A DNA stretch of 63,016 nt, filler included, from Choristocarpus tenellus KU-1152 (lineage: Eukaryota; Protista; Phaeophyceae): NCBI GenBank assembly GCA_964200185.2. It is 9 parts of 9 records of this genome, joined end to end, with 100 filler letters (N's around TTAATTAATTAA, not from the genome) between each part and the next. Parts side by side here need not be neighbours in the genome. Positions count along the whole stretch, not along the records: positions 29,031 to 35,825 come from CAXNAD020007333.1; 8 more parts are not named here. One strand, 5' to 3'. Numbering within the stretch: position 1 is the first letter of the stretch; each line of letters starts with the position of its first letter. A program made the position numbers and the translations under genes. The notes below the pieces were generated by a model. It was not told the DNA's origin. It searched no databases and saw only the letters and a program-made list of their open reading frames with translations. Shown piece by piece: positions 1 to 63,016 of the stretch.

Positions 1-453
1 GGGTTCCGACTGGGGCACCGATTCCCAAACACGCAGGAGTGTCACGGGTTACATACTATTTGTTCAACTGATCACCAATCGCCTGGTGCTCCAAGCTTCA
101 TGGCACTGTCACCCTGTCCAGCTTGGAGGCAGAGTGGGCGGCATGGCATACGGCATGCGCCACTGCATTTTCCTTCAAGGCATTCTGGGGGAGATCGACA
201 TACTACAGGACCAGATTTCCTAGTTCGATGACAACTGTGGTGCTATCTAGGCGGGCAGCATCACGGGTTTCAACGGGAAAACAAAGCACGTGGGCATGGA
301 GCTGAAGTGCACCAGAGAACACGTGGACCAGGGTCTGTTCCTCGTAGAATACGTTCCAACATCGAAACAACTGGCTGACATTTTGACCAATTCTTTGTGC
401 AAGGACAATATTTCTTCTGACTTTGCGCATTCCGTGCTTTCACGTCGGGAGTG
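1..453 (+). mobile_element. Ty1/copia RNase H fragment (degenerate)
   Basis: Reads GSDWGTDSQTRRSVTG...SSLEAEW...KHV...EYVPTSKQLADILT with frameshifts; homologous to the minus-strand copies at 1627-2000 and 4823-5400. Confidence 0.85.
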
Positions 454-944
454 AGCTTTTGAAAGCTAACATTCCAGTACATGCAGAACCAGAGGGAATT
501 AGAAATGTCTGATATTCTGGCAGTGCACAGGGTAGAAGGATATGAATACCAGATGTGGTGGATTGGCTTGGGTTAAGTAAATACGAGAGAAAATGGGAGC
601 CACTCTCTTCGATTTTACAGTATGTCCCTGTCTTTCTATGTAAACATTTGAAGAAACTGAAGTTAAATGCTCAAGTGCGGAATGCGATTAGAAGGCAGTA
701 CAAGATTGACTTTTGAGCTGGATATTGTATGCTGTTCTTTGTCGAGCTGGCACTTTTGCTCCTGTTGGTAGCATACTTGGCTCTGGGGGTGTTGTAGACA
801 CAGCATGAAGGGTTTACCTACCATAGCTAAGGCGTTTGTATTATTTGATGTTTGGAGCATATGTGATCCTTGACTGGATATATGCTCACTCCTTCAACAA
901 ATAAAATATCTGTAAGCCCCAATGTGGGGTGGAGTCCCCACATG

Positions 945-1208
945 CTATCGTAGATCAGTTCCTGTGGTTGAACTGTCTATAGGTCCCTCCAGGTGTGTGT
1001 GCACCACCTCCTCCACCGTCTTGGGGCTGCGGCCACCCCGTGCGTAACTGAGTGCCTCGGACTTGCTCTCCTTGTATCCCTGCAGTGGAGCTCTGAGTCG
1101 ACTGTGGCATCTGCGATGTCCAGCAGGCCTTGTTTCTCCAGGTCCTTGATCGCGAATGGGTTGAGGTGACCCATGATGTTGCTTATTGGCGTGGCTAGCA
1201 TTGACCAT
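945..1208 (-). mobile_element. Ty1/copia GAG-pre-integrase/integrase N-terminal fragment
   Basis: NIMGHLNPFAIKDLEKQGLLDI and EVVHTHLEGP; same family as 3976-4418 and 5500-6060; cut at 1209 by an LTR. Confidence 0.8.
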
Positions 1209-1588
1209 TGTGCAAAAGAGCTGTTCAAATAGAGATTTTGCTTTATGTGCTATGAATGAGTTTATTAGCAGAGTGAGCACCATCCCTCGAGGTGGGGGGG
1301 TGCTCTGCCTCGTTATCTATTGCGCACGTCAGTAGACACGTTAGAACATGTCTGTCTCAGTGGCAAAATGTCACTCGTTCCGCGTCAGTCGTAACTGCGT
1401 CAGTCGTTCTGCGTCAGCTACTTTTATATTAAGCAGAAATAAAACATTACCTCTCGAGAATCGATCCTGTTACTCTAAGCTTACGGTAACAAGTCGTTCA
1501 TACTTAGTCCACTCAGACAACATTTCTGTTACATAATACTGGTTACCAAACAAATAAGAACCTATAGACTACCAGCCTATATTGCACA
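1209..1588 (-). repeat. Copia family-1 LTR (3' LTR, preceded by a polypurine tract)
   Basis: TGTGCAA...TTGCACA termini; minus-strand GGGGGAG PPT at 1589-1595 abuts it; AATAAA on the minus strand at ~1261-1266; homologous to 2425-2832 and 4419-4785. Confidence 0.9.
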
Positions 1589-2424
1589 CTCCCCCATGAG
1601 AGTGCGGCAAAGTTGCTGACAAAAGCTCACTCCTGACACGAAAGTACGGAATGCACAAAATCAGAAGAAAGGTTCTTGCACAAAGACTTGGTCAAAATGT
1701 CAACCAGTTGTTTTGATGTTGGAACGTATTCTACTTGGAACAGACCCTGGTTCACGTATTTTCTGGTGCACTTGAGCTTCATGCCCACGTGCTTGGTTTT
1801 CCCGTTGAAACCCGTGATGATACTCACCTGAAAAGCAATACGATTGTCACAGAATCAGGGAGTCTGGTCCTGCAGTAAGCCATTGCCATCCACTCTGCCT
1901 CCGAGCTGGAGAGGGTAACGGTGCCTTGAAGCTTGGATCGCCAGGCGATCGGTAATCCGTTGCACAATAGTAGGTAAGGTCTGACGCTGTGGACAGCTGG
2001 GCAAACACCTATGGCATGCTGTCCCTGATGCCGATGATAAGAGCGCGCCCTCAATAAATCTGCTGCTTCAACTTGAGCCAGGCTGCCCTCCCGTCGGGGC
2101 TGCCGTTATTTTCGTGGGTGCTGACCAACGTCGTTGCAGCCCCCTTCGTGGCCTTGCCCCCTTCGTGGCCTTGCCCAGCACGAAACAAAAGGACTCACGA
2201 TGCTTGATGTACTCTTCGTACGCGCTGCATTCCCCAAACGATCAGTCGTAGGAGGTGCAGGGATGTAGTATGCTGGGTGGAAGATGTAGTACATTCCTTT
2301 GCTTTCCACATAGCTCACCAGCGCCATCCGCCATTCTGCCCACTTCTCCCTTGTATGCCTACGCGCGCCCCTCCATAGTGGCAGCTTACGTGGGTCCGCT
2401 TCTATACCTGTGAGGCTCATAACC
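1589..2424 (-). mobile_element. Internally deleted copia body: PBS, gag N-terminus fused to RNase H, PPT
   Basis: ORF 2420-2106 MSLTGIEADPRKLPLWRG...KWAEW (gag-like); then NGLPIAWRSKLQGTVTLSSSEAEW and KHVGMK...EYVPTSKQLVDILTKSL (RNase H). Protease, integrase and most of RT are absent. Confidence 0.8.
2414..2424 (-). promoter_or_regulatory. Primer binding site GGTTATGAGCC, complementary to the tRNA-Met anticodon stem-loop
   Basis: Directly follows the LTR terminal TGCACA on the minus strand; resembles the GGTTATGGGCC PBS of Drosophila copia. Confidence 0.8.
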
Positions 2425-2832
2425 TGTGCAAAAAGAACTGTTTGAATAGAGTTTTTGATTGATGTGGTATGGATGAATTTATTAGCGGAGTGAGCACCAT
2501 CCCTCGAGGTGGGAGTGGAAGCTCTGCCTCGTTATCTATTGCGCACGTCATCAGACACGTCAGAAAATGTCTGTGTCAGTCGCTCTACGTCATTCGTTCT
2601 GCGTCACTGGTACTATGTCAGTTGTTCTGCGTCAGTCGAAGCTGCGTCAGTCATCCTGTGTCAGCCACGTACATTAAGCAGCAATAAGAAATCAACCCAT
2701 CGAGATTCGAACCTATTCTCTTACGCTAAGCGTACGGAACAAGCGATTGTCAATTAATCCACTCAGTCAACATATCTGTTATATAATACTGGTTACCAAA
2801 CGTAAGAACCTATAGAATACCAGCCTATATTG
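2425..2832 (-). repeat. Copia family-1 LTR (5' LTR, outer end eroded)
   Basis: Homologous to 1209-1588; followed by PBS and gag on the minus strand. Confidence 0.88.
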
Positions 2833-2834
2833 AG

Positions 2835-4418
2835 CAGTCGCTGGTGAGCTATGCGGGCGGCAAGGGACTCTACCGCATCCTCCAACCAGCATACTTCATC
2901 CCTGTACCTTCTACGGCTGATACATCGTTTGGGTAACGCAGCGGGTACTAGGAGTACGTCAAGCCTCGCGAGGCCTTGTGGTTCCTCCTGAGCCAGGCCA
3001 CGAAGGGGGCTGCAGCGATGATGATCAGCACCCACGAAAATAACTGAACCATGACGGGAGGGCAGCCTGGCTCGAGTTGGAGCAGCAGATCTATGGGGGG
3101 CACGTTGAGTTCCAGCGGCCCATGCAGCTTATAGCTCTCGAAATGAAGCTGCGGGACATGTACTGCTCGTCGGTGGAGGACGCTGCCGACTTCGTCATCC
3201 GTCTCGATCACGTACGGACAGAGTACGAGCAGCTGGAGGCGGTTGAGGAGGACGACGCCAAGAAGGGGGGGGCTCTGATCATCGGCATCAGGGACAGCAT
3301 GCCATAGGTGTTCGCACAGCTGTCCACAGCATCAGACCTCACCTACGACCAATTCAAAAACACTATAATCTCCTCCTCTTCATATATGACCACGGAGTTC
3401 ACAGGGGAAACGACTAGGATGAGCTTGGGCGCTATGACGATCAACACAGGTGCAGGGACACCAACAGGGAGACAGGGATCTGCGAGCGGCCTCGGTTCGA
3501 ACCAATATGCTTTCTGTCTTAAATTCAACCACAAATGAAAAGAGCGCCGCTCGTACTTGCCTGGCAAACCTCCTGCCAAGCGCCCTCAAGGGTTGGGGCG
3601 GCGCACAAATGTCCACCACCACCAACAAGAGACAGGAGCAGTAGTGGCGGAGGTGGTGGCAAGGCTAATCGCCAGGGATCATCACGGGGGTTCCTGGCAA
3701 TGAACGTGTGTCTGTTGGGGAGGACATGTAAACAGGATTGTCGAGGCAGCTCTCCTGTCCTCATCTCGCGATCTGTCCAAGGCCATCAGTCTACTTTGCG
3801 ACTCGAGTGCAAATGTGCACCTTACCTCCCGACTCCGGGACTTCACTGCAGCAACAGCTATCATCCGCACCTGCACCATTGGAAACAAAGGTACACTGGA
3901 CGCACGAGCAACTGGCGAGATGGTCCTGGAAGCAATTGACGAGACGAGACGCCGACCACGATTGTACTCCAGGATGTGCTCTGGGTACCGGGTCTGCCAT
4001 ACAGGCTTCTCAGCACAGGCAGCGTGCGGCGCAAGGGAGGTGAGTTCGTCGGCTCAGGGACCAGGAGTAGATACATCCAGCCCAACAAGGGGGCAGCAAA
4101 GATCCACTTGGAGGAGGAGAGAGCCTTTCGGATGCTGCGAGCTTACGTTTATGTAAAAAAGGGGAAGAGGAGCAACGCAATGGTCAATGCTAGCAACGCC
4201 AATAAGCAGCAGCATCTCTCCCTCTTCGACTGGCACAACATCATGGGTCACCTCGACCCATTCGTGATCAAGCACCTGGAGAAACGAGGCCTCCTGGACA
4301 TCACAGATGCCACAGTCGTCTCAGAGCTCCACTGCCAGGTATGTAAGGAGTGTAAGTCCGAGACATTAAATTAAGCACAGGGCGGCCGAAGTCCCAAGAC
4401 GGTTGAGCAGGTGGTGCA
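2835..4418 (+). mobile_element. Copia family-1 gag-protease-GAG-pre-integrase (degenerate), opposite orientation to its neighbours
   Basis: SLVSYAGGKGLYRILQPAYFIP matches the gag at 2420-2106; zinc-knuckle remnant FCLKFNHK; protease-like PDSGTS; DWHNIMGHLDP...CQVCKECK. Several stops and frameshifts. Confidence 0.85.
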
Positions 4419-4785
4419 TGTGCAAAAAAGAGCTGTTCCAACAGAGTTTGTGCTTCATGTGTTATGAATGAATTTATTAGCGAAGGAAGCACCATCCCTC
4501 GAGGTGGAGGGGGGGGAGTGCTCTGCCTCGTTATGTTTTGTGCACATCAGCAGACACCTCAGAACGTGTCTGTGTCTGTCGTCGCACTACGTCACTCGTT
4601 CTGCGTCAGCTCCTTCTATTTAGCAAAAGTAAAAAATCTACTAATCGAAAATCGAACGTCTTACTCTAATCCAAGCACACGAAAACAAGTGATTGACAAT
4701 TAGGTCACTCAGTCAACCTTTTCGTTACATAAGACTGGTTAGCAAACACATAAGAAATCTGTAGACTACAAGCCTATATTGCACA
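4419..4785 (-). repeat. Copia family-1 LTR (3' LTR with PPT)
   Basis: TGTGCAA...TTGCACA termini, then CTCCCCC (minus-strand PPT); homologous to the other two LTRs. Confidence 0.9.
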
Positions 4786-6328
4786 CTCCCCCATGAGCGT
4801 GCACAAAGTTGCTGACAAAAGCTCACTCCCGACGTGAAAGCACAGAATGCACAAAATCAGACGAAATATGGCCCTTGCACAAAGAATTGGTCAAAATATC
4901 AGCCAGTTGTTTTGATGTTGGAACGTATTCTACGTGGAACAGAACCTGGTCCACGTATTCTCTGGTGCACTTCAGCTCCATGCCCACACGCTTGGTTCTC
5001 TCGTTGAAACCCGTGATGCTGCCCGCCTAGATAGCACCAAGGTTGTCACAGAACCAGGGAAAGGAGTCTGGTGCTGTATGTAGTATGTCGATGTCCCCCA
5101 GAATGTCTTGAAGGTAAATGCAGTGTGGCATGCCGTATGCCATTGCCATCCACTCTGCCTCTGAGCTGGAGAGGCTAACGGCCGGCGCCTTGAAGCTTGG
5201 AGCACCAGGCAATTGGCGATCCGTTGAACAATAGTAGGTAACCTGTGGTACTCCTGCTTGTTTGGGAGTCGGTGCCCCGGTTGGAATCCCCATACCCCAC
5301 CAAGAGCTCTCCCTCCCCTCCATTTATATTACTTGTCCCTCGACCATAGTAAAGGCAGACGTCCAGTGTCCCTGCTACGTAGCACAGAACGTGTTGCAGT
5401 GGCAACTGTTACTTCTTTAGGCATTTTTCTGAAATGAGAATAGTTTTCGTAAGTTTTTCCCCTGACACATCTGCAAAATGTTAGAGGGCATAATATTAAA
5501 TGCATGGTCTGGGGCGTGCGTGGGGGGGTCTTACGCCATCTCACGCCCCGCTTTGTCAGCATGCGCTGGAACCTTACCCTTCTCCCGAACTCGTCATCGC
5601 CATCTCCACTGATGCACCTCAACATCACCCCTTCTCGAGCCAATTGGTCGATGTAGGTGGCGGTGGCCGCGGTAGCGGCGTCTTTCGTACGCAGACCCAT
5701 CACGCGTTTCTCCCTGCTCCCCTCGTCCACGAACAGCTGAAAGTACTTGATGCTTATCACGTCGAGGTCAGATGGTCCATCCAGGTGTGTGTGCACCACC
5801 TCCCCCACCGTCTTGGGACTGCCGCCGCCCTGTGCGTAACTGAGTGCTTCGGACTTACACTCCTTACATACCTGGCATTGGAGCTCTGAGGCGACTGTGG
5901 CATCTGCGATGTCCAGGAGGTCTCGTTTCTCCAGATGCTTAATAGCAGATGGGTTGAGGTGACCCATGATGTTGTGCCAGTCGAAGACGGAGAGACCTTG
6001 CTGCTTATTGGCATTGCTAGCATTGACCGTTGCCTGGCCCTTCTTCCCATTTTTCACCTGAAACTGGGCCCGCGGCATCAGGAAGGCTTCCTTCTCCGTT
6101 GGGCTGGATGTAGCTCCTCCTAATCCCTGAGTCCATGAACTCACCTCCCTTGCGCCGCACGCTTCCTGTGCTGAGAAGCCTGCATGGCAGACCCGGTACC
6201 CAGACACATCCGGGAGCACAATTGTGGTTGGCGTGCTCGTCTCTCGTCAGTTGCCTCCTGGACCATCTCGCCAGTTGCTCGTGCGTCCAGTGTACCTTTG
6301 TTTCCAATGGTGCCGGTGCGGGTGATAG
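4786..6328 (-). mobile_element. Copia family-1 pol remnant (protease end, integrase, RNase H; RT core deleted)
   Basis: DWHNIMGHLNP..CQVCKECK (HHCC), VHTHLDGP, YFQLFVDE, ISGDGDDEF, TPPRTPQ (integrase); GYGDSNRGTDSQTSRSTTGY and SLSSSEAEW (RNase H). Foreign ~100 bp at 5405-5500. Confidence 0.88.
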
Positions 6329-6594
6329 TGTGCAAAATAGGATAATAGTGAAGTGTACCTTATTTTGTGCATATGAGATTGTTGTGTTGAATTGCGTCCA
6401 TGTGATGTATCTAATGAGATAGTACATCCGGATTATGTATGGGATTATGTATGGGTATTTATTCTTCATTAACTACTTTGACATAACCGTTGACTTAGGT
6501 ATGAAACACAAGTAATAGTAAACAAGCAATGAGAAGACACCCCACAAAGTTCACTCTTTTAATTTCAACTATGTAATCACGTTCAGCAATAGGG
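6329..6594 (+). repeat. LTR-like repeat family 2 (partial)
   Basis: Starts TGTGCAAAATAGGA; highly similar to 57731-58042 (+) and 55701-56022 (-); truncates the copia protease. Confidence 0.75.
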
Positions 6595-6619
6595 ACTGTA
6601 TCCCTTCCTCAGGAGACCA

Positions 6620-8830
6620 TGCGCTCTCTCTACCACCTCGTACTTTGGGACTGGGATCCCAGGGGGAGTTCGCTCATGAGTGATTGCTATTTCATCCATC
6701 TTAATTCTTGGAAATCTCCTTTGAATTCTCCTCCCTCATCCGTGCGAAATGTGCCAGTCGGTATCACAACATCTGCGATAAAGCTCTTGAGTGCTGCCGC
6801 CGTGTCACTCTTCTTGTGAAGGAACGAGATGAACTTCATTTCATTCTTGTGTAATGGTCTATGAAGATCATGGTGTAATTGTTTTGACCAAATGTCACCC
6901 CCCCCCCATTAGTCCCGTGAGGTCAATGTACATGCACCCACCTCTTTCCTTTCAGCTGGTCTCGGTCGTTTTCGGGACTGGCGGTGGTAAACCTTTGCCT
7001 TCGAGCACCCTATGTACGGTCTCCAATCGCCCACCAGTTTGATGCCAATCACTTTCACCGTCTCCCGCATTACGTGTTCGTGGGGGTGCCCCAGTAACCT
7101 ATGAAACTCCATGTTGTGCTGTTGCGAAAAAGTGGTGACCAAATATGTCACTTTTTCGGCCCGCTGCTGCACTTTCATCTTGTACAGTCCTGAACCGAGC
7201 TTCTTGCCGAAAATGCAAGAACCATCCCTGCCCATGATAATAACCTTGTCTGTGTGGAAGGTAACTGACTGACTGGTTGTCTTTGAGGTTTGTTTGGCTT
7301 GCCAACAGCAGGTTTCGACCCAGCCTTTGTACGAATGCAACCTTCTGTAGAGTCACGATCTAGATTCTATAAGGCTGTTTGACTAAAATTTCCAGTCTGC
7401 CAAATGCCTCGACATCCAAGTAGGATCCATCTGTGATATCTACAGAAGTCCCTGAGGCTGCAGTCTCGTAGTCGTTGAAAGCTGTCGCATCCGAAGCCAT
7501 GGGCTGTGTGGCCCAAGAGTCCACGGAGCATTCTTGCCAGTCATTTGTGGTGACAAGACCAGACTGGATACCGCTCCGACAACCACTGTTTCAATTGCTA
7601 TCATTGCTCCCTTTGACCGAGGTCCAGCATTTTCTCTGCTCTGCTGCCTTTGCTTCCATGGTGAGGACATGTAATCGCAATGTGTCCTGGGTCATCATAA
7701 ATGTAACATCTGCTCTTTTTGTTGTGTACCTTTTTCCGTCTTGTTTCGTCTGGTTGAAGCAGCCCTCATCTCTGTGCCCACACTTTCGACAGTGGAAACA
7801 GTAGCCATTAAATGTTCCATACTTCTCTCCAGAGTTCCTACAGAACTTTGCCGTGTGACCCTCCCTGTATAGATGGCAATTTTTCATTGTTCCTTTGATT
7901 GACACTGTCAGCACCCTTGCACAAGTATCAGATCTCATCTTCAGTCTGCCATAACGCTGAGAGAGAGTGATATTGATACTTTGTCACATGGGTGACCTTT
8001 CTCTATCCAACATGCGTCGTTCAAACTCATAGCCATGCGGCAGCCTGCTGATTATGACGTTGTTGATGTCAGTGTTGTCCGCCATTGACCCTAGCCTCTC
8101 CAGCTCTTTTGCTGTTCGGTTGACCCTGCGAGTGAACCTTTTGGGGGTCTTCGTTGTTCTTTATTTTCATAGTGTTAAACTCCTGGTGTAGGCAGCATAA
8201 TTCGCTGAATCCATCTGCCCTGTAATACTTTGTGAGCACCCTCCAGACACCGCTGGGGGATCCTGCGTTCTCTACAGTTTCAAATACCATCCCCTTCCAC
8301 GTAGTGATAATGATCTCCACGACACTTCCACCTGGTGCAGTCGACTGACTAACCGTCAAAGTCATCTTGACAGGCTATTTCGTCTTCTTCCTCGGCTACG
8401 TTAAATGCCTCTGCACACCCGAGAGTTCTCATCTGGGTTAAATGTACCTTGTGCCACTCGTTCCAATCTTCTTTCTCCCCAGAAAAATGTTGGTCAACTT
8501 TCAGGTTTGTAATGCCATAGTTGGCGCGTGTTGCTGCGACTGCTGTAGTTGTTGCAATTGTTGCCGTTGTTGCTGTTGTTGCCGTTGTAGCTGTTGATAC
8601 TGCTGTTGCTGTCGTTGCTGAGCTTGGAGTGCACTCTCCACCGCTTGCTGAATCACAGCACCCAGGCTCTCCATCACCATGTTCTGATCCCCCAACACCC
8701 TATCTTCTTGCAAACCCATAGACTTTATGACTTGTTTCCAAAAGATCTTGTAACGTGTTGAGATATTCCATTGAACGCTGACACGGCTTCCTCCTTTGAC
8801 CGTTGAAATAAAATCTGACAGTCACAGGCG
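6620..8830 (-). mobile_element. Second Ty1/copia family: degenerate gag (polyQ, two zinc knuckles), protease, GAG-pre-integrase, integrase start
   Basis: FSGEKEDWNEW gag motif; CHLYREGHTAKFC and CFHCRKCGHRDEGC; FHRLLGHPHEHVMRETVK...CSKAK; many stops and frameshifts. Confidence 0.85.
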
Positions 8831-8843
8831 TGCCCTAAAAGAC

Positions 8844-9225
8844 TGTTGATAAAATAATAGTTTACATCATTGGTATCTCATTTGCCCACATGGCTATCCC
8901 TTTCTGTAGTAGGACCGAATTGCTTGGTCAAGAATGGAAGTGAGTTAGTAGGATCCTCTCTACTACTACTCCACTGACAGTTGTCTAGAACAACCCTACA
9001 CCCAGAATTCCCAAATGCGTTGATCTCACTATATGCTTCGAGCTGACAAATCTAGAAAACTAGAATGTTCTCAGAATGTTCTCAGAATGTTCTCAGAATG
9101 TTCTCCAGAGTCGTGGAAACATCACCTCTGGAAAGTAGTGATTTTGTGGAATTATCAAGGCGCTAAAGCTCTCTGCACAAGGGGGCAATGACTATCACCA
9201 TACTACTATCACCATACTAAACTCT
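8844..9225 (-). repeat. Putative 5' LTR of the second copia family
   Basis: TGTTGA boundary just upstream of gag; contains tandem motifs; no second copy in the window and the outer boundary is uncertain. Confidence 0.4.
9062..9105. repeat. (AGAATGTTCTC)x4 tandem repeat with GAAnnTTC dyads
   Basis: Four exact 11-bp units read directly. Confidence 0.9.
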
Positions 9226-9743
9226 TCCTCCTCAGAGGGTGAAACCGAGTTTCACAGGTCTTGCCCGAACATCTCAAAGTCAGTGGAGGAAATCCAGAAC
9301 AACACAAAAACCTGAATGCATAACAGATGTCCCAGAATGACTGAACATGGTACCAGCAGAGAAATGGATTGGTCAGAATCGGAATGGATCATTGTTCTGA
9401 CAGTCCTTTTGGCTGCTTGGTTAAATCCAGATCTTATGGGTGTAGTTGGTTTTATGAACTGGTTGGAATAGACAAGTTCCAATGATGTGGTTGGCGCGCA
9501 CAAATGTATATGGTGGCGCATCATATCCACAAATGTGTGTGTCGGAGATCCCAAAAAGGAACCAGTCCCTGACATTCCCCCCCCCCCAGTGTGGATTCTA
9601 TCCGACACGAACACCAAAGTGGCTGGCTGCCCAGCACTTCATGTCGGACAGGTCCATCTTTGAGAGGAAAAAAAAAAGAATAAAATCCTGGTTAAAACAA
9701 CTCAGGGCGGCAAAGAAAACTGAAATGGTGGAGCACTAGTGGT

Positions 9744-10660
9744 GATCAGCCCTAGGTCGCACTGGTCAAAGTGAATTCTGTGTTAACAGGTGGAAAGGTG
9801 CAGTGAGAAAAATGGCGTGGACCTGCATGTCTCCTACGTGCCTCCGATCCGAGTGGATAAAGCTCAGTATCACCACAGCTTTGGTACATCAAGTCATCTA
9901 TTGGGGAGTGTTGTGGGGATAGTGTCAAGGGTGGTTGGAAGACTCATCATCCCTTAGTATCACCTCTTCTTCAACAACTTGCCTCCAAGGTCCTTGGATA
10001 ACCAGAAATTTGGACTTTAAACATTTCATACATGCGCATTTGTTAAAATAAAGTAAAATATTATACCCATGGTAAATGATATTTTGAAAAAATATGCATG
10101 CTTCTCACAGATAGGATCAATCTGTGTTAAATGTCTCCGGATAAGAGCAATCTTTCTACCCCACAAGCCTGAAGTCGTCTAATAGATCAGCTCTAAATGC
10201 CACCCTAGTCCAAGTGAATCTGTTTAACGGGTGGAAAGGTGCAGTGAGAAAAATGGCGTGGACCTGCGTGTCTCCTACGTGCCTCCTGGGGATCCGAGTG
10301 GATAAAGCTCAGTATCACCACAGCTTTGGAACATCAAGCAATCTATTGGGGAGTGTTGTGGGGATAGTGTCAGGGTGGTTGGAAGACTCATCATCCCTTA
10401 CCTTAGTATCACCTCTTCTTCAACAACTTGCCTCCAAGGTCCTTGGACAACCGGAAAATTAGACTGAATATTTTGTTACATGCGCATTTGTTTTAGTTGG
10501 TGCAAAGTAAAATAATATAACCCGTGGTAAAAAATATTGTGAATAATATGCATGCTTCTCACAGATAGGACCAACCCGTGTTTGTGTTGTTTCTGGATAA
10601 GAGCAATTTTTCTACTCCACGAGCCTGAAGTCGTGTAATAAATCAGATCTAAAATACCAC
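9744..10660 (+). repeat. Tandem duplication, two diverged ~445-bp units
   Basis: GGTGGAAAGGTGCAGTGAGAAAAATGGCGTGGACCTGC at ~9789 and ~10230, collinear through to CCTGAAGTCGT. Confidence 0.9.
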
Positions 10661-10904
10661 CCAGACTGAGTCACGAGATGGCCTTCAAGAATTTATCGGC
10701 ATTATTTCCGCCATCTTGGTAGCGAAAAAGAAATATTCCTATCTATGGAATCTGGTGGCAACTCACCAGGCCCGCAACCCACTAGTATAGAGGCATATAT
10801 CGCACTTTCCAGTCCACTAGAAGGGATATCACAAGTATTAGACGAGGCTGGTTGTAATTAGGTGGACGCCCGGTTGGCAGTAATAAGACAACGGCATATT
10901 GACC

Positions 10905-11735
10905 GCAAGGCAATAAATAGTATATGTGGACCTATTCATTCCACGATGCATGGTATGCTGGCCATGTATTCAAATATGAACCAATCCGATTGAGTCTAGT
11001 TATTGTCCTTTGTACAGCTAGCACACAATACAGCCTGTAACACCACTGTTCAGGAAACCCCATTTTTTCTCATGTTTGGGAGGTGCCCAATTTTACCAAT
11101 TGATCTTATTTTGAGGGTCCCTGAAGCCACCCCCATAACTGTACAAGAATACAGTATGAGAACAGTGGGAAATTTACAGCTAGCTTATGAATTAGCTCGG
11201 CGTAATATTGGAGAAATGGCTCTAAGGAATGAATCTAAGAACATGAACCATAAACTCCTACTATATGAACCCAGAGATAAAGTGTGGCTTTACAAACCAC
11301 ATACTTCAGCTGATGCACCAAACCCCAAGTTATTGTCCCCATGGAGAGGACCTTATGAAGTGAAGGCACATATAACACCCGTTGTGTATCACGTCAAGCG
11401 CTTGGAAGACTGACGTGACGTGAAAGTTCATGTGGCCAGACTTAAACCCTGTGAGGAAGGAACAGTCACCAAACCTGACATCGATGCCCTTAATTCACTC
11501 ATTTTAGTCCGGGTATTACCCGAACCAAATCTTGATCAGGGTTCAAAGACATAGTCAACTATTGGGTCTTACAAAGTAGAGGGCATTGCTGACCATAAGC
11601 GAGTTGTAGGAAGAAAGACCATTCGCAATTTTTTTTACCGGCTTCACTTTCAAGGATATTAACCGGCCAGTGATGTATGGCGCAAACCCACTAAAATACC
11701 TGAGTGTGCAGCAATGATTGCAGCCTATAGGGATG
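10905..11735 (+). mobile_element. Ty3/gypsy integrase C-terminus with GPY/F motif and chromodomain (degenerate)
   Basis: FVQLAHNTACNTTVQETPFFLMFGRCP, KLLSPWRGPYEV, VHVARLKP; from 11570 YKVEGIADHK...FYRLHFQGY*PASDVW (chromodomain-like, internal stop). Confidence 0.88.
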
Positions 11736-11789
11736 AGAACAAGTTGGACCTCCTTAATTTAAGAGCCACTGACCAAGAAGCGACTTGCC

Positions 11790-12039
11790 ATATCTTAAAG
11801 GGTAGAGCTGTGTCCGTTTGGCGGCCAAAACCCAATGTTGCGATTGTGATGTCATTTTGGCTATCATGTTTGTTAGCAAGTGTCAATATCCTTGTTCCAG
11901 ACACACCTTTTCATAACATGCACATTTTACCTACTCTGAAATATTTCGGAATAGAAAAATGTCCAAAAAAAAAACGTGGGAAGCCAAGCCCCAAACGGAC
12001 AAAAAGGGAAAAACTCGTCCCTCTAGAATACTTTCACTT
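11790..12039 (+). mobile_element. MITE family A copy (one TIR eroded)
   Basis: Collinear with the copies at 20464, 37145, 37626, 38990, 39720 and 59956. Confidence 0.85.
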
Positions 12040-12053
12040 ATTGATGCCAACAG

Positions 12054-12313
12054 GTATAAGTTTGTGCCGCGAAACATCTGGGCTCGCCGAGCTAGAACGG
12101 CGCCAAATCGGACGATAACCTCACAGAATGAAATCTGATTGACAATCTCAGCTTTCAGAAACGGTGGGAGTCGAGGATCATCAGGTACAAATTCGAGATG
12201 TGTCAAGCCGTCAAAGTAGGGTCTTTTGGGGTGATTTTGAGGTCGGAACTGGGCACGTCCAGGTTTCAGAACGTCGGCATGGCAACCCCCAGTCAAACCC
12301 CCTGTGTAGGAAG
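12054..12313 (+). mobile_element. 5' fragment of the mariner element also seen at 32385
   Basis: ATAAGTTTGTGCCGCGAAACATCTGGG...GGCAACCCCC aligns with 32398-32658; cut by the contig end. Confidence 0.85.
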
Positions 12314-12413
12314 NNNNNNNNNNNNNNNNNNNNNNNNNNNNNNNNNNNNNNNNNNNNTTAATTAATTAANNNNNNNNNNNNNNNNNNNNNNNNNNNNNNN
12401 NNNNNNNNNNNNN
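12314..12413. other. Artificial contig linker N44-TTAATTAATTAA-N44
   Basis: Six-frame stop 12-mer inside Ns; identical linkers at 20829-20928, 24688-24787, 28931-29030, 35826-35925, 40878-40977, 55601-55700 and 59836-59935. Confidence 0.98.
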
Positions 12414-13191
12414 GGGAGTGGGTTTGCTGGTCGGTCAGTGGTTTACAATCCTTCCCAATTAACCGCACATCTCCCCCCTCCCCCCCCTTCACCTTCCATT
12501 AATATGTTTCCCCCAATAACATTACAATTTAATATTTTTGACAAGTGGCCAATTGTCCCGAAGCCAAGGATTCCCAACTACAATTTGAAGAGCACCAAGT
12601 ATAGCGGAAATGTGTAAATACACAAGATGACCTCTCCATGCCACTGAAGTTGCCCTAGCTTTTACTGAATGAGAGCCCACGACCGAATCCTCTTCAGGTA
12701 GCTTTTCCGCTGCTAGAGGTGCAGTGCTTGTGTGTGTATTGCTGGTAGGACCTCCTGCCGTTTTTGCAGGGACCCCTACGCTTGTTGTTGCTGGTATCTG
12801 CAGAAACAGAGATTCTTAAATGGAACAAGTTGGGACTTGTTCGCGGTTTCTCTTTTCCTGTGTAACACAGTTGAGTCAAAATCCAATTATTCTCCTATAA
12901 AATTGAACATGGAGATGGGGGTTTCTGCTGTTCCGTGCTGATATGGTCCTCCCACTGCTATCTTCATCATACCAATCTGTTGGCATCAGCTTGGCATCAG
13001 GCGAGGACACGGACAACATACTCTGGTGGGCAGTCAGTGATGACAGTGGAAGCCACTGCCACCACTGATGCCCCTGTCCTCTGACTCTGAGGAGCAATTA
13101 TTAACCTTTTCCCCACAACGATTCATAGCCCCTACTACCCCCTCTATTCTCCTTCTTCACACACTTCCTTGAACATGGATCTAATCCATCT

Positions 13192-15301
13192 TCATGGAGA
13201 CAGCATTAGCGACCCCTCCAATGACACTAGTAGGGGTTTTTGTTTTCTAAGCAAATGTGTATTTTTTACTTCTGTACCTTTCTCGATTGAGTTTGGAATA
13301 TCATTGGTAATGGTTTCATCCATATGGAATGTATCCACCTCACTAGGACTGGAAGAGATACTATTGTAGTGACCCTCCAACATACCCTTCTCGTTGCCCA
13401 GCAGTAGGGTTGACCTGGGTGCAGGTGTACCTACACAGTGAAGCCCTTCCTTGTCAATGCCTTGTTGTGCAGGTACTGAGCTTGGACATGCCTCCGTCCT
13501 CACATCCATTGATCCGCAGCAACAGCAGCATTCTGGGGCCACTACAAACGTGACACGACCTTGCACAGCGAACCAGTTGGCTCGTGGCAATATATTTGAC
13601 TTCTTATCTCCCGATCTAAATCCAAAGCTATATCCTTGTACAGCTGCTGCTGGATCCATGGAGGGGGAAATATTTCTTGCTGCGGCACAGGTCTTGGGAT
13701 GATGTACAAATGTTCTTGTTACACAACTGTCAAGAGGGGATTCCACCTTTTCCATGCCACCAATGTTGTCTGCCAGGCTGGAGTGATCTAATTGTTGCGC
13801 GAGGGAAACCTTAGCGTAGCTGGTTTCACCATTGTCGTTATTGTTGGTCCGTGTACGCTTCTTGCAGCAAGTAGGAGAGGTGAGCACTTCACTATCCTGG
13901 GAGTAGGTAACCGTTTGCCCAGTAGGTTGGAGGAAGTCTCTGGCACTACCCGAGGGGGTGTGCAATCCGGTCAACTCAAACAAATTGTTGATGGCATTTC
14001 CACGCCCTGGAGAGGCTGGCAGAGGGGGTAAAAAGGAGTGGGGATAGAGTGACAGGAAAAATATATATGGACCATCGGGTGAACACTTCCTCTCACTTGC
14101 AGCATACTTTGTAGTAGTTTCGTGTTGGTGAGTTTTAGGGAGTGCTGTGGGTGTATACACGAACACATACAACGTCACTCATTCTCCGTTCCAGTATTAT
14201 CCCCTTCGCGACATTGGATATTACCACTGTACGGGCATTGAACAGAGTCAAAGTAAGCAAGAGGTTTCTGGGTTTGTATTTTTAAGGATGCCAACAAACA
14301 TGTGCGAATTTCAGCATTCTGTACAAATGCGCGTAGGGAATTTTCTGCATTATGTCGAAAATTTTCAATCAATAGAGGAATCCCCTCTCTCAAGTCAATC
14401 TTTGTACCTCATTCATAGAAATACGGTGAATAATACCAATTAAGAACATGGTTTAAAATGTAAAAAAGGCCAAAACCTGGGTACTTTTCGTTTACTTTGA
14501 CTCGCACCCCTATCAATAAACAGGATAAAAAAAAACAAGCAAAATCTCACCATCTTTGAAACTGACATTATTGTTATCAACATGGCCTCGACATGGAGTT
14601 CCTGACACTCCAGAAGTTTCTTGTGTCACACGGTGAGTTTCTCCAAGCCGGTTGTCTCGTCTCAAGGAGCCCATCTCTCTCTGTAGTTCCATCCATGGGT
14701 TGACCCATTCACCCAAACCTCTCTCACTCCTATCGGTTTTGAGAGAGCATGTTGCACGACCTCTCCTCCTAGATGAAGAGGACCAGGTACGTGACATACC
14801 TGGCATATGACCCACTTTATTGTGGCATGTCCCAGCCTTCCGAAACTCCCTACGTCCCATGCAGCTACTACAACGAACAAGCCCCCCCGACGGATTTGCG
14901 GTTGCCACTCTTGCCAGTCCTGGGGACGATGCAGATGCAATGAGCCTTGAGGTGCCGTTTTTGGATTGTAGGTCATGGAGCCCTGTGTGAGGTAAGGTTG
15001 CTCTTGATGACAATGGCACCTTGGAGAAAGGTTTCACATGTAGGGGAGGATTAATGATGTGTAGTATTAATAGTCACAGGGAGTGGTGAGTAGTCGTTGG
15101 CAACAATAATGTGATGACTGAGAGAGAGGAAGAGAAGGGTGGACAGTAAAGTCTGTTTTTGCACATGCCTTCCTTCCCTACTTGAACACTGGATGAGGCA
15201 CAGCATGAAGGCGATCGGAGAATCTAGGCTACAAACCCTAGGCATTCACAATAATTTCCACAGAGAAAATTCCTAAAGAAGGAAGCATAAAAAAGAGGTT
15301 A

Positions 15302-15333
<32 letters not shown>

Positions 15334-18300
15334 CACTCAGTAGCTATATGCATGAAAAGGGTGGTAAGAGGGATCTGCCTTTTTCTTCCACTCATGCATG
15401 GAGAGTATACACAATGATTACAAATCACAAAGAACCCCCCCCGCTATTTCTCTAAGTGGAGGGAACTGATGGTATATCACGAGTTAATATCATACTTCCC
15501 TACTTTGTGCATCTATCTATCTCTTAAACAGTCTCACCCTGGATCCATCAATCCGTCGCCACGCTGCTTCCGGCCCAAACATTGATTTAACCCTTGTCCT
15601 GGTTCCAACAGCACATGCCTCACTCAGTATAGCTGCGGTCTCGTTTTGTGCACCCACCAGATGCTCAGGAGCAAGTACGAACGAGGGGTCCCAAGACAAT
15701 TCCGAGGTGAAGATTCCCAGGGTGGAGGCTGCAGCACTACTGGGCGCCCCACATGATGAGTGAGCCCTTGCTGTAAGGTGGCACAGCTTGTCCTCCTGTG
15801 ATAGGTTTGGTGGGGAACCAGTTGTTCGGCCTGATGACAAGTAAGGGACACCCCGGTTGGCAGGAGTTGTAGGCGGTTTAGTGTAAAAAGAAGGTGCTTG
15901 ATGGAAGCCAACCGTGTCGGTCGCAGACGAAACGATCGGCAAACTCTTGTTGTTGTGCTGATTTCTTGTGCATGACTCCTCTGGACTATGGTTCCCCATA
16001 GGTATATGAAAGTAGTTCTGAATACTCTGCATTATGCACCAAGGAGATTCAAACAAATGTACACCTCTTGGCCTGTATGACTCATAACCCTTTGTAGAAT
16101 TGTATCCATCTTGATGCACCAGAGTGTTCCCAAACTTACTACGTATAGGGGTGAGGATACATGAGAAGCAGAACTACTGTAAGTTCCTCCCTTGGAACCC
16201 TGTAGAGCACCAAATTATATTGTCACCCCTACATGCAGTTCTTCCCTTGACGTGTTACTCATGCTCACTGTTGGTGTGGCTTCACATCAACACATGTGGC
16301 ACTAGACAGACCAGGGCATCATTTTATTGAAAGCCTTCCCTTAGTATTCCTCTCAATACTCACCCCCACCTTCTTTGCGGTGTCCTAATCAATTTCTTAC
16401 ACTCATACACTCATCACCGAAAAATGAAACATGTGTTCCATCTAGATCCAAGTCAAAGTAGACAAGAGGTATCTACAGCTGTATTTTAATGATACATATA
16501 TGACATGTTCAAAAATTCCTTTTGAAGAAAATGTATGTATTATTTATTTTCTGAATTGTGTCAGAAACATTTCAATCAGTAGAGAAATAAACCCTCTCAA
16601 GTCAAACTTAGCACTTCATTCATAGATATACGGGTAAATCACAAAAGATCGAAAAACAGACTTGAAATGCAAAACGGCCAAAACCTCGGGGTACCTCTTG
16701 TCTACTTTGGTTCTCTACTGTTTTTAGCTCCTCTAGTCAAAGTATCAGACCTCTCCGTAAAACCGCTTTCTTCAGTGCTATGTCTCAGCAACACCAGTCA
16801 CAGGAAAAGCTGCAGTTCACGAATAGGGTCAAGTCAATTACGTTTGCTCCTGACAATTTGTAAGGTGGTGTAGTAATGCATACGGAGAGAGGTATGCAAG
16901 ACAAATGTATAGCAGGGGAACACAACAGAATACCTGGATCCAAAGCTGAACAGTACCTGGGAGGCAGTCAGTGTTTGATGGCATTGCTGCCCTCCAATTA
17001 TCATCACGGCAACCCTCCTGCCATATCCCAGAAGATCTCTCTAACACCACTCTGTCCGACCACCCTGCCATAATCCCAGTTCTAGTCCGCATCCTCATCT
17101 GATCCCCTGCCTGATTTTCTTCTTGCTCCCCTGCCCTGGCTCCCTCTCCTCCAACCCTCACGAGCTCGTTCAAGATCCCAGCCCCGTCTGGAAGTCCACT
17201 GGGGGCCAGTCCCCCACCTTGACGCCGCCTGTGCAATCGTACCATGCTAGCCTTTTCCCGCTCCAGTGCTGCATCATGCTGTGCGCAGTGACTATGTTTC
17301 CACCATCCTCGAGGGTCATAGAAGAGGTCTCGAGACAGGAGGTGATTGTTGCCGTTGTAAGGGGGACCAGGAAGACCTTTGAAAGGCGCTACAGTAGCCG
17401 TAGTTGGCAAGGTGTTGTGAGGAGACTTAGCTTCCATGATCACCGTCCAGGTTCCAGGGAGTACCTATTTATTTGCAAGGCGTAGAGGTGATATTGTGTT
17501 TACATACCCTGTGGGTGCTCTCAGTGATAATGTAATCAATTTGATGCACAACATCTGCTTAAGAGGTGTATGCACCTGATTTCCACAAATAGAGGTGGGA
17601 TGGAAAAGAGAATTGACAGTTGTCTGAGCGTTTGATTTGAAGCTGAGGTCCATGGTCTAGCTTCGAACTCCACACTCCTGTAGCTTTTGGCTTCCATACA
17701 TATGGGTAAAAGATTCGTTTTTGTGAGGAGGGAAGTTATTGGATTTTGCTATACGACACCATATTCGTTCTTGTTTCTGAAATACTACAGGCTTTGTACT
17801 CTGAGGTGATGCTTTTAAGGGAGACATTGCTTAGCCATGGGGCTTGATACTTTACCAAACTCTATTTTAAACACTGCTCAAAATACCAGCCAAGGTAGGT
17901 ACTCATATAGAAGGGTGCCTTCCCCACGTTTTCCTCTTCATCACCAAACTTACCTGCACCACCTCCCCAGCCTTAGGCTTTCGTACCATCCTGCTGACAC
18001 AACACGAATCTTCCTTCCCTAGCTCTTCTTTCCTATCCCTCACGATTTCCACTGATTCCAGCTCTCCTGTCCCCAAAAACCCACGTTCCTCACCCGAGGG
18101 AAAGAAATACGCAGAGTCACATTGAGATGATGGTGACATGTTTTGCTTACCGCTCAAGGAGATAGAGGATGAGACAGGGGCACTGGAGCTTTCAGCATTG
18201 GGCCCACTACTGCTGCCGACTTCGAAAGAAGTTTGTGCATCTCCGAGGTGGGACGGTTGTGAAAGAACCTGAAAGGTTATTGTAGGTAGCAGGGCTTTAT

Positions 18301-19760
18301 GTATTCAAGGAGACTGATTGGGTATAGGGGCTTAAGAACATTACTGCTTGGTCTGCCCACCACACATTCCCGTCTTTCCATTGGCCAGCAATGCTACCGT
18401 TGGGCTGACATATAAAACAACCTTTTACCCCCCCCTCATCTTGGAGACGTGGTTTTTTACGCTTTATATCATTGGTTATGGCGGGGGATTGGAGGGGGTC
18501 CACTATAGATAAGCAGACTTTTGGGAATACATGCTAGACAGGTAACTATCTTTTGTATTCAACTCTCATCAGAGAACAGAGAAGGGCGATCGGCTAGTGT
18601 GATATTGGTGTTCATTTTGATGGGACTAGGTGGGTGTGCTTCCATATGTGCAGAGGTGTAGAAATGCAGTTTTCTCCTTGCTGGTCACCCTCTGATAAAG
18701 GGATTCAGCAAAACAATGTTGTGCCCAGGTTGCCCTGCACATTTGTGCAATTTTTGTTTCTAAAGTCTCTCCTAAAAATTACCCCTGAGAGTAGTATATT
18801 TCTTCCTTGTTTGAATGGATATTGCCTCATCTACTAACAGCAATGCTTGGAATTATCAATCGGAGCAACAGCATTTAGGTTAGAGGGCTTGGCAAACGAG
18901 TTAGGCAAGGAATCAAACGACCAGAGTAACCCACCTCCTCCACAGAACTTTCACCAAGAAAAAGGTCTATTCGGCCCATCCCAGCCATGGTCAACAACGG
19001 CTCCATGGAGTCATAGATACGCTGTGGGCCAGGACTGCTTTGCCTCACCACCAATGGGGGTACACGAGGACTGCGAGTTAGCAGGATGACTGCCCTTCTG
19101 CAAAGCATGGTGCGTCCATGAGTTGTCTCATCTGCACGATGCCTCCTAACCCACCCCAGCTGACCCCCAGCCCTCCAGCCCCTGTCGCCAACATTCCTAT
19201 GGTGGTGCATCCTTTGCAGGCTTGAATATTCCATTCCCTTGCCATTGGTAGCATCTCCTTGCCCTTGCCCCACAGCTTCTCCTCCCCCCTCAACAGCACC
19301 AATCCGTCCGTCCCCTGTATCTACGCTTGTAGTAACTATTTCCTCTTCCAGACTTTTCTGATACCCTTCTACACTCTCTTCCCCAATTCCATCCCTTCCC
19401 TCTCCCCTATAGCCTTGGTGAGGCTCCAGCATTTGGGCACCTTGGTCGAACCCACACAAGTTGCTGCATCCTTCATGGGTAATGGTAAGGCCACTAGGAC
19501 CTGTGACTACAGGGGGTAGAGCAGTCAACAAATCTTTGTACTCACAAGACAGAAGAGGAGGTGCACTGGTGTTTATCCTTCCACAACTGGATGCCTGATC
19601 AGGGGGGGACAAAGGAGAGTAGAGGAGTTGTAAGGGGGACTGGATGGGGAGGAATATATTGTCACCTCCATGTTGCCTAACTCTGAGGCATTGGCTAAGC
19701 CTCCTACAGAATCATTCCAGAAGTGGAAACCTACACTAGACAAGATCATCTCCACGTCGA
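13192..19760 (-). CDS. Possible multi-exon gene or pseudogene for a low-complexity protein of unknown function
   Basis: Series of long co-oriented minus-strand ORFs (13192-14178, 14513-15037, 15517-16119, 16838-17443, 18875-19612), S/G/P/E-rich, separated by AT-rich MITE-containing spacers; no domain recognised and exon structure not resolved. Confidence 0.35.
14245..14503 (+). mobile_element. MITE family C copy
   Basis: TIRs GAGTCAAAGTAA...TTACTTTGACTC; flanks ACA/GCA; interior homologous to 16450-16713. Confidence 0.85.
15302..15333. repeat. (CAT)n microsatellite
   Basis: About 10 CAT units. Confidence 0.95.
16450..16713 (+). mobile_element. MITE family C copy
   Basis: TIRs AAGTCAAAGTAGACAAGAGGTA...TACCTCTTGTCTACTTTGGTTC; flanks TCC/TCT. 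Confidence 0.85.
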
Positions 19761-20392
19761 CGTTGAAGATTCGTGAAATGAAAACAGTTTTATTGCTAAT
19801 ACGAGGAATGGAGAGAACCAGCGATTAGCCTGTGTGTGTTCCTTTGAAGAGGAAATTACAGATAGCAACATGTGCTCTTGAGGAGGACTTACCATGAATG
19901 AGGGGGAGAGAGAAGCAGGTTGGTTTGGTTCAAGAGATTTGCCTTGATGTTCATTGTCCATTTCATGTGCTGAAACTAGAGAGAGCATACAATACATAGA
20001 GGGTGGTGAGGTTGTAGGAAGTCTATATCCACATTACAACTGTGTAGACTAGTCCCCACTGATACCGCACCATAATGTGGCATCAATGCTTGTAGGCACT
20101 GACCATTTCCAGCTCCTGAATGACACCCTCACGAAGCATGGAAGAAAGAGCCGTGCACACAAATGGCGGTGCTCTGCTAAGGTCATTGTGCACACTCGCA
20201 GAAACCCCTTCCTGGGAAATCAGAAGAATCATTAGTGCCTCTGAGAGCACCTGCGTAGGAGTGGGGTAAGGCACACTAGTGAGTTGCGTGCTTTAACCAT
20301 TCACAAACTATACACAACAAAATTAGATAAACCACCAAACTCTGCTTGTGAATAGCTAAAACCCAATGAGAGCAAATGTAAAGCATGGAGCT

Positions 20393-20828
20393 GGCTCAAA
20401 GTATCTGGGAGAGGGGGTTAGGGGTCTACACCAGGGTGTCCATTCGGGCCCTGACCAGGAAAAGAGTGAAAGTATCTTAGAGGGTAAGAGTTTTGCCCTG
20501 TTTGTCCATTTGGGGCTTGGCTTCCCACAGGTTTTTAATGACATTTTACCTACTCCAAAATGTTTTTGAGTAGATATAATGCATGTTATGAAAAGGTATG
20601 TCCGGAACAAGGATATTTACATCTCCTAACAATCATGATAGCCAAAATTACATCAAAATTGCAACATTGGATATTGGCCCCCAAATGGACGCGGCTCTAT
20701 CCTCTAAGATACTTTGACTCAAAAGCGTACTTACATTGTCCATCCGACACATGCAACCAAATCACCAGAAAATGCGACATGTAAAAATGGGCCCCAAATG
20801 GACAGGCACCCCCCCCCCCCCATCCTTC
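20393..20828 (+). mobile_element. MITE family B (G/C-run TIRs) interrupted by a family A copy at 20464-20720
   Basis: GGCTCAAAGTATCTGGG start; the two flanks join to match the reverse complement of 61988-62199; the inserted A copy is flanked by AAA/AAA. Confidence 0.85.
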
Positions 20829-21385
20829 NNNNNNNNNNNNNNNNNNNNNNNNNNNNNNNNNNNNNNNNNNNNTTAATTAATTAANNNNNNNNNNNNNNNN
20901 NNNNNNNNNNNNNNNNNNNNNNNNNNNNATGCTTTTCCCCCCCCCCCCCCCCCCCCCCCCCCCCTGTGCCAATATTGATGTTCCAGTGTGTATTTGTGTA
21001 TTTTTGGAGTGTTTTCTGTTCGGTTCCGTTTTTTTTTTTTATTATTATTTTTTTTTGTGCACTTTAGAAAAAAATCCCCCCCGGAAATGGTTTAATTATT
21101 ATTGATCCTTTGATGTGTGTGTGTGTGTGTGTATGTATGATGTAAAAAGAGCATGAAAAGCTTTGGAAGTTTGTGAGGATCCTTCCTGTGCGCAACTAAC
21201 CAATGAATCAACCCTTGTAGACGCCTCTTGGGTAAGGTAAGGTAAGGTAAGGCAAGTATTTTCTCACCCCATTACCGTCTCTCTTCTTTTTTTTTGTTTT
21301 TGTTTTTGTTTTATTTTCTTTTTTCTTTTAAACTACTGTTTTTTGTTATTGTCACATGTTGGAATCATTTTATATTACATGGCAG

Positions 21386-23084
21386 GCGGTGAAGGACACC
21401 ATTATCCAGCGGAAGAAGAGAGGTTACATGGCAGGCGCTGCTTTTGGGTACAGCCAGGTTGGTTTTTGTCCCCCCAACAATTCAATACAAGGGTTCGCTG
21501 GTGTTAAAAATATATATATATATTCCTTTTTTACTAGTAATACTGATTGTGACTGTACTTTTGTTACTAGCTATACTGATTGTGACTGTGCTTTTGTTAC
21601 TAGTAATACTGATTGTGAGTGTGCTTTTGTTACTAGCTATACTGATTGTGAGTGTGCTTTTGTTATTAGCTATAGTGATTGTGACTGTGCTTTTGTTACT
21701 AGTAATACTGATTGTGATTGTGCTTTTGTTACTAGCTATAGTGATTGTGACCGTACTTTTGTTATTAGCTATAGTGATTGTGAGTGTACTTTTGTTACTG
21801 GTAATAGTGATTGTGACTGGTTTGTTTGTGTGCGCTCTGTTTATCCTTCCTCCGTGAGACTGATGCAACTGTCATTTTTATTTAAAACCGTGTAATTATT
21901 GTATATTAGAAAGGCGTTACTTTGAAGGTCACGCCGATGTTGTATATTGCGCTTGGATGGGCAACTAGTTTCGTTTTTTTTTTCCTCACCCTGCTGTTGT
22001 GTGTGTGCGTTTTCCGAGAATTTTCCAGATCACGCTGTGCAATGTTTTGGAGTTTCGATATATTGTGATTTTGACTTCTGAAGTGGTGCTTAGGGTTAGG
22101 GTTATAACGCATCCGTTCGGGTCAATGCAACACGCCAGCCGCTTCGTTGGTGTACGATTTATTACTGGTATTGTCTTCTGTGTGATGTTTTTATTCTGAA
22201 GAGGTATTGTACCTATTTTTTTTGTATTTTTTTTTAGAATGTAGACAAGAGACACTGAGGACTGTATGCGGTGGTTACCTTAGCACACGGTCGGGCCCGC
22301 CGAGTGAGCCCATGAAATAGAATGGCGAAACAATGCCATTGGTTCAAGTACAAGTCACTTCTGTTCTCATTGTTCCTGTTCATTGCTTGCAGGGGGGGGG
22401 GTACCTCCTTATGCTTTGAGTGCCAATACCTCAACGGCTATTTGCCAATACTATGCCTTACAAGACTTTCGAAGGAGACAGACTCCTACACTTTTGAAGC
22501 TCCTTGTCTCCCACCCTCAATCCATCGAGATGTACACACTGGCTTTGTCAAGTTTGCTTTACACTCTGAACCCTTCACAACTAATCAGGACTTTACCTCC
22601 CCAAGCTCTCGTCATCGGTCACTACTACCAAAACCCTCACCCCTCCACCCCCACCCCCACCCCCCACACCTCCCCCCCTTCCCCCATTGCTTGCAAACAA
22701 AAATTTAAACTGTCTCTACCACAAAGGGTATGATGTTCTGGGTGTTTGCAGTTCTCTTCTACTATGGCTCTATTCTGATTGATAATGGGACAGTCAACTT
22801 CCTAGACTTCTTCCAGGCCATGTTTGCTGTCATACTGGGAGCCTTTGGAGTGGGAAAGGTAAATCCTATTGCCGATGTCTTCATGGGCACTCAGCTTCGC
22901 CTGATGTGGACGACGTCGATGGCTCTTGAGTTGTTTTCGGAGTGACACTGCTGTTGTCAACAAGGTCTTTTCCCCCCTTTTTTTGTCATGGACTGCTTAG
23001 GGTTAGGGTTAGCTTTGGGTCAGTGTTAAAAGTTTGTGATTGATGGATTCGGATATGGAAGGGAGTCAGTCATGTGTGCCTTTG

Positions 23085-23119
<35 letters not shown>

Positions 23120-24567
23120 TGACATTCTTTTCTTACGGTGATCGTCTCTTCCTCTTGTTTTGTACAAAATCCTCCTCCCCCCCCCCCCCCCCCCCCCTAA
23201 CTCTTCCAGGTCAACACTGAAGTAGGAGCTTCAAAGTCCGCCAAGCAGGCTGCTAGTCGTATATTCCGCCTAGAGGATGACCCTGTCCCTATTGATGCCT
23301 TGAGCACGAGTGGAGCCAGGGGAGTGACTGAATCAGAGAAGGGAGGAGTAGAAGGAGGGGGAGTATCAATTCGGTTTAGGGGTGTCAAGTTTGCCTATCC
23401 CCAGCGACCGGAGGCTCAGGTGAGGGGCTTCTAGAAACGCACCCTGTTTTAGGGTTCTGGTTTGAGAGAAGTCGACGCTTTTTGTTTGTTTTTTTGTTCT
23501 TTTTTTTTGACAGGGAAGGGTGTACTGATGTTTTTTTTTCTATTTTTTATAGGCCTTGCTGTGATTTATTTCTTCTTCTTATTTGTTGATGGTGTGGTAA
23601 CTGTTTTTGACTGTGCACTACCTTGTAAGTGATGTTGGGGGTTCGACTTCGGTTGAAGGCAGTTTTGTTTTGTTTATTGTTTTTTCCATCGAGAAAATGT
23701 GCAGAAATTTCTAGGGTTGTGGAGTTTTATTGGGGGGCAAGGAGAGCAGTCTCCTTAATTAATTAAGACTTTGCCTATTCTTTGTTGTTGTGAAAATGAA
23801 ATGAAGAGTATAAGGGTTTATGTTGTTGTGTGAGTCAGAACAACTGCTGTACTGTTTTTTTTTTTAGAAGGGATCATTGCATGTCATTTCCCATCCCTCA
23901 GCTTTTGAGTGGTGAATGTTGAGCTCTACTCCTAGCTCCATTTGGTAGTGGATGTGATTTGTCTTGAAACAGGTGATGTAAGGAGGGAAATGGGTGATGT
24001 TGCATAGAATATATGTAAACGTTTGTCTTTGAGCTTGTCTTGTCTGCCTGCTTGATAGTTGGCAGCTGCTCTTGATGAAGCACAAAGTAGTCTCGCGTGG
24101 TCCCCACCCTACCCCCTCCCCAGCTCTAAGAAGAGGTGTGAGGGATAGTGTAAAGATGGTGTAGGTGTGTGCGTGGGGCTTTCAGCGATAGCATGTGATA
24201 CGAGCTATCGTTACTGAGCAACACTTGACATCTCAGCCACGTGTTCATTGGCTCTTTTTAGTTGGATGAAGTTGAAAGAGGTGAAAGGTGAGGTGAAAGG
24301 GTCACTTGCCTCTTTCTTCCTCTTCCCCTCATGTTCGTGCATGACATGACCCAGCCCCGTGTTGGGTTTGGTATTGCCATTTCTGGTCGAACCAACTGAG
24401 TGCGGTATGTGTGTTGTCGTGTTGTGTGGATGCATTTTTTTTTATCAGATTTATGGATCACAGGAGTTCCCTGAAGGCTTTTGCTTGGATGTGTCACCCG
24501 GGGAGACAGTCGCCCTGGTTGGTCCTTCTGGTGGTGGCAAGTCCACTTGCATACAGCTCTTGCTAAG
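21386..24567 (+). CDS. ABCB/MDR (P-glycoprotein-like) ABC transporter, four internal exons: 21386-21457, 22727-22858, 23210-23419, 24449-24567
   Basis: GT-AG exons join in frame: ...[26 protein letters not shown]...[12 protein letters not shown]/...AASRIFRL...[19 protein letters not shown]...[23 protein letters not shown] (end of TMD, then Walker A). Partial at both contig ends. Confidence 0.95.
21532..21822. repeat. Intronic 33-bp minisatellite, ~9 units
   Basis: Unit TACTAGTAATACTGATTGTGACTGTGCTTTTGT with few variable positions, no spacers. Confidence 0.95.
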
Positions 24568-24612
24568 GTATACCAACAAAATGCCTTCTTTGTCTTTTGT
24601 CGCCCCCTTCCC

Positions 24613-24654
<42 letters not shown>

Positions 24655-25702
24655 CCCCCCCCCCCCCCCAGCCACCGCCCCCCCCCCNNNNNNNNNNNNN
24701 NNNNNNNNNNNNNNNNNNNNNNNNNNNNNNNTTAATTAATTAANNNNNNNNNNNNNNNNNNNNNNNNNNNNNNNNNNNNNNNNNNNNAGGAGAAAAAAAA
24801 AAATCTCACATCAACAAACAAACAAAAAAGACCGAGAACGAACGCCGCCCCGCCCCCGCCCCCCCGCCCCCACTTTTTTTTTCAGGACAAAAAAAAATAT
24901 AGTTTTTAATGTACCTGTTTCTGTCCATCGCATCAAAAGATGCACATCTAGAGTCATTCTAACCATCACACAAACACTTGACACACCACCAGGCTATTGC
25001 CGTCGCCTAACCCTACCCCTAATCATTCTTAATTGAACAAACAAACAAAAAAAGGTGATGAGATTATTCAACTGTATGGAACGGCCGAGAAGAATCACCA
25101 CGTTGTCAAATAAATACACAAAATCGTACCCTTTTTCGTCAGGAACACAGGGGCACACTCCCTGCCACCTAAAATTTTGAAATCGTACCTCTTTTCACTC
25201 ATCGGTGACACACAATTGTACCTTCTTCTTGCCAGAGACCCACAAAGCGCACCCCTTCTAAAGACCTGCTCGGCGTGTGTCGACACCGTACCACAGAACC
25301 CCTTCCTCAACCTTCTAAAATCGCTTCGAAATCTACGGAATATCCTTTGTGGGCTTCATGATCATCTTTTCAGAATTGAATCTGAGAGAAAGCCACCGAG
25401 GATTAAGAATCAATCCATATCAGAGCCGAAAAAACGTCCTCATCCATCACATCCCAAATTGCTCTTGGCTACAACGAAGTGAACTCAGTCCATGTCACGT
25501 GGAAAAAATTCACCGGGGGCATGAGAACCCATCTGATAAAAATAACAAAAAACACACAACGAACCCTCTCTTCCAAATCTCAGAAATCCTTACCCGTGAT
25601 GCGCAACAACGTGTGGGCTCTACAGTTTCAACTTCAAGAACAAATAACGCATAACCAGGAGGGGGCAGCTCCACACACACACATTCACACACACATACAC
25701 TA

Positions 25703-25740
25703 AGGGTTAGGGTTAGGGTTAGGGTTAGGGTTAGGGTTAG
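25703..25740 (+). repeat. Interstitial telomere-like (TTAGGG)n
   Basis: About 6 units; shorter runs at ~22090 and ~22997. Confidence 0.9.
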
Positions 25741-28320
25741 TAGCGGCCTGGACAGCAACACAATCACCCTCACCGTCAACTCCAGAACCGCTGAAAAAAA
25801 GCATTACAAAAAATCACAGGTTGATCTCCCCTCGTTCATAAATAGGTTCGGCATCAAGGAACAAATCCTAGAGGCATAGATAAGGTTTCTGTTCAGTCAG
25901 CGGTATGGTACAGAATGGAGGAAATTGGCAATGGTACATGTGGTATGACCTATGCCGATCACGGTAAACATATACTGCGCAATAATGCTCCGCCAGCCAA
26001 GTACCAATTTCTCAAGTCAATGATAAACAGGAAATTTCCAGACTGATCAGTGACCCACCGGCCTACATGCTCCCACGAAAAACGCTGGCTCATGCATGTA
26101 TGCACTTGAACATTTCTTGCGCTGTACATCAAGAAGTGCGCGATTATGACATCATCTTAAAATTAATCCGCTCAAAACAATTTTAACCCACTCAACCGAA
26201 TCCAAGCGGGGGGGGGGAGGGGGGCAGTAGGGCAAGGCAAGTCACAAAACGCACAGAACGTTGCGAGCGTGGTCGCGACAAAAGGCAGAAAGCCACAAGG
26301 AAATTTATTTAAGGCGAATCCCGCGGCAGTAGTGCGCATACTACCAGGGGGAAAAATAAACCAACACGAAAAGAGGACTTGATTACGATTTTCAATCATC
26401 AATAATCTTTTGTCGAAGTATCAACTCGATTGGACTCAACACTCGTATTTGAGAACAATATGCGCTTTCAAATCTTGTTGCATAACGGTCCCGTATTTTC
26501 AGACGGTTCGCTCAAATCGTTTCCTTGCTGGGAGGCACCTCATCTAAACGCGGAACACACGCTTGACAGCTTGGGACACTTGGCCATGCCTCTCTCTCAC
26601 AGAACCAAAAGCAAAGAACTGGTGTGAGCATCATAATTAACCACAGAGTCCAAGCACATCTCTTTCATCCATATTGCTCAGAAAACTAAACGACAGGTCG
26701 TCTCGAGTTTGAGATTTCGACTCCGTGCTGTTCATATGAATTCTGTGGTGCCACAGAGCATTCAATAGCGCTACGGAAACTCCACTACGCTACAACGTGT
26801 CTCCACAGAGCTGCAAAGCCAATGGAGTATCTGCAAAAAATGCCCAGCATACACCACAGAATACGAAATTCAAAAATTATATACCCTTCGATTTCTCGGA
26901 TAAGTCAGTGATGTACTCAAGCCAATAAGTCAGTGAAACTATCTGACAGCACACATACAGGCAAAGATGTCAGGTGAAGGCTACATTGACCCTTAGACTG
27001 CCTGCTAGTCTCAAGCCTTTGTCTTGTCCGTCGTGTCTGCCATCCTTGATCACCATTTCGATATATCGGAGCTTTGGGCATAGGAAAATTTTCAAAACCG
27101 ACAGTTTCAATCACCGATACGTACACCCAATACAACAGGAAACCACTGACACCCCATGACTCCAAAACTTGCAGGCTCACAGCTAGCAGGTTCGTGGTGC
27201 TGTTGTGGACATTTGGCTTGGTGGAGTGGATCACATCACACAATCAATATAGAGCATAAAATACGAAATATGTAAAAGGGTTTCTACAATGATCAGAAGG
27301 CATTCCCAGCAGTGGACGCCCTGCAAAACGCCCTTGTCTGCCCACCGAGCAGTCAACTGTGACCTGTCACCTAACATCTTCACATACCAGGATACCTCTC
27401 AAGAAACACCCAGCGCAGGCAAGAGACGCCAATACCTCGCAAGCAAGAGTGAGAGTCACTGTCCCGGGTACAAGTTTTTAAGTACAGCTGAGTCAGAATC
27501 ACAGACCAAATTCTGTCATTCTTACAAACCCCACGAAAGATCAACCACCTAGACCTCGGTGTCACACAGATTGTTCACTCATTTCCTATCCTACCCAGAG
27601 AAATTGATCTCCTCGCTAGAGAGTCGAATCCCCCCACTATCTCACGAAGAGGGGAGACCTCAAATGAGAACAAGAGGGGAAAGTTAATGTAGACACAAAG
27701 ACAGGGTCAGGATATTCCAACCTTCGTCCTAAATAATACGATCCATCAACAAGGGAACGTGAACAACTCGCCAGCACAAGAAAAAAAATATGGTGCAAAC
27801 ATGTTTTCTCACTTCACACGTAGAACCATATAGCCACACACACACCCACACACCTCCAAACTGTGAATCAGCACCAAGCCAATGAATCACAGTTTATTAC
27901 TGATAAAAAATTAGTGAGCTGATGATCATCCAATTGATATTTCAGGTGAAGAATAAAACAGCACACAAGAAAACCTCTCTGGCAACCTACATTCGCTGTA
28001 TGGTAGTATTACAATGAGGTCGACAAAAACGTTTGACCTATTTGACCATCAGAGTGGGCTATTTGTCCACCAAAACCGAATGCTCTTTGCCTCCAATAGA
28101 ACACCTGCATTTCCCTCACAGCACTGCACATCACTCAGTTCACTGCAGGGCAAAGTATGCAGTCACACACAAGGGCCCGCATGATTCTTGACAAGAAATC
28201 AGACAATCACCTACCAATTACAATCAGCTCGTAAGCACACAATTCACCACAGTACACAATACCACAAACACACACATCAACCGACCACCTGCCAACAGCC
28301 ACTACAATACCCATCAGCTA

Positions 28321-28795
28321 TCACATTACCATCCCTTCCCCTTCTCCCCCATACTTTTCATGTTCCTCTTGGTTCACCTGATGTGCCTGCATCCACTCCT
28401 CCACTTCCTGCTCCGTCAATCGTGTCTTCACCTCTGCATTCACCAATGCTTCAAACGCCGGCCCAAAAAACATCTGCATACCATCAGGAATCCCAGCTGC
28501 AGCTTTCCCTGCTAGGTCCTCCTCCCTTCCCCCTATCCCTGCTTCTACCTCTGCATCTGTCCCATTGCCTGCGCCATCTTTCCCCAAGTCCTGTAATTCC
28601 TTACTTCGCTCCAAGAGATCTCGTAGCGCCAAATAGCGGTCCTCTACCCCAGCTACCTTCTCAAACCCCTCGGATTTTTTACTCCCCACTCCAGAGCGGG
28701 TTCCAGAGTCTCTGGGGCGACCAGAACCACCTCCAACAAGCGCGTTGGTCTCTGCCACCCATGCCTGAACCAGTATTACCTTATTGGCGAGCTGC
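28321..28795 (-). CDS. Probable exon of an unknown G/E-rich protein
   Basis: Open frame LANKVILVQAWVAETNALV...EAKTRLTEQEVEEWMQAHQ-like segment preceded by a pyrimidine-rich CAG; no domain recognised. Confidence 0.45.
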
Positions 28796-29292
28796 ATAAC
28801 AGCAAAATATAAACACAAATTTGGGATTTGGAGAACAGAAGGTTCAGGAAAAGTTGGAATTTTCATGGAAAGAGAAGCAAAGGAGAGAGCCAGAAACATG
28901 TGGGGGGGTGGGGGAGACAGCAGGATTTAGNNNNNNNNNNNNNNNNNNNNNNNNNNNNNNNNNNNNNNNNNNNNTTAATTAATTAANNNNNNNNNNNNNN
29001 NNNNNNNNNNNNNNNNNNNNNNNNNNNNNNCCCCAGATACTTTGACCCAGGAGACACAACATCCACACTACATATGAACATTGAGTGGGGTGTAACTCAT
29101 GTGTGTTATGGTCTCCACTATTATGGGAATACATATTGTTGAAGTGTTGCATTGCTCGAAGATCGGAACATTGTATTCTACTACATAGTGTAAGATATAA
29201 TCAAGCAAGAGGCATCCAAGATAGATGAGGGTAATGAGTAGGGTAACTTGTAGGGATTGGTGGTAGAGATATACACTGCAATCTGCAAGCAC

Positions 29293-30501
29293 CTTTCCTT
29301 GCGGTCCTTCGGCCTCATCGTACTGCCCTTCCAAGTACAACAGGTCTGGCAATACGAAGCTCAGCCCACTCCAATTTTCTTTGGCTAATTTGATCATCTC
29401 TTTCAGCAGTTCGCCAGATGCATTCATGAATACTTCACTGGGGTCGGTTGCTTCCGTGACGCCGAAATCTCGGCCCCACTCGTACACACTATGTTGACCG
29501 ACTTTCAAGTTGAAACATTCGGCGAGGTGGAACTGGATCTCACACAGATGTGAACGTTTCCGTTTGCCTCTCAGATTTATCATGATGACGGCTTCGATAT
29601 CTCTGTAGCCATTGGGCTTACAGTTTCCCGTGAAGCCATTACGCACCTGGAAGATATCATGCACCTGGAAGAAATGGTTTCCATCACACAAAGGACAGAA
29701 AGTTCAGTTGAATATCGGATAGTGCATTCATACGGTGTTGCACTAGATAGTCATGCTGGTGTTCTCGGTACAGCACATCTCTGACATAGTCTACAAATCA
29801 AGAACAAAGCCACTACTTCCTCGAGGTGAGGAGAGACGCAAACATTAGGGCTCTTGCTTGAAACCATCATTCAACCTCCTCAGTGATGTCACACCACTAC
29901 GTTTCGTGAAATACCCATCGTGACCAACAATGCAAGAGAATGTTGATCTACTGCGTTCCCCCACCTTTCGGTGCTGTTTGAGCCGATGAAATACATTGAT
30001 GAGTTCTCTTGTAGTATCACAAACGATGGATATCCGTGCTAGGTCCGTCAGAGAACGAGGACTTCTATTCTTAGCCTTTCGCAGAGCGCTCTCTTTTGAT
30101 TTTACCGGAGCATGAATGATGGATAGCCCCATCTGCGATCTACACACATCAGCGACGAGGTCGTCGAGTATAGCTTTGGCCTCGCCCGCCTCTTGAATGT
30201 AGGCATCTGCAGATGCCAATAAGCGTGGTTGCAGAAGCCGTTCAGAATGCTGGTCAATGTTGATGTTCGCCAGTTCATCAACCCAGCCCCCTTTCCACGC
30301 CAGTTCATCATAATCTCGGTGATACTGCATAACCCAGAGAACCTTGATGTAGGACAACATTCTGAACTTCGCTTCCAACTCCAGTGAGCTTGAAGCGTTC
30401 ATCAGTTTCTTCTCTAGCTCAAGTACAGATGAGATATCGGCCTGTGTGCTCTCTACTTTTTCTGTTGAAGTCAAAGGGATCTCCATGAGTGTAGATGTCA
30501 T
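29293..30501 (-). CDS. RelA/SpoT-like (alarmone-synthetase-fold) nucleotidyltransferase domain protein, exons ~30501-29965 and 29664-29293, TPR-like segment at the end; 3'-partial
   Basis: Phase-0 GT-AG intron joins PVKSKESALRK...LTDLARISIV...KQHRK to VHDIFQVRNGF...NGYRDI...HLCEIQFH, the motif order of the RSH synthetase domain; ends LPDLLYLEGQYDEAE at another GT donor. Confidence 0.72.
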
Positions 30502-31379
30502 CTCCTTCCCCTTCCGCCTTGGGGAATTGCAGGCCTACGATCCGACCTGGCACCACCAACGTCAGCGGTCGACCTCGAACCTGAATCAGTAAGTGTTACT
30601 CGTTAGGACTCTCCAGTAATAGTTCTATGTTGTCCTTCCACACATTGACATTTGGGTAGGTGAAGGGAAAGATGAGATCAACGGTGGAACCCAAATATTT
30701 CTTTTCAATGCGGATGAAAATCAACAATTTTTGCTCGGAGGTAGAGAACATACAAATCGAAATATATTGAAAAAAATAATATCAAGTATTTAGAGGTACA
30801 ATATAGATATACAACAAAACGACATGATATGATCGACCATTGAATAGACTATACTTTGACTTTAAACTATTCATTTTCTGGAGGAAGTTTCGTTGTAGAA
30901 AATGTTTTTCCGTTTTGATGTAGGTTATTTCTTCCTTCCATCTTTCTTGTCCATAAAGATCATTCTAAAATCGTGGAAAATGCGACTAAGTAAAGAAAAT
31001 AATTCTGACGATCTCGTTGAGGAACAGTATTACATACAAGTTGACCAATAATATAATAGGGTGATGGAAGTAGTAAAGTAGTGGAGGAAGTTCGGAAGAG
31101 TTGGGTAAAGCGTAGATAGACTGGGCACAAACAACTCTCGATCTTGTCCTAAACGTTACATGTTGGCAGCCCATGATGCCAGGATGACGAGGAGGTCACA
31201 ACACGAAATCACCCGCTTCTGAGCTGGATCGGATCCGAATCTTATCAGAAGAACCCTCCGACTAATGGAGAGGAACAAGGGAGAGAAAGTTATTTACTAC
31301 CCTAAACCTCCACTAGAGCCAGTATGGGCGTCCACATATCCCTTGGAACCAACACTCTAGAGTTTAGAGTCGCCACCAA

Positions 31380-32255
31380 GGAAGAGAGGGCGATGTATCC
31401 AATAGGTGCAAGGTGGCCAGGTGCAGGAGTCACAATACTGACACCCCACATACTGACACTTGCCCTAGGGTGGGAGGATAGGTTTGCGAGCACATGCCAA
31501 TAGAGAAACGCGTAGGCCAACTCTGCAGGGGAAGGGGCACCTGTTCCACTATGGAAGTTGGCAGCCCGTTTATATTGGACTGGAACTTCTGTACGATGTG
31601 GTGTTCCATGCTGGGACACCATACAGGGACAAAGATCTACTTCTGGACATTATTTTGGTGGAGGCCCAATCTGGCTTTCATTTGTCCCACTCAACCACTA
31701 CCGATGGTGTAAATAGTCGCTGCAGCCGAGGTGCGAGCGTGCACCCATTACGAGGGATGCTTTCGCCCAAGTATATTTAATCTCAACACCCTCGTGGAGG
31801 AAAGTTTTATTCTAACCCTAACCCTTGATAAGCAAGGAGAGAGCTTCCTGGATGGATTAGTCACCCATGCACCAGGGGGTATTACCTCAAAGGGGCAGTC
31901 AGTACAGAAGTGGATCTTTCGGGATGTGCCATGTATTTCAAGGTAGAGACACCAGGCAGGTGGGCAAGAAGGGGCCTAAAAGGTTCTTAGGATACTTCCC
32001 TAGCTCCTCACACACCTTCATAGGGCTAAGTTAGGTTTGAAGGACAGTAATGTGCATATTAATTTGTAGCGAACAATCTTCAAGGGGATATTGTTGTGTT
32101 GTGTTGTTTGTAAACAGTATCTATTTTTGGGAGAGGTGCCTTAGCTTTGACGACAACTGTTGTAACTACAAAAGTAGTCCTTGTCATATTGTTTCGGTCT
32201 TGTTCCCCAACCTCTCCCCCTAAACATCTCACAAATGTCAGAAGGCTGTATAATG
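31380..32255 (+). mobile_element. Degenerate CRE-like non-LTR retrotransposon 3' part (restriction-like endonuclease region, 3' UTR, terminal hairpin)
   Basis: DKDLLLDII...EESF...LDKQGESFLDGLVTHAPGG is homologous to 34921-34658; 3' segment 31945-32056 recurs at 34216-34315 and (minus) ~34620-34735. Confidence 0.6.
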
Positions 32256-32384
32256 TATGTTTTCCTAGGTCCTCGTCCATCTTCATAGCACTAAGGTAGG
32301 TTAGAAACATAGGATGGTACACACTACTTTAGTAGTGAACAAACTTAAACTGTGTATTGTTGTATTGTTTGTTTTCGAATATTA

Positions 32385-34079
32385 CTACCTCTATGCCATA
32401 AGTTTGTGCCGCGAAACATCTGGGTTCGCCGAGCGAGAACGGCGCCGAATTGAACGATAACCCTGCACAATGAAATCAGGTTGACAATATCAGCTTTCAG
32501 AAAAGGTGTGGATCGAGGATCATAAGGTAGAAACTCGAGGTACTTTAAACCATCAAACTAGGGATCTTTTTGGGGGTGATTTTGAGGCCAGAACTGGGCA
32601 CGTCAAGGGTCAGAACGTCCGCATGGCAACCCCCCCGTCGATCCCCCTGCGTAGGAAGGATGCCCAAGTGTTCCTGAATACCAGGGTTGCGCTTGTAGTG
32701 CGGCACGCCCTTGCGATGGTCCCTGGCGAGCTTAAACTGCAGCCTCAAGTTGGGCCAGCCCTCGCAGCGGAGTTTGGAGTGTCCGAGAGTTACATATGAG
32801 GGCTCTGGGAGGACGTCGCCAATCAGCTTGCCCGTCGCTACAGGCTTGACCTAGGGATGGCGGCACATAGTGGGCGGCCTTCGGAACTCACACCGACCAA
32901 GATGGCCGCAATACATAGTATCAACTCCGATAATCGGTTATCCACAGTGCGTCATCAGGAGACAATGAAGATGGTCACCAAGGGGCTGAATTATAGCACG
33001 AGCACCTTAAACAGGTGGTTGGACCATGCCGAATCGCCGCTGGATCAAACCCAAGCTTAAATCGTGGCAAAGGGTATGAAGAATGGACTTTGTTTGCCAT
33101 CAAGTGGACCGGGAGCGTGGTGTGTATGCCTCCATGGCAAACACAATCCACGTGGATGAAACCTGGTTTTACCTGATGGCTGAAGGGGAAAGGGTTAGGG
33201 TATTTCTGCATGAGGATGATAGCGACCTTCCAGGGTCCCCTACTGTGCAGCACAAGAGTCATACTCCCAAAACCATGATCATTGCAGTCAACGCCCACCC
33301 AGATTCGGCTCACAGCTGTGATGGAAGGCTTGGTGTTTGATGTTTTTGTGTGCACCAAAAACGGCAGACAGGACAAGCAACAACCATAAAAAGGGGATGT
33401 GTATGAACAGGACTGTACTTTAGACCATTTGTGGTACAGGAAGTGGTACACGGAGAAGTTACCGCCTGCAATCGAGACTATGATGCCTTGGTAGCAGGGG
33501 GAGCATGTTGTCGTTCAGCAAGATGGTGCCACCCCCCCCCATGGGCAAGGGCAACTCAGAAATCTTGTAAGGAGCAGGGAAGACTGAGGGTTGGTCGATT
33601 AGGCTTGTGATGCAGCCATCTAACTCCCCCGACCTCAATATCATGGACATGTGCTTCTTCAGGTCTTTGAAATGCCGGGTGATGGGAGAGTGGTTTTGGG
33701 TCCGTCGAAGATATGGTGAAGGTCATTAAGAAAACAGTATGAGGGGTATGATGAAACCACACTTGAGAGGGCTTGGTAGCTCATTTTTGTGGTGTACAAT
33801 CAAGTACTTTGATATAAAGGGGGGAATAACTTTGGTGTGGAGCACACAGGGGTAAGGAAGAGGCAGTTGTCTGGTGAGCTTGAAAACATGCCGAAGGTAG
33901 AAATGGAGGCTTTTACTGTGGCTGATAAAATTGTGATGGATGGGGAGTAGTAATAATAAGAAAACTGATCCTAACCAGAAATTCGTCAGGGATTCCAAAT
34001 CTTCTTTCAGAAATGAATTTCATCAACATCTTCACAAATTTTATGGACAACACAGCACAGACTTATGACACGGAGGTAG
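32385..34079 (+). mobile_element. Complete but degenerate Tc1/mariner element of plant-mariner (DD39D/Stowaway-related) type
   Basis: TIRs CTACCTCTATGCCATAAGTTTGTGC / GCACAGACTTATGACACGGAGGTAG with TA on both sides; motifs IHVDETWFY, VVQQDGA, QPSNSPDLNIMD(MCFF); stops and frameshifts. Confidence 0.93.
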
Positions 34080-34429
34080 TACATATTTTTGGGAGGTATG
34101 TTTGAGCTGACAACAATTGCTGTATTTAGAGCAGTCCTTCAAAATTTGTTTGGTTTTGGTTTTTCTCCCTCTGACACATCTATTTCTAAAATGTGAGAGG
34201 ATGTAAGATTATTACAGAGACACCAGGCAGGTGGGCAAGAAGGGGTCTGTCAGATTCCCGAGCTCCTCGCCCACCTTCGTAGGTTAAGGTAGGTTCAAAT
34301 CATAGCAATGTAGTACACCATTGCATTAGTGACAACTGTTATTTTTTATGCAGTCCTGCGCGATATGCATTTGATATTTTCCCTTACATATTTGCAAAAT
34401 GTGAGAGGGTATAACCTTTGTAAACATGT

Positions 34430-34925
34430 ATTTTTTGTTGTTACGTCTTTGACATTTGGAGATGTATCTGGGAAAAAGCCAAATCAGTATCACAAGGACC
34501 TCTGAAAGAAAAACAGTTCTCGTAAATTTGCAAGATATCTCTGAAAACTCTACTTATTATTTGAATGCGCTGAGCTATGGTACTAACACCACCTTAAAGC
34601 TTTGAAATTCCGATGTTATGTGTAGATTACTTCTATGCCTCCAACCTATTTTAGCCCCTACACAGGTGGGCGAGGATCTAGGTAAGCATTCCAATGATCT
34701 GACAGGCCCCTCCTTGACCATTTGCCTGGTGCCCCCAGCTTGAAAAGCATGACATGTCTCGAGAGAGTCACTTGTGTAATGATAGACACTATCTGTCCTA
34801 AGCGGGATTTGACAGCTCCTTTCCTGATGTAACCTCCCGTCCCTCTCCCCCCTATGGCGTGCGTAGCCAAGTTATCCAGAAAACTTTCTGCTTGCTTACA
34901 GAGGTGCCTAAAACTTTCCACGACG
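34430..34925 (-). mobile_element. CRE-like non-LTR retrotransposon 3' fragment with terminal hairpin
   Basis: ESFRHLCKQAESFLDNLATHAIGG...RKGAVKSRLGQIVSIITQVTLSRHV, then the shared 3' UTR and a hairpin copy at ~34447-34472. Confidence 0.65.
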
Positions 34926-34959
34926 GTGTTGAGTTTAAAGGTACAAGTTTATTTTATTG

Positions 34960-35147
34960 TTATTATTATTCCCTCTGACATTTTGGAGATATATACTGAC
35001 ATATGAATAGTTCTCATTGATTTCCCCTAACACATCTCCAAAATGTCAGAGGGAATAATAATAAATATATATATATATTATTACATATATGCCCTATATA
35101 TTATTTATTATTATTCCCTCTGACATTTTGGAGATGTGTCAGGGGGG
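34960..35147. repeat. Three alternating copies of a hairpin+(AAT)n motif, including a 43-bp inverted repeat (35024-35066 / 35103-35145)
   Basis: CCCCT(A/G)ACACATCTCCAAAATGTCAGAGGGAATAATAATAAAT and its reverse complement, one mismatch. Confidence 0.9.
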
Positions 35148-35233
35148 AAACAAATGAAAGCTTTGTTTTGCTCACGAATTCTGGATAATTATTATTTGCT
35201 TATTCCTTGTTTGCCATTCCTCTATTCTCTATT

Positions 35234-35352
35234 CCCCATTTGATGACCAACCAGTGCGAATGCCCTTCATCACTGATTGCCAGCCATCCCCCACATTTGA
35301 TGACCAACCAGTGCGAATGCCCTTCGCCCCTGATTGCCAGCCATCCCCCACC
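35234..35352 (+). repeat. 57-bp tandem duplication
   Basis: CATTTGATGACCAACCAGTGCGAATGCCCTTC...TGATTGCCAGCCATCCCCCA occurs twice. Confidence 0.9.
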
Positions 35353-37144
35353 TTTCAACCCCACATAAGTTACCGCTCCCCTCAACCCCACAGCAGTTCT
35401 CACACCACTCAACACCACTCCACAATCATCCAAGAACACCCCTTCAAGATCCACTTCCACCCGTGCCTTTGAGCTAGAAGACATCTACCCCGCCGTAACT
35501 TGACCCCCCCCTCTCAGTATTCCCGTCATTCGTGAGCAAGCGACAGGGTGGGTGGGCGGGAGAGCTTGCTCGGAGGTTGCCTCAATCTCCCCTCCTTGTC
35601 CTGTACCCCTGGTTCTCTTCCCTTTTTTCAATCACTGAATGCTGTTTCCCCCCTTCTTTTACCACTCATTTCCGTTAACCTTGTCTTCCCTTCCTTAACT
35701 GTTCGTTCTTTTCTTGCTTCCTTCTTTTTCTTTCCCCTGCGCCCATTTGTCCTGTAACAGCCGATTCCAAAAATTGAGGATGGAGCTTTTCATTGAGGAT
35801 GGGCTTGACCCAAAATTGACTGGGANNNNNNNNNNNNNNNNNNNNNNNNNNNNNNNNNNNNNNNNNNNNTTAATTAATTAANNNNNNNNNNNNNNNNNNN
35901 NNNNNNNNNNNNNNNNNNNNNNNNNCCCCCCCCCCAGATACTTTGAGCCTCATAGAAGTCTAACAAATCCCAGACCCATGGTTGAGATGTAGTCAGAAGA
36001 ACGTGATATACACATCTTGAGGAAATTCAACATACAGCAGAAAAAGCATGAAAAAAACAGCAAAAGCAACAAAATAACATAGCCCAGTTTAGATAAGAAG
36101 GGCAGTGAAGAAAAACCCAGGTGTAATTATAATACACTAGTAATCAATACGTGGGATAGGGCGCCATAAACATTATCAGATATAACCAGGTCCTACAGGG
36201 AAAAGAAGAAAAACAAAAGGAAATTCAGGATCATACCAGGTCGATCCAATACAAAAATACCACTCATAACATGTACTCCAGAATAAAAAGGAAAGAGGAA
36301 CGTTAGAAGAGTTAACCCCCCAAAAGAGAAGTCAATGAGATGAGAGTCAAACCAGCTGAGAGTTAGGCAGAGTTGTGTTTTAAGGATCCCCGGAAAGGTA
36401 AAGAAGTTGTCTTTTTGTACCATAGCAGAAAGAGCGTTAGCTGAATTGTGGTGTCGCTTTGTGCGTGGAAAGAAGGAATATCAACTTTGCGTGCACTATT
36501 GTGCACATAAAGCAATGAAATAGAGTGTATTGCATAGGGCAAGAAAAATGGACTAGAATGCCAAAGAGTCCAACCCTGCCTACCTCTCAATTGTTTTGGC
36601 TCCAAGCAACATTCAGCAGATAGATGAGTGTTCATGTGCCCTATCTACTTGGGCTGCCTTACCTGCTGCTTCAGCATGATGACATCAACAATTACAACTT
36701 CCTTCGAAAGCCACTTTAGAATGAAGTCCTTTATCCTGTCAACTACTCCCTCGTACCACTCCTTTTAGTTTATTGGCCTTGCACTCCACCCCTCAACCGT
36801 AATCCCTAACTTCCCCCAGGTTTTCTTCCAAGGCATATCCACCAGTTCTATTCCTGTCCACCTTTCTTCCGTTTTTCATCTGTAAGTTCACTAAACATCA
36901 ACAGCTTAGAGGGTCCCTATCCCTCATGAAGTTGACCCTGCAAAGAGGAGTCTCCAATTTTGCAAAGTTGCCTCGATACAGTCACACCAAGTCCTTACAA
37001 GGGGATGTTTATTAGGTCAATGTGTCATCGGTGAGTTCCGTTTGTGAAATCTGATGTGATGTAGAAGAAAATTTATGATTGTGAGATTTAGGCTTCATTT
37101 AGTGGACCTTACGAAAATCCTATGTCACACAAGCGTATGACAGG

Positions 37145-37401
37145 GAACCAAAGTATCTTAGAGGGTAGAGTCACATCCGTTTGGGGGTCAAACTCCAATG
37201 TTGCGATTTGATGTAATCTTGGCTATCGTTTTTATTGGGAAGTTCCAATATCCTTGTGCCGAACACACCTTTTCATAAAGGATACATTTTACCTACTCCG
37301 AAACTTTTTGGAGTAGATAAAATGTCATAAAACCCCCGAGGGAAGCCAAGCCCCAAATGGACAAACAGGGCAAAACTCTTACCCTCTAAGACACTTCACT
37401 C
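37145..37401 (+). mobile_element. MITE family A copy
   Basis: GAACCAAAGTATCTTAGAGGGTA...TACCCTCTAAGACACTTCACTC. Confidence 0.9.
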
Positions 37402-37625
37402 TAGGACTTAAAGAACTTTAGCCTTCGGCATCCGAATTATAAGCTCAAGTGATGTGCTTTTGTTCTGTCACATAACACTTGACTGTGCTTGTGGAAACAG
37501 TTCGCATGCCTGCATTCCATCACGAAATTGGCGGATGACTGAGACAATCTTCTATGACCCTCCAAAATTGGCAAGCATGTCCCATTGGAGATCGCGGTAA
37601 GCAGAGTAATTTCTTTTTGTAGGCT

Positions 37626-37894
37626 GAGTGAAAGAATCTTAGGGTGTACAAGTTTTTCCCTGTTTGTCTGTTTGGAGCTTGACTTCCCACGAGTTTTTTT
37701 TTATGACATTTTACCTACTCCGACATACTCCGAAATACTTCGGAGTAGGTAAACCTATACGTTATGAAAAGGTGTGTCCGAACAAGGATATTGACACTTT
37801 CTAACAAATATGATAACCAAAATTACATCAAAATCGCAACATTGGATTTTGACCCCAAACAGACATGGCTCTACCATCTAAGATACTTTGACTC
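37626..37894 (-). mobile_element. MITE family A copy
   Basis: GAGTGAAAGAATCTTAGGGTGTA...TACCATCTAAGATACTTTGACTC. Confidence 0.9.
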
Positions 37895-37899
37895 GGCCA

Positions 37900-38620
37900 A
37901 TATAACAAACGAACAGAGTTATATCCTTTGATAACTGGATCCTTACATACCTGCGACATATCTTCCTTGTCTCTCTCCGCCAACACAATCTTGAGCAAAA
38001 TCTGGATGATAATCTCGTCCTTTAGACCAAGTTTTAGGTTTTTAGCTGGAAGATCACCTGGACTCATCGCCTTTACATTTCCTATGGCCTGGATTGCTTT
38101 AGTCACTTCCACCAGAAATAGTGTATCAGGGAGTCACATGCACACCTTAATTGTTGGATGAGAGGGCTTTTGGACTATTAGGGTTGAGGTTGACTAACTT
38201 GTCATTGAAGAGCACTGTAAGGTGTCACCTACACCCTGTCATTATGAATACTTGCTCTCTAAGTAGCCCGCCAGATGCGTGGTAGATCTGGAGAAATTCT
38301 ATCTGGTCTTAGTCATCCATCTACCAGGTGTAATCTTGTAAGGCTGACATCCTCGCCCATTAGATCTTTTAGCCAGACAGTTTCAATGCTCCCTTGAAAA
38401 TAATGTTGTGAGAGGCCTTTGTATTGTTGTCGCCCTGAATATTCCCACTGTTCCCAGACCTCCAAGAAACGTTTGCCCATGGTCGCTTGGACAACACACT
38501 CCATGCGGGAGGTGGTGGTGTTTCCAAAGCAGCTTCTAGAAAATGTGCCGTATGTGAACCTGCCAAGATAATATTTGCTGTCCGATGAGCTTCATCCTTG
38601 GTTGTCACTACTTCTTCTAA
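37900..38620 (-). mobile_element. Degenerate LINE pol fragment (region leading into RT)
   Basis: EVTKAIQAIGNVKAMSPGDLPAKNLK resembles the LINE 'EV..AI..L.N.KA.GPD.IP.E..K' pre-RT motif; heavily decayed. Confidence 0.6.
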
Positions 38621-38989
38621 TGACACAGGAATTCTCCCTCAATCACACTCCTGAATTCAGTCCTCAAGGGTCGGTTCAAACACCAGAGCTTGTTGGTAAA
38701 GAAAATAATGCCTCTTTTCCACTAGGGCACATCATTCGACTGGGAGCAAACAGATTAAGGGTGCAGAACGGTACCTATTTACTATCTGATTCTGTTGGCA
38801 AGACTGATTGGCAAGACTGATCGGACACCCTCATGTTGAGTGAATAAGAGATGGGTGATGACTGTTGACCTGGTGTGTAACAACTCGATGAAAGTAAGGA
38901 CACCCCATCTCCACCTGATTGCTCAAGTATGTGTGGACCCTTTTTGATGAAGTATTCCACACTGGACCAGTGGTTTATGATTACCTAAT

Positions 38990-39248
38990 GAGTGAAAGTA
39001 TCTTAGAGGGTACGAGTTTTGCCCTGTTTGTCCATTTGGGACTTGCCTTCCCATGGGTTTTCTAATGACATTTTCCTACTCCAAAATGTTGAGGAGTAGG
39101 TAAAATGTATACGTTATGAAAAGGTGTATCCAAAACATAGATATTGACACTTCCTAACAAACCCGATAGCTAAAATTTACATCAAATCGCAATACTGGAT
39201 TTTGACTCCCAAATGGACGCGGCTCTACCCTCTAAGATACTTTTGCTC
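38990..39248 (-). mobile_element. MITE family A copy with AAT TSD
   Basis: aat-GAGTGAAAGTATCTTAGAGGGTA...TACCCTCTAAGATACTTTTGCTC-aat. Confidence 0.93.
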
Positions 39249-39278
39249 AATCATATGCCTTGGTAGAGGACTCTCTGT

Positions 39279-40784
39279 ATGACCGAGGGTGTACTTATCC
39301 GTAGGTACAAGAGGTTCGCGGTGATGTTGATGATTGCGGGTGAAGAAGAGGGGGACAAGGATCTGTTAGGGTTAGCTAGGTTAGTTCTTGGTCACACGTG
39401 TGCCATTCGAATAGACCATACTGTGCCTAGACCCCCACCCCTAAGATTCTATGTTACGTTGGAGGGCACTCGGGAGACCTGGGTGAGGTTCAGGTGCCGC
39501 AGGGAACACTTCCGTCAGCTGTTTGAAGTCATGAACTTTTCGCCTGTGTTCCATTGCAAGAACGGCAGTCTGTTTACGGGGGATGAGGGTTTCCTATTGC
39601 TAATTAGGAGACTGGGATACCCAGAGGAATTCGACATTGAGTGCAGTGAACTGAGTTGTCTCTTCAATACGGTCGTGGACTGGGTATGGCAGACTCACCG
39701 ACATCGCATCAAGGACAATGAGTCAAAGTATCCTAGAGGTTACGAGTTTTGCCCTGTCTGTCCGTTTGGGGTTTGGCTTCCCACAGGGTTTTTATGACAT
39801 TTTCCAACTTCGAAATGTTTTGGAGTAGGTAAAATGTATACGTTATTAAGAGGTATGTCCGGAACAAGGATATTGACACTCCCTAACAAAAGCGTTAGTC
39901 AAAATTACATCAAAATCAGAACATTGGATTTTTTTCCCCAAATAGACGCGGCTCTACCCTCTAAGATACTTTGACTCAATCTTGGGTTCTTTGCGCTGTT
40001 CTTCCCTCAGATGGCAGCAGCTATAGAAGGCAAAGGTGGGGTTGCTGTCCCGAGCATTTCTGTGGGTGTGCAATTTGTGTTGAAGTACAGGTGCTTGAGT
40101 AGCTCTTGTAATGACCCTCGATAGCACAACATGATGCTGCACTGACTTCAAACCCCTTCAAATATGCGTGTTGGCGACCATCCAGGAGGAGTTGCCTGCT
40201 CGGGATATATGATCATAGGATTTCTGGACGGGACACTTCAGCGCATGTGCCGGCTGGGTGGGCCCATGGAGCTGGACTTGCAGTGGGAGGTCTACGACGG
40301 TCACCACAGGGCGCATGGACTTGGGTTCCAGTCTGTGGAGTTCCCGGATGGGATGATTGGAGACATATTTGGGCCTATGTCTGGCCGCAGGCATAATGCG
40401 CACATTTTACGAGAAGGTAGATTAAACTACGGGTTAGGCAAGCTGGGGCAGGGTTTTCAGTACCAGGTGTACAGGGATGCAGCGTACCCTGTCCTCTCCC
40501 ATGTGTCTCGTGGGTTCAGAGGTGCCAATCTCACCCCGGCCCGGAAGGCATATAACAGGGAACTGTCGAGAGTGAGGATTTCTGTGGAGTGGGGCTTTGG
40601 CAAGGTAGTCCAGATGTACCCTTTTGTAGAGTTCAAGAAAAACCTCAAGCTCCTACTGCAGTCAGTTGGTATGTACTACTTAGTCACAGCCCTGCTGACA
40701 AATGCCCACACTTGTTTGTATGGGTCTCAGATCGGAATTTACTTCGACATGCCGTCTCCTTCAGTTGAAGCCTACTTTGCTTGA
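39279..40784 (+). pseudogene. PIF/Harbinger-like (PHIS, DDE_Tnp_4/HARBI1-type) transposase disrupted by a MITE
   Basis: RFRCRREHF, GDEGFLLLIRRLGYP, IGFLDGT, YDGHHRAHGLGFQSVEFPDGMI..FGPMSGRRHNA, YRDAAYP, YNRELSRVRISVEWGFG; frame continues KDN-LGFFALFFPQMAAAI once 39720-39980 is removed. Confidence 0.9.
39720..39977 (-). mobile_element. MITE family A copy with AAT TSD inside the transposase
   Basis: aat-GAGTCAAAGTATCCTAGAGGTTA...TACCCTCTAAGATACTTTGACTC-aat. Confidence 0.95.
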
Positions 40785-40837
40785 GGCCTGTCACCTCGGG
40801 TCATGGGGTTGGAGAGCTCAGGGAAGTGAGAAATCAT

Positions 40838-40877
40838 GAGCCAAAGTATCTTAGAGGGTAGAGCCGCGTCCATTTGG
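40838..40877 (+). mobile_element. MITE family A end cut by the contig break
   Basis: GAGCCAAAGTATCTTAGAGGGTAGAGCCGCGTCCATTTGG. Confidence 0.85.
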
Positions 40878-43283
40878 NNNNNNNNNNNNNNNNNNNNNNN
40901 NNNNNNNNNNNNNNNNNNNNNTTAATTAATTAANNNNNNNNNNNNNNNNNNNNNNNNNNNNNNNNNNNNNNNNNNNNGAAGCATTCCGCTTGCTTGCCGA
41001 GGCGCCCAAACCTTTCCACCGCAAAGGTGTTGAGGTTATAACTATCAAGTATATATCATAGGTTTTATGTATGTTGATCTTTAGTTCAGTACAATACAAA
41101 GTAGTGACATGCACAGCGGTACGTTATGGTGGGCCAATGGGACATTAAAAGTGGTATAGTGGGACAATAGCAGTAATATAGTTATATTGGACACCAAGTG
41201 GACAATATCCTGCAGGCAATAAATAATTCAGTGTATGCTTTACTATCTAACTCAACTGCCAGCTTTCGGCGACGAGCCTTACATGCGCCAAACTTCTCAA
41301 CAGAATATTGTGGTGGCAGATGATAATCTGATACATACTGTGTACGATACTTCAGACCATTCGGATTACAAATGTGGAACTATTGACCTGAGTTTTAAGC
41401 ATACATCAACTTTGAAAATAGCTTGCATGATTGTCAAAATTAGAGTCTGAAAGTCAAACATCATTTCGTTCGGTTGTACATATGCGCGTATTTTCAGGCG
41501 ACTTCTCCAAGCCTCACCATCAACCTACAGCCCTTAGGGTTGAACCTACATATCCTGTAAAGGTAAGCTACTGTGAGTGTATGGAAATTGTGCATGAGAT
41601 GCGGGATGACAAGCGGACTTTTCCAGAGCGAGAGACAGTGGAGGAAGTAAGGTGGAGCTGATTCAAATTGGCGTAAGATGCAGCCTACAGTTTGTCAGGA
41701 TAGCACAAGAGGACGACACAAGGACACATGTGAGACCGAGAGACCATACCTGTAATGTGGACGAAGGAGGGGCAATACATGGCAAGCAGGCACATGATAC
41801 AGAGGAAAGCTGATCACTGCGAACATTTATCAGTGATGGACGGCTGAACCCATGGGAGTCATGTGTGCAAAAAAAAGTCAGCACTACAGGAGAAACCATT
41901 GGGCAATTAACATGTGCAAAATCAAAAGAGCCAGTGCTGGTAACATGTCAACAGACAAACGGACTACATGTGGTTCCTCACTACGGATACAAAAGCTGCT
42001 TCACTCTATGGAATAAATGAGGCAGCATCCAGAATTGAATAGTGCCAAGAACGCTTTAAGCATATATTCATCCATAGTATAACCCACTGTTGATTTCCTC
42101 TGACTGATGGGTTGGTCCAACTGAATGAGCATTTGGTTTGGAGAGTTCAAGGTGGCATCTGACGTCACTCATCTGTTATTGTGAGCACCATGAAAGGTTC
42201 AACATCCAGCAATCACAATGGGTAGTGGAAATCCCAACAACAGGACCCAACCTAAAAATAGCAAGTCATACTTACCAAGGTTGACTTTGCCTAATGTGCC
42301 TCAAATACTGTGGAGTACAAGATACCATGGGGTTCTAGAGCGTATCTGCTCTGTTCTTGAGCGATCAGTGCACCACAAAGTATTCTAAAGTGGTAACAAC
42401 TTGCCACTCACGTCATGGGGATCAATGAAGGATGCATAAAAACTCTCAGTACTTTGGAGTATTCCCTGTTCTACATTCTGTGTTTCAGTACTCCAAGCTA
42501 CACCAGGTACCTACCATGACCTTCCAGGCATTTCTATTTGGGGTATATTTTCGGTTGCTTTAGCAAATGGGGCAAGTATGCCACACATTGATAACTCCAA
42601 CAAACTCCTTGACTTCAGGAGTTTTCTGAATCATTGGGCCATAAATTCAGCAAGGAGTTCGGTGACAACTAACGCAGGGGTTAGAGTGCTGTGTCACATG
42701 GATTCTCAAACTGTGAAACACCCTAGATATGAGGAAAAACAAATATCTGAGGAGGAATCAGAGACTACTACGGTTGCAGGAGCATCCTTCAAAAGCACAT
42801 CCCTCGCTCTAAAACGACTTTCAGTTAGTGGATCTCTGTGCATGAGATTTCTTGGTCTCACGCCTAGGAAATTAACCCTGAGAAAAGCGTTCTGCTCATG
42901 TCTCCATGACCCGATTATGCAAAAACCGGTTTGAGATTGGAACCTGAATGAACGGTTACGCAAGGAGCGCCTCTATCAGATAGTCATGATTTCGCAACAG
43001 TAATTGCATTTGACATGCATCTATCAGGTTTAAGCTGCATGATAAGTAATACACATCAAGTCAGCTTTTCTGATCCTGCAGTGTCTCAGAGCATCCATCC
43101 CCATGCACCACCCAAATAGTCATGATCTCATGATTCAATGAACACCGAACACTGAATTTCTTCACACATGTAAAAACAAGGCACAAATTGCTAAGATGTT
43201 GAACCATAAAGCAACCCTAATCATTAAAACTTCGACCAACCCTTTTTGCCTCATATCTCATCTAATACTACACTACTTCTGAT

Positions 43284-44292
43284 TCACGGCACAGTCTTTG
43301 CAATGAAGTCGACTGCATCCTGTACTGTTATGATAGTAGCTGCAGCTTCATCCTTGATCTTGATCTAAAACATTTCCGGTAGGGGGGCAGAACAACAAGA
43401 GAATGCTTTAGGCAGATGAGATATAGGTAGTTGCAGTGTGGGACAACCTTGCATGGGACAAGGTATCAGTGGAAAATGACAAGAGAAAAAAAACCATGTG
43501 AGTCATTATCGCAATATATGGTCCGTGCACCAAGACAAAGAATCATAGGGAAAAGCTGTCTCCTCTTCAAGGGGCATAGAGTAACATCCAAGACTGCAAC
43601 AAATTTGGACATGTCCAGGGTGACCTGAGGACGCCACCATACATTCTTGTGATACTTTTTTGAACATAGCATGAAACTATACAGATTCCTAGACCCTCTG
43701 CAGAGGAAAAATTGGAAAACATTTTGGTGAAAGTCTACATTGCAACAACATATTCCACAGGGTTTGAGGCAAGGTATGTGACAGACACCCCAGCAAGGTC
43801 TTGCGGCAACAACCTCCACATCAAATTATCAACAGATATTAATCAATGCTTCCTGCATGAGATTGCACACACTACATCAGTCCGCACGGCACACCAAAAT
43901 AGCCAACTCAAAAAGAGGTTATTTATCGGTGTTACCCTCGCAAGAGCAAATAATCCGTTCTACTTAGGTCATTCTAAAAATACTAACACTTCTATTTATG
44001 AAGCAGCTTCTCACAAATCAAAAACATTCTCACATCAAAACCCTCCTCCAAAGCCATGATCAGTTCTACTGTGTCCAGAGAGTCGGCCCCAAGGTCCTGT
44101 GTGAAGGATGCGGTGGAGATGACCTGGGTGTCCTCCACTCCCAGCTGACTGGCGACGATAGTCTTCACCTTATCGAAGACTTCTTCCGAAGAGACCATTC
44201 GAAGGGGGGGCAACGATCGACGGAAATTCGTATTGTGGCGAGTCATGCTCTCGCATGAGGAAAACCGCACGGAGGGTATGACGAAGGCCACA
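43284..44292 (-). CDS. acpP: Acyl carrier protein, probably plastid-targeted; exons 44292-44034 and 43364-43284, signal-peptide exon not located
   Basis: [15 protein letters not shown]...[42 protein letters not shown] (phosphopantetheine DSL site); N-terminal VAFVIPS then an S/R-rich transit-like peptide. Confidence 0.95.
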
Positions 44293-45299
44293 CTGTTTTG
44301 TGGGGAGAGGGCATGGAAAAGATGGTAAGTGGGGGTATGGTTCAGTTGTAGGGTCCTTGAAGAAAGAAGGTTGCCAATATGAGCGAATCAGAGATAGAGG
44401 TATGTTATTTTTAGGTTCATGTTAGCGATTTGCCCTTAAAAAAGGAAACCGCCAACGGAAAATACCAACATGAAACAACCTCAAGCTTAGAGGTCTACGG
44501 ACAGATACCGTCGGTTGACAAAACATAAACAGAGAAGTACTGAGCTGGTGCGCGATGTAAATGAAGGATGCTTTGTATCCCTCATGATATAAGATGCAAA
44601 GCAGTAGGGACACAACATAGAAGTCAGTCATTCAACTTCAGAGGGTGTCTAGTACTATTCTGGGGCAACAAATAGCTCGTTTGGAATAGAAAGTCCAGGC
44701 TTATTGTGAGATAAGTCAAGAGATGTACCGGATCCGTTACTACAGGTAACCATGTGTTTCAAAAGATATGAAGGATTCTCGGTTTGACCTCGATACCATA
44801 TGCAGCAAAGGATTATACCTTTACACACAACAGAGTTTGACATCGACTTGGAACCCTCTTCATTGCAAAATGCAATAGCTGAAAGGAGTGAATGATGCAC
44901 CGATAAAAACCATACATAAAATTCTCGTTTCTCAACGCACTGCACGATCGATCAGAAGACGTGGCTCTTAGAGGGAAAGGAAGAAGGACGGAGAGAACGC
45001 TTTGTTTCATGACAGTTGAACACATGGTGGATATGATAATCCAGCTCTCAAAGAAGTACACACCTGGAGGAGGCCATGAGAGCTAACGCCAAACCCTGAC
45101 AAGAAAGCTTCATGATGCAGTACAAGTAGGGAATGAGCAGTTAGAGCTTCAGCTTGATTCGTGAATTCCTACACATTCGGGTTTCACGACCTTACATTGA
45201 CGTTCCATCCCCTTCCATGTTTATTAAACCCGTATGTCCAAACATGTTATCTCTCTAAAGATGTTGGTTGGACTTCTGACCTTTTATCTATTGCGATAA

Positions 45300-46663
45300 A
45301 TGTCCATACTGATGTTGAGGCGATGTGTTACTGGGAAGGCTGGAAGGTTGCATCGTGGCTTTTGTGATAAGCAGACTGATTTTCTCGTTACAGGATCGCT
45401 GCTTGATGCAAGGAGGAGGGGGGTCGATGTACCTTCTAAGGGGCAATACCTGACCATCACACACAAGTTTGGACCTCAAGCAGTATCTGCTTTTGCCAAA
45501 TATACGGGTGACGATAATCCTATCCATTTGGACGACCAGTACGCCAAGGGAGAAGGGTGGGCATCAGCATCCTTCGGGGCTAAATAACCAACAAGTAGAA
45601 ATGCAGAGGTTCGAGACCGTTGTTGTGGACTATTTGAGGGCAGGAGGATGAACTAGCGAGTACAGAATAACCCGACAAGTTCAACCAAGCTTTATCGAGC
45701 CATGCACTCCGAGGGAAAGGAAGATGTGCATGCGTCAGCCCTGAAAGTCGACGAATTCCGCTTTTTCGACCCTTACACATCTTCTCATGGGCAACTCTCT
45801 TCTGTGGTTGTATCTCACACATTGTGCCCATGCCGGGTGGGGAATATCTAGAGAATTAGGCATTGAACGCACGGTCAAAGGTCGAACCCAGCGCTTCTTT
45901 TTACAGATTTCATAACCGACCCTTACTCATCCTCCCTCACCTTAAGTCTCCTGGCTATGTTGCCCCCTCCACAGGCATCGCGCTTACCAGGGCTGTATTG
46001 TTCACGGCCTCCTTGTGTCTGGTCTCTTCTCAGCGACCTTTGGGAGGTCTATTCCTGGCGCCATCTATATATCGCAGTCGTTGAGGTAAATAACAAGTGT
46101 GTAGCGATACTCCTTGGAAGTACCGAGAATGGCAATCAGGAATAATTTGTACGATGTATATTTGACTTTGTCGCACCTCCCTGATTCTGCACCGTATCCG
46201 AGTGCAGACTACTGGGAACCTGCTTTGGGTGGTGCTGATGAAGAATAATGTGTGTTCGATTGGAGCTTTACCCAGCGGGAAGCTACAGTTGTAGTTGGTG
46301 GCAAGTGACTTCTCTTGCACATGTGCAATCTTAGTTCTTCGAATATTTTCTTAATTCACTGGGTTCGTCACCATCCACTGCCATCCTTTTTCTTCAAACT
46401 ATATTTTGCTGATGATCAACACGTAGCTCATTTATCCCTTTGTTCTTGCTGTCCTTTCTTCAAGGTTCGAGATGCCAGTGCCAGTGGGAGCATTGATAGA
46501 AGCAAGGGTTGAAGTGGAACGATCGCGTGTCACGTCTTCCGGGAATGAGGTCTTCGTCCAATGCTCCACCATTGCCACACTAGAGGGTGGCTTGACCGCA
46601 ATTTCAGGTCAAGCTCAAGTGTTGCTGCCAAAAAATTGCAACATTAGCAGCAGCTGTGCTTAG
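45300..46663 (+). CDS. MaoC-like hotdog-fold (R)-hydratase / 3-hydroxyacyl-thioester dehydratase (HTD2-like); exons 45300-45556, 45975-46085, 46465-46663
   Basis: Spliced frame: FAKYTGDDNPIHLDDQYAKGEG/HRAYQGCIVHGLLVSGLFSATFGRSIPGAIYISQSLR/FEMPVPVG...AISGQAQVLLP; Arg-rich N-terminus MLRRCVTGKAGRLHRGF looks like a mitochondrial presequence. Confidence 0.92.
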
Positions 46664-49600
46664 GACATCACATCCTACGTTTCAGCAAGAGTACGGGGAG
46701 AGAGCCAGCCCCTTGTGTGAATTGATTGGGATGCCAAACTGGAAAGGACGTAGCAGTTTTGTCCAAAGTATTGAAAAATTGCTGCGGTAAATACCCTAGG
46801 CACTCTCCTCTTTGATGCCCATTTGGATACATCTTTATTCCATGTCAGTAGTAAGATTAGTCATTTCAAGTGTTGAACTAACACGGAGTCATTCATGTAC
46901 TTGAAAGGAGAACAAACCCTTGTGTTGACGTTTCTTTTCAACATGTCACACGATTTTCGGTCTCATTTTATGTCGGTATCACTCCAGAGCTAAAGAGCTC
47001 CGCAGCACCCACCACAGAACTCTATAACATCAGTGCTTCATCCAACTGGGTATTTAAGAATTGTAGATGTACACAGTCACACTAGAGAGCATTCGACTTC
47101 CCATCACAAGGCCATAAATTATTCTTGTAAAATCATAGAGTAACTGAATATCCCTTACTAAAATATTATCAAGTACTTACAAGTCTGTGTCCACATAGGT
47201 GTGCAGATGCAGGCCTGGTTACAACGTAACATAACTGTGGCCTATAGCTAGCCTCTATGGTGTGACTTATCCTGGGACCCACACCGTGACCATCAGACCT
47301 GGAACCAGCATGTGGCACGGAGTTGCTAAGACACAGATCCACTGTGTGGTCTCAAAACTTAGTCACACTAAAAGTCATGACAGTCAAGTAAGTTGAGGTT
47401 GAATCATGTTACACCTATTGGTACCACATGTTTGTGACTACAGAACAAGACTATGTCCACAGCGTTCACTGCCTCGTTGTGGAGGTTGGGGTTAGAGGTT
47501 TGACTTCGACATTTGTCACCTTCACTTTAACATTTTTATCTGTATGCAAGTGTGGATTGTGGACCTGCTATTGTGATGGATGCATCTGCCTCAATCCATG
47601 CCCAATGCTCACAGCAGGGCCCTGAAATCCCCAGTATTGCCTCAGACCCCAAACTGCATCTGCCCACCCAGGGCCCTAACTCTAGCCTATAGTCCTGAAT
47701 CAACTTGTATCAAACATCACACACATCCACCTGTGAAAGGCAAAAGACCTTAACAATTGAGTTTCTAATTCGACTAGGTTTTTGTGGTTCAGGGCGCTGC
47801 ACATGTTTTACCTAGACAATGTTTTTATGAATTTTTCCAATAATATTAGTGTAACCTCTCTCACCATGTCAATCAATCCTCAAATGTTTGATAGCTGAAG
47901 GCCACCCAAGAACACTGCAGGAGGATCTATTCAAAACATGGACTTTCAAAAACATCGAAGCACTTCATTTGTTGAAAGAATACTCTTCTCATTTTCTCCA
48001 CACCATAGCTCAAAGCTATCAAATTTTTCCCACCTGGAAAATTACACCCCTCAATCGCTAGCATCAGCCTAGAACAGTCAGCCACATATTTGCCCCATAG
48101 CATTCATTTCCATGACCATGCTTGGGTCATTTTAATTTGTAGCATCCATTTACAGGGCAACATTTGTGAGTCAGTTGCCTCTACATCAGCCACTGTTGTC
48201 CATATAACACCGCTCAACTTCATTTCATTTGATCTCCATGTCCCTTGTCGTAACATCTTGCAGTACCTTTTACTATAGTACGTGCATTGCTGAGGAGACG
48301 CTCAAGAGCTCACTTGCCCTGCAGTGTCCAAAACCCGGAACCACGCTTGGTTCTGTTGAATACGATCCAGGGACACGGTCCACCTACCACGTACTGTTCT
48401 TTTTCTTAAAAAACACTTCGTTGATTTTTTTTTTTTAAGCTGAGGAAGTGGGAAGAAGTTTAGAAGAACTAAAGAAATAATACAATAAAAGAGAAAATTA
48501 TGGGTCCACTGTACTGTGTGTCATAAAAATTGCCTGCTGCACAGCAAACACCCGAGAACCCATTTGCTTCACAATGGGTGTTTACAAACACGTCTTGTCC
48601 TGGGCGAAGCTTGGGGCTGTTCACTCTCCAACCACCTTTGACCAACAGCCCTCAGGGTAATTTCCCCTTTAATGGCTGCCAGGCAATTTGATCCGTAATG
48701 TCCATTGTCCAAGAAAATATTTGTGATGATTTTGCCCTTTAATGTCTGTAGTCCCCAACAGTACTTTTTATTATATGCACAACACAATGCTGCCAAGAGT
48801 TGCGCTATAGGAGCACTACACTTTCTGAGGCGTTATCTTTTACAAATCTGAGAGGAGTCATCCTTGGGGGTGCCGACGCCTGCTAGAATCTTCTCTCAGA
48901 AGCAGAATGTAGTAGTGAAAGCAAAGAAAATGTGAGAAATTGGTATTGAGATATAGTATCATGCTGAATCAATAAAAAGGTTGAGATATGCATGGAAGAT
49001 TTGTTCTGATGTTGACTGCCATAGCTCCCCTTCCTATCATCTCACAAATCTGCAGCCAGACTTAATGCAGAAAGGTGACTAAACACACACACTTTCATCA
49101 AAACCTTGCATTGGAACCTTTTTGCTTTCTAAAAGAACTTTTCCTCTCAGTGTACAAATGTCAGAGGGTATGGTACACCACACTTTCATCACCACAACAC
49201 AGTCAGATACAACTACAAGATGCAGCAGGGGGATTGTCAGAACCCAAAAAGTTTGTTGCTTCAAAGGTTTGTTGAGAGGAAATCGGAAGCATCATACATG
49301 AATTTTTCAAATTTGGACATTATAACTGAGGGTATGAAATTCCTACATGTAGACAGAATGCCCTCAAGTTTGACCTGTATAGTTGGTGTGTCCCATAGGG
49401 TCAAGGTTTTTAAGTGAAATGGAATTTCTTATTAAAAGGTCGCTGTAGAAGAGTTGAAGATTAAAAAAAATAACCCTTGTTGTGTCACCAACTCTTTTTG
49501 TTCTGTGTGATAACAAACTAACGCCCGCCCAACATCTCGCTCTAAAATATCTTTTTCACAAATGAACTCCCTTCCTTCTCACCAAAGCTTCTAACATAGA

Positions 49601-50706
49601 AAAACAAACCTTAAAACACTTTTCTCCCCTGCACAATTGATCTATTCAAGTCACAGAACTGCAACAGCAGTGACCTGCATGCACCACCATCACACCATAC
49701 AAACGCATTCAAGAACATTCAAGAACAGGCAACTACAAAAAGCACAAAAAAATGCATGTACCGATACACTAAATACTGAGTCGGATAGAGGTTGAGAGCT
49801 CTTAGAAGAGAACAAAAAATCTAGGAGTGTGCCCACCTGCTACTGCAACAGGTCAAAACCACCCTGACTTACTCTGTCATCAACCTTCTGTACTCTTACA
49901 AATACTGCAGTATCTTGGTCTACCTCAAACTGCTGGAAGCAGACAACAACAAGCAAAAAAAAATTAAAAAAATTTGCTCATGGGAGTTCCGCCCGCATTC
50001 AATTTCAACCCAGAATTACTACAATGCTCAGCACTGATTGCTCATATAACTGCTCTCACACAGCAAATGAAAAGTTTCCATTTTTGATTCCCAAACCTCC
50101 CCCATTAAACAATTTACAAAAAATCTCACATGCCCAAGCTAACTCTTACAGTAAATACACTACAGTACAAACAAACTGCCAAACCAAGATATCCCTCCAC
50201 TCCAGTACAGGTGAACAGCAGAGACGCTAACTATGTGGAAGCACTCCATACCCTGCAGTACAGCCACTCTCACTGAAGTAGACTGATGCCGAAAAGATGT
50301 CTTTCAACTATTACATCAAGCACCAGCAGTAATCCAACTTCCATTCTACTCCAAGTGCACATGATGCAGGGTGACTGGAGGCAAATCTCTATGGTACAAA
50401 ATCAGCACAAAATCAATCACACACAGAACACAAAAAAAACAAGGTACAGGTCAACCCAGCAGGACCCTGTACAACAATCAAGAACCAAGTCTGGGGTAAA
50501 ACATGCGGTGGATTCCTACCAAAGCAGTCTTAAGTAGGATTGCTCCTAAAATTACCAGGCAAAAAACAAATCTTTTCAACTCATTAAACAAGCATGAACA
50601 ACCACCTCAAACCAAAGTTAGTGGCCTACCACTTCACCTCACCAGTCTCGTCTTTCTATCGAGAACCCCAAACAAGATTCAGCTAACAAGAGTAAGTTAA
50701 CAAGAG

Positions 50707-53700
50707 TCAGCCAAAAATCACCCCATACGCCTCTCCTGGCATATCTTGTGTTGCACTTATCCTAGAAGTGGAAGAAGTGGAAACAACCATCGGCAATGGA
50801 CGAGGAGGTCCCATTGGTGTCTTTGGCGTCTTTAGTGGATCCAGAGAAGTATCGTGGGCATAGGCCTCAGCAATTGTAGGGTTCAAAGGAGTCACACGAA
50901 GAGAAGTAAGCCTGGGTTGTTGAAGTGTCACAGGCCTTGTAGAAGTTGAATCTATCTGTGCGTCTGTCAGAGGGGGGTGGGAAGCAATGCATGAGAAAGA
51001 GTTGGATGAGGCAGTTACAAGCGAGTCTGACTGCGAAGGACCATACCTAATGACAAATACGCACACAACCCCCTTCACCTGATCAGAGGGATGGTTCGAC
51101 ACTTCACCTATTATATTTTTCATCAAAATCCGTCAGCAGAGAGATCTCGCGAAAAGCAAAAGGGCTTTCAGAAGCATTAGCGTCGTGAGTCAAGAGCTTT
51201 CACCCAAGGAAGTATACGGTTGATGGGCTTGAACAGAATTAGTTTGTAATCGAATTGTACAGGAAGCGGCCAATGCCACAAGGGCTACACGAGACGATCA
51301 CTCGCGTACACCCAGGATGTGTACCAATTTGGAGTACAAAATTACAAACCTAAACCTAGGAAGATTCGTGCCTGCATAACACCACATAGCATTTGGGCAC
51401 ACTTTATATACACAGGAAAGAAGTGTCCGGGATACACAACATAAAAGAGAAATTGGTCACGAGATCTTCCTTGGTCAAAGTGCAATCAACCCTAAGCACT
51501 GCCCTGGAAAACAGAGGATACAGGGATAGCGGGCTTGACGACAGAAGACTTACAATGGTCTGAACAGTCGATCTAGTCCTGAACTTTCAAAACTCGATAA
51601 ATGGCCAACAAACATATTATCAACTACTATTCACTCTCTAGCCTGGGGAATATCCCGACCCATGATCAGAGGCACTAGCCACACACCGAACTACTTCTTA
51701 CACTGCCTCCTGTATCTGTCACACGTTTGAGCAAGCAATCACACTCCCTTCATTCACGCCTTGCAATTCTCACAAGTTGGATTCAGTCATCCCACAGGCC
51801 ATCGCTCCACCTCTCAAAAATCCCTGAGGGATGTACTCGCCTGTCCCGAGTGTGGCACAGGGTGCAAGGAAAGGCAAGTACCCCCAAGCGAAGCCTCCAT
51901 AGAAAAGAGAAGAGATCATGCAACTCATAGTCATGCTATGTAGGGCACAGCTACAATGCTACCCACTAGCTACCTAGTCACATCAATTCTCTTCGGGGTT
52001 CACTATTATGACTCAACCACGACCAATCCTGCAGGTGGCGTTACATAGTTGAACAGTGTAAACATGGAGTCATAGCGTGAAAACGATACACAGGAAAAGT
52101 ACATACAAACTGCATTAGTGATTCACCTCGCCTCTAATCAACAAGTTGAAGATGTAAAGCGTTAAATTATAAGAAATGACACGTAAGCCTTTCCGTTGAA
52201 CCAGACTTGTCCTGGATCCACCAAAGTACTTTCTGAACTCACCAATCTCAAATGGTTTCAGACTCTGTCTTATGGAGATACAGCTTGATATCGCTCGAAC
52301 CATCAATATTCCTGCCACCAAAGCCAACAAAACAACACCAGCCACCACTACGGCGAACATCACATTTGATGATTCCGATGAGTCATCCTCATACACCGCA
52401 CTTTCTGAAAGAGACATGAAGGTGGGAATTGTGTTTATTGGGGGTTTCAGGGGTTGAACATGTTGCACTTGGTTTAACTACGGGGGTCTAAAATACAAGA
52501 AGTGCGTGCCAGCTAATTGCAAAATAGATACACAAAATAGATCATGGGTACTCCATGCACCTGTGTGATTATGCCTTCACACACAACACCAGATTGGATA
52601 CTACTCACTCTAGCCTACATCAGCTTCATCTTCACACTCTCAACATATGTGTGACAAATTCCAATGACCAACAATGGTAGCAGACAATGATCATGCGACA
52701 CATGCTGACAGGAAGAAACTTTCACATCTCGCCCACCAAACTCAGTAAGAGCGACCTGGTATGACATAATCGCTTAGTAGCTCAGAACAGAAACACCAGC
52801 TCACCAATGTAGGTGATCACTGGCCTTTCATCCAAATTCTCATAGTCACAGTCTTCGCAATTGTGGAAGATCCAAGAAGAGGAGGTTGAGATATCTATTG
52901 GGCTACCAGAACAGTCGCTCACCTGTTGTGAAAGGATCGCATCAGCGCCATTGAAGGCCAGGGATAATGAGAGATGCGTATGGGTTGCAGCGTATAAATC
53001 GATTCAGGGTGGGCCAGGAGACTCAGGAAGCAACGGAGAATGAAATAACAAATTAAACTACAAAATAAACAAATGTATAATGACGAAATGATTTGGTGCC
53101 AAGTGTTCTCAGGTACACTAGCTGACCAGCTATCCCAACCCTGGGCACGTAAGATACTCTGCCATGTGCGAACAGAAATATATACTTGTAGAGAGGTACT
53201 ACACTTCAATATTGAACACATGGTAGAACCCCACAACTTACAAAATACTCTGGAAATCGGTCATCAGTTTCCTCGAACATCCAACGCCCTGTGGAGCAAG
53301 ACAGTGATGACAGCCCTGTCAAGTTGAAAGGTAGCGAGAAGACACGGAGTATGGGAGATTTAGAGCATGAAAAAGGATTCACACGTGAAGGGGGTGCAGT
53401 ACAGGCACTTCGACAAACGTACCACGTACGGTACGCAGAGATCGTCGGGAACCGGTTTTGAAGTACAATCGGTAGACCTCGTCGACACGCTCGAAGGAGG
53501 TCTTATCACCATAGACATAGTCCTTCTCCACATATGTCCCGCCAAATATGGAGTGCTCAACTTGTAATGTTGTAAGTGCACCTGCATTGACAGAGATGAA
53601 TAGTTGATGCATCAGAGATTGAAAAGAAAAACGGTACAGCAAATACAGACCTAAGGTAGGCCTTAACACGGATGGAATATGCCTGTGGCTAGAGGTCATC

Positions 53701-54049
53701 AACGAATGTGAATGGTCGCTCATTTGACGATATTGTGACAAATCGGCGTCAACCTCAACGAGAAGTTGGTAAGCCCAAATGGTAACGGAAACGACATGGT
53801 CAGTTGGAACATCCTTCTATTGACATTTTGAGAGCAGGAGGTGAGGGAGTGCGTCAAATATTGAAGAATGAAGAAATCAATAATATGATCTCTGATTTCT
53901 ACCGGGAGTGGTACTGCGCGCCTACACCCATCACCTGCGTATTCTTGCGATATGGAGCACAAGAGGAAGAAGGCGACTTTTACCAAGACGGTGCGCACGT
54001 TCCTACTCCAACCACCAGACCTCATGTGTGTATATTGCGGACACTCCAT
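50707..54049 (-). CDS. Single-pass type-I membrane protein of unknown function; exons 54049-53935, 53581-53423, 53315-53242, 52922-52805, 52404-52243, 51840-51774, 51046-50707
   Basis: All six introns are GT-AG with compatible phases; hydrophobic leader VLVKVAFFLLCSISQEYA, Cys/Trp ectodomain, TM FAVVVAGVVLLALVAGILMV, S/T/P-rich tail. Confidence 0.78.
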
Positions 54050-55700
54050 GTCCCCTATTGAGGTGTGTGGAAACCCTTCTCGATAACCAACAGGTGATAC
54101 TCCCTCACTTCCATCCTCAAGGTTGGCCAAATTTCCATTAGTGATGATATGATATATTCAATTGTTCCCTTTTTTTTTGTAGACATCATCTCTGACTGGT
54201 GGGTTCATCAATCTCATTCAAATAATATGATATACACATTATTATTATGAACGTATTTTGGAGATGTGGTGAGGGCGGGGATAAAACAAAAAAAAAGTGA
54301 TAGAGTATTAGATGATTCTCCTTCTTACCACCAAAAAAGTATTCAAGGAAAGTAACGGAATGGTCGAATCTTGTATTTTGAAATCTGTGAGGTTTAAGCG
54401 AATTATATCGGACCAATTTTTATGTGAGCTTGTTACTCCCCCGTTTTCATCATAAACCTAAAGTAGTACCGAGAAAATATGTATTGGGGGTAGAGAATAT
54501 GAAGTAGAAAAAGAAAATAATTATTATATATGTAAAATGATATATGATTCTTTTATCTATATTAACGTACATACCCAGCCAGTATCACACCATCTGATTA
54601 TATAACACTACAATAACTCACCTTTTTTTCTAAATAGTTTCTATTCGTTTTTCCTCCTCACACATCTCAAAATGTCAAAGTGGATAATAATAAAAATAAG
54701 TCAACATAGTTTCCAATTTTTAACGAAGTGTTTTGTAGTATAGTTGATATTCAACTAGTGCAGTCGTACCAGTCCCCCATCACAATGCCCTCAAGGGTAA
54801 GGGCTTCGTATTTTTTTCTCGATATTTCTTTTTCTTTTTCTTTTTTGAAGAAAGAGCGCTCATATTGGGGTTTGAACCCTGGATTGTAGGTCACCAAGAG
54901 TCGCAATAGATGCACTATTACTTGATTAAAGTATAGAGTTTAGACGGGAAAAAAGCCTCCCCACTCTTTCTTCCTGTGTGTTCGCGCACCCACTCTTTGA
55001 CCTCAGGATGTCCTCGTGGAGGCCCAAAACGAAACGCTTCTTGTAGTATCCTTGCTCCGACACCTTGATGTGGCCCTTAGTTAGGGAGTCCCATTAATTA
55101 ACAGACCATCGCATACCCTGCTGCCATCTCAAGCGCGGTTTGATGGTCTTTCCAGTCATTCATACACAGGTACAGGGTTCGCAGTGTTGGAGTCTTTACC
55201 ATCACATTTCCTTGTTGAGCGCTGGAAATGGCCATCGTCCGTGTTTCCTGGGCGGGTGATATTTTATCAAGGCGCAAGGGCAAGGGAGGACAGGCTTGAC
55301 TTGATCGAAAATTGTGTTGATTTCTCAAATGAATGGAGGCTGGGAGAAAGCCTTCATCAGCTTTATACGTCCAACCCTAAGTCCAGAAACAAAAGTGAAT
55401 GTAATTAATCTTGCAAGAAGTTGGAGACACCAAGTTTGGTACAGGCGATATGTCTTGATGGCGGTTTCATAAACACCATTATGACCTTAAAGTCCTAGAT
55501 TTTATATATTTGTAGTTCTTGACTATTTATTTATTATTTGGTCATTATGGTCCCCGGTTGTGATAAGACATTGTAGACCAGTTCCTTTTTATACGATGAT
55601 NNNNNNNNNNNNNNNNNNNNNNNNNNNNNNNNNNNNNNNNNNNNTTAATTAATTAANNNNNNNNNNNNNNNNNNNNNNNNNNNNNNNNNNNNNNNNNNNN

Positions 55701-56022
55701 GTAATGCTATTTGTTAGTAGTGAAGATAAGAAGGTGTGAAGCCTCACACGACCCCCTTTGCTGAACGTGATTACATGGTTGAAATTAGAAGAGTGACCTT
55801 TGTATGGTGTCTTCTCATTGCTTGTTTATTATTTGTTTGTGCTTCCTACCTAAGTCAACGGTTGTGTCAAAGTAGTTGAATGCGGAATAAATACCAATAC
55901 ATAATCCCATTCATAAACCGGATGTACTATCTCATCAGTTACATCACATGGACTCAATTCAACATAATAATATCATAAAAACACAAAATAAGGCACACCT
56001 CACTATTGTCCTATTTTGCACA
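55701..56022 (-). repeat. LTR-like repeat family 2 copy
   Basis: Reverse complement of 57731-58042; ends TTTTGCACA. Confidence 0.85.
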
Positions 56023-57730
56023 GCAACCATTTCCTTAAGCCTTATAAACAGAATCACACGCACTCAGATGAACGTGTTGCAACATTGATATTGAATACTC
56101 CTGTATCTCACTTGCAACAAACATGGTGGGCTAGTCCCAACCTTCTATGGTCAGATTGGAGTTCTACAGGGAACACTGTGTGTGGGTAAAAGGTGTGGGT
56201 TCTGCCAAGGGGGAAAAATGAAGGCAAACTCTGCAAGGAGGTAGCCACTATGCTCCAGTGGCCCTGGGAAGAAGGGAACAGCGCAGGGAGGGTCTGTGCC
56301 GAGGAGAAAAGAGAGAAAGATCTACCACAAGTGCTCAAAGAGCACCAGGATAAAAGGCACAAGGAGCTATGTGGTCTGTGCTTGGAGGAAAAGAGTAGGA
56401 GGAAACTTCAGGTAGCTACTTGTGACAGCGCTCGGAGTGCAGGAGGAAAGGCGTGGGGGAGGCTGTGCCTGGGTAGAAGGGATAGGGTGCGCCAGGAAGG
56501 AATGTGCCTGACTATGCAAAATTTGATAATGGAGCTAAGCAAACAAAGTATGTCCCTGTGGAGTTTGTCCATAACTTCGGCCTTAAAGGTGGCTCACAGG
56601 GATCTCAAAATTTGTGATGACGGCATCACAGGCCAAGGCTCTGCAAGACAGGATAGAAGCAAATCACATTCTGGACCTACCAAGCCTCGATAGTGCTAAT
56701 CAATGGTTGGCGTACAGGTACGGAGTAGAAGGGAAAAGGGGGGGACTGACAGTAGTTACAAATATGCGCTACTTCAATCTAGCAATAGCTACTATTGATC
56801 TTAATGATATATTTAATCAGAACTAGAGGAAGGGTGGAATAATATTTTGTCACGACGCATGAGAGCAAAGACAGTGTGGTGATGTGTAATGACAAGACCA
56901 AAGATCAGGTAGGTATAGACGTGGACTGAGCTGGTGCAAGATGTATAGATTATTAGGTTGTGTGGTTTACATAAACACATGCGTAAGAATGAGAGCTGGT
57001 AGTGATATTGTGTGATTGAGGTACAAGTTGGAAACAATTAACGGCAATGAGCTGGAGTCGATTAGAGCAGGCCTAATGTACATGTGGGGTGTTGGGTGGG
57101 GTTTAGTGTTCTTTGTATTTTAGGAAGAGTTAGTGATGCAAACAGAATGCAAGGACGAAAGCTGGTCTGGCAGGGTCGGATGGACCTTCTATGCTTACAC
57201 TTGGAATTACACGGTATGCACATACGTAGCAGGAGTGGAAAATGGTTTTACTAATTTTGGGATATGGTGAGGGCCACTTCACAGAATTTAGTTTATCTTG
57301 AACATGAGTTTATTTAGATAAGAGGACTTCCAACAATACAGAGAAAGAGGGGGGCATAACATGAGAGGGCATTCTGCTTCTTACACTGATTCAAGTTTCA
57401 GAGTTCTTCCCCTAGTTTCTCACTGCTTGCATTCAAATTAGGAAGTCTATCAGGTTGCACCAGTGAATAGATAGACCTTATTGATATGGCAGAAATCAAA
57501 GCAGAGGTCATTTTTGCGGGTTGGAATTGTCAGAGGATGAAAAATTTAATTCCTCCAAGAGGTGTATAAGTTGAAGGTCAGGATGCAGAAATAGTACCAA
57601 TGATGTACTTAGGGACATCAGGCGGAACGTCTCAAACGAACATGCATTGTGTAGGAAAATATAACACGCGAACAGAGAAGTACATGTGCTTTGGTTGACC
57701 AAGCTCCTGGAGGGCACATGCGGTGTACAT

Positions 57731-58042
57731 TGTGCAAAATAGGACAATAGTGAGGTGTACCTTATTTTGTGTTTTGATGATATTATTATGTTGAATTGAG
57801 TNNNNNNNNNNGATAGTATATCCGGATTATGTATGGGATTATGTATTGGTATTTATTCCGCATTCAACTACTTTGACATAACCGTTGACTTAGATAGGAA
57901 GCACAAATAAATAATAAACAAGCAATGAGAAGACACCACACAAAGGTCACTCTTCTAATTTCAACCATGTAATCATGTTCAGCAAAGGGGGTCATGTGAG
58001 GCTTCACACCTTCTTATCTTCACTACTAACAAGTAGCATTAC
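57731..58042 (+). repeat. LTR-like repeat family 2 copy (contains a 10-N gap)
   Basis: Starts TGTGCAAAATAGGA; matches 6329-6594 and 55701-56022. Confidence 0.85.
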
Positions 58043-59935
58043 CTCCCAAGGTAATTTGCACATACATCACGTCTAATATGGAGCGTCAGGGTAGAAAACC
58101 ATCTGTTCCTGATAGGATACACATATTCCAATTGCAAATAATCTCCCAGTTATCATGCAACTACCACGAGAAGGACTCATGCCACCAATGAGATGCCCTC
58201 GTAATGTAACCACAACCCGCCTGGTCCATACTGTGAAGCACTTTGGTGTCTGCATCCTCCCAGTGAAACAGTGGTATGTGACAGTCACCAGACTTTCTGC
58301 CCTGGTAGAATAGTGGTATCTCAATGATTGATCACGGCCTCTTGCGCATCATCCGGTCGACAATACCTTCAGCATGAGGGGTCGTAATGCTTCCGAAGAA
58401 GCTTCTACCAAACGGGCTGTGTGTATGAAGATTTTCGGATGGCATTGCCTGCAAGGTCATACAACACCTCCCTCGAGACACTGAAAATGGAGTCCCAACA
58501 TAATATGCGTAAATAGGATCTGCTTAGCGGATCAGCTGGCACTTTGGTGCAATCCCATAGTATGAGAAATCTCTGTACTTTAATGCACTCTTACTCATAC
58601 CCAGAAGGAACCTATCACCATCACTGTGCGGGCTTCCTACCATTAACCGTAGGATTCACAAAATGTGTCGCCAGGGCTAGCACTGATGCAGATGAAATGT
58701 CCGGGCATGTCATGATCTATGGCCACATGGACCCCCCTTAACGGTCTGGTCGCTCGTGCAATGGGTTCCTCCTCGACCAAATCTGGTTAGTTTGCCGCAG
58801 GTGTACCAAGAATATCATCACATCCCTTTCTGCCAATCCTCTGACATTTGCCTGTTGACCCAACAAAACCGTCCTGTCTCTTGTAGTTGATACTGGATCG
58901 CATGAATAACTCCACCCCTCCAAGAGGTACTAAAGTGGAAACTTCCTCAAATATTCCACCACACCTTATGATATATGCAACAGAAGCAATAAGGCACAAT
59001 AGGATAGTACTGGTGAGACAACAGTACGAACCTGTGATACGCTTTATCTATAATTCAATACCACTATTAATGGTGGATTGCCAAAATATGATTGGACAGC
59101 TACTCCAAACAGTCTCTGCAACTTCACTTGGTGGTGTTTACGTTTGTTGCAGCACCTATTTCCAATTCTCCGTATATCTTGACCTTGATCTTCTAAACTT
59201 TCTCCAGGCTCATACTTTTTTCAATCTCCTCCACGTCATCCCCAAAGAACTCCCCTCACTCCCACACATTACTATCCTCTGCCTCTTGTTCACCTTCAAC
59301 ATTTTTCATTTTCCCCCTCATCTTGACTCATGCTTGAACCAAGATTCGCCCAAGAGTCAGCATCAAGATCTATCTTGACGCCCTTTAAATGTCATACAAT
59401 TCTTGGTCCTACATTTTCTCCCAAGTCGGTCTCCTTATTTTCACAAATCTTCTTATGCTACTGAGTACAACCTGAAGGAGGGTTGGTGTGGGTGATTTGA
59501 TACCAAACCTACAAGCCAAACCAATTAAGAGGTAGACAGGTTTGGACCCTTTTGCATTCTAAAATCATATTTTTAATCCTGTGTAATGCAGTCCATTTCA
59601 TTGCTTTATGTTCACAATAGTGTATGCTAATTTGTTATTCCCCTTTCCACACACAAAGTGATATCACGAATAACAAAAAGTGCTATCTGGAATTCTACAA
59701 GTGTGCTAGTTTTTGTCCTCTCTGGATTTGAAACAGTGCTGGTGTCTACCCTCAATTAGTTTGCTCTATCACAATGGATAACGACTCCGGGTAGTTCGGG
59801 ATCAAAGTATCTTGGGGGGGGGGGTGGTTTGTGAGNNNNNNNNNNNNNNNNNNNNNNNNNNNNNNNNNNNNNNNNNNNNTTAATTAATTAANNNNNNNNN
59901 NNNNNNNNNNNNNNNNNNNNNNNNNNNNNNNNNNN

Positions 59936-60168
59936 CCCCCCAGATACTTTGAACCAATGTTGCGATTCTAATGTAATTTCGGCTATCATGTTAATGAATA
60001 AGTGTCAGTATCCTTGTTCCGGACACACCTTTTCATAACATACACATTTTACCTACTCTAAACGTTTTGGAGTAGGAAAAAATGTCATAAAAAAAAAGAA
60101 GCACAGGAGGCCAAACCTCGAACCGACAAACAGGGTCAAAGGCCGTACCCTTTAAGATACTTTCACTC
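59936..60168 (+). mobile_element. End of MITE B (to 59955) nested in a MITE A copy (59956-60168)
   Basis: CCCCCCAGATACTTTGAACC is followed directly by AATGTTGCGATT (A interior) and ends AAGATACTTTCACTC-aat. Confidence 0.85.
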
Positions 60169-61987
60169 AATTCCTACGGATGAAGCGCTAAGCTTGACTC
60201 GAGAGTGTTGACTTCTCTATTGTTTGAAAGACTTACGACATAATTCAGAAAATGTCCTTCCTGGAAAAAGAAAAACCATTTGAAAAAAAAAAAAGTCGAA
60301 CTTTGTACATATTTTTGTCAATATCCTTGAGACGCACGCAATCTCTGGGGACCTCTGGCTCGCTTCGACTCACAGCCCCCACAAAACGGCAATCTGTGTG
60401 TTCTGCATGGATAGGTCAAAGAGATTAACGCCTTTCTTGTTTTTCTCTCAAATGCCCACCTAGTGAGAGATTGACCGTGTACACATCGTAGACCTTTGGC
60501 TAGGTAATGAGCCCCTTATTACTACGAGCATCTCCATTTCATTCAAGTCAGATGTTTAATTTTTTTTTCTGCTCAGGGTCCGTCTTCTACACATCTTGAT
60601 GTTTGGAAAAGGTTGAGAGGATGGAGGTGAGGCGAAAGAGGAAGATTGGAGAATGTTGAGGGGTACAAGGATGATGTGCAAGGCGGACAAGGAGATGGAG
60701 AGCATGGATCCTCGAGGCCCTTGTGAAGGGTAGATGTCCCTTGATGCTACACACGGTGGTGCAAGTAGACGTGCAGTTCATTTGCATTTCATGCCACAAC
60801 ATTAGCAGAGATGTTCGAGCCGTCACTGGAGATCTCTTAGCCACCCTCAGGGTTGTGTGTCGGTATCCTCGTCTTGGCAGGCACAATCGTCAGCTGCGCT
60901 TGGAAGGGTATACCGGAAAAAAGTGATTATCTTACTGTAACTGCCATAAAGGCATCTTACTGTAACTGCCATAAAGGCGTTACGGCACCAAAAAGTGGTA
61001 AGGTTTGTGCTGACAGAAACGAGCCTGTCCCCTCCAAATGTAGTTAGTGGTCAAGGTGTTAACCCTCCAGGACAGAGATAGACAAATAGACAGCAGGCTG
61101 AGGGAAGGCTGCTCGTCCAACTTCAGTTGCCCACTTCTACCCATCTGCAACCTTTAGAGGAACATGGCAACTTGCCACTGGGAGGGGTATGTAATACTTG
61201 TTGTTCTATAGCAGCTCATGTCGAGAGCTGCCCTCAAGGGTGACTATATACCCTGTTCTTGTGGTTATGTTTGGTGAGGGGGGAGGTGGGACATAGCAAT
61301 AATCGTGCGTGGTGCACTAGATAGAGAATGCATGTATTTGGTCGTTGTGTATTATATGTAATAGCACAGGTAAGCATGGAACTGACAGTAGATATTGGTT
61401 CCTTGTGAGCAATGATCTGAATGTCATGTGTACTATGTAATACAATATCTGTAGGCTAGTAGTCACCATTCGGAAGGGATAAATCCCTGGAAGATCCACA
61501 ATGTATGAACATTGGAGCACAATTTCTAAAAAAAACAGTCGTGCTGAAATATTTTAATCATGTCCCTTAATGTTGAAGCTCATACTATGGGTATGAATGA
61601 GACAACAATGATGCAATCAATGCCTTTAAGGTATAGAAAGTTGTCTTGTCAACACTTGGGACTGTGCTCTATGCACCACTATAACACAGTGCAAGATAGA
61701 GGTGGAGTCCAACACACCACGTAGAGACATGCATGATGGTAACATACATACAACATACAAACAATATACATACAACATACATACAACATACAGGGCATGT
61801 GTGAGCCTATACTTCAAAGTTGCTCTGATAACTTTTGTCGTTTGCAAACATCAGGGGCAAAGTACAGCTCACTGCGGGGATAGAATTGGCAACACAAGGT
61901 AAGTCTTGTAGTCTCGAATCTGCCTGCTATCTATCTAACCCTGTCCAGTTGGTCCCTAATCTGGTAAGAAAATATCCTCACAGCAAA

Positions 61988-62199
61988 GGCTCAAAGATTC
62001 TGGGGAGGGGGAGGGGTGGTGACTTTCCATTCGGGGCCCATTTTCCATGTCGCGATTTTTGTGTGATTTGGTTTCATGTGTCGGATTGATAATGTAAGTG
62101 CACTTCTCTTGGTCAGGGTCAGAATGGACAACCTGGTGTAGACCCCCCCCGGCGCCGCCCCACCAAAAACCCGCCCCGCCCCCCCAGGTACTTTGAGCA
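61988..62199 (-). mobile_element. Complete MITE family B copy
   Basis: aaa-GGCTCAAAGATTCTGGGG...CCCCCAGGTACTTTGAGC(A)-aaa; interior matches 20393-20828. Confidence 0.85.
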
Positions 62200-63016
62200 A
62201 AAATATAGTAATTCATCGCTACGGTTTTGGACTGAAGCTACACATGGGTATCTATTGGCACCCTTTGTCATATCTTCACTTTGCTCTGATGTGTGAATGT
62301 ACCTAGTTTGATTTTGTCTTCCGTGGGCTTTGCTCGACTTCAATTTTTTTTTTTTCCCTTTCAATGATAACAAGTGCAGCACTTCATTGAGTCAAAGTTA
62401 TCGAGCGGTACCCAGTTCTTGGTCGTTTTGCATTATAATCCAGTTTTTTTTTAAATCTTTTGCAACTCACCCGTACACTCCTCCTGTAGATGAAAAGTGC
62501 TAACTAACATTGACTTGAGAGAGTATATTTCTCTTATCATTTGAAACGTTTCTGTACAGTTTAGGAAAGTATCCTACAGACATTATTTGTAAAAAGAGAT
62601 GAATCTTCCACACATTTTCCGATACCCTTAAAATGCTGGGTACCTCTCGTAACACTTCGGCTCGTTCCACTATCCAGAGGACCAATCCCTCCTCTAATGC
62701 TGTAGTCGTACCCAATCCAACATGACTAGTATCTCCATTGCTTGGAGAGTGTTGCTCTGGATGTGAGGCACGGGAGGGAGAGTTTGAGTCTAGCTATTGA
62801 AGCAAGGGTGGCATGCAGTGCTGCAATACATACCCGTACCCGGTCAAACGCACACACATAAACTTAGAAGTGGTTGTTTTGCGATACATGACCGTACAGC
62901 AGTGATTTTAACCTTGCGAGATCATGTACTGTACCTTTTTTATTTACGTATCAATACGTATATTTGGGGTACAATTCTTGTACTTTACAGACCCAAAGTA
63001 TCTGGGAGGGGAAGGG

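Follow-up and report, generated by a model that had tools for sequence, protein, structure and literature searches.

A spliced alarmone synthetase-like gene of Choristocarpus tenellus belongs to a brown-algal family carrying TPR arrays and encodes part of a candidate cytosolic immune receptor

The DNA analysed here (the window) is a stretch of 63,016 nucleotides from Choristocarpus tenellus KU-1152 (assembly GCA_964200185.2), in which unrelated contigs are strung together by eight N44-12mer-N44 linkers (12314-59935), with one 10-N gap at 57802; neighbours across the linkers are not genomic neighbours. The contig at 29031-35825 (CAXNAD020007333.1) carries, on the minus strand and near its end, a spliced gene, all features of which are given below on that strand. 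Exon 1 (29965-30501; 537 nt) codes for 179 residues (1-179) that make up a helical cap and the first half of a synthetase domain. Exon 2 (29293-29664; 372 nt, 124 aa, residues 180-303) codes for the second half of the synthetase, a helical linker and a degenerate first TPR unit. They are separated by intron 1 (29665-29964), of 300 nt, GT-AG and phase 0, and when joined (30501-29965 and 29664-29293) they form a stop-free frame of 303 codons. A second intron, also of phase 0, opens with a GT donor at 29292 and is truncated by the end of the contig (29031-29292); the linker that bounds the contig at 29030 lies 262 nt past this donor, and the downstream exons fall beyond the window. An open frame at 28321-28926 was considered as part of the gene and rejected; it lies on a different contig, is not joined to the gene and has no match in Pfam.

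Three public runs, all from one single study, cover the stretch (X1, X2 and X3). A contig of 1,332 nt from X3, starting at 30683, omits exactly the 300 nt of intron 1, with CT..AC ends, and X3 has no depth inside the intron; intron 1 is retained in X1 and X2, the source of which may be DNA. X3 is not recorded as RNA, and we infer that the run is RNA because of the splice joint and the zero depth over the intron. The two exons and the phase-0 intron at 29964-29665, which an earlier note had proposed from the letters alone, are thereby borne out, with transcript-like support. The joint, together with fewer gaps in the alignment, is also why the acceptor at 29665 is preferred over that at 29647, which would keep the frame as well and was rejected. 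The X3 contig departs from the window at the donor 29292 and continues into a loose end of 240 nt, of which the first 30 letters, read by hand, form ten in-frame, stop-free codons that look like the beginning of the relatives' linker; these letters are absent elsewhere in the window. The 5' leader (30502-30683) is within the same spliced contig, and since an in-frame stop precedes the ATG inside this covered leader, the N-terminus is complete. The leader also holds a short uORF (30651-30625; ATGs at 30651 and 30645), in the frame of the main ORF but stopped, which could damp translation. Upstream of the gene, 31074-35825 consists of high-copy repeats, with a summed depth in X1 of up to ~180,000 versus 19 over the gene; the frame at 33080-33340, which has no match in Pfam, looks like a piece of a Tc1/mariner-type transposase. 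Transposon remains are also found at 39267-40784, with a DDE_Tnp_4 endonuclease at 40146-40784 (E 3e-14), and at 5329-6246, with a weak GAG-pre-integrase match.

The donor-ATP phosphate-binding motif of the predicted protein, K134-x3-S138-x3-K142 (30076-30102), is kept at its three positions in 49, 49 and 50 of 50 relatives, is alignable to Tas1, and has the spacing of K66/S70/K74 of FaRel2 (PMC11782079). It is followed by a catalytic Asp motif of the Apk1/RelV type, D153-x2-R156 (30034-30045), common to Tas1 and RelV-type proteins and with each residue present in 49 of 50 relatives, and by the G-loop GYRD at residues 198-201 (29599-29610; G in 50, Y in 49, R in 50 and D in 48 of 50), the predicted acceptor-nucleotide site. 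The E221-x-Q223-x-H225 motif (29527-29541; E in 49, Q in 49 and H in 36 of 50 relatives) comes next, and H237-x2-Y240-E241 (29479-29493; H in 49, Y in 50, E in 46), present in RelV-like proteins too, closes the domain. The four motifs named in the earlier note, K-x3-S-x3-K, D-x2-R, GYRD and E-x-Q, lie where it had read them (residues 134-142, 153-156, 198-201 and 221-223). K134, S138, K142, D153, R156, Y199, D201, E221, Q223, H237 and Y240 are found in the window copy and in 48-50 of the 50 relatives, and the conserved catalytic positions match residues by which FaRel2 binds ATP, Mg and the acceptor (PMC11782079); the donor K/S/K, catalytic D, G-loop Y and E-x-Q that mark membership of the SYNTH superfamily are all present. 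The window copy departs from the family consensus at K203 and N205 (each 48/50) and at L224, and has a 7-residue insert; the K203 and N205 positions are variable in RelV-type enzymes as well. The N-terminal helical segment (residues 1-88; 30238-30501) has no HD domain, in agreement with the earlier reading of the first ~120 residues, but this region is not featureless: residues 22-88 show a mean identity of 30% to 47 relatives and form helices in the model of a relative, and the synthetase domain begins at about residue 90. Nor is there a hydrophobic signal peptide: the hydropathy maximum in the first 35 residues is 0.72, the highest value among 49 relatives is 1.49, and by this proxy no hydrophobic N-terminal stretch that could serve as an export signal was found in the window protein or in the 49 relatives.

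The Pfam check proposed in the earlier note went against it, with no match to RelA_SpoT (PF04607) or to TPR in either exon. Among the matches listed (for TPR-rich relatives, the best 5 families), RelA_SpoT appears in 4 of 51 relatives, below threshold (18.6-21.6 bits against a cut-off of 27); neither the exons nor the family listings of the 51 relatives include an HD hydrolase, TGS, ACT or EF-hand match. By sequence, the best match of solved structure is Tas1 (E 0.037 with a single sequence, 7e-4 with a profile), and the XopAD model gave a weak score in 7 of 12 family members. The fold was predicted for a relative, P0042, which shares 36% identity with the spliced protein (pLDDT 87, pTM 0.79), and residues ~100-264 of the model match Tas1 (Z 13.2, rmsd 2.6, 149 aligned), RelP (Z 13.1, 3.0, 159 aligned), CapRel (Z 12.7, 3.4, 159 aligned) and RelQ (Z 11.9), the higher ranks being occupied by TPR proteins. 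A second model, of the relative P0065, had intron read-through tails in its input alignment and is poor at 186-227; Tas1 was its top match, at an E of only 0.077. Judging from the model of the relative, the domain is predicted to have the RSH synthetase fold, with its catalytic residues kept.

A HMMER search with exon 1 (E up to 0.001) returned 51 representatives, and word-based protein searches with exon 1 alone as the query returned no matches. The profile of 50 relatives, from which the window row was excluded, recognises the spliced protein with an E of 1e-74, and these two exons are its sole matches in the window; identity to the family is 33-37% over residues ~20-298, the lowest E in the local set being 4e-53. 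The N-terminal 310 residues of one relative led to 53 proteins, of which 41 are named, every one of them brown-algal (Ectocarpus species, Pylaiella, Laminaria, Hapterophycus and Sphacelaria). The family is multi-copy, ten distinct E. fasciculatus proteins being named, and is labelled in databases as 'unnamed' or 'kinesin light chain-like'; it is hidden under the latter label because the enzyme domain stays under the Pfam cut-off. The 50 relatives are those of 111 collected proteins that cover the catalytic core; they come mostly from Ectocarpus and are not independent. P0039 (Ectocarpus) and P0054 (Ascophyllum) share a 90% cluster and are near-identical in the tree, which is odd across two orders, and one of the two assemblies may hold DNA of another alga; the presence of the family in Fucales is for that reason unsure. 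GYRD is missing from 38 of the 51 exon 1 matches; of these unspliced relatives 36 are long enough to be scored, and 33 of them have a Val at an offset of 25-28 counted from the catalytic Asp, versus 12 of 31 in a control window. Val is what a GT donor yields, and the position of intron 1 thus appears to be old and conserved in the family.

TPR arrays, of 1-13 repeats at 42-aa spacing, are present in 42 of the 50 relatives, while the other eight, several of them partial, show no repeat; a P-loop pattern occurs in none of the 50. In most relatives the canonical repeats begin near residue 340, ~140 aa past GYRD. The coupling to TPRs claimed in the earlier note therefore holds for the family, whereas the array of this copy would lie past the end of the contig; it is very likely that the window copy also ends in TPRs. 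The partial repeat on which the note had relied is present as a stretch at residues 284-298 (29308-29352) that aligns with relatives, but it is not a canonical repeat: with an E of 0.02 on one sequence it stays below the canonical-repeat score, and it reads as a degenerate repeat about one 42-aa unit before the true array of relatives. The layout of the family is thus a helical cap, a synthetase, a linker and a TPR array. The repeat consensus is that given for the NB-ARC-TPR exons of Ectocarpus, the candidate receptors in which TPR repeats shuffle as phase-0 exons (PMC3341825). In a supplement of 2012, 8 E. siliculosus TPR loci, labelled as nucleotidyltransferase by SUPERFAMILY and not as NB-ARC, have runs of phase-0 exons, 3-13 of them of equal length, and these loci probably belong to the synthetase-TPR family. 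That automatic 'nucleotidyltransferase' label was all that a literature search, thin in its coverage of subscription papers, returned, with no description of the family; the main text of bioRxiv 10.1101/2024.02.19.579948 contains no whole-word RelA, RSH or alarmone. The brown-algal synthetase-TPR family is thus apparently undescribed, although each of its components has precedent.

Outside brown algae, a plasmid search led to a pair of tandem RelV-like synthetases with signal-peptide-like starts on a replicon of Photobacterium sp. DA100 (L015:2648-3436 and 3656-4480), for which the table of the record holds no gene. The family profile recognises a RelV-like protein of Photobacterium with a probability of 98.5 (E 3e-15, 161 columns), and by eye the pair looks to be of the Vibrio RelV/VpEAS type, the sequences of which carry TDLAR, GYRD, EVQ[L/F]H and H-x2-YE (supplement of PMC12691689). 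A scan of metagenomes yielded 13 loci; to judge by appearance, they code for phage virion or MuF-like proteins and for proteins of marine eukaryotes. In Bordetella phage PHB04 (L019:1757-4022) a portal gene is followed by a MuF-like GYRD-type synthetase, a small ORF and an HD hydrolase; the gene order is that of Apk2 loci, yet the G-loop is of the RelV type. On five eukaryote-like marine contigs (L003, L009, L010, L011 and L012) the GYRD-type domain is found in other settings, accompanied by weak matches to Tudor and ankyrin, by stretches that look membrane-like and, in L010, by a TPR-like tail (E 0.07 against the repeat profile, no score). Two Deinococcus plasmids (L016:2686-3557 and L020:1486-2423) carry a stand-alone GYRD-type synthetase with an ORF of 72-77 aa that overlaps or follows it, an arrangement like that of a toxin-antitoxin pair. 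A scan of GTDB gave one weak match only, of 30 residues and outside the enzyme domain, and searches of viral contigs and of a phage set with algal queries gave none; look-alikes in the atlas, unnamed eukaryotic clusters recognised under threshold, were set aside as leads only.

We built a tree of 35 rows, namely the window row, 19 of the 50 relatives and 15 others (L005, L008, L012, L013 and L014 excluded; the set holds no Tas1, Apk2, RelQ, fungal or Tde-SAS rows). The window row lies inside a brown-algal clade of 20 rows (95/97), among which it has the longest end branch (1.06). Four further eukaryote-like rows join this clade on long branches (91/84); monophyly of the eukaryotic rows at this support is not firm, and we claim no donor. 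The spliced intron and the placement in the brown-algal clade led us to reject bacterial contamination as a source of the gene. All GYRD-type rows are far from RelA and SpoT, and RelA itself reached an E of only 0.76 against the family profile, with no score, whereas RelV-like rows, at 76 and 65 bits, scored highest when 15 non-brown sequences were compared. Among bacteria, the nearest kin that we found are RelV/VpEAS-type and phage MuF-like synthetases, not RelA/SpoT, and splice, fold and tree together uphold the earlier proposal of an RSH synthetase that has introns, lacks a hydrolase and differs from the long plastid RSHs. The features of the Apk1/RelV branch are found here, namely a Syn1 region that lacks the canonical Arg, D-x2-R, E-x-Q-x-H and GYRD. 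On sequence grounds, the family would work like the Apk1/RelV branch but as a non-exported member of it.

How might such an enzyme be used in an algal cell? Enzymes of the Apk1/RelV branch work fast and do harm if they are neither exported nor inhibited; VpEAS and RelV, when deprived of their signal, are toxic in the bacterial cytoplasm (PMC12691689). The algal protein is probably cytosolic and, having no export signal (by the hydropathy proxy), no hydrolase and kin that are toxic when signal-less, it should need a brake. By analogy with Tde-SAS, the TPRs may gate the enzyme. The RelV/Tas1-type synthetase and the TPR array would then form a cytosolic two-part immune receptor, in which the TPRs keep the enzyme inactive as long as no trigger is bound; binding to the repeats would lead to the synthesis of alarmone nucleotides in the cytosol, which would drain GTP or ATP in the infected cell or act as a nucleotide signal in defence. 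That the output is defence we infer, and the immune role is now better founded than the earlier note could know; we give about an even chance to an alarmone synthetase that is cytosolic, gated by its TPRs and employed in defence. Alternatively, the same TPR-regulated enzyme could be active in general stress or developmental signalling. The spliced form was found in an ordinary run (X3), nothing in this analysis ties the gene to infection, and the ppGpp made by Tde-SAS, a protein of equal layout, serves the stringent response (PMC10434055). However, the many paralogues with 1-13 repeats and phase-0 repeat exons resemble diversifying receptors, the nearest kin of the enzyme are exported and phage-borne conflict enzymes, and plastid ppGpp is already handled by the long RSHs (PMC6881373), which makes a role in general signalling unlikely.

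The enzyme probably transfers a pyrophosphate group from ATP onto the 3'-OH of a ribose. As to the acceptor, the earlier note took GYRD and EIQFH as altered motifs that point away from GTP/GDP. This argument fails, because the motifs are normal for the Apk1/RelV branch and the RelV-type enzyme VpEAS makes only (p)ppGpp (PMC12691689); nor would GYRD-type motifs prove GTP. The Apk1/RelV-type branch includes G-specific, A-specific and mixed enzymes, and for that reason motifs do not decide the substrate, as is also indicated by Apk2, in which swaps of motifs left the specificity unchanged (PMC12226406). If pyrophosphate is transferred, we lean slightly towards GDP/GTP as the acceptor and (p)ppGpp as the product, over (p)ppApp or modified RNA ends. 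A sensor of the same design could instead use ATP or the 3' end of tRNA as the acceptor, as do Tas1/Apk2 and FaRel2/CapRel, and cause loss of ATP or a block of translation. Tas1, the best solved match by sequence, shares the top place by fold, CapRel coming close behind; both D-x2-R and E-x-Q-[F/Y]-H fit the Apk2 signature (PMC12226406), the phage MuF-like GYRD enzyme adjoins an HD hydrolase, as Apk2 does, and the motif swaps in Apk2 speak here too for a specificity that motifs do not fix. However, the G-loop is GYRD, as in RelV/VpEAS, and not the GxN form of Apk2, the RelV-like rows score highest of the 15 non-brown sequences, and Tas1 is favoured by default, since no solved RelV structure is among the matches; an ATP or tRNA acceptor is therefore rather doubtful. 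That the domain is a nucleotide-binding switch or scaffold with little turnover, in the position held by NB-ARC in NB-ARC-TPR genes, or that this copy represents a paralogue that is drifting or has been truncated, as might be suggested by its long branch, its insert of 7 residues and its divergence at three sites that the family conserves, is improbable, because the residues of the donor, metal-binding and acceptor sites are without exception present in this copy and in 48-50 of 50 relatives, its spliced frame is open, and the K203 and N205 positions also vary in RelV-type enzymes.

A TPR-gated synthetase acting in defence, the reading that we prefer, could be extended, though this is more tentative and we would not put it as high as an even bet: the family may represent a third exon-shuffling class of immune receptors in brown algae, beside ROCO and NB-ARC-TPR, in which a TPR sensor sits directly on a bacterial-conflict synthetase, with no NTPase switch, and recognition of a pathogen leads to cytosolic (p)ppGpp/(p)ppApp and a CapRel-like abortive infection. 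There are candidate sensors for brown-algal immunity, but we know of no output domain; the synthetase-TPR family offers one, and its product is open to assay. Whether eukaryotes produce alarmones outside plastids, and for what, becomes testable as well, and the GYRD-type domains in other fusions on marine eukaryote-like contigs hint at a wider use.

Each part of the layout can be compared with a known system. The RelV/VpEAS, Apk1(Tas1)-like family shares with the algal family a QP-helix start, K-x3-S/A-x3-K, TDLAR, GYRD, E-x-Q-x-H and H-x2-YE, in the same order, but the bacterial enzymes of the RelV/VpEAS type rely on a signal peptide or secretion tag for export and have no TPR array (PMC12691689); the algal protein is nuclear-encoded and spliced, lacks a signal and belongs to a family fused to TPRs. 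The survey of exported alarmone synthetases covers bacteria only and has no Ectocarpus entry (PMC12691689). With Tas1/Apk1 (PDB 6OX6) and CapRel the algal family has in common the fold (Z 13.2 and 12.7, from the model of the relative) and the catalytic residues, at ~21% identity to Tas1, and CapRel is likewise a sensor and an enzyme in one chain (PMC11782079). However, the algal family differs from Tas1/Apk1, Apk2 and CapRel in having no separate immunity gene and from Apk2 in its G-loop, and its sensor is a TPR array where CapRel has a pZFD. The arrangement of an N-terminal synthetase with a C-terminal TPR brake is found in Tde-SAS of Treponema denticola (DsRel family), the efficiency of which is cut 12- to 26-fold by its C-terminal TPR domain; that enzyme is bacterial and tetrameric, with a TPR domain of ~180 aa and a stringent-response role, and is likened to the algal family by layout alone (PMC10434055).

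Among eukaryotes, the algal family has the superfamily fold in common with the long plastid RSH1-4 of algae and plants (PMC6881373, PMC3153485) but none of their HD domains, plastid targeting or canonical RelA/SpoT motifs; divergent SAS genes occur in fungi, Dictyostelium and diatoms (PMC3153485). In fungal NLRs with an N-terminal RelA_SpoT domain, an RSH synthetase is the proposed immune effector of a eukaryote, as here, but those proteins are three-part, with a NACHT between the effector and the repeats (PMC4986451), and their domain reaches PF04607, whereas the algal domain stays under its cut-off. The brown-algal NB-ARC-TPR candidate receptors resemble the synthetase-TPR family in the 42-aa TPR consensus, the variable number of repeats, the phase-0 exons and the many paralogues (PMC3341825); they differ from it in that NB-ARC and the P-loop, absent from all 50 relatives, are replaced in the synthetase-TPR family by an enzyme domain.
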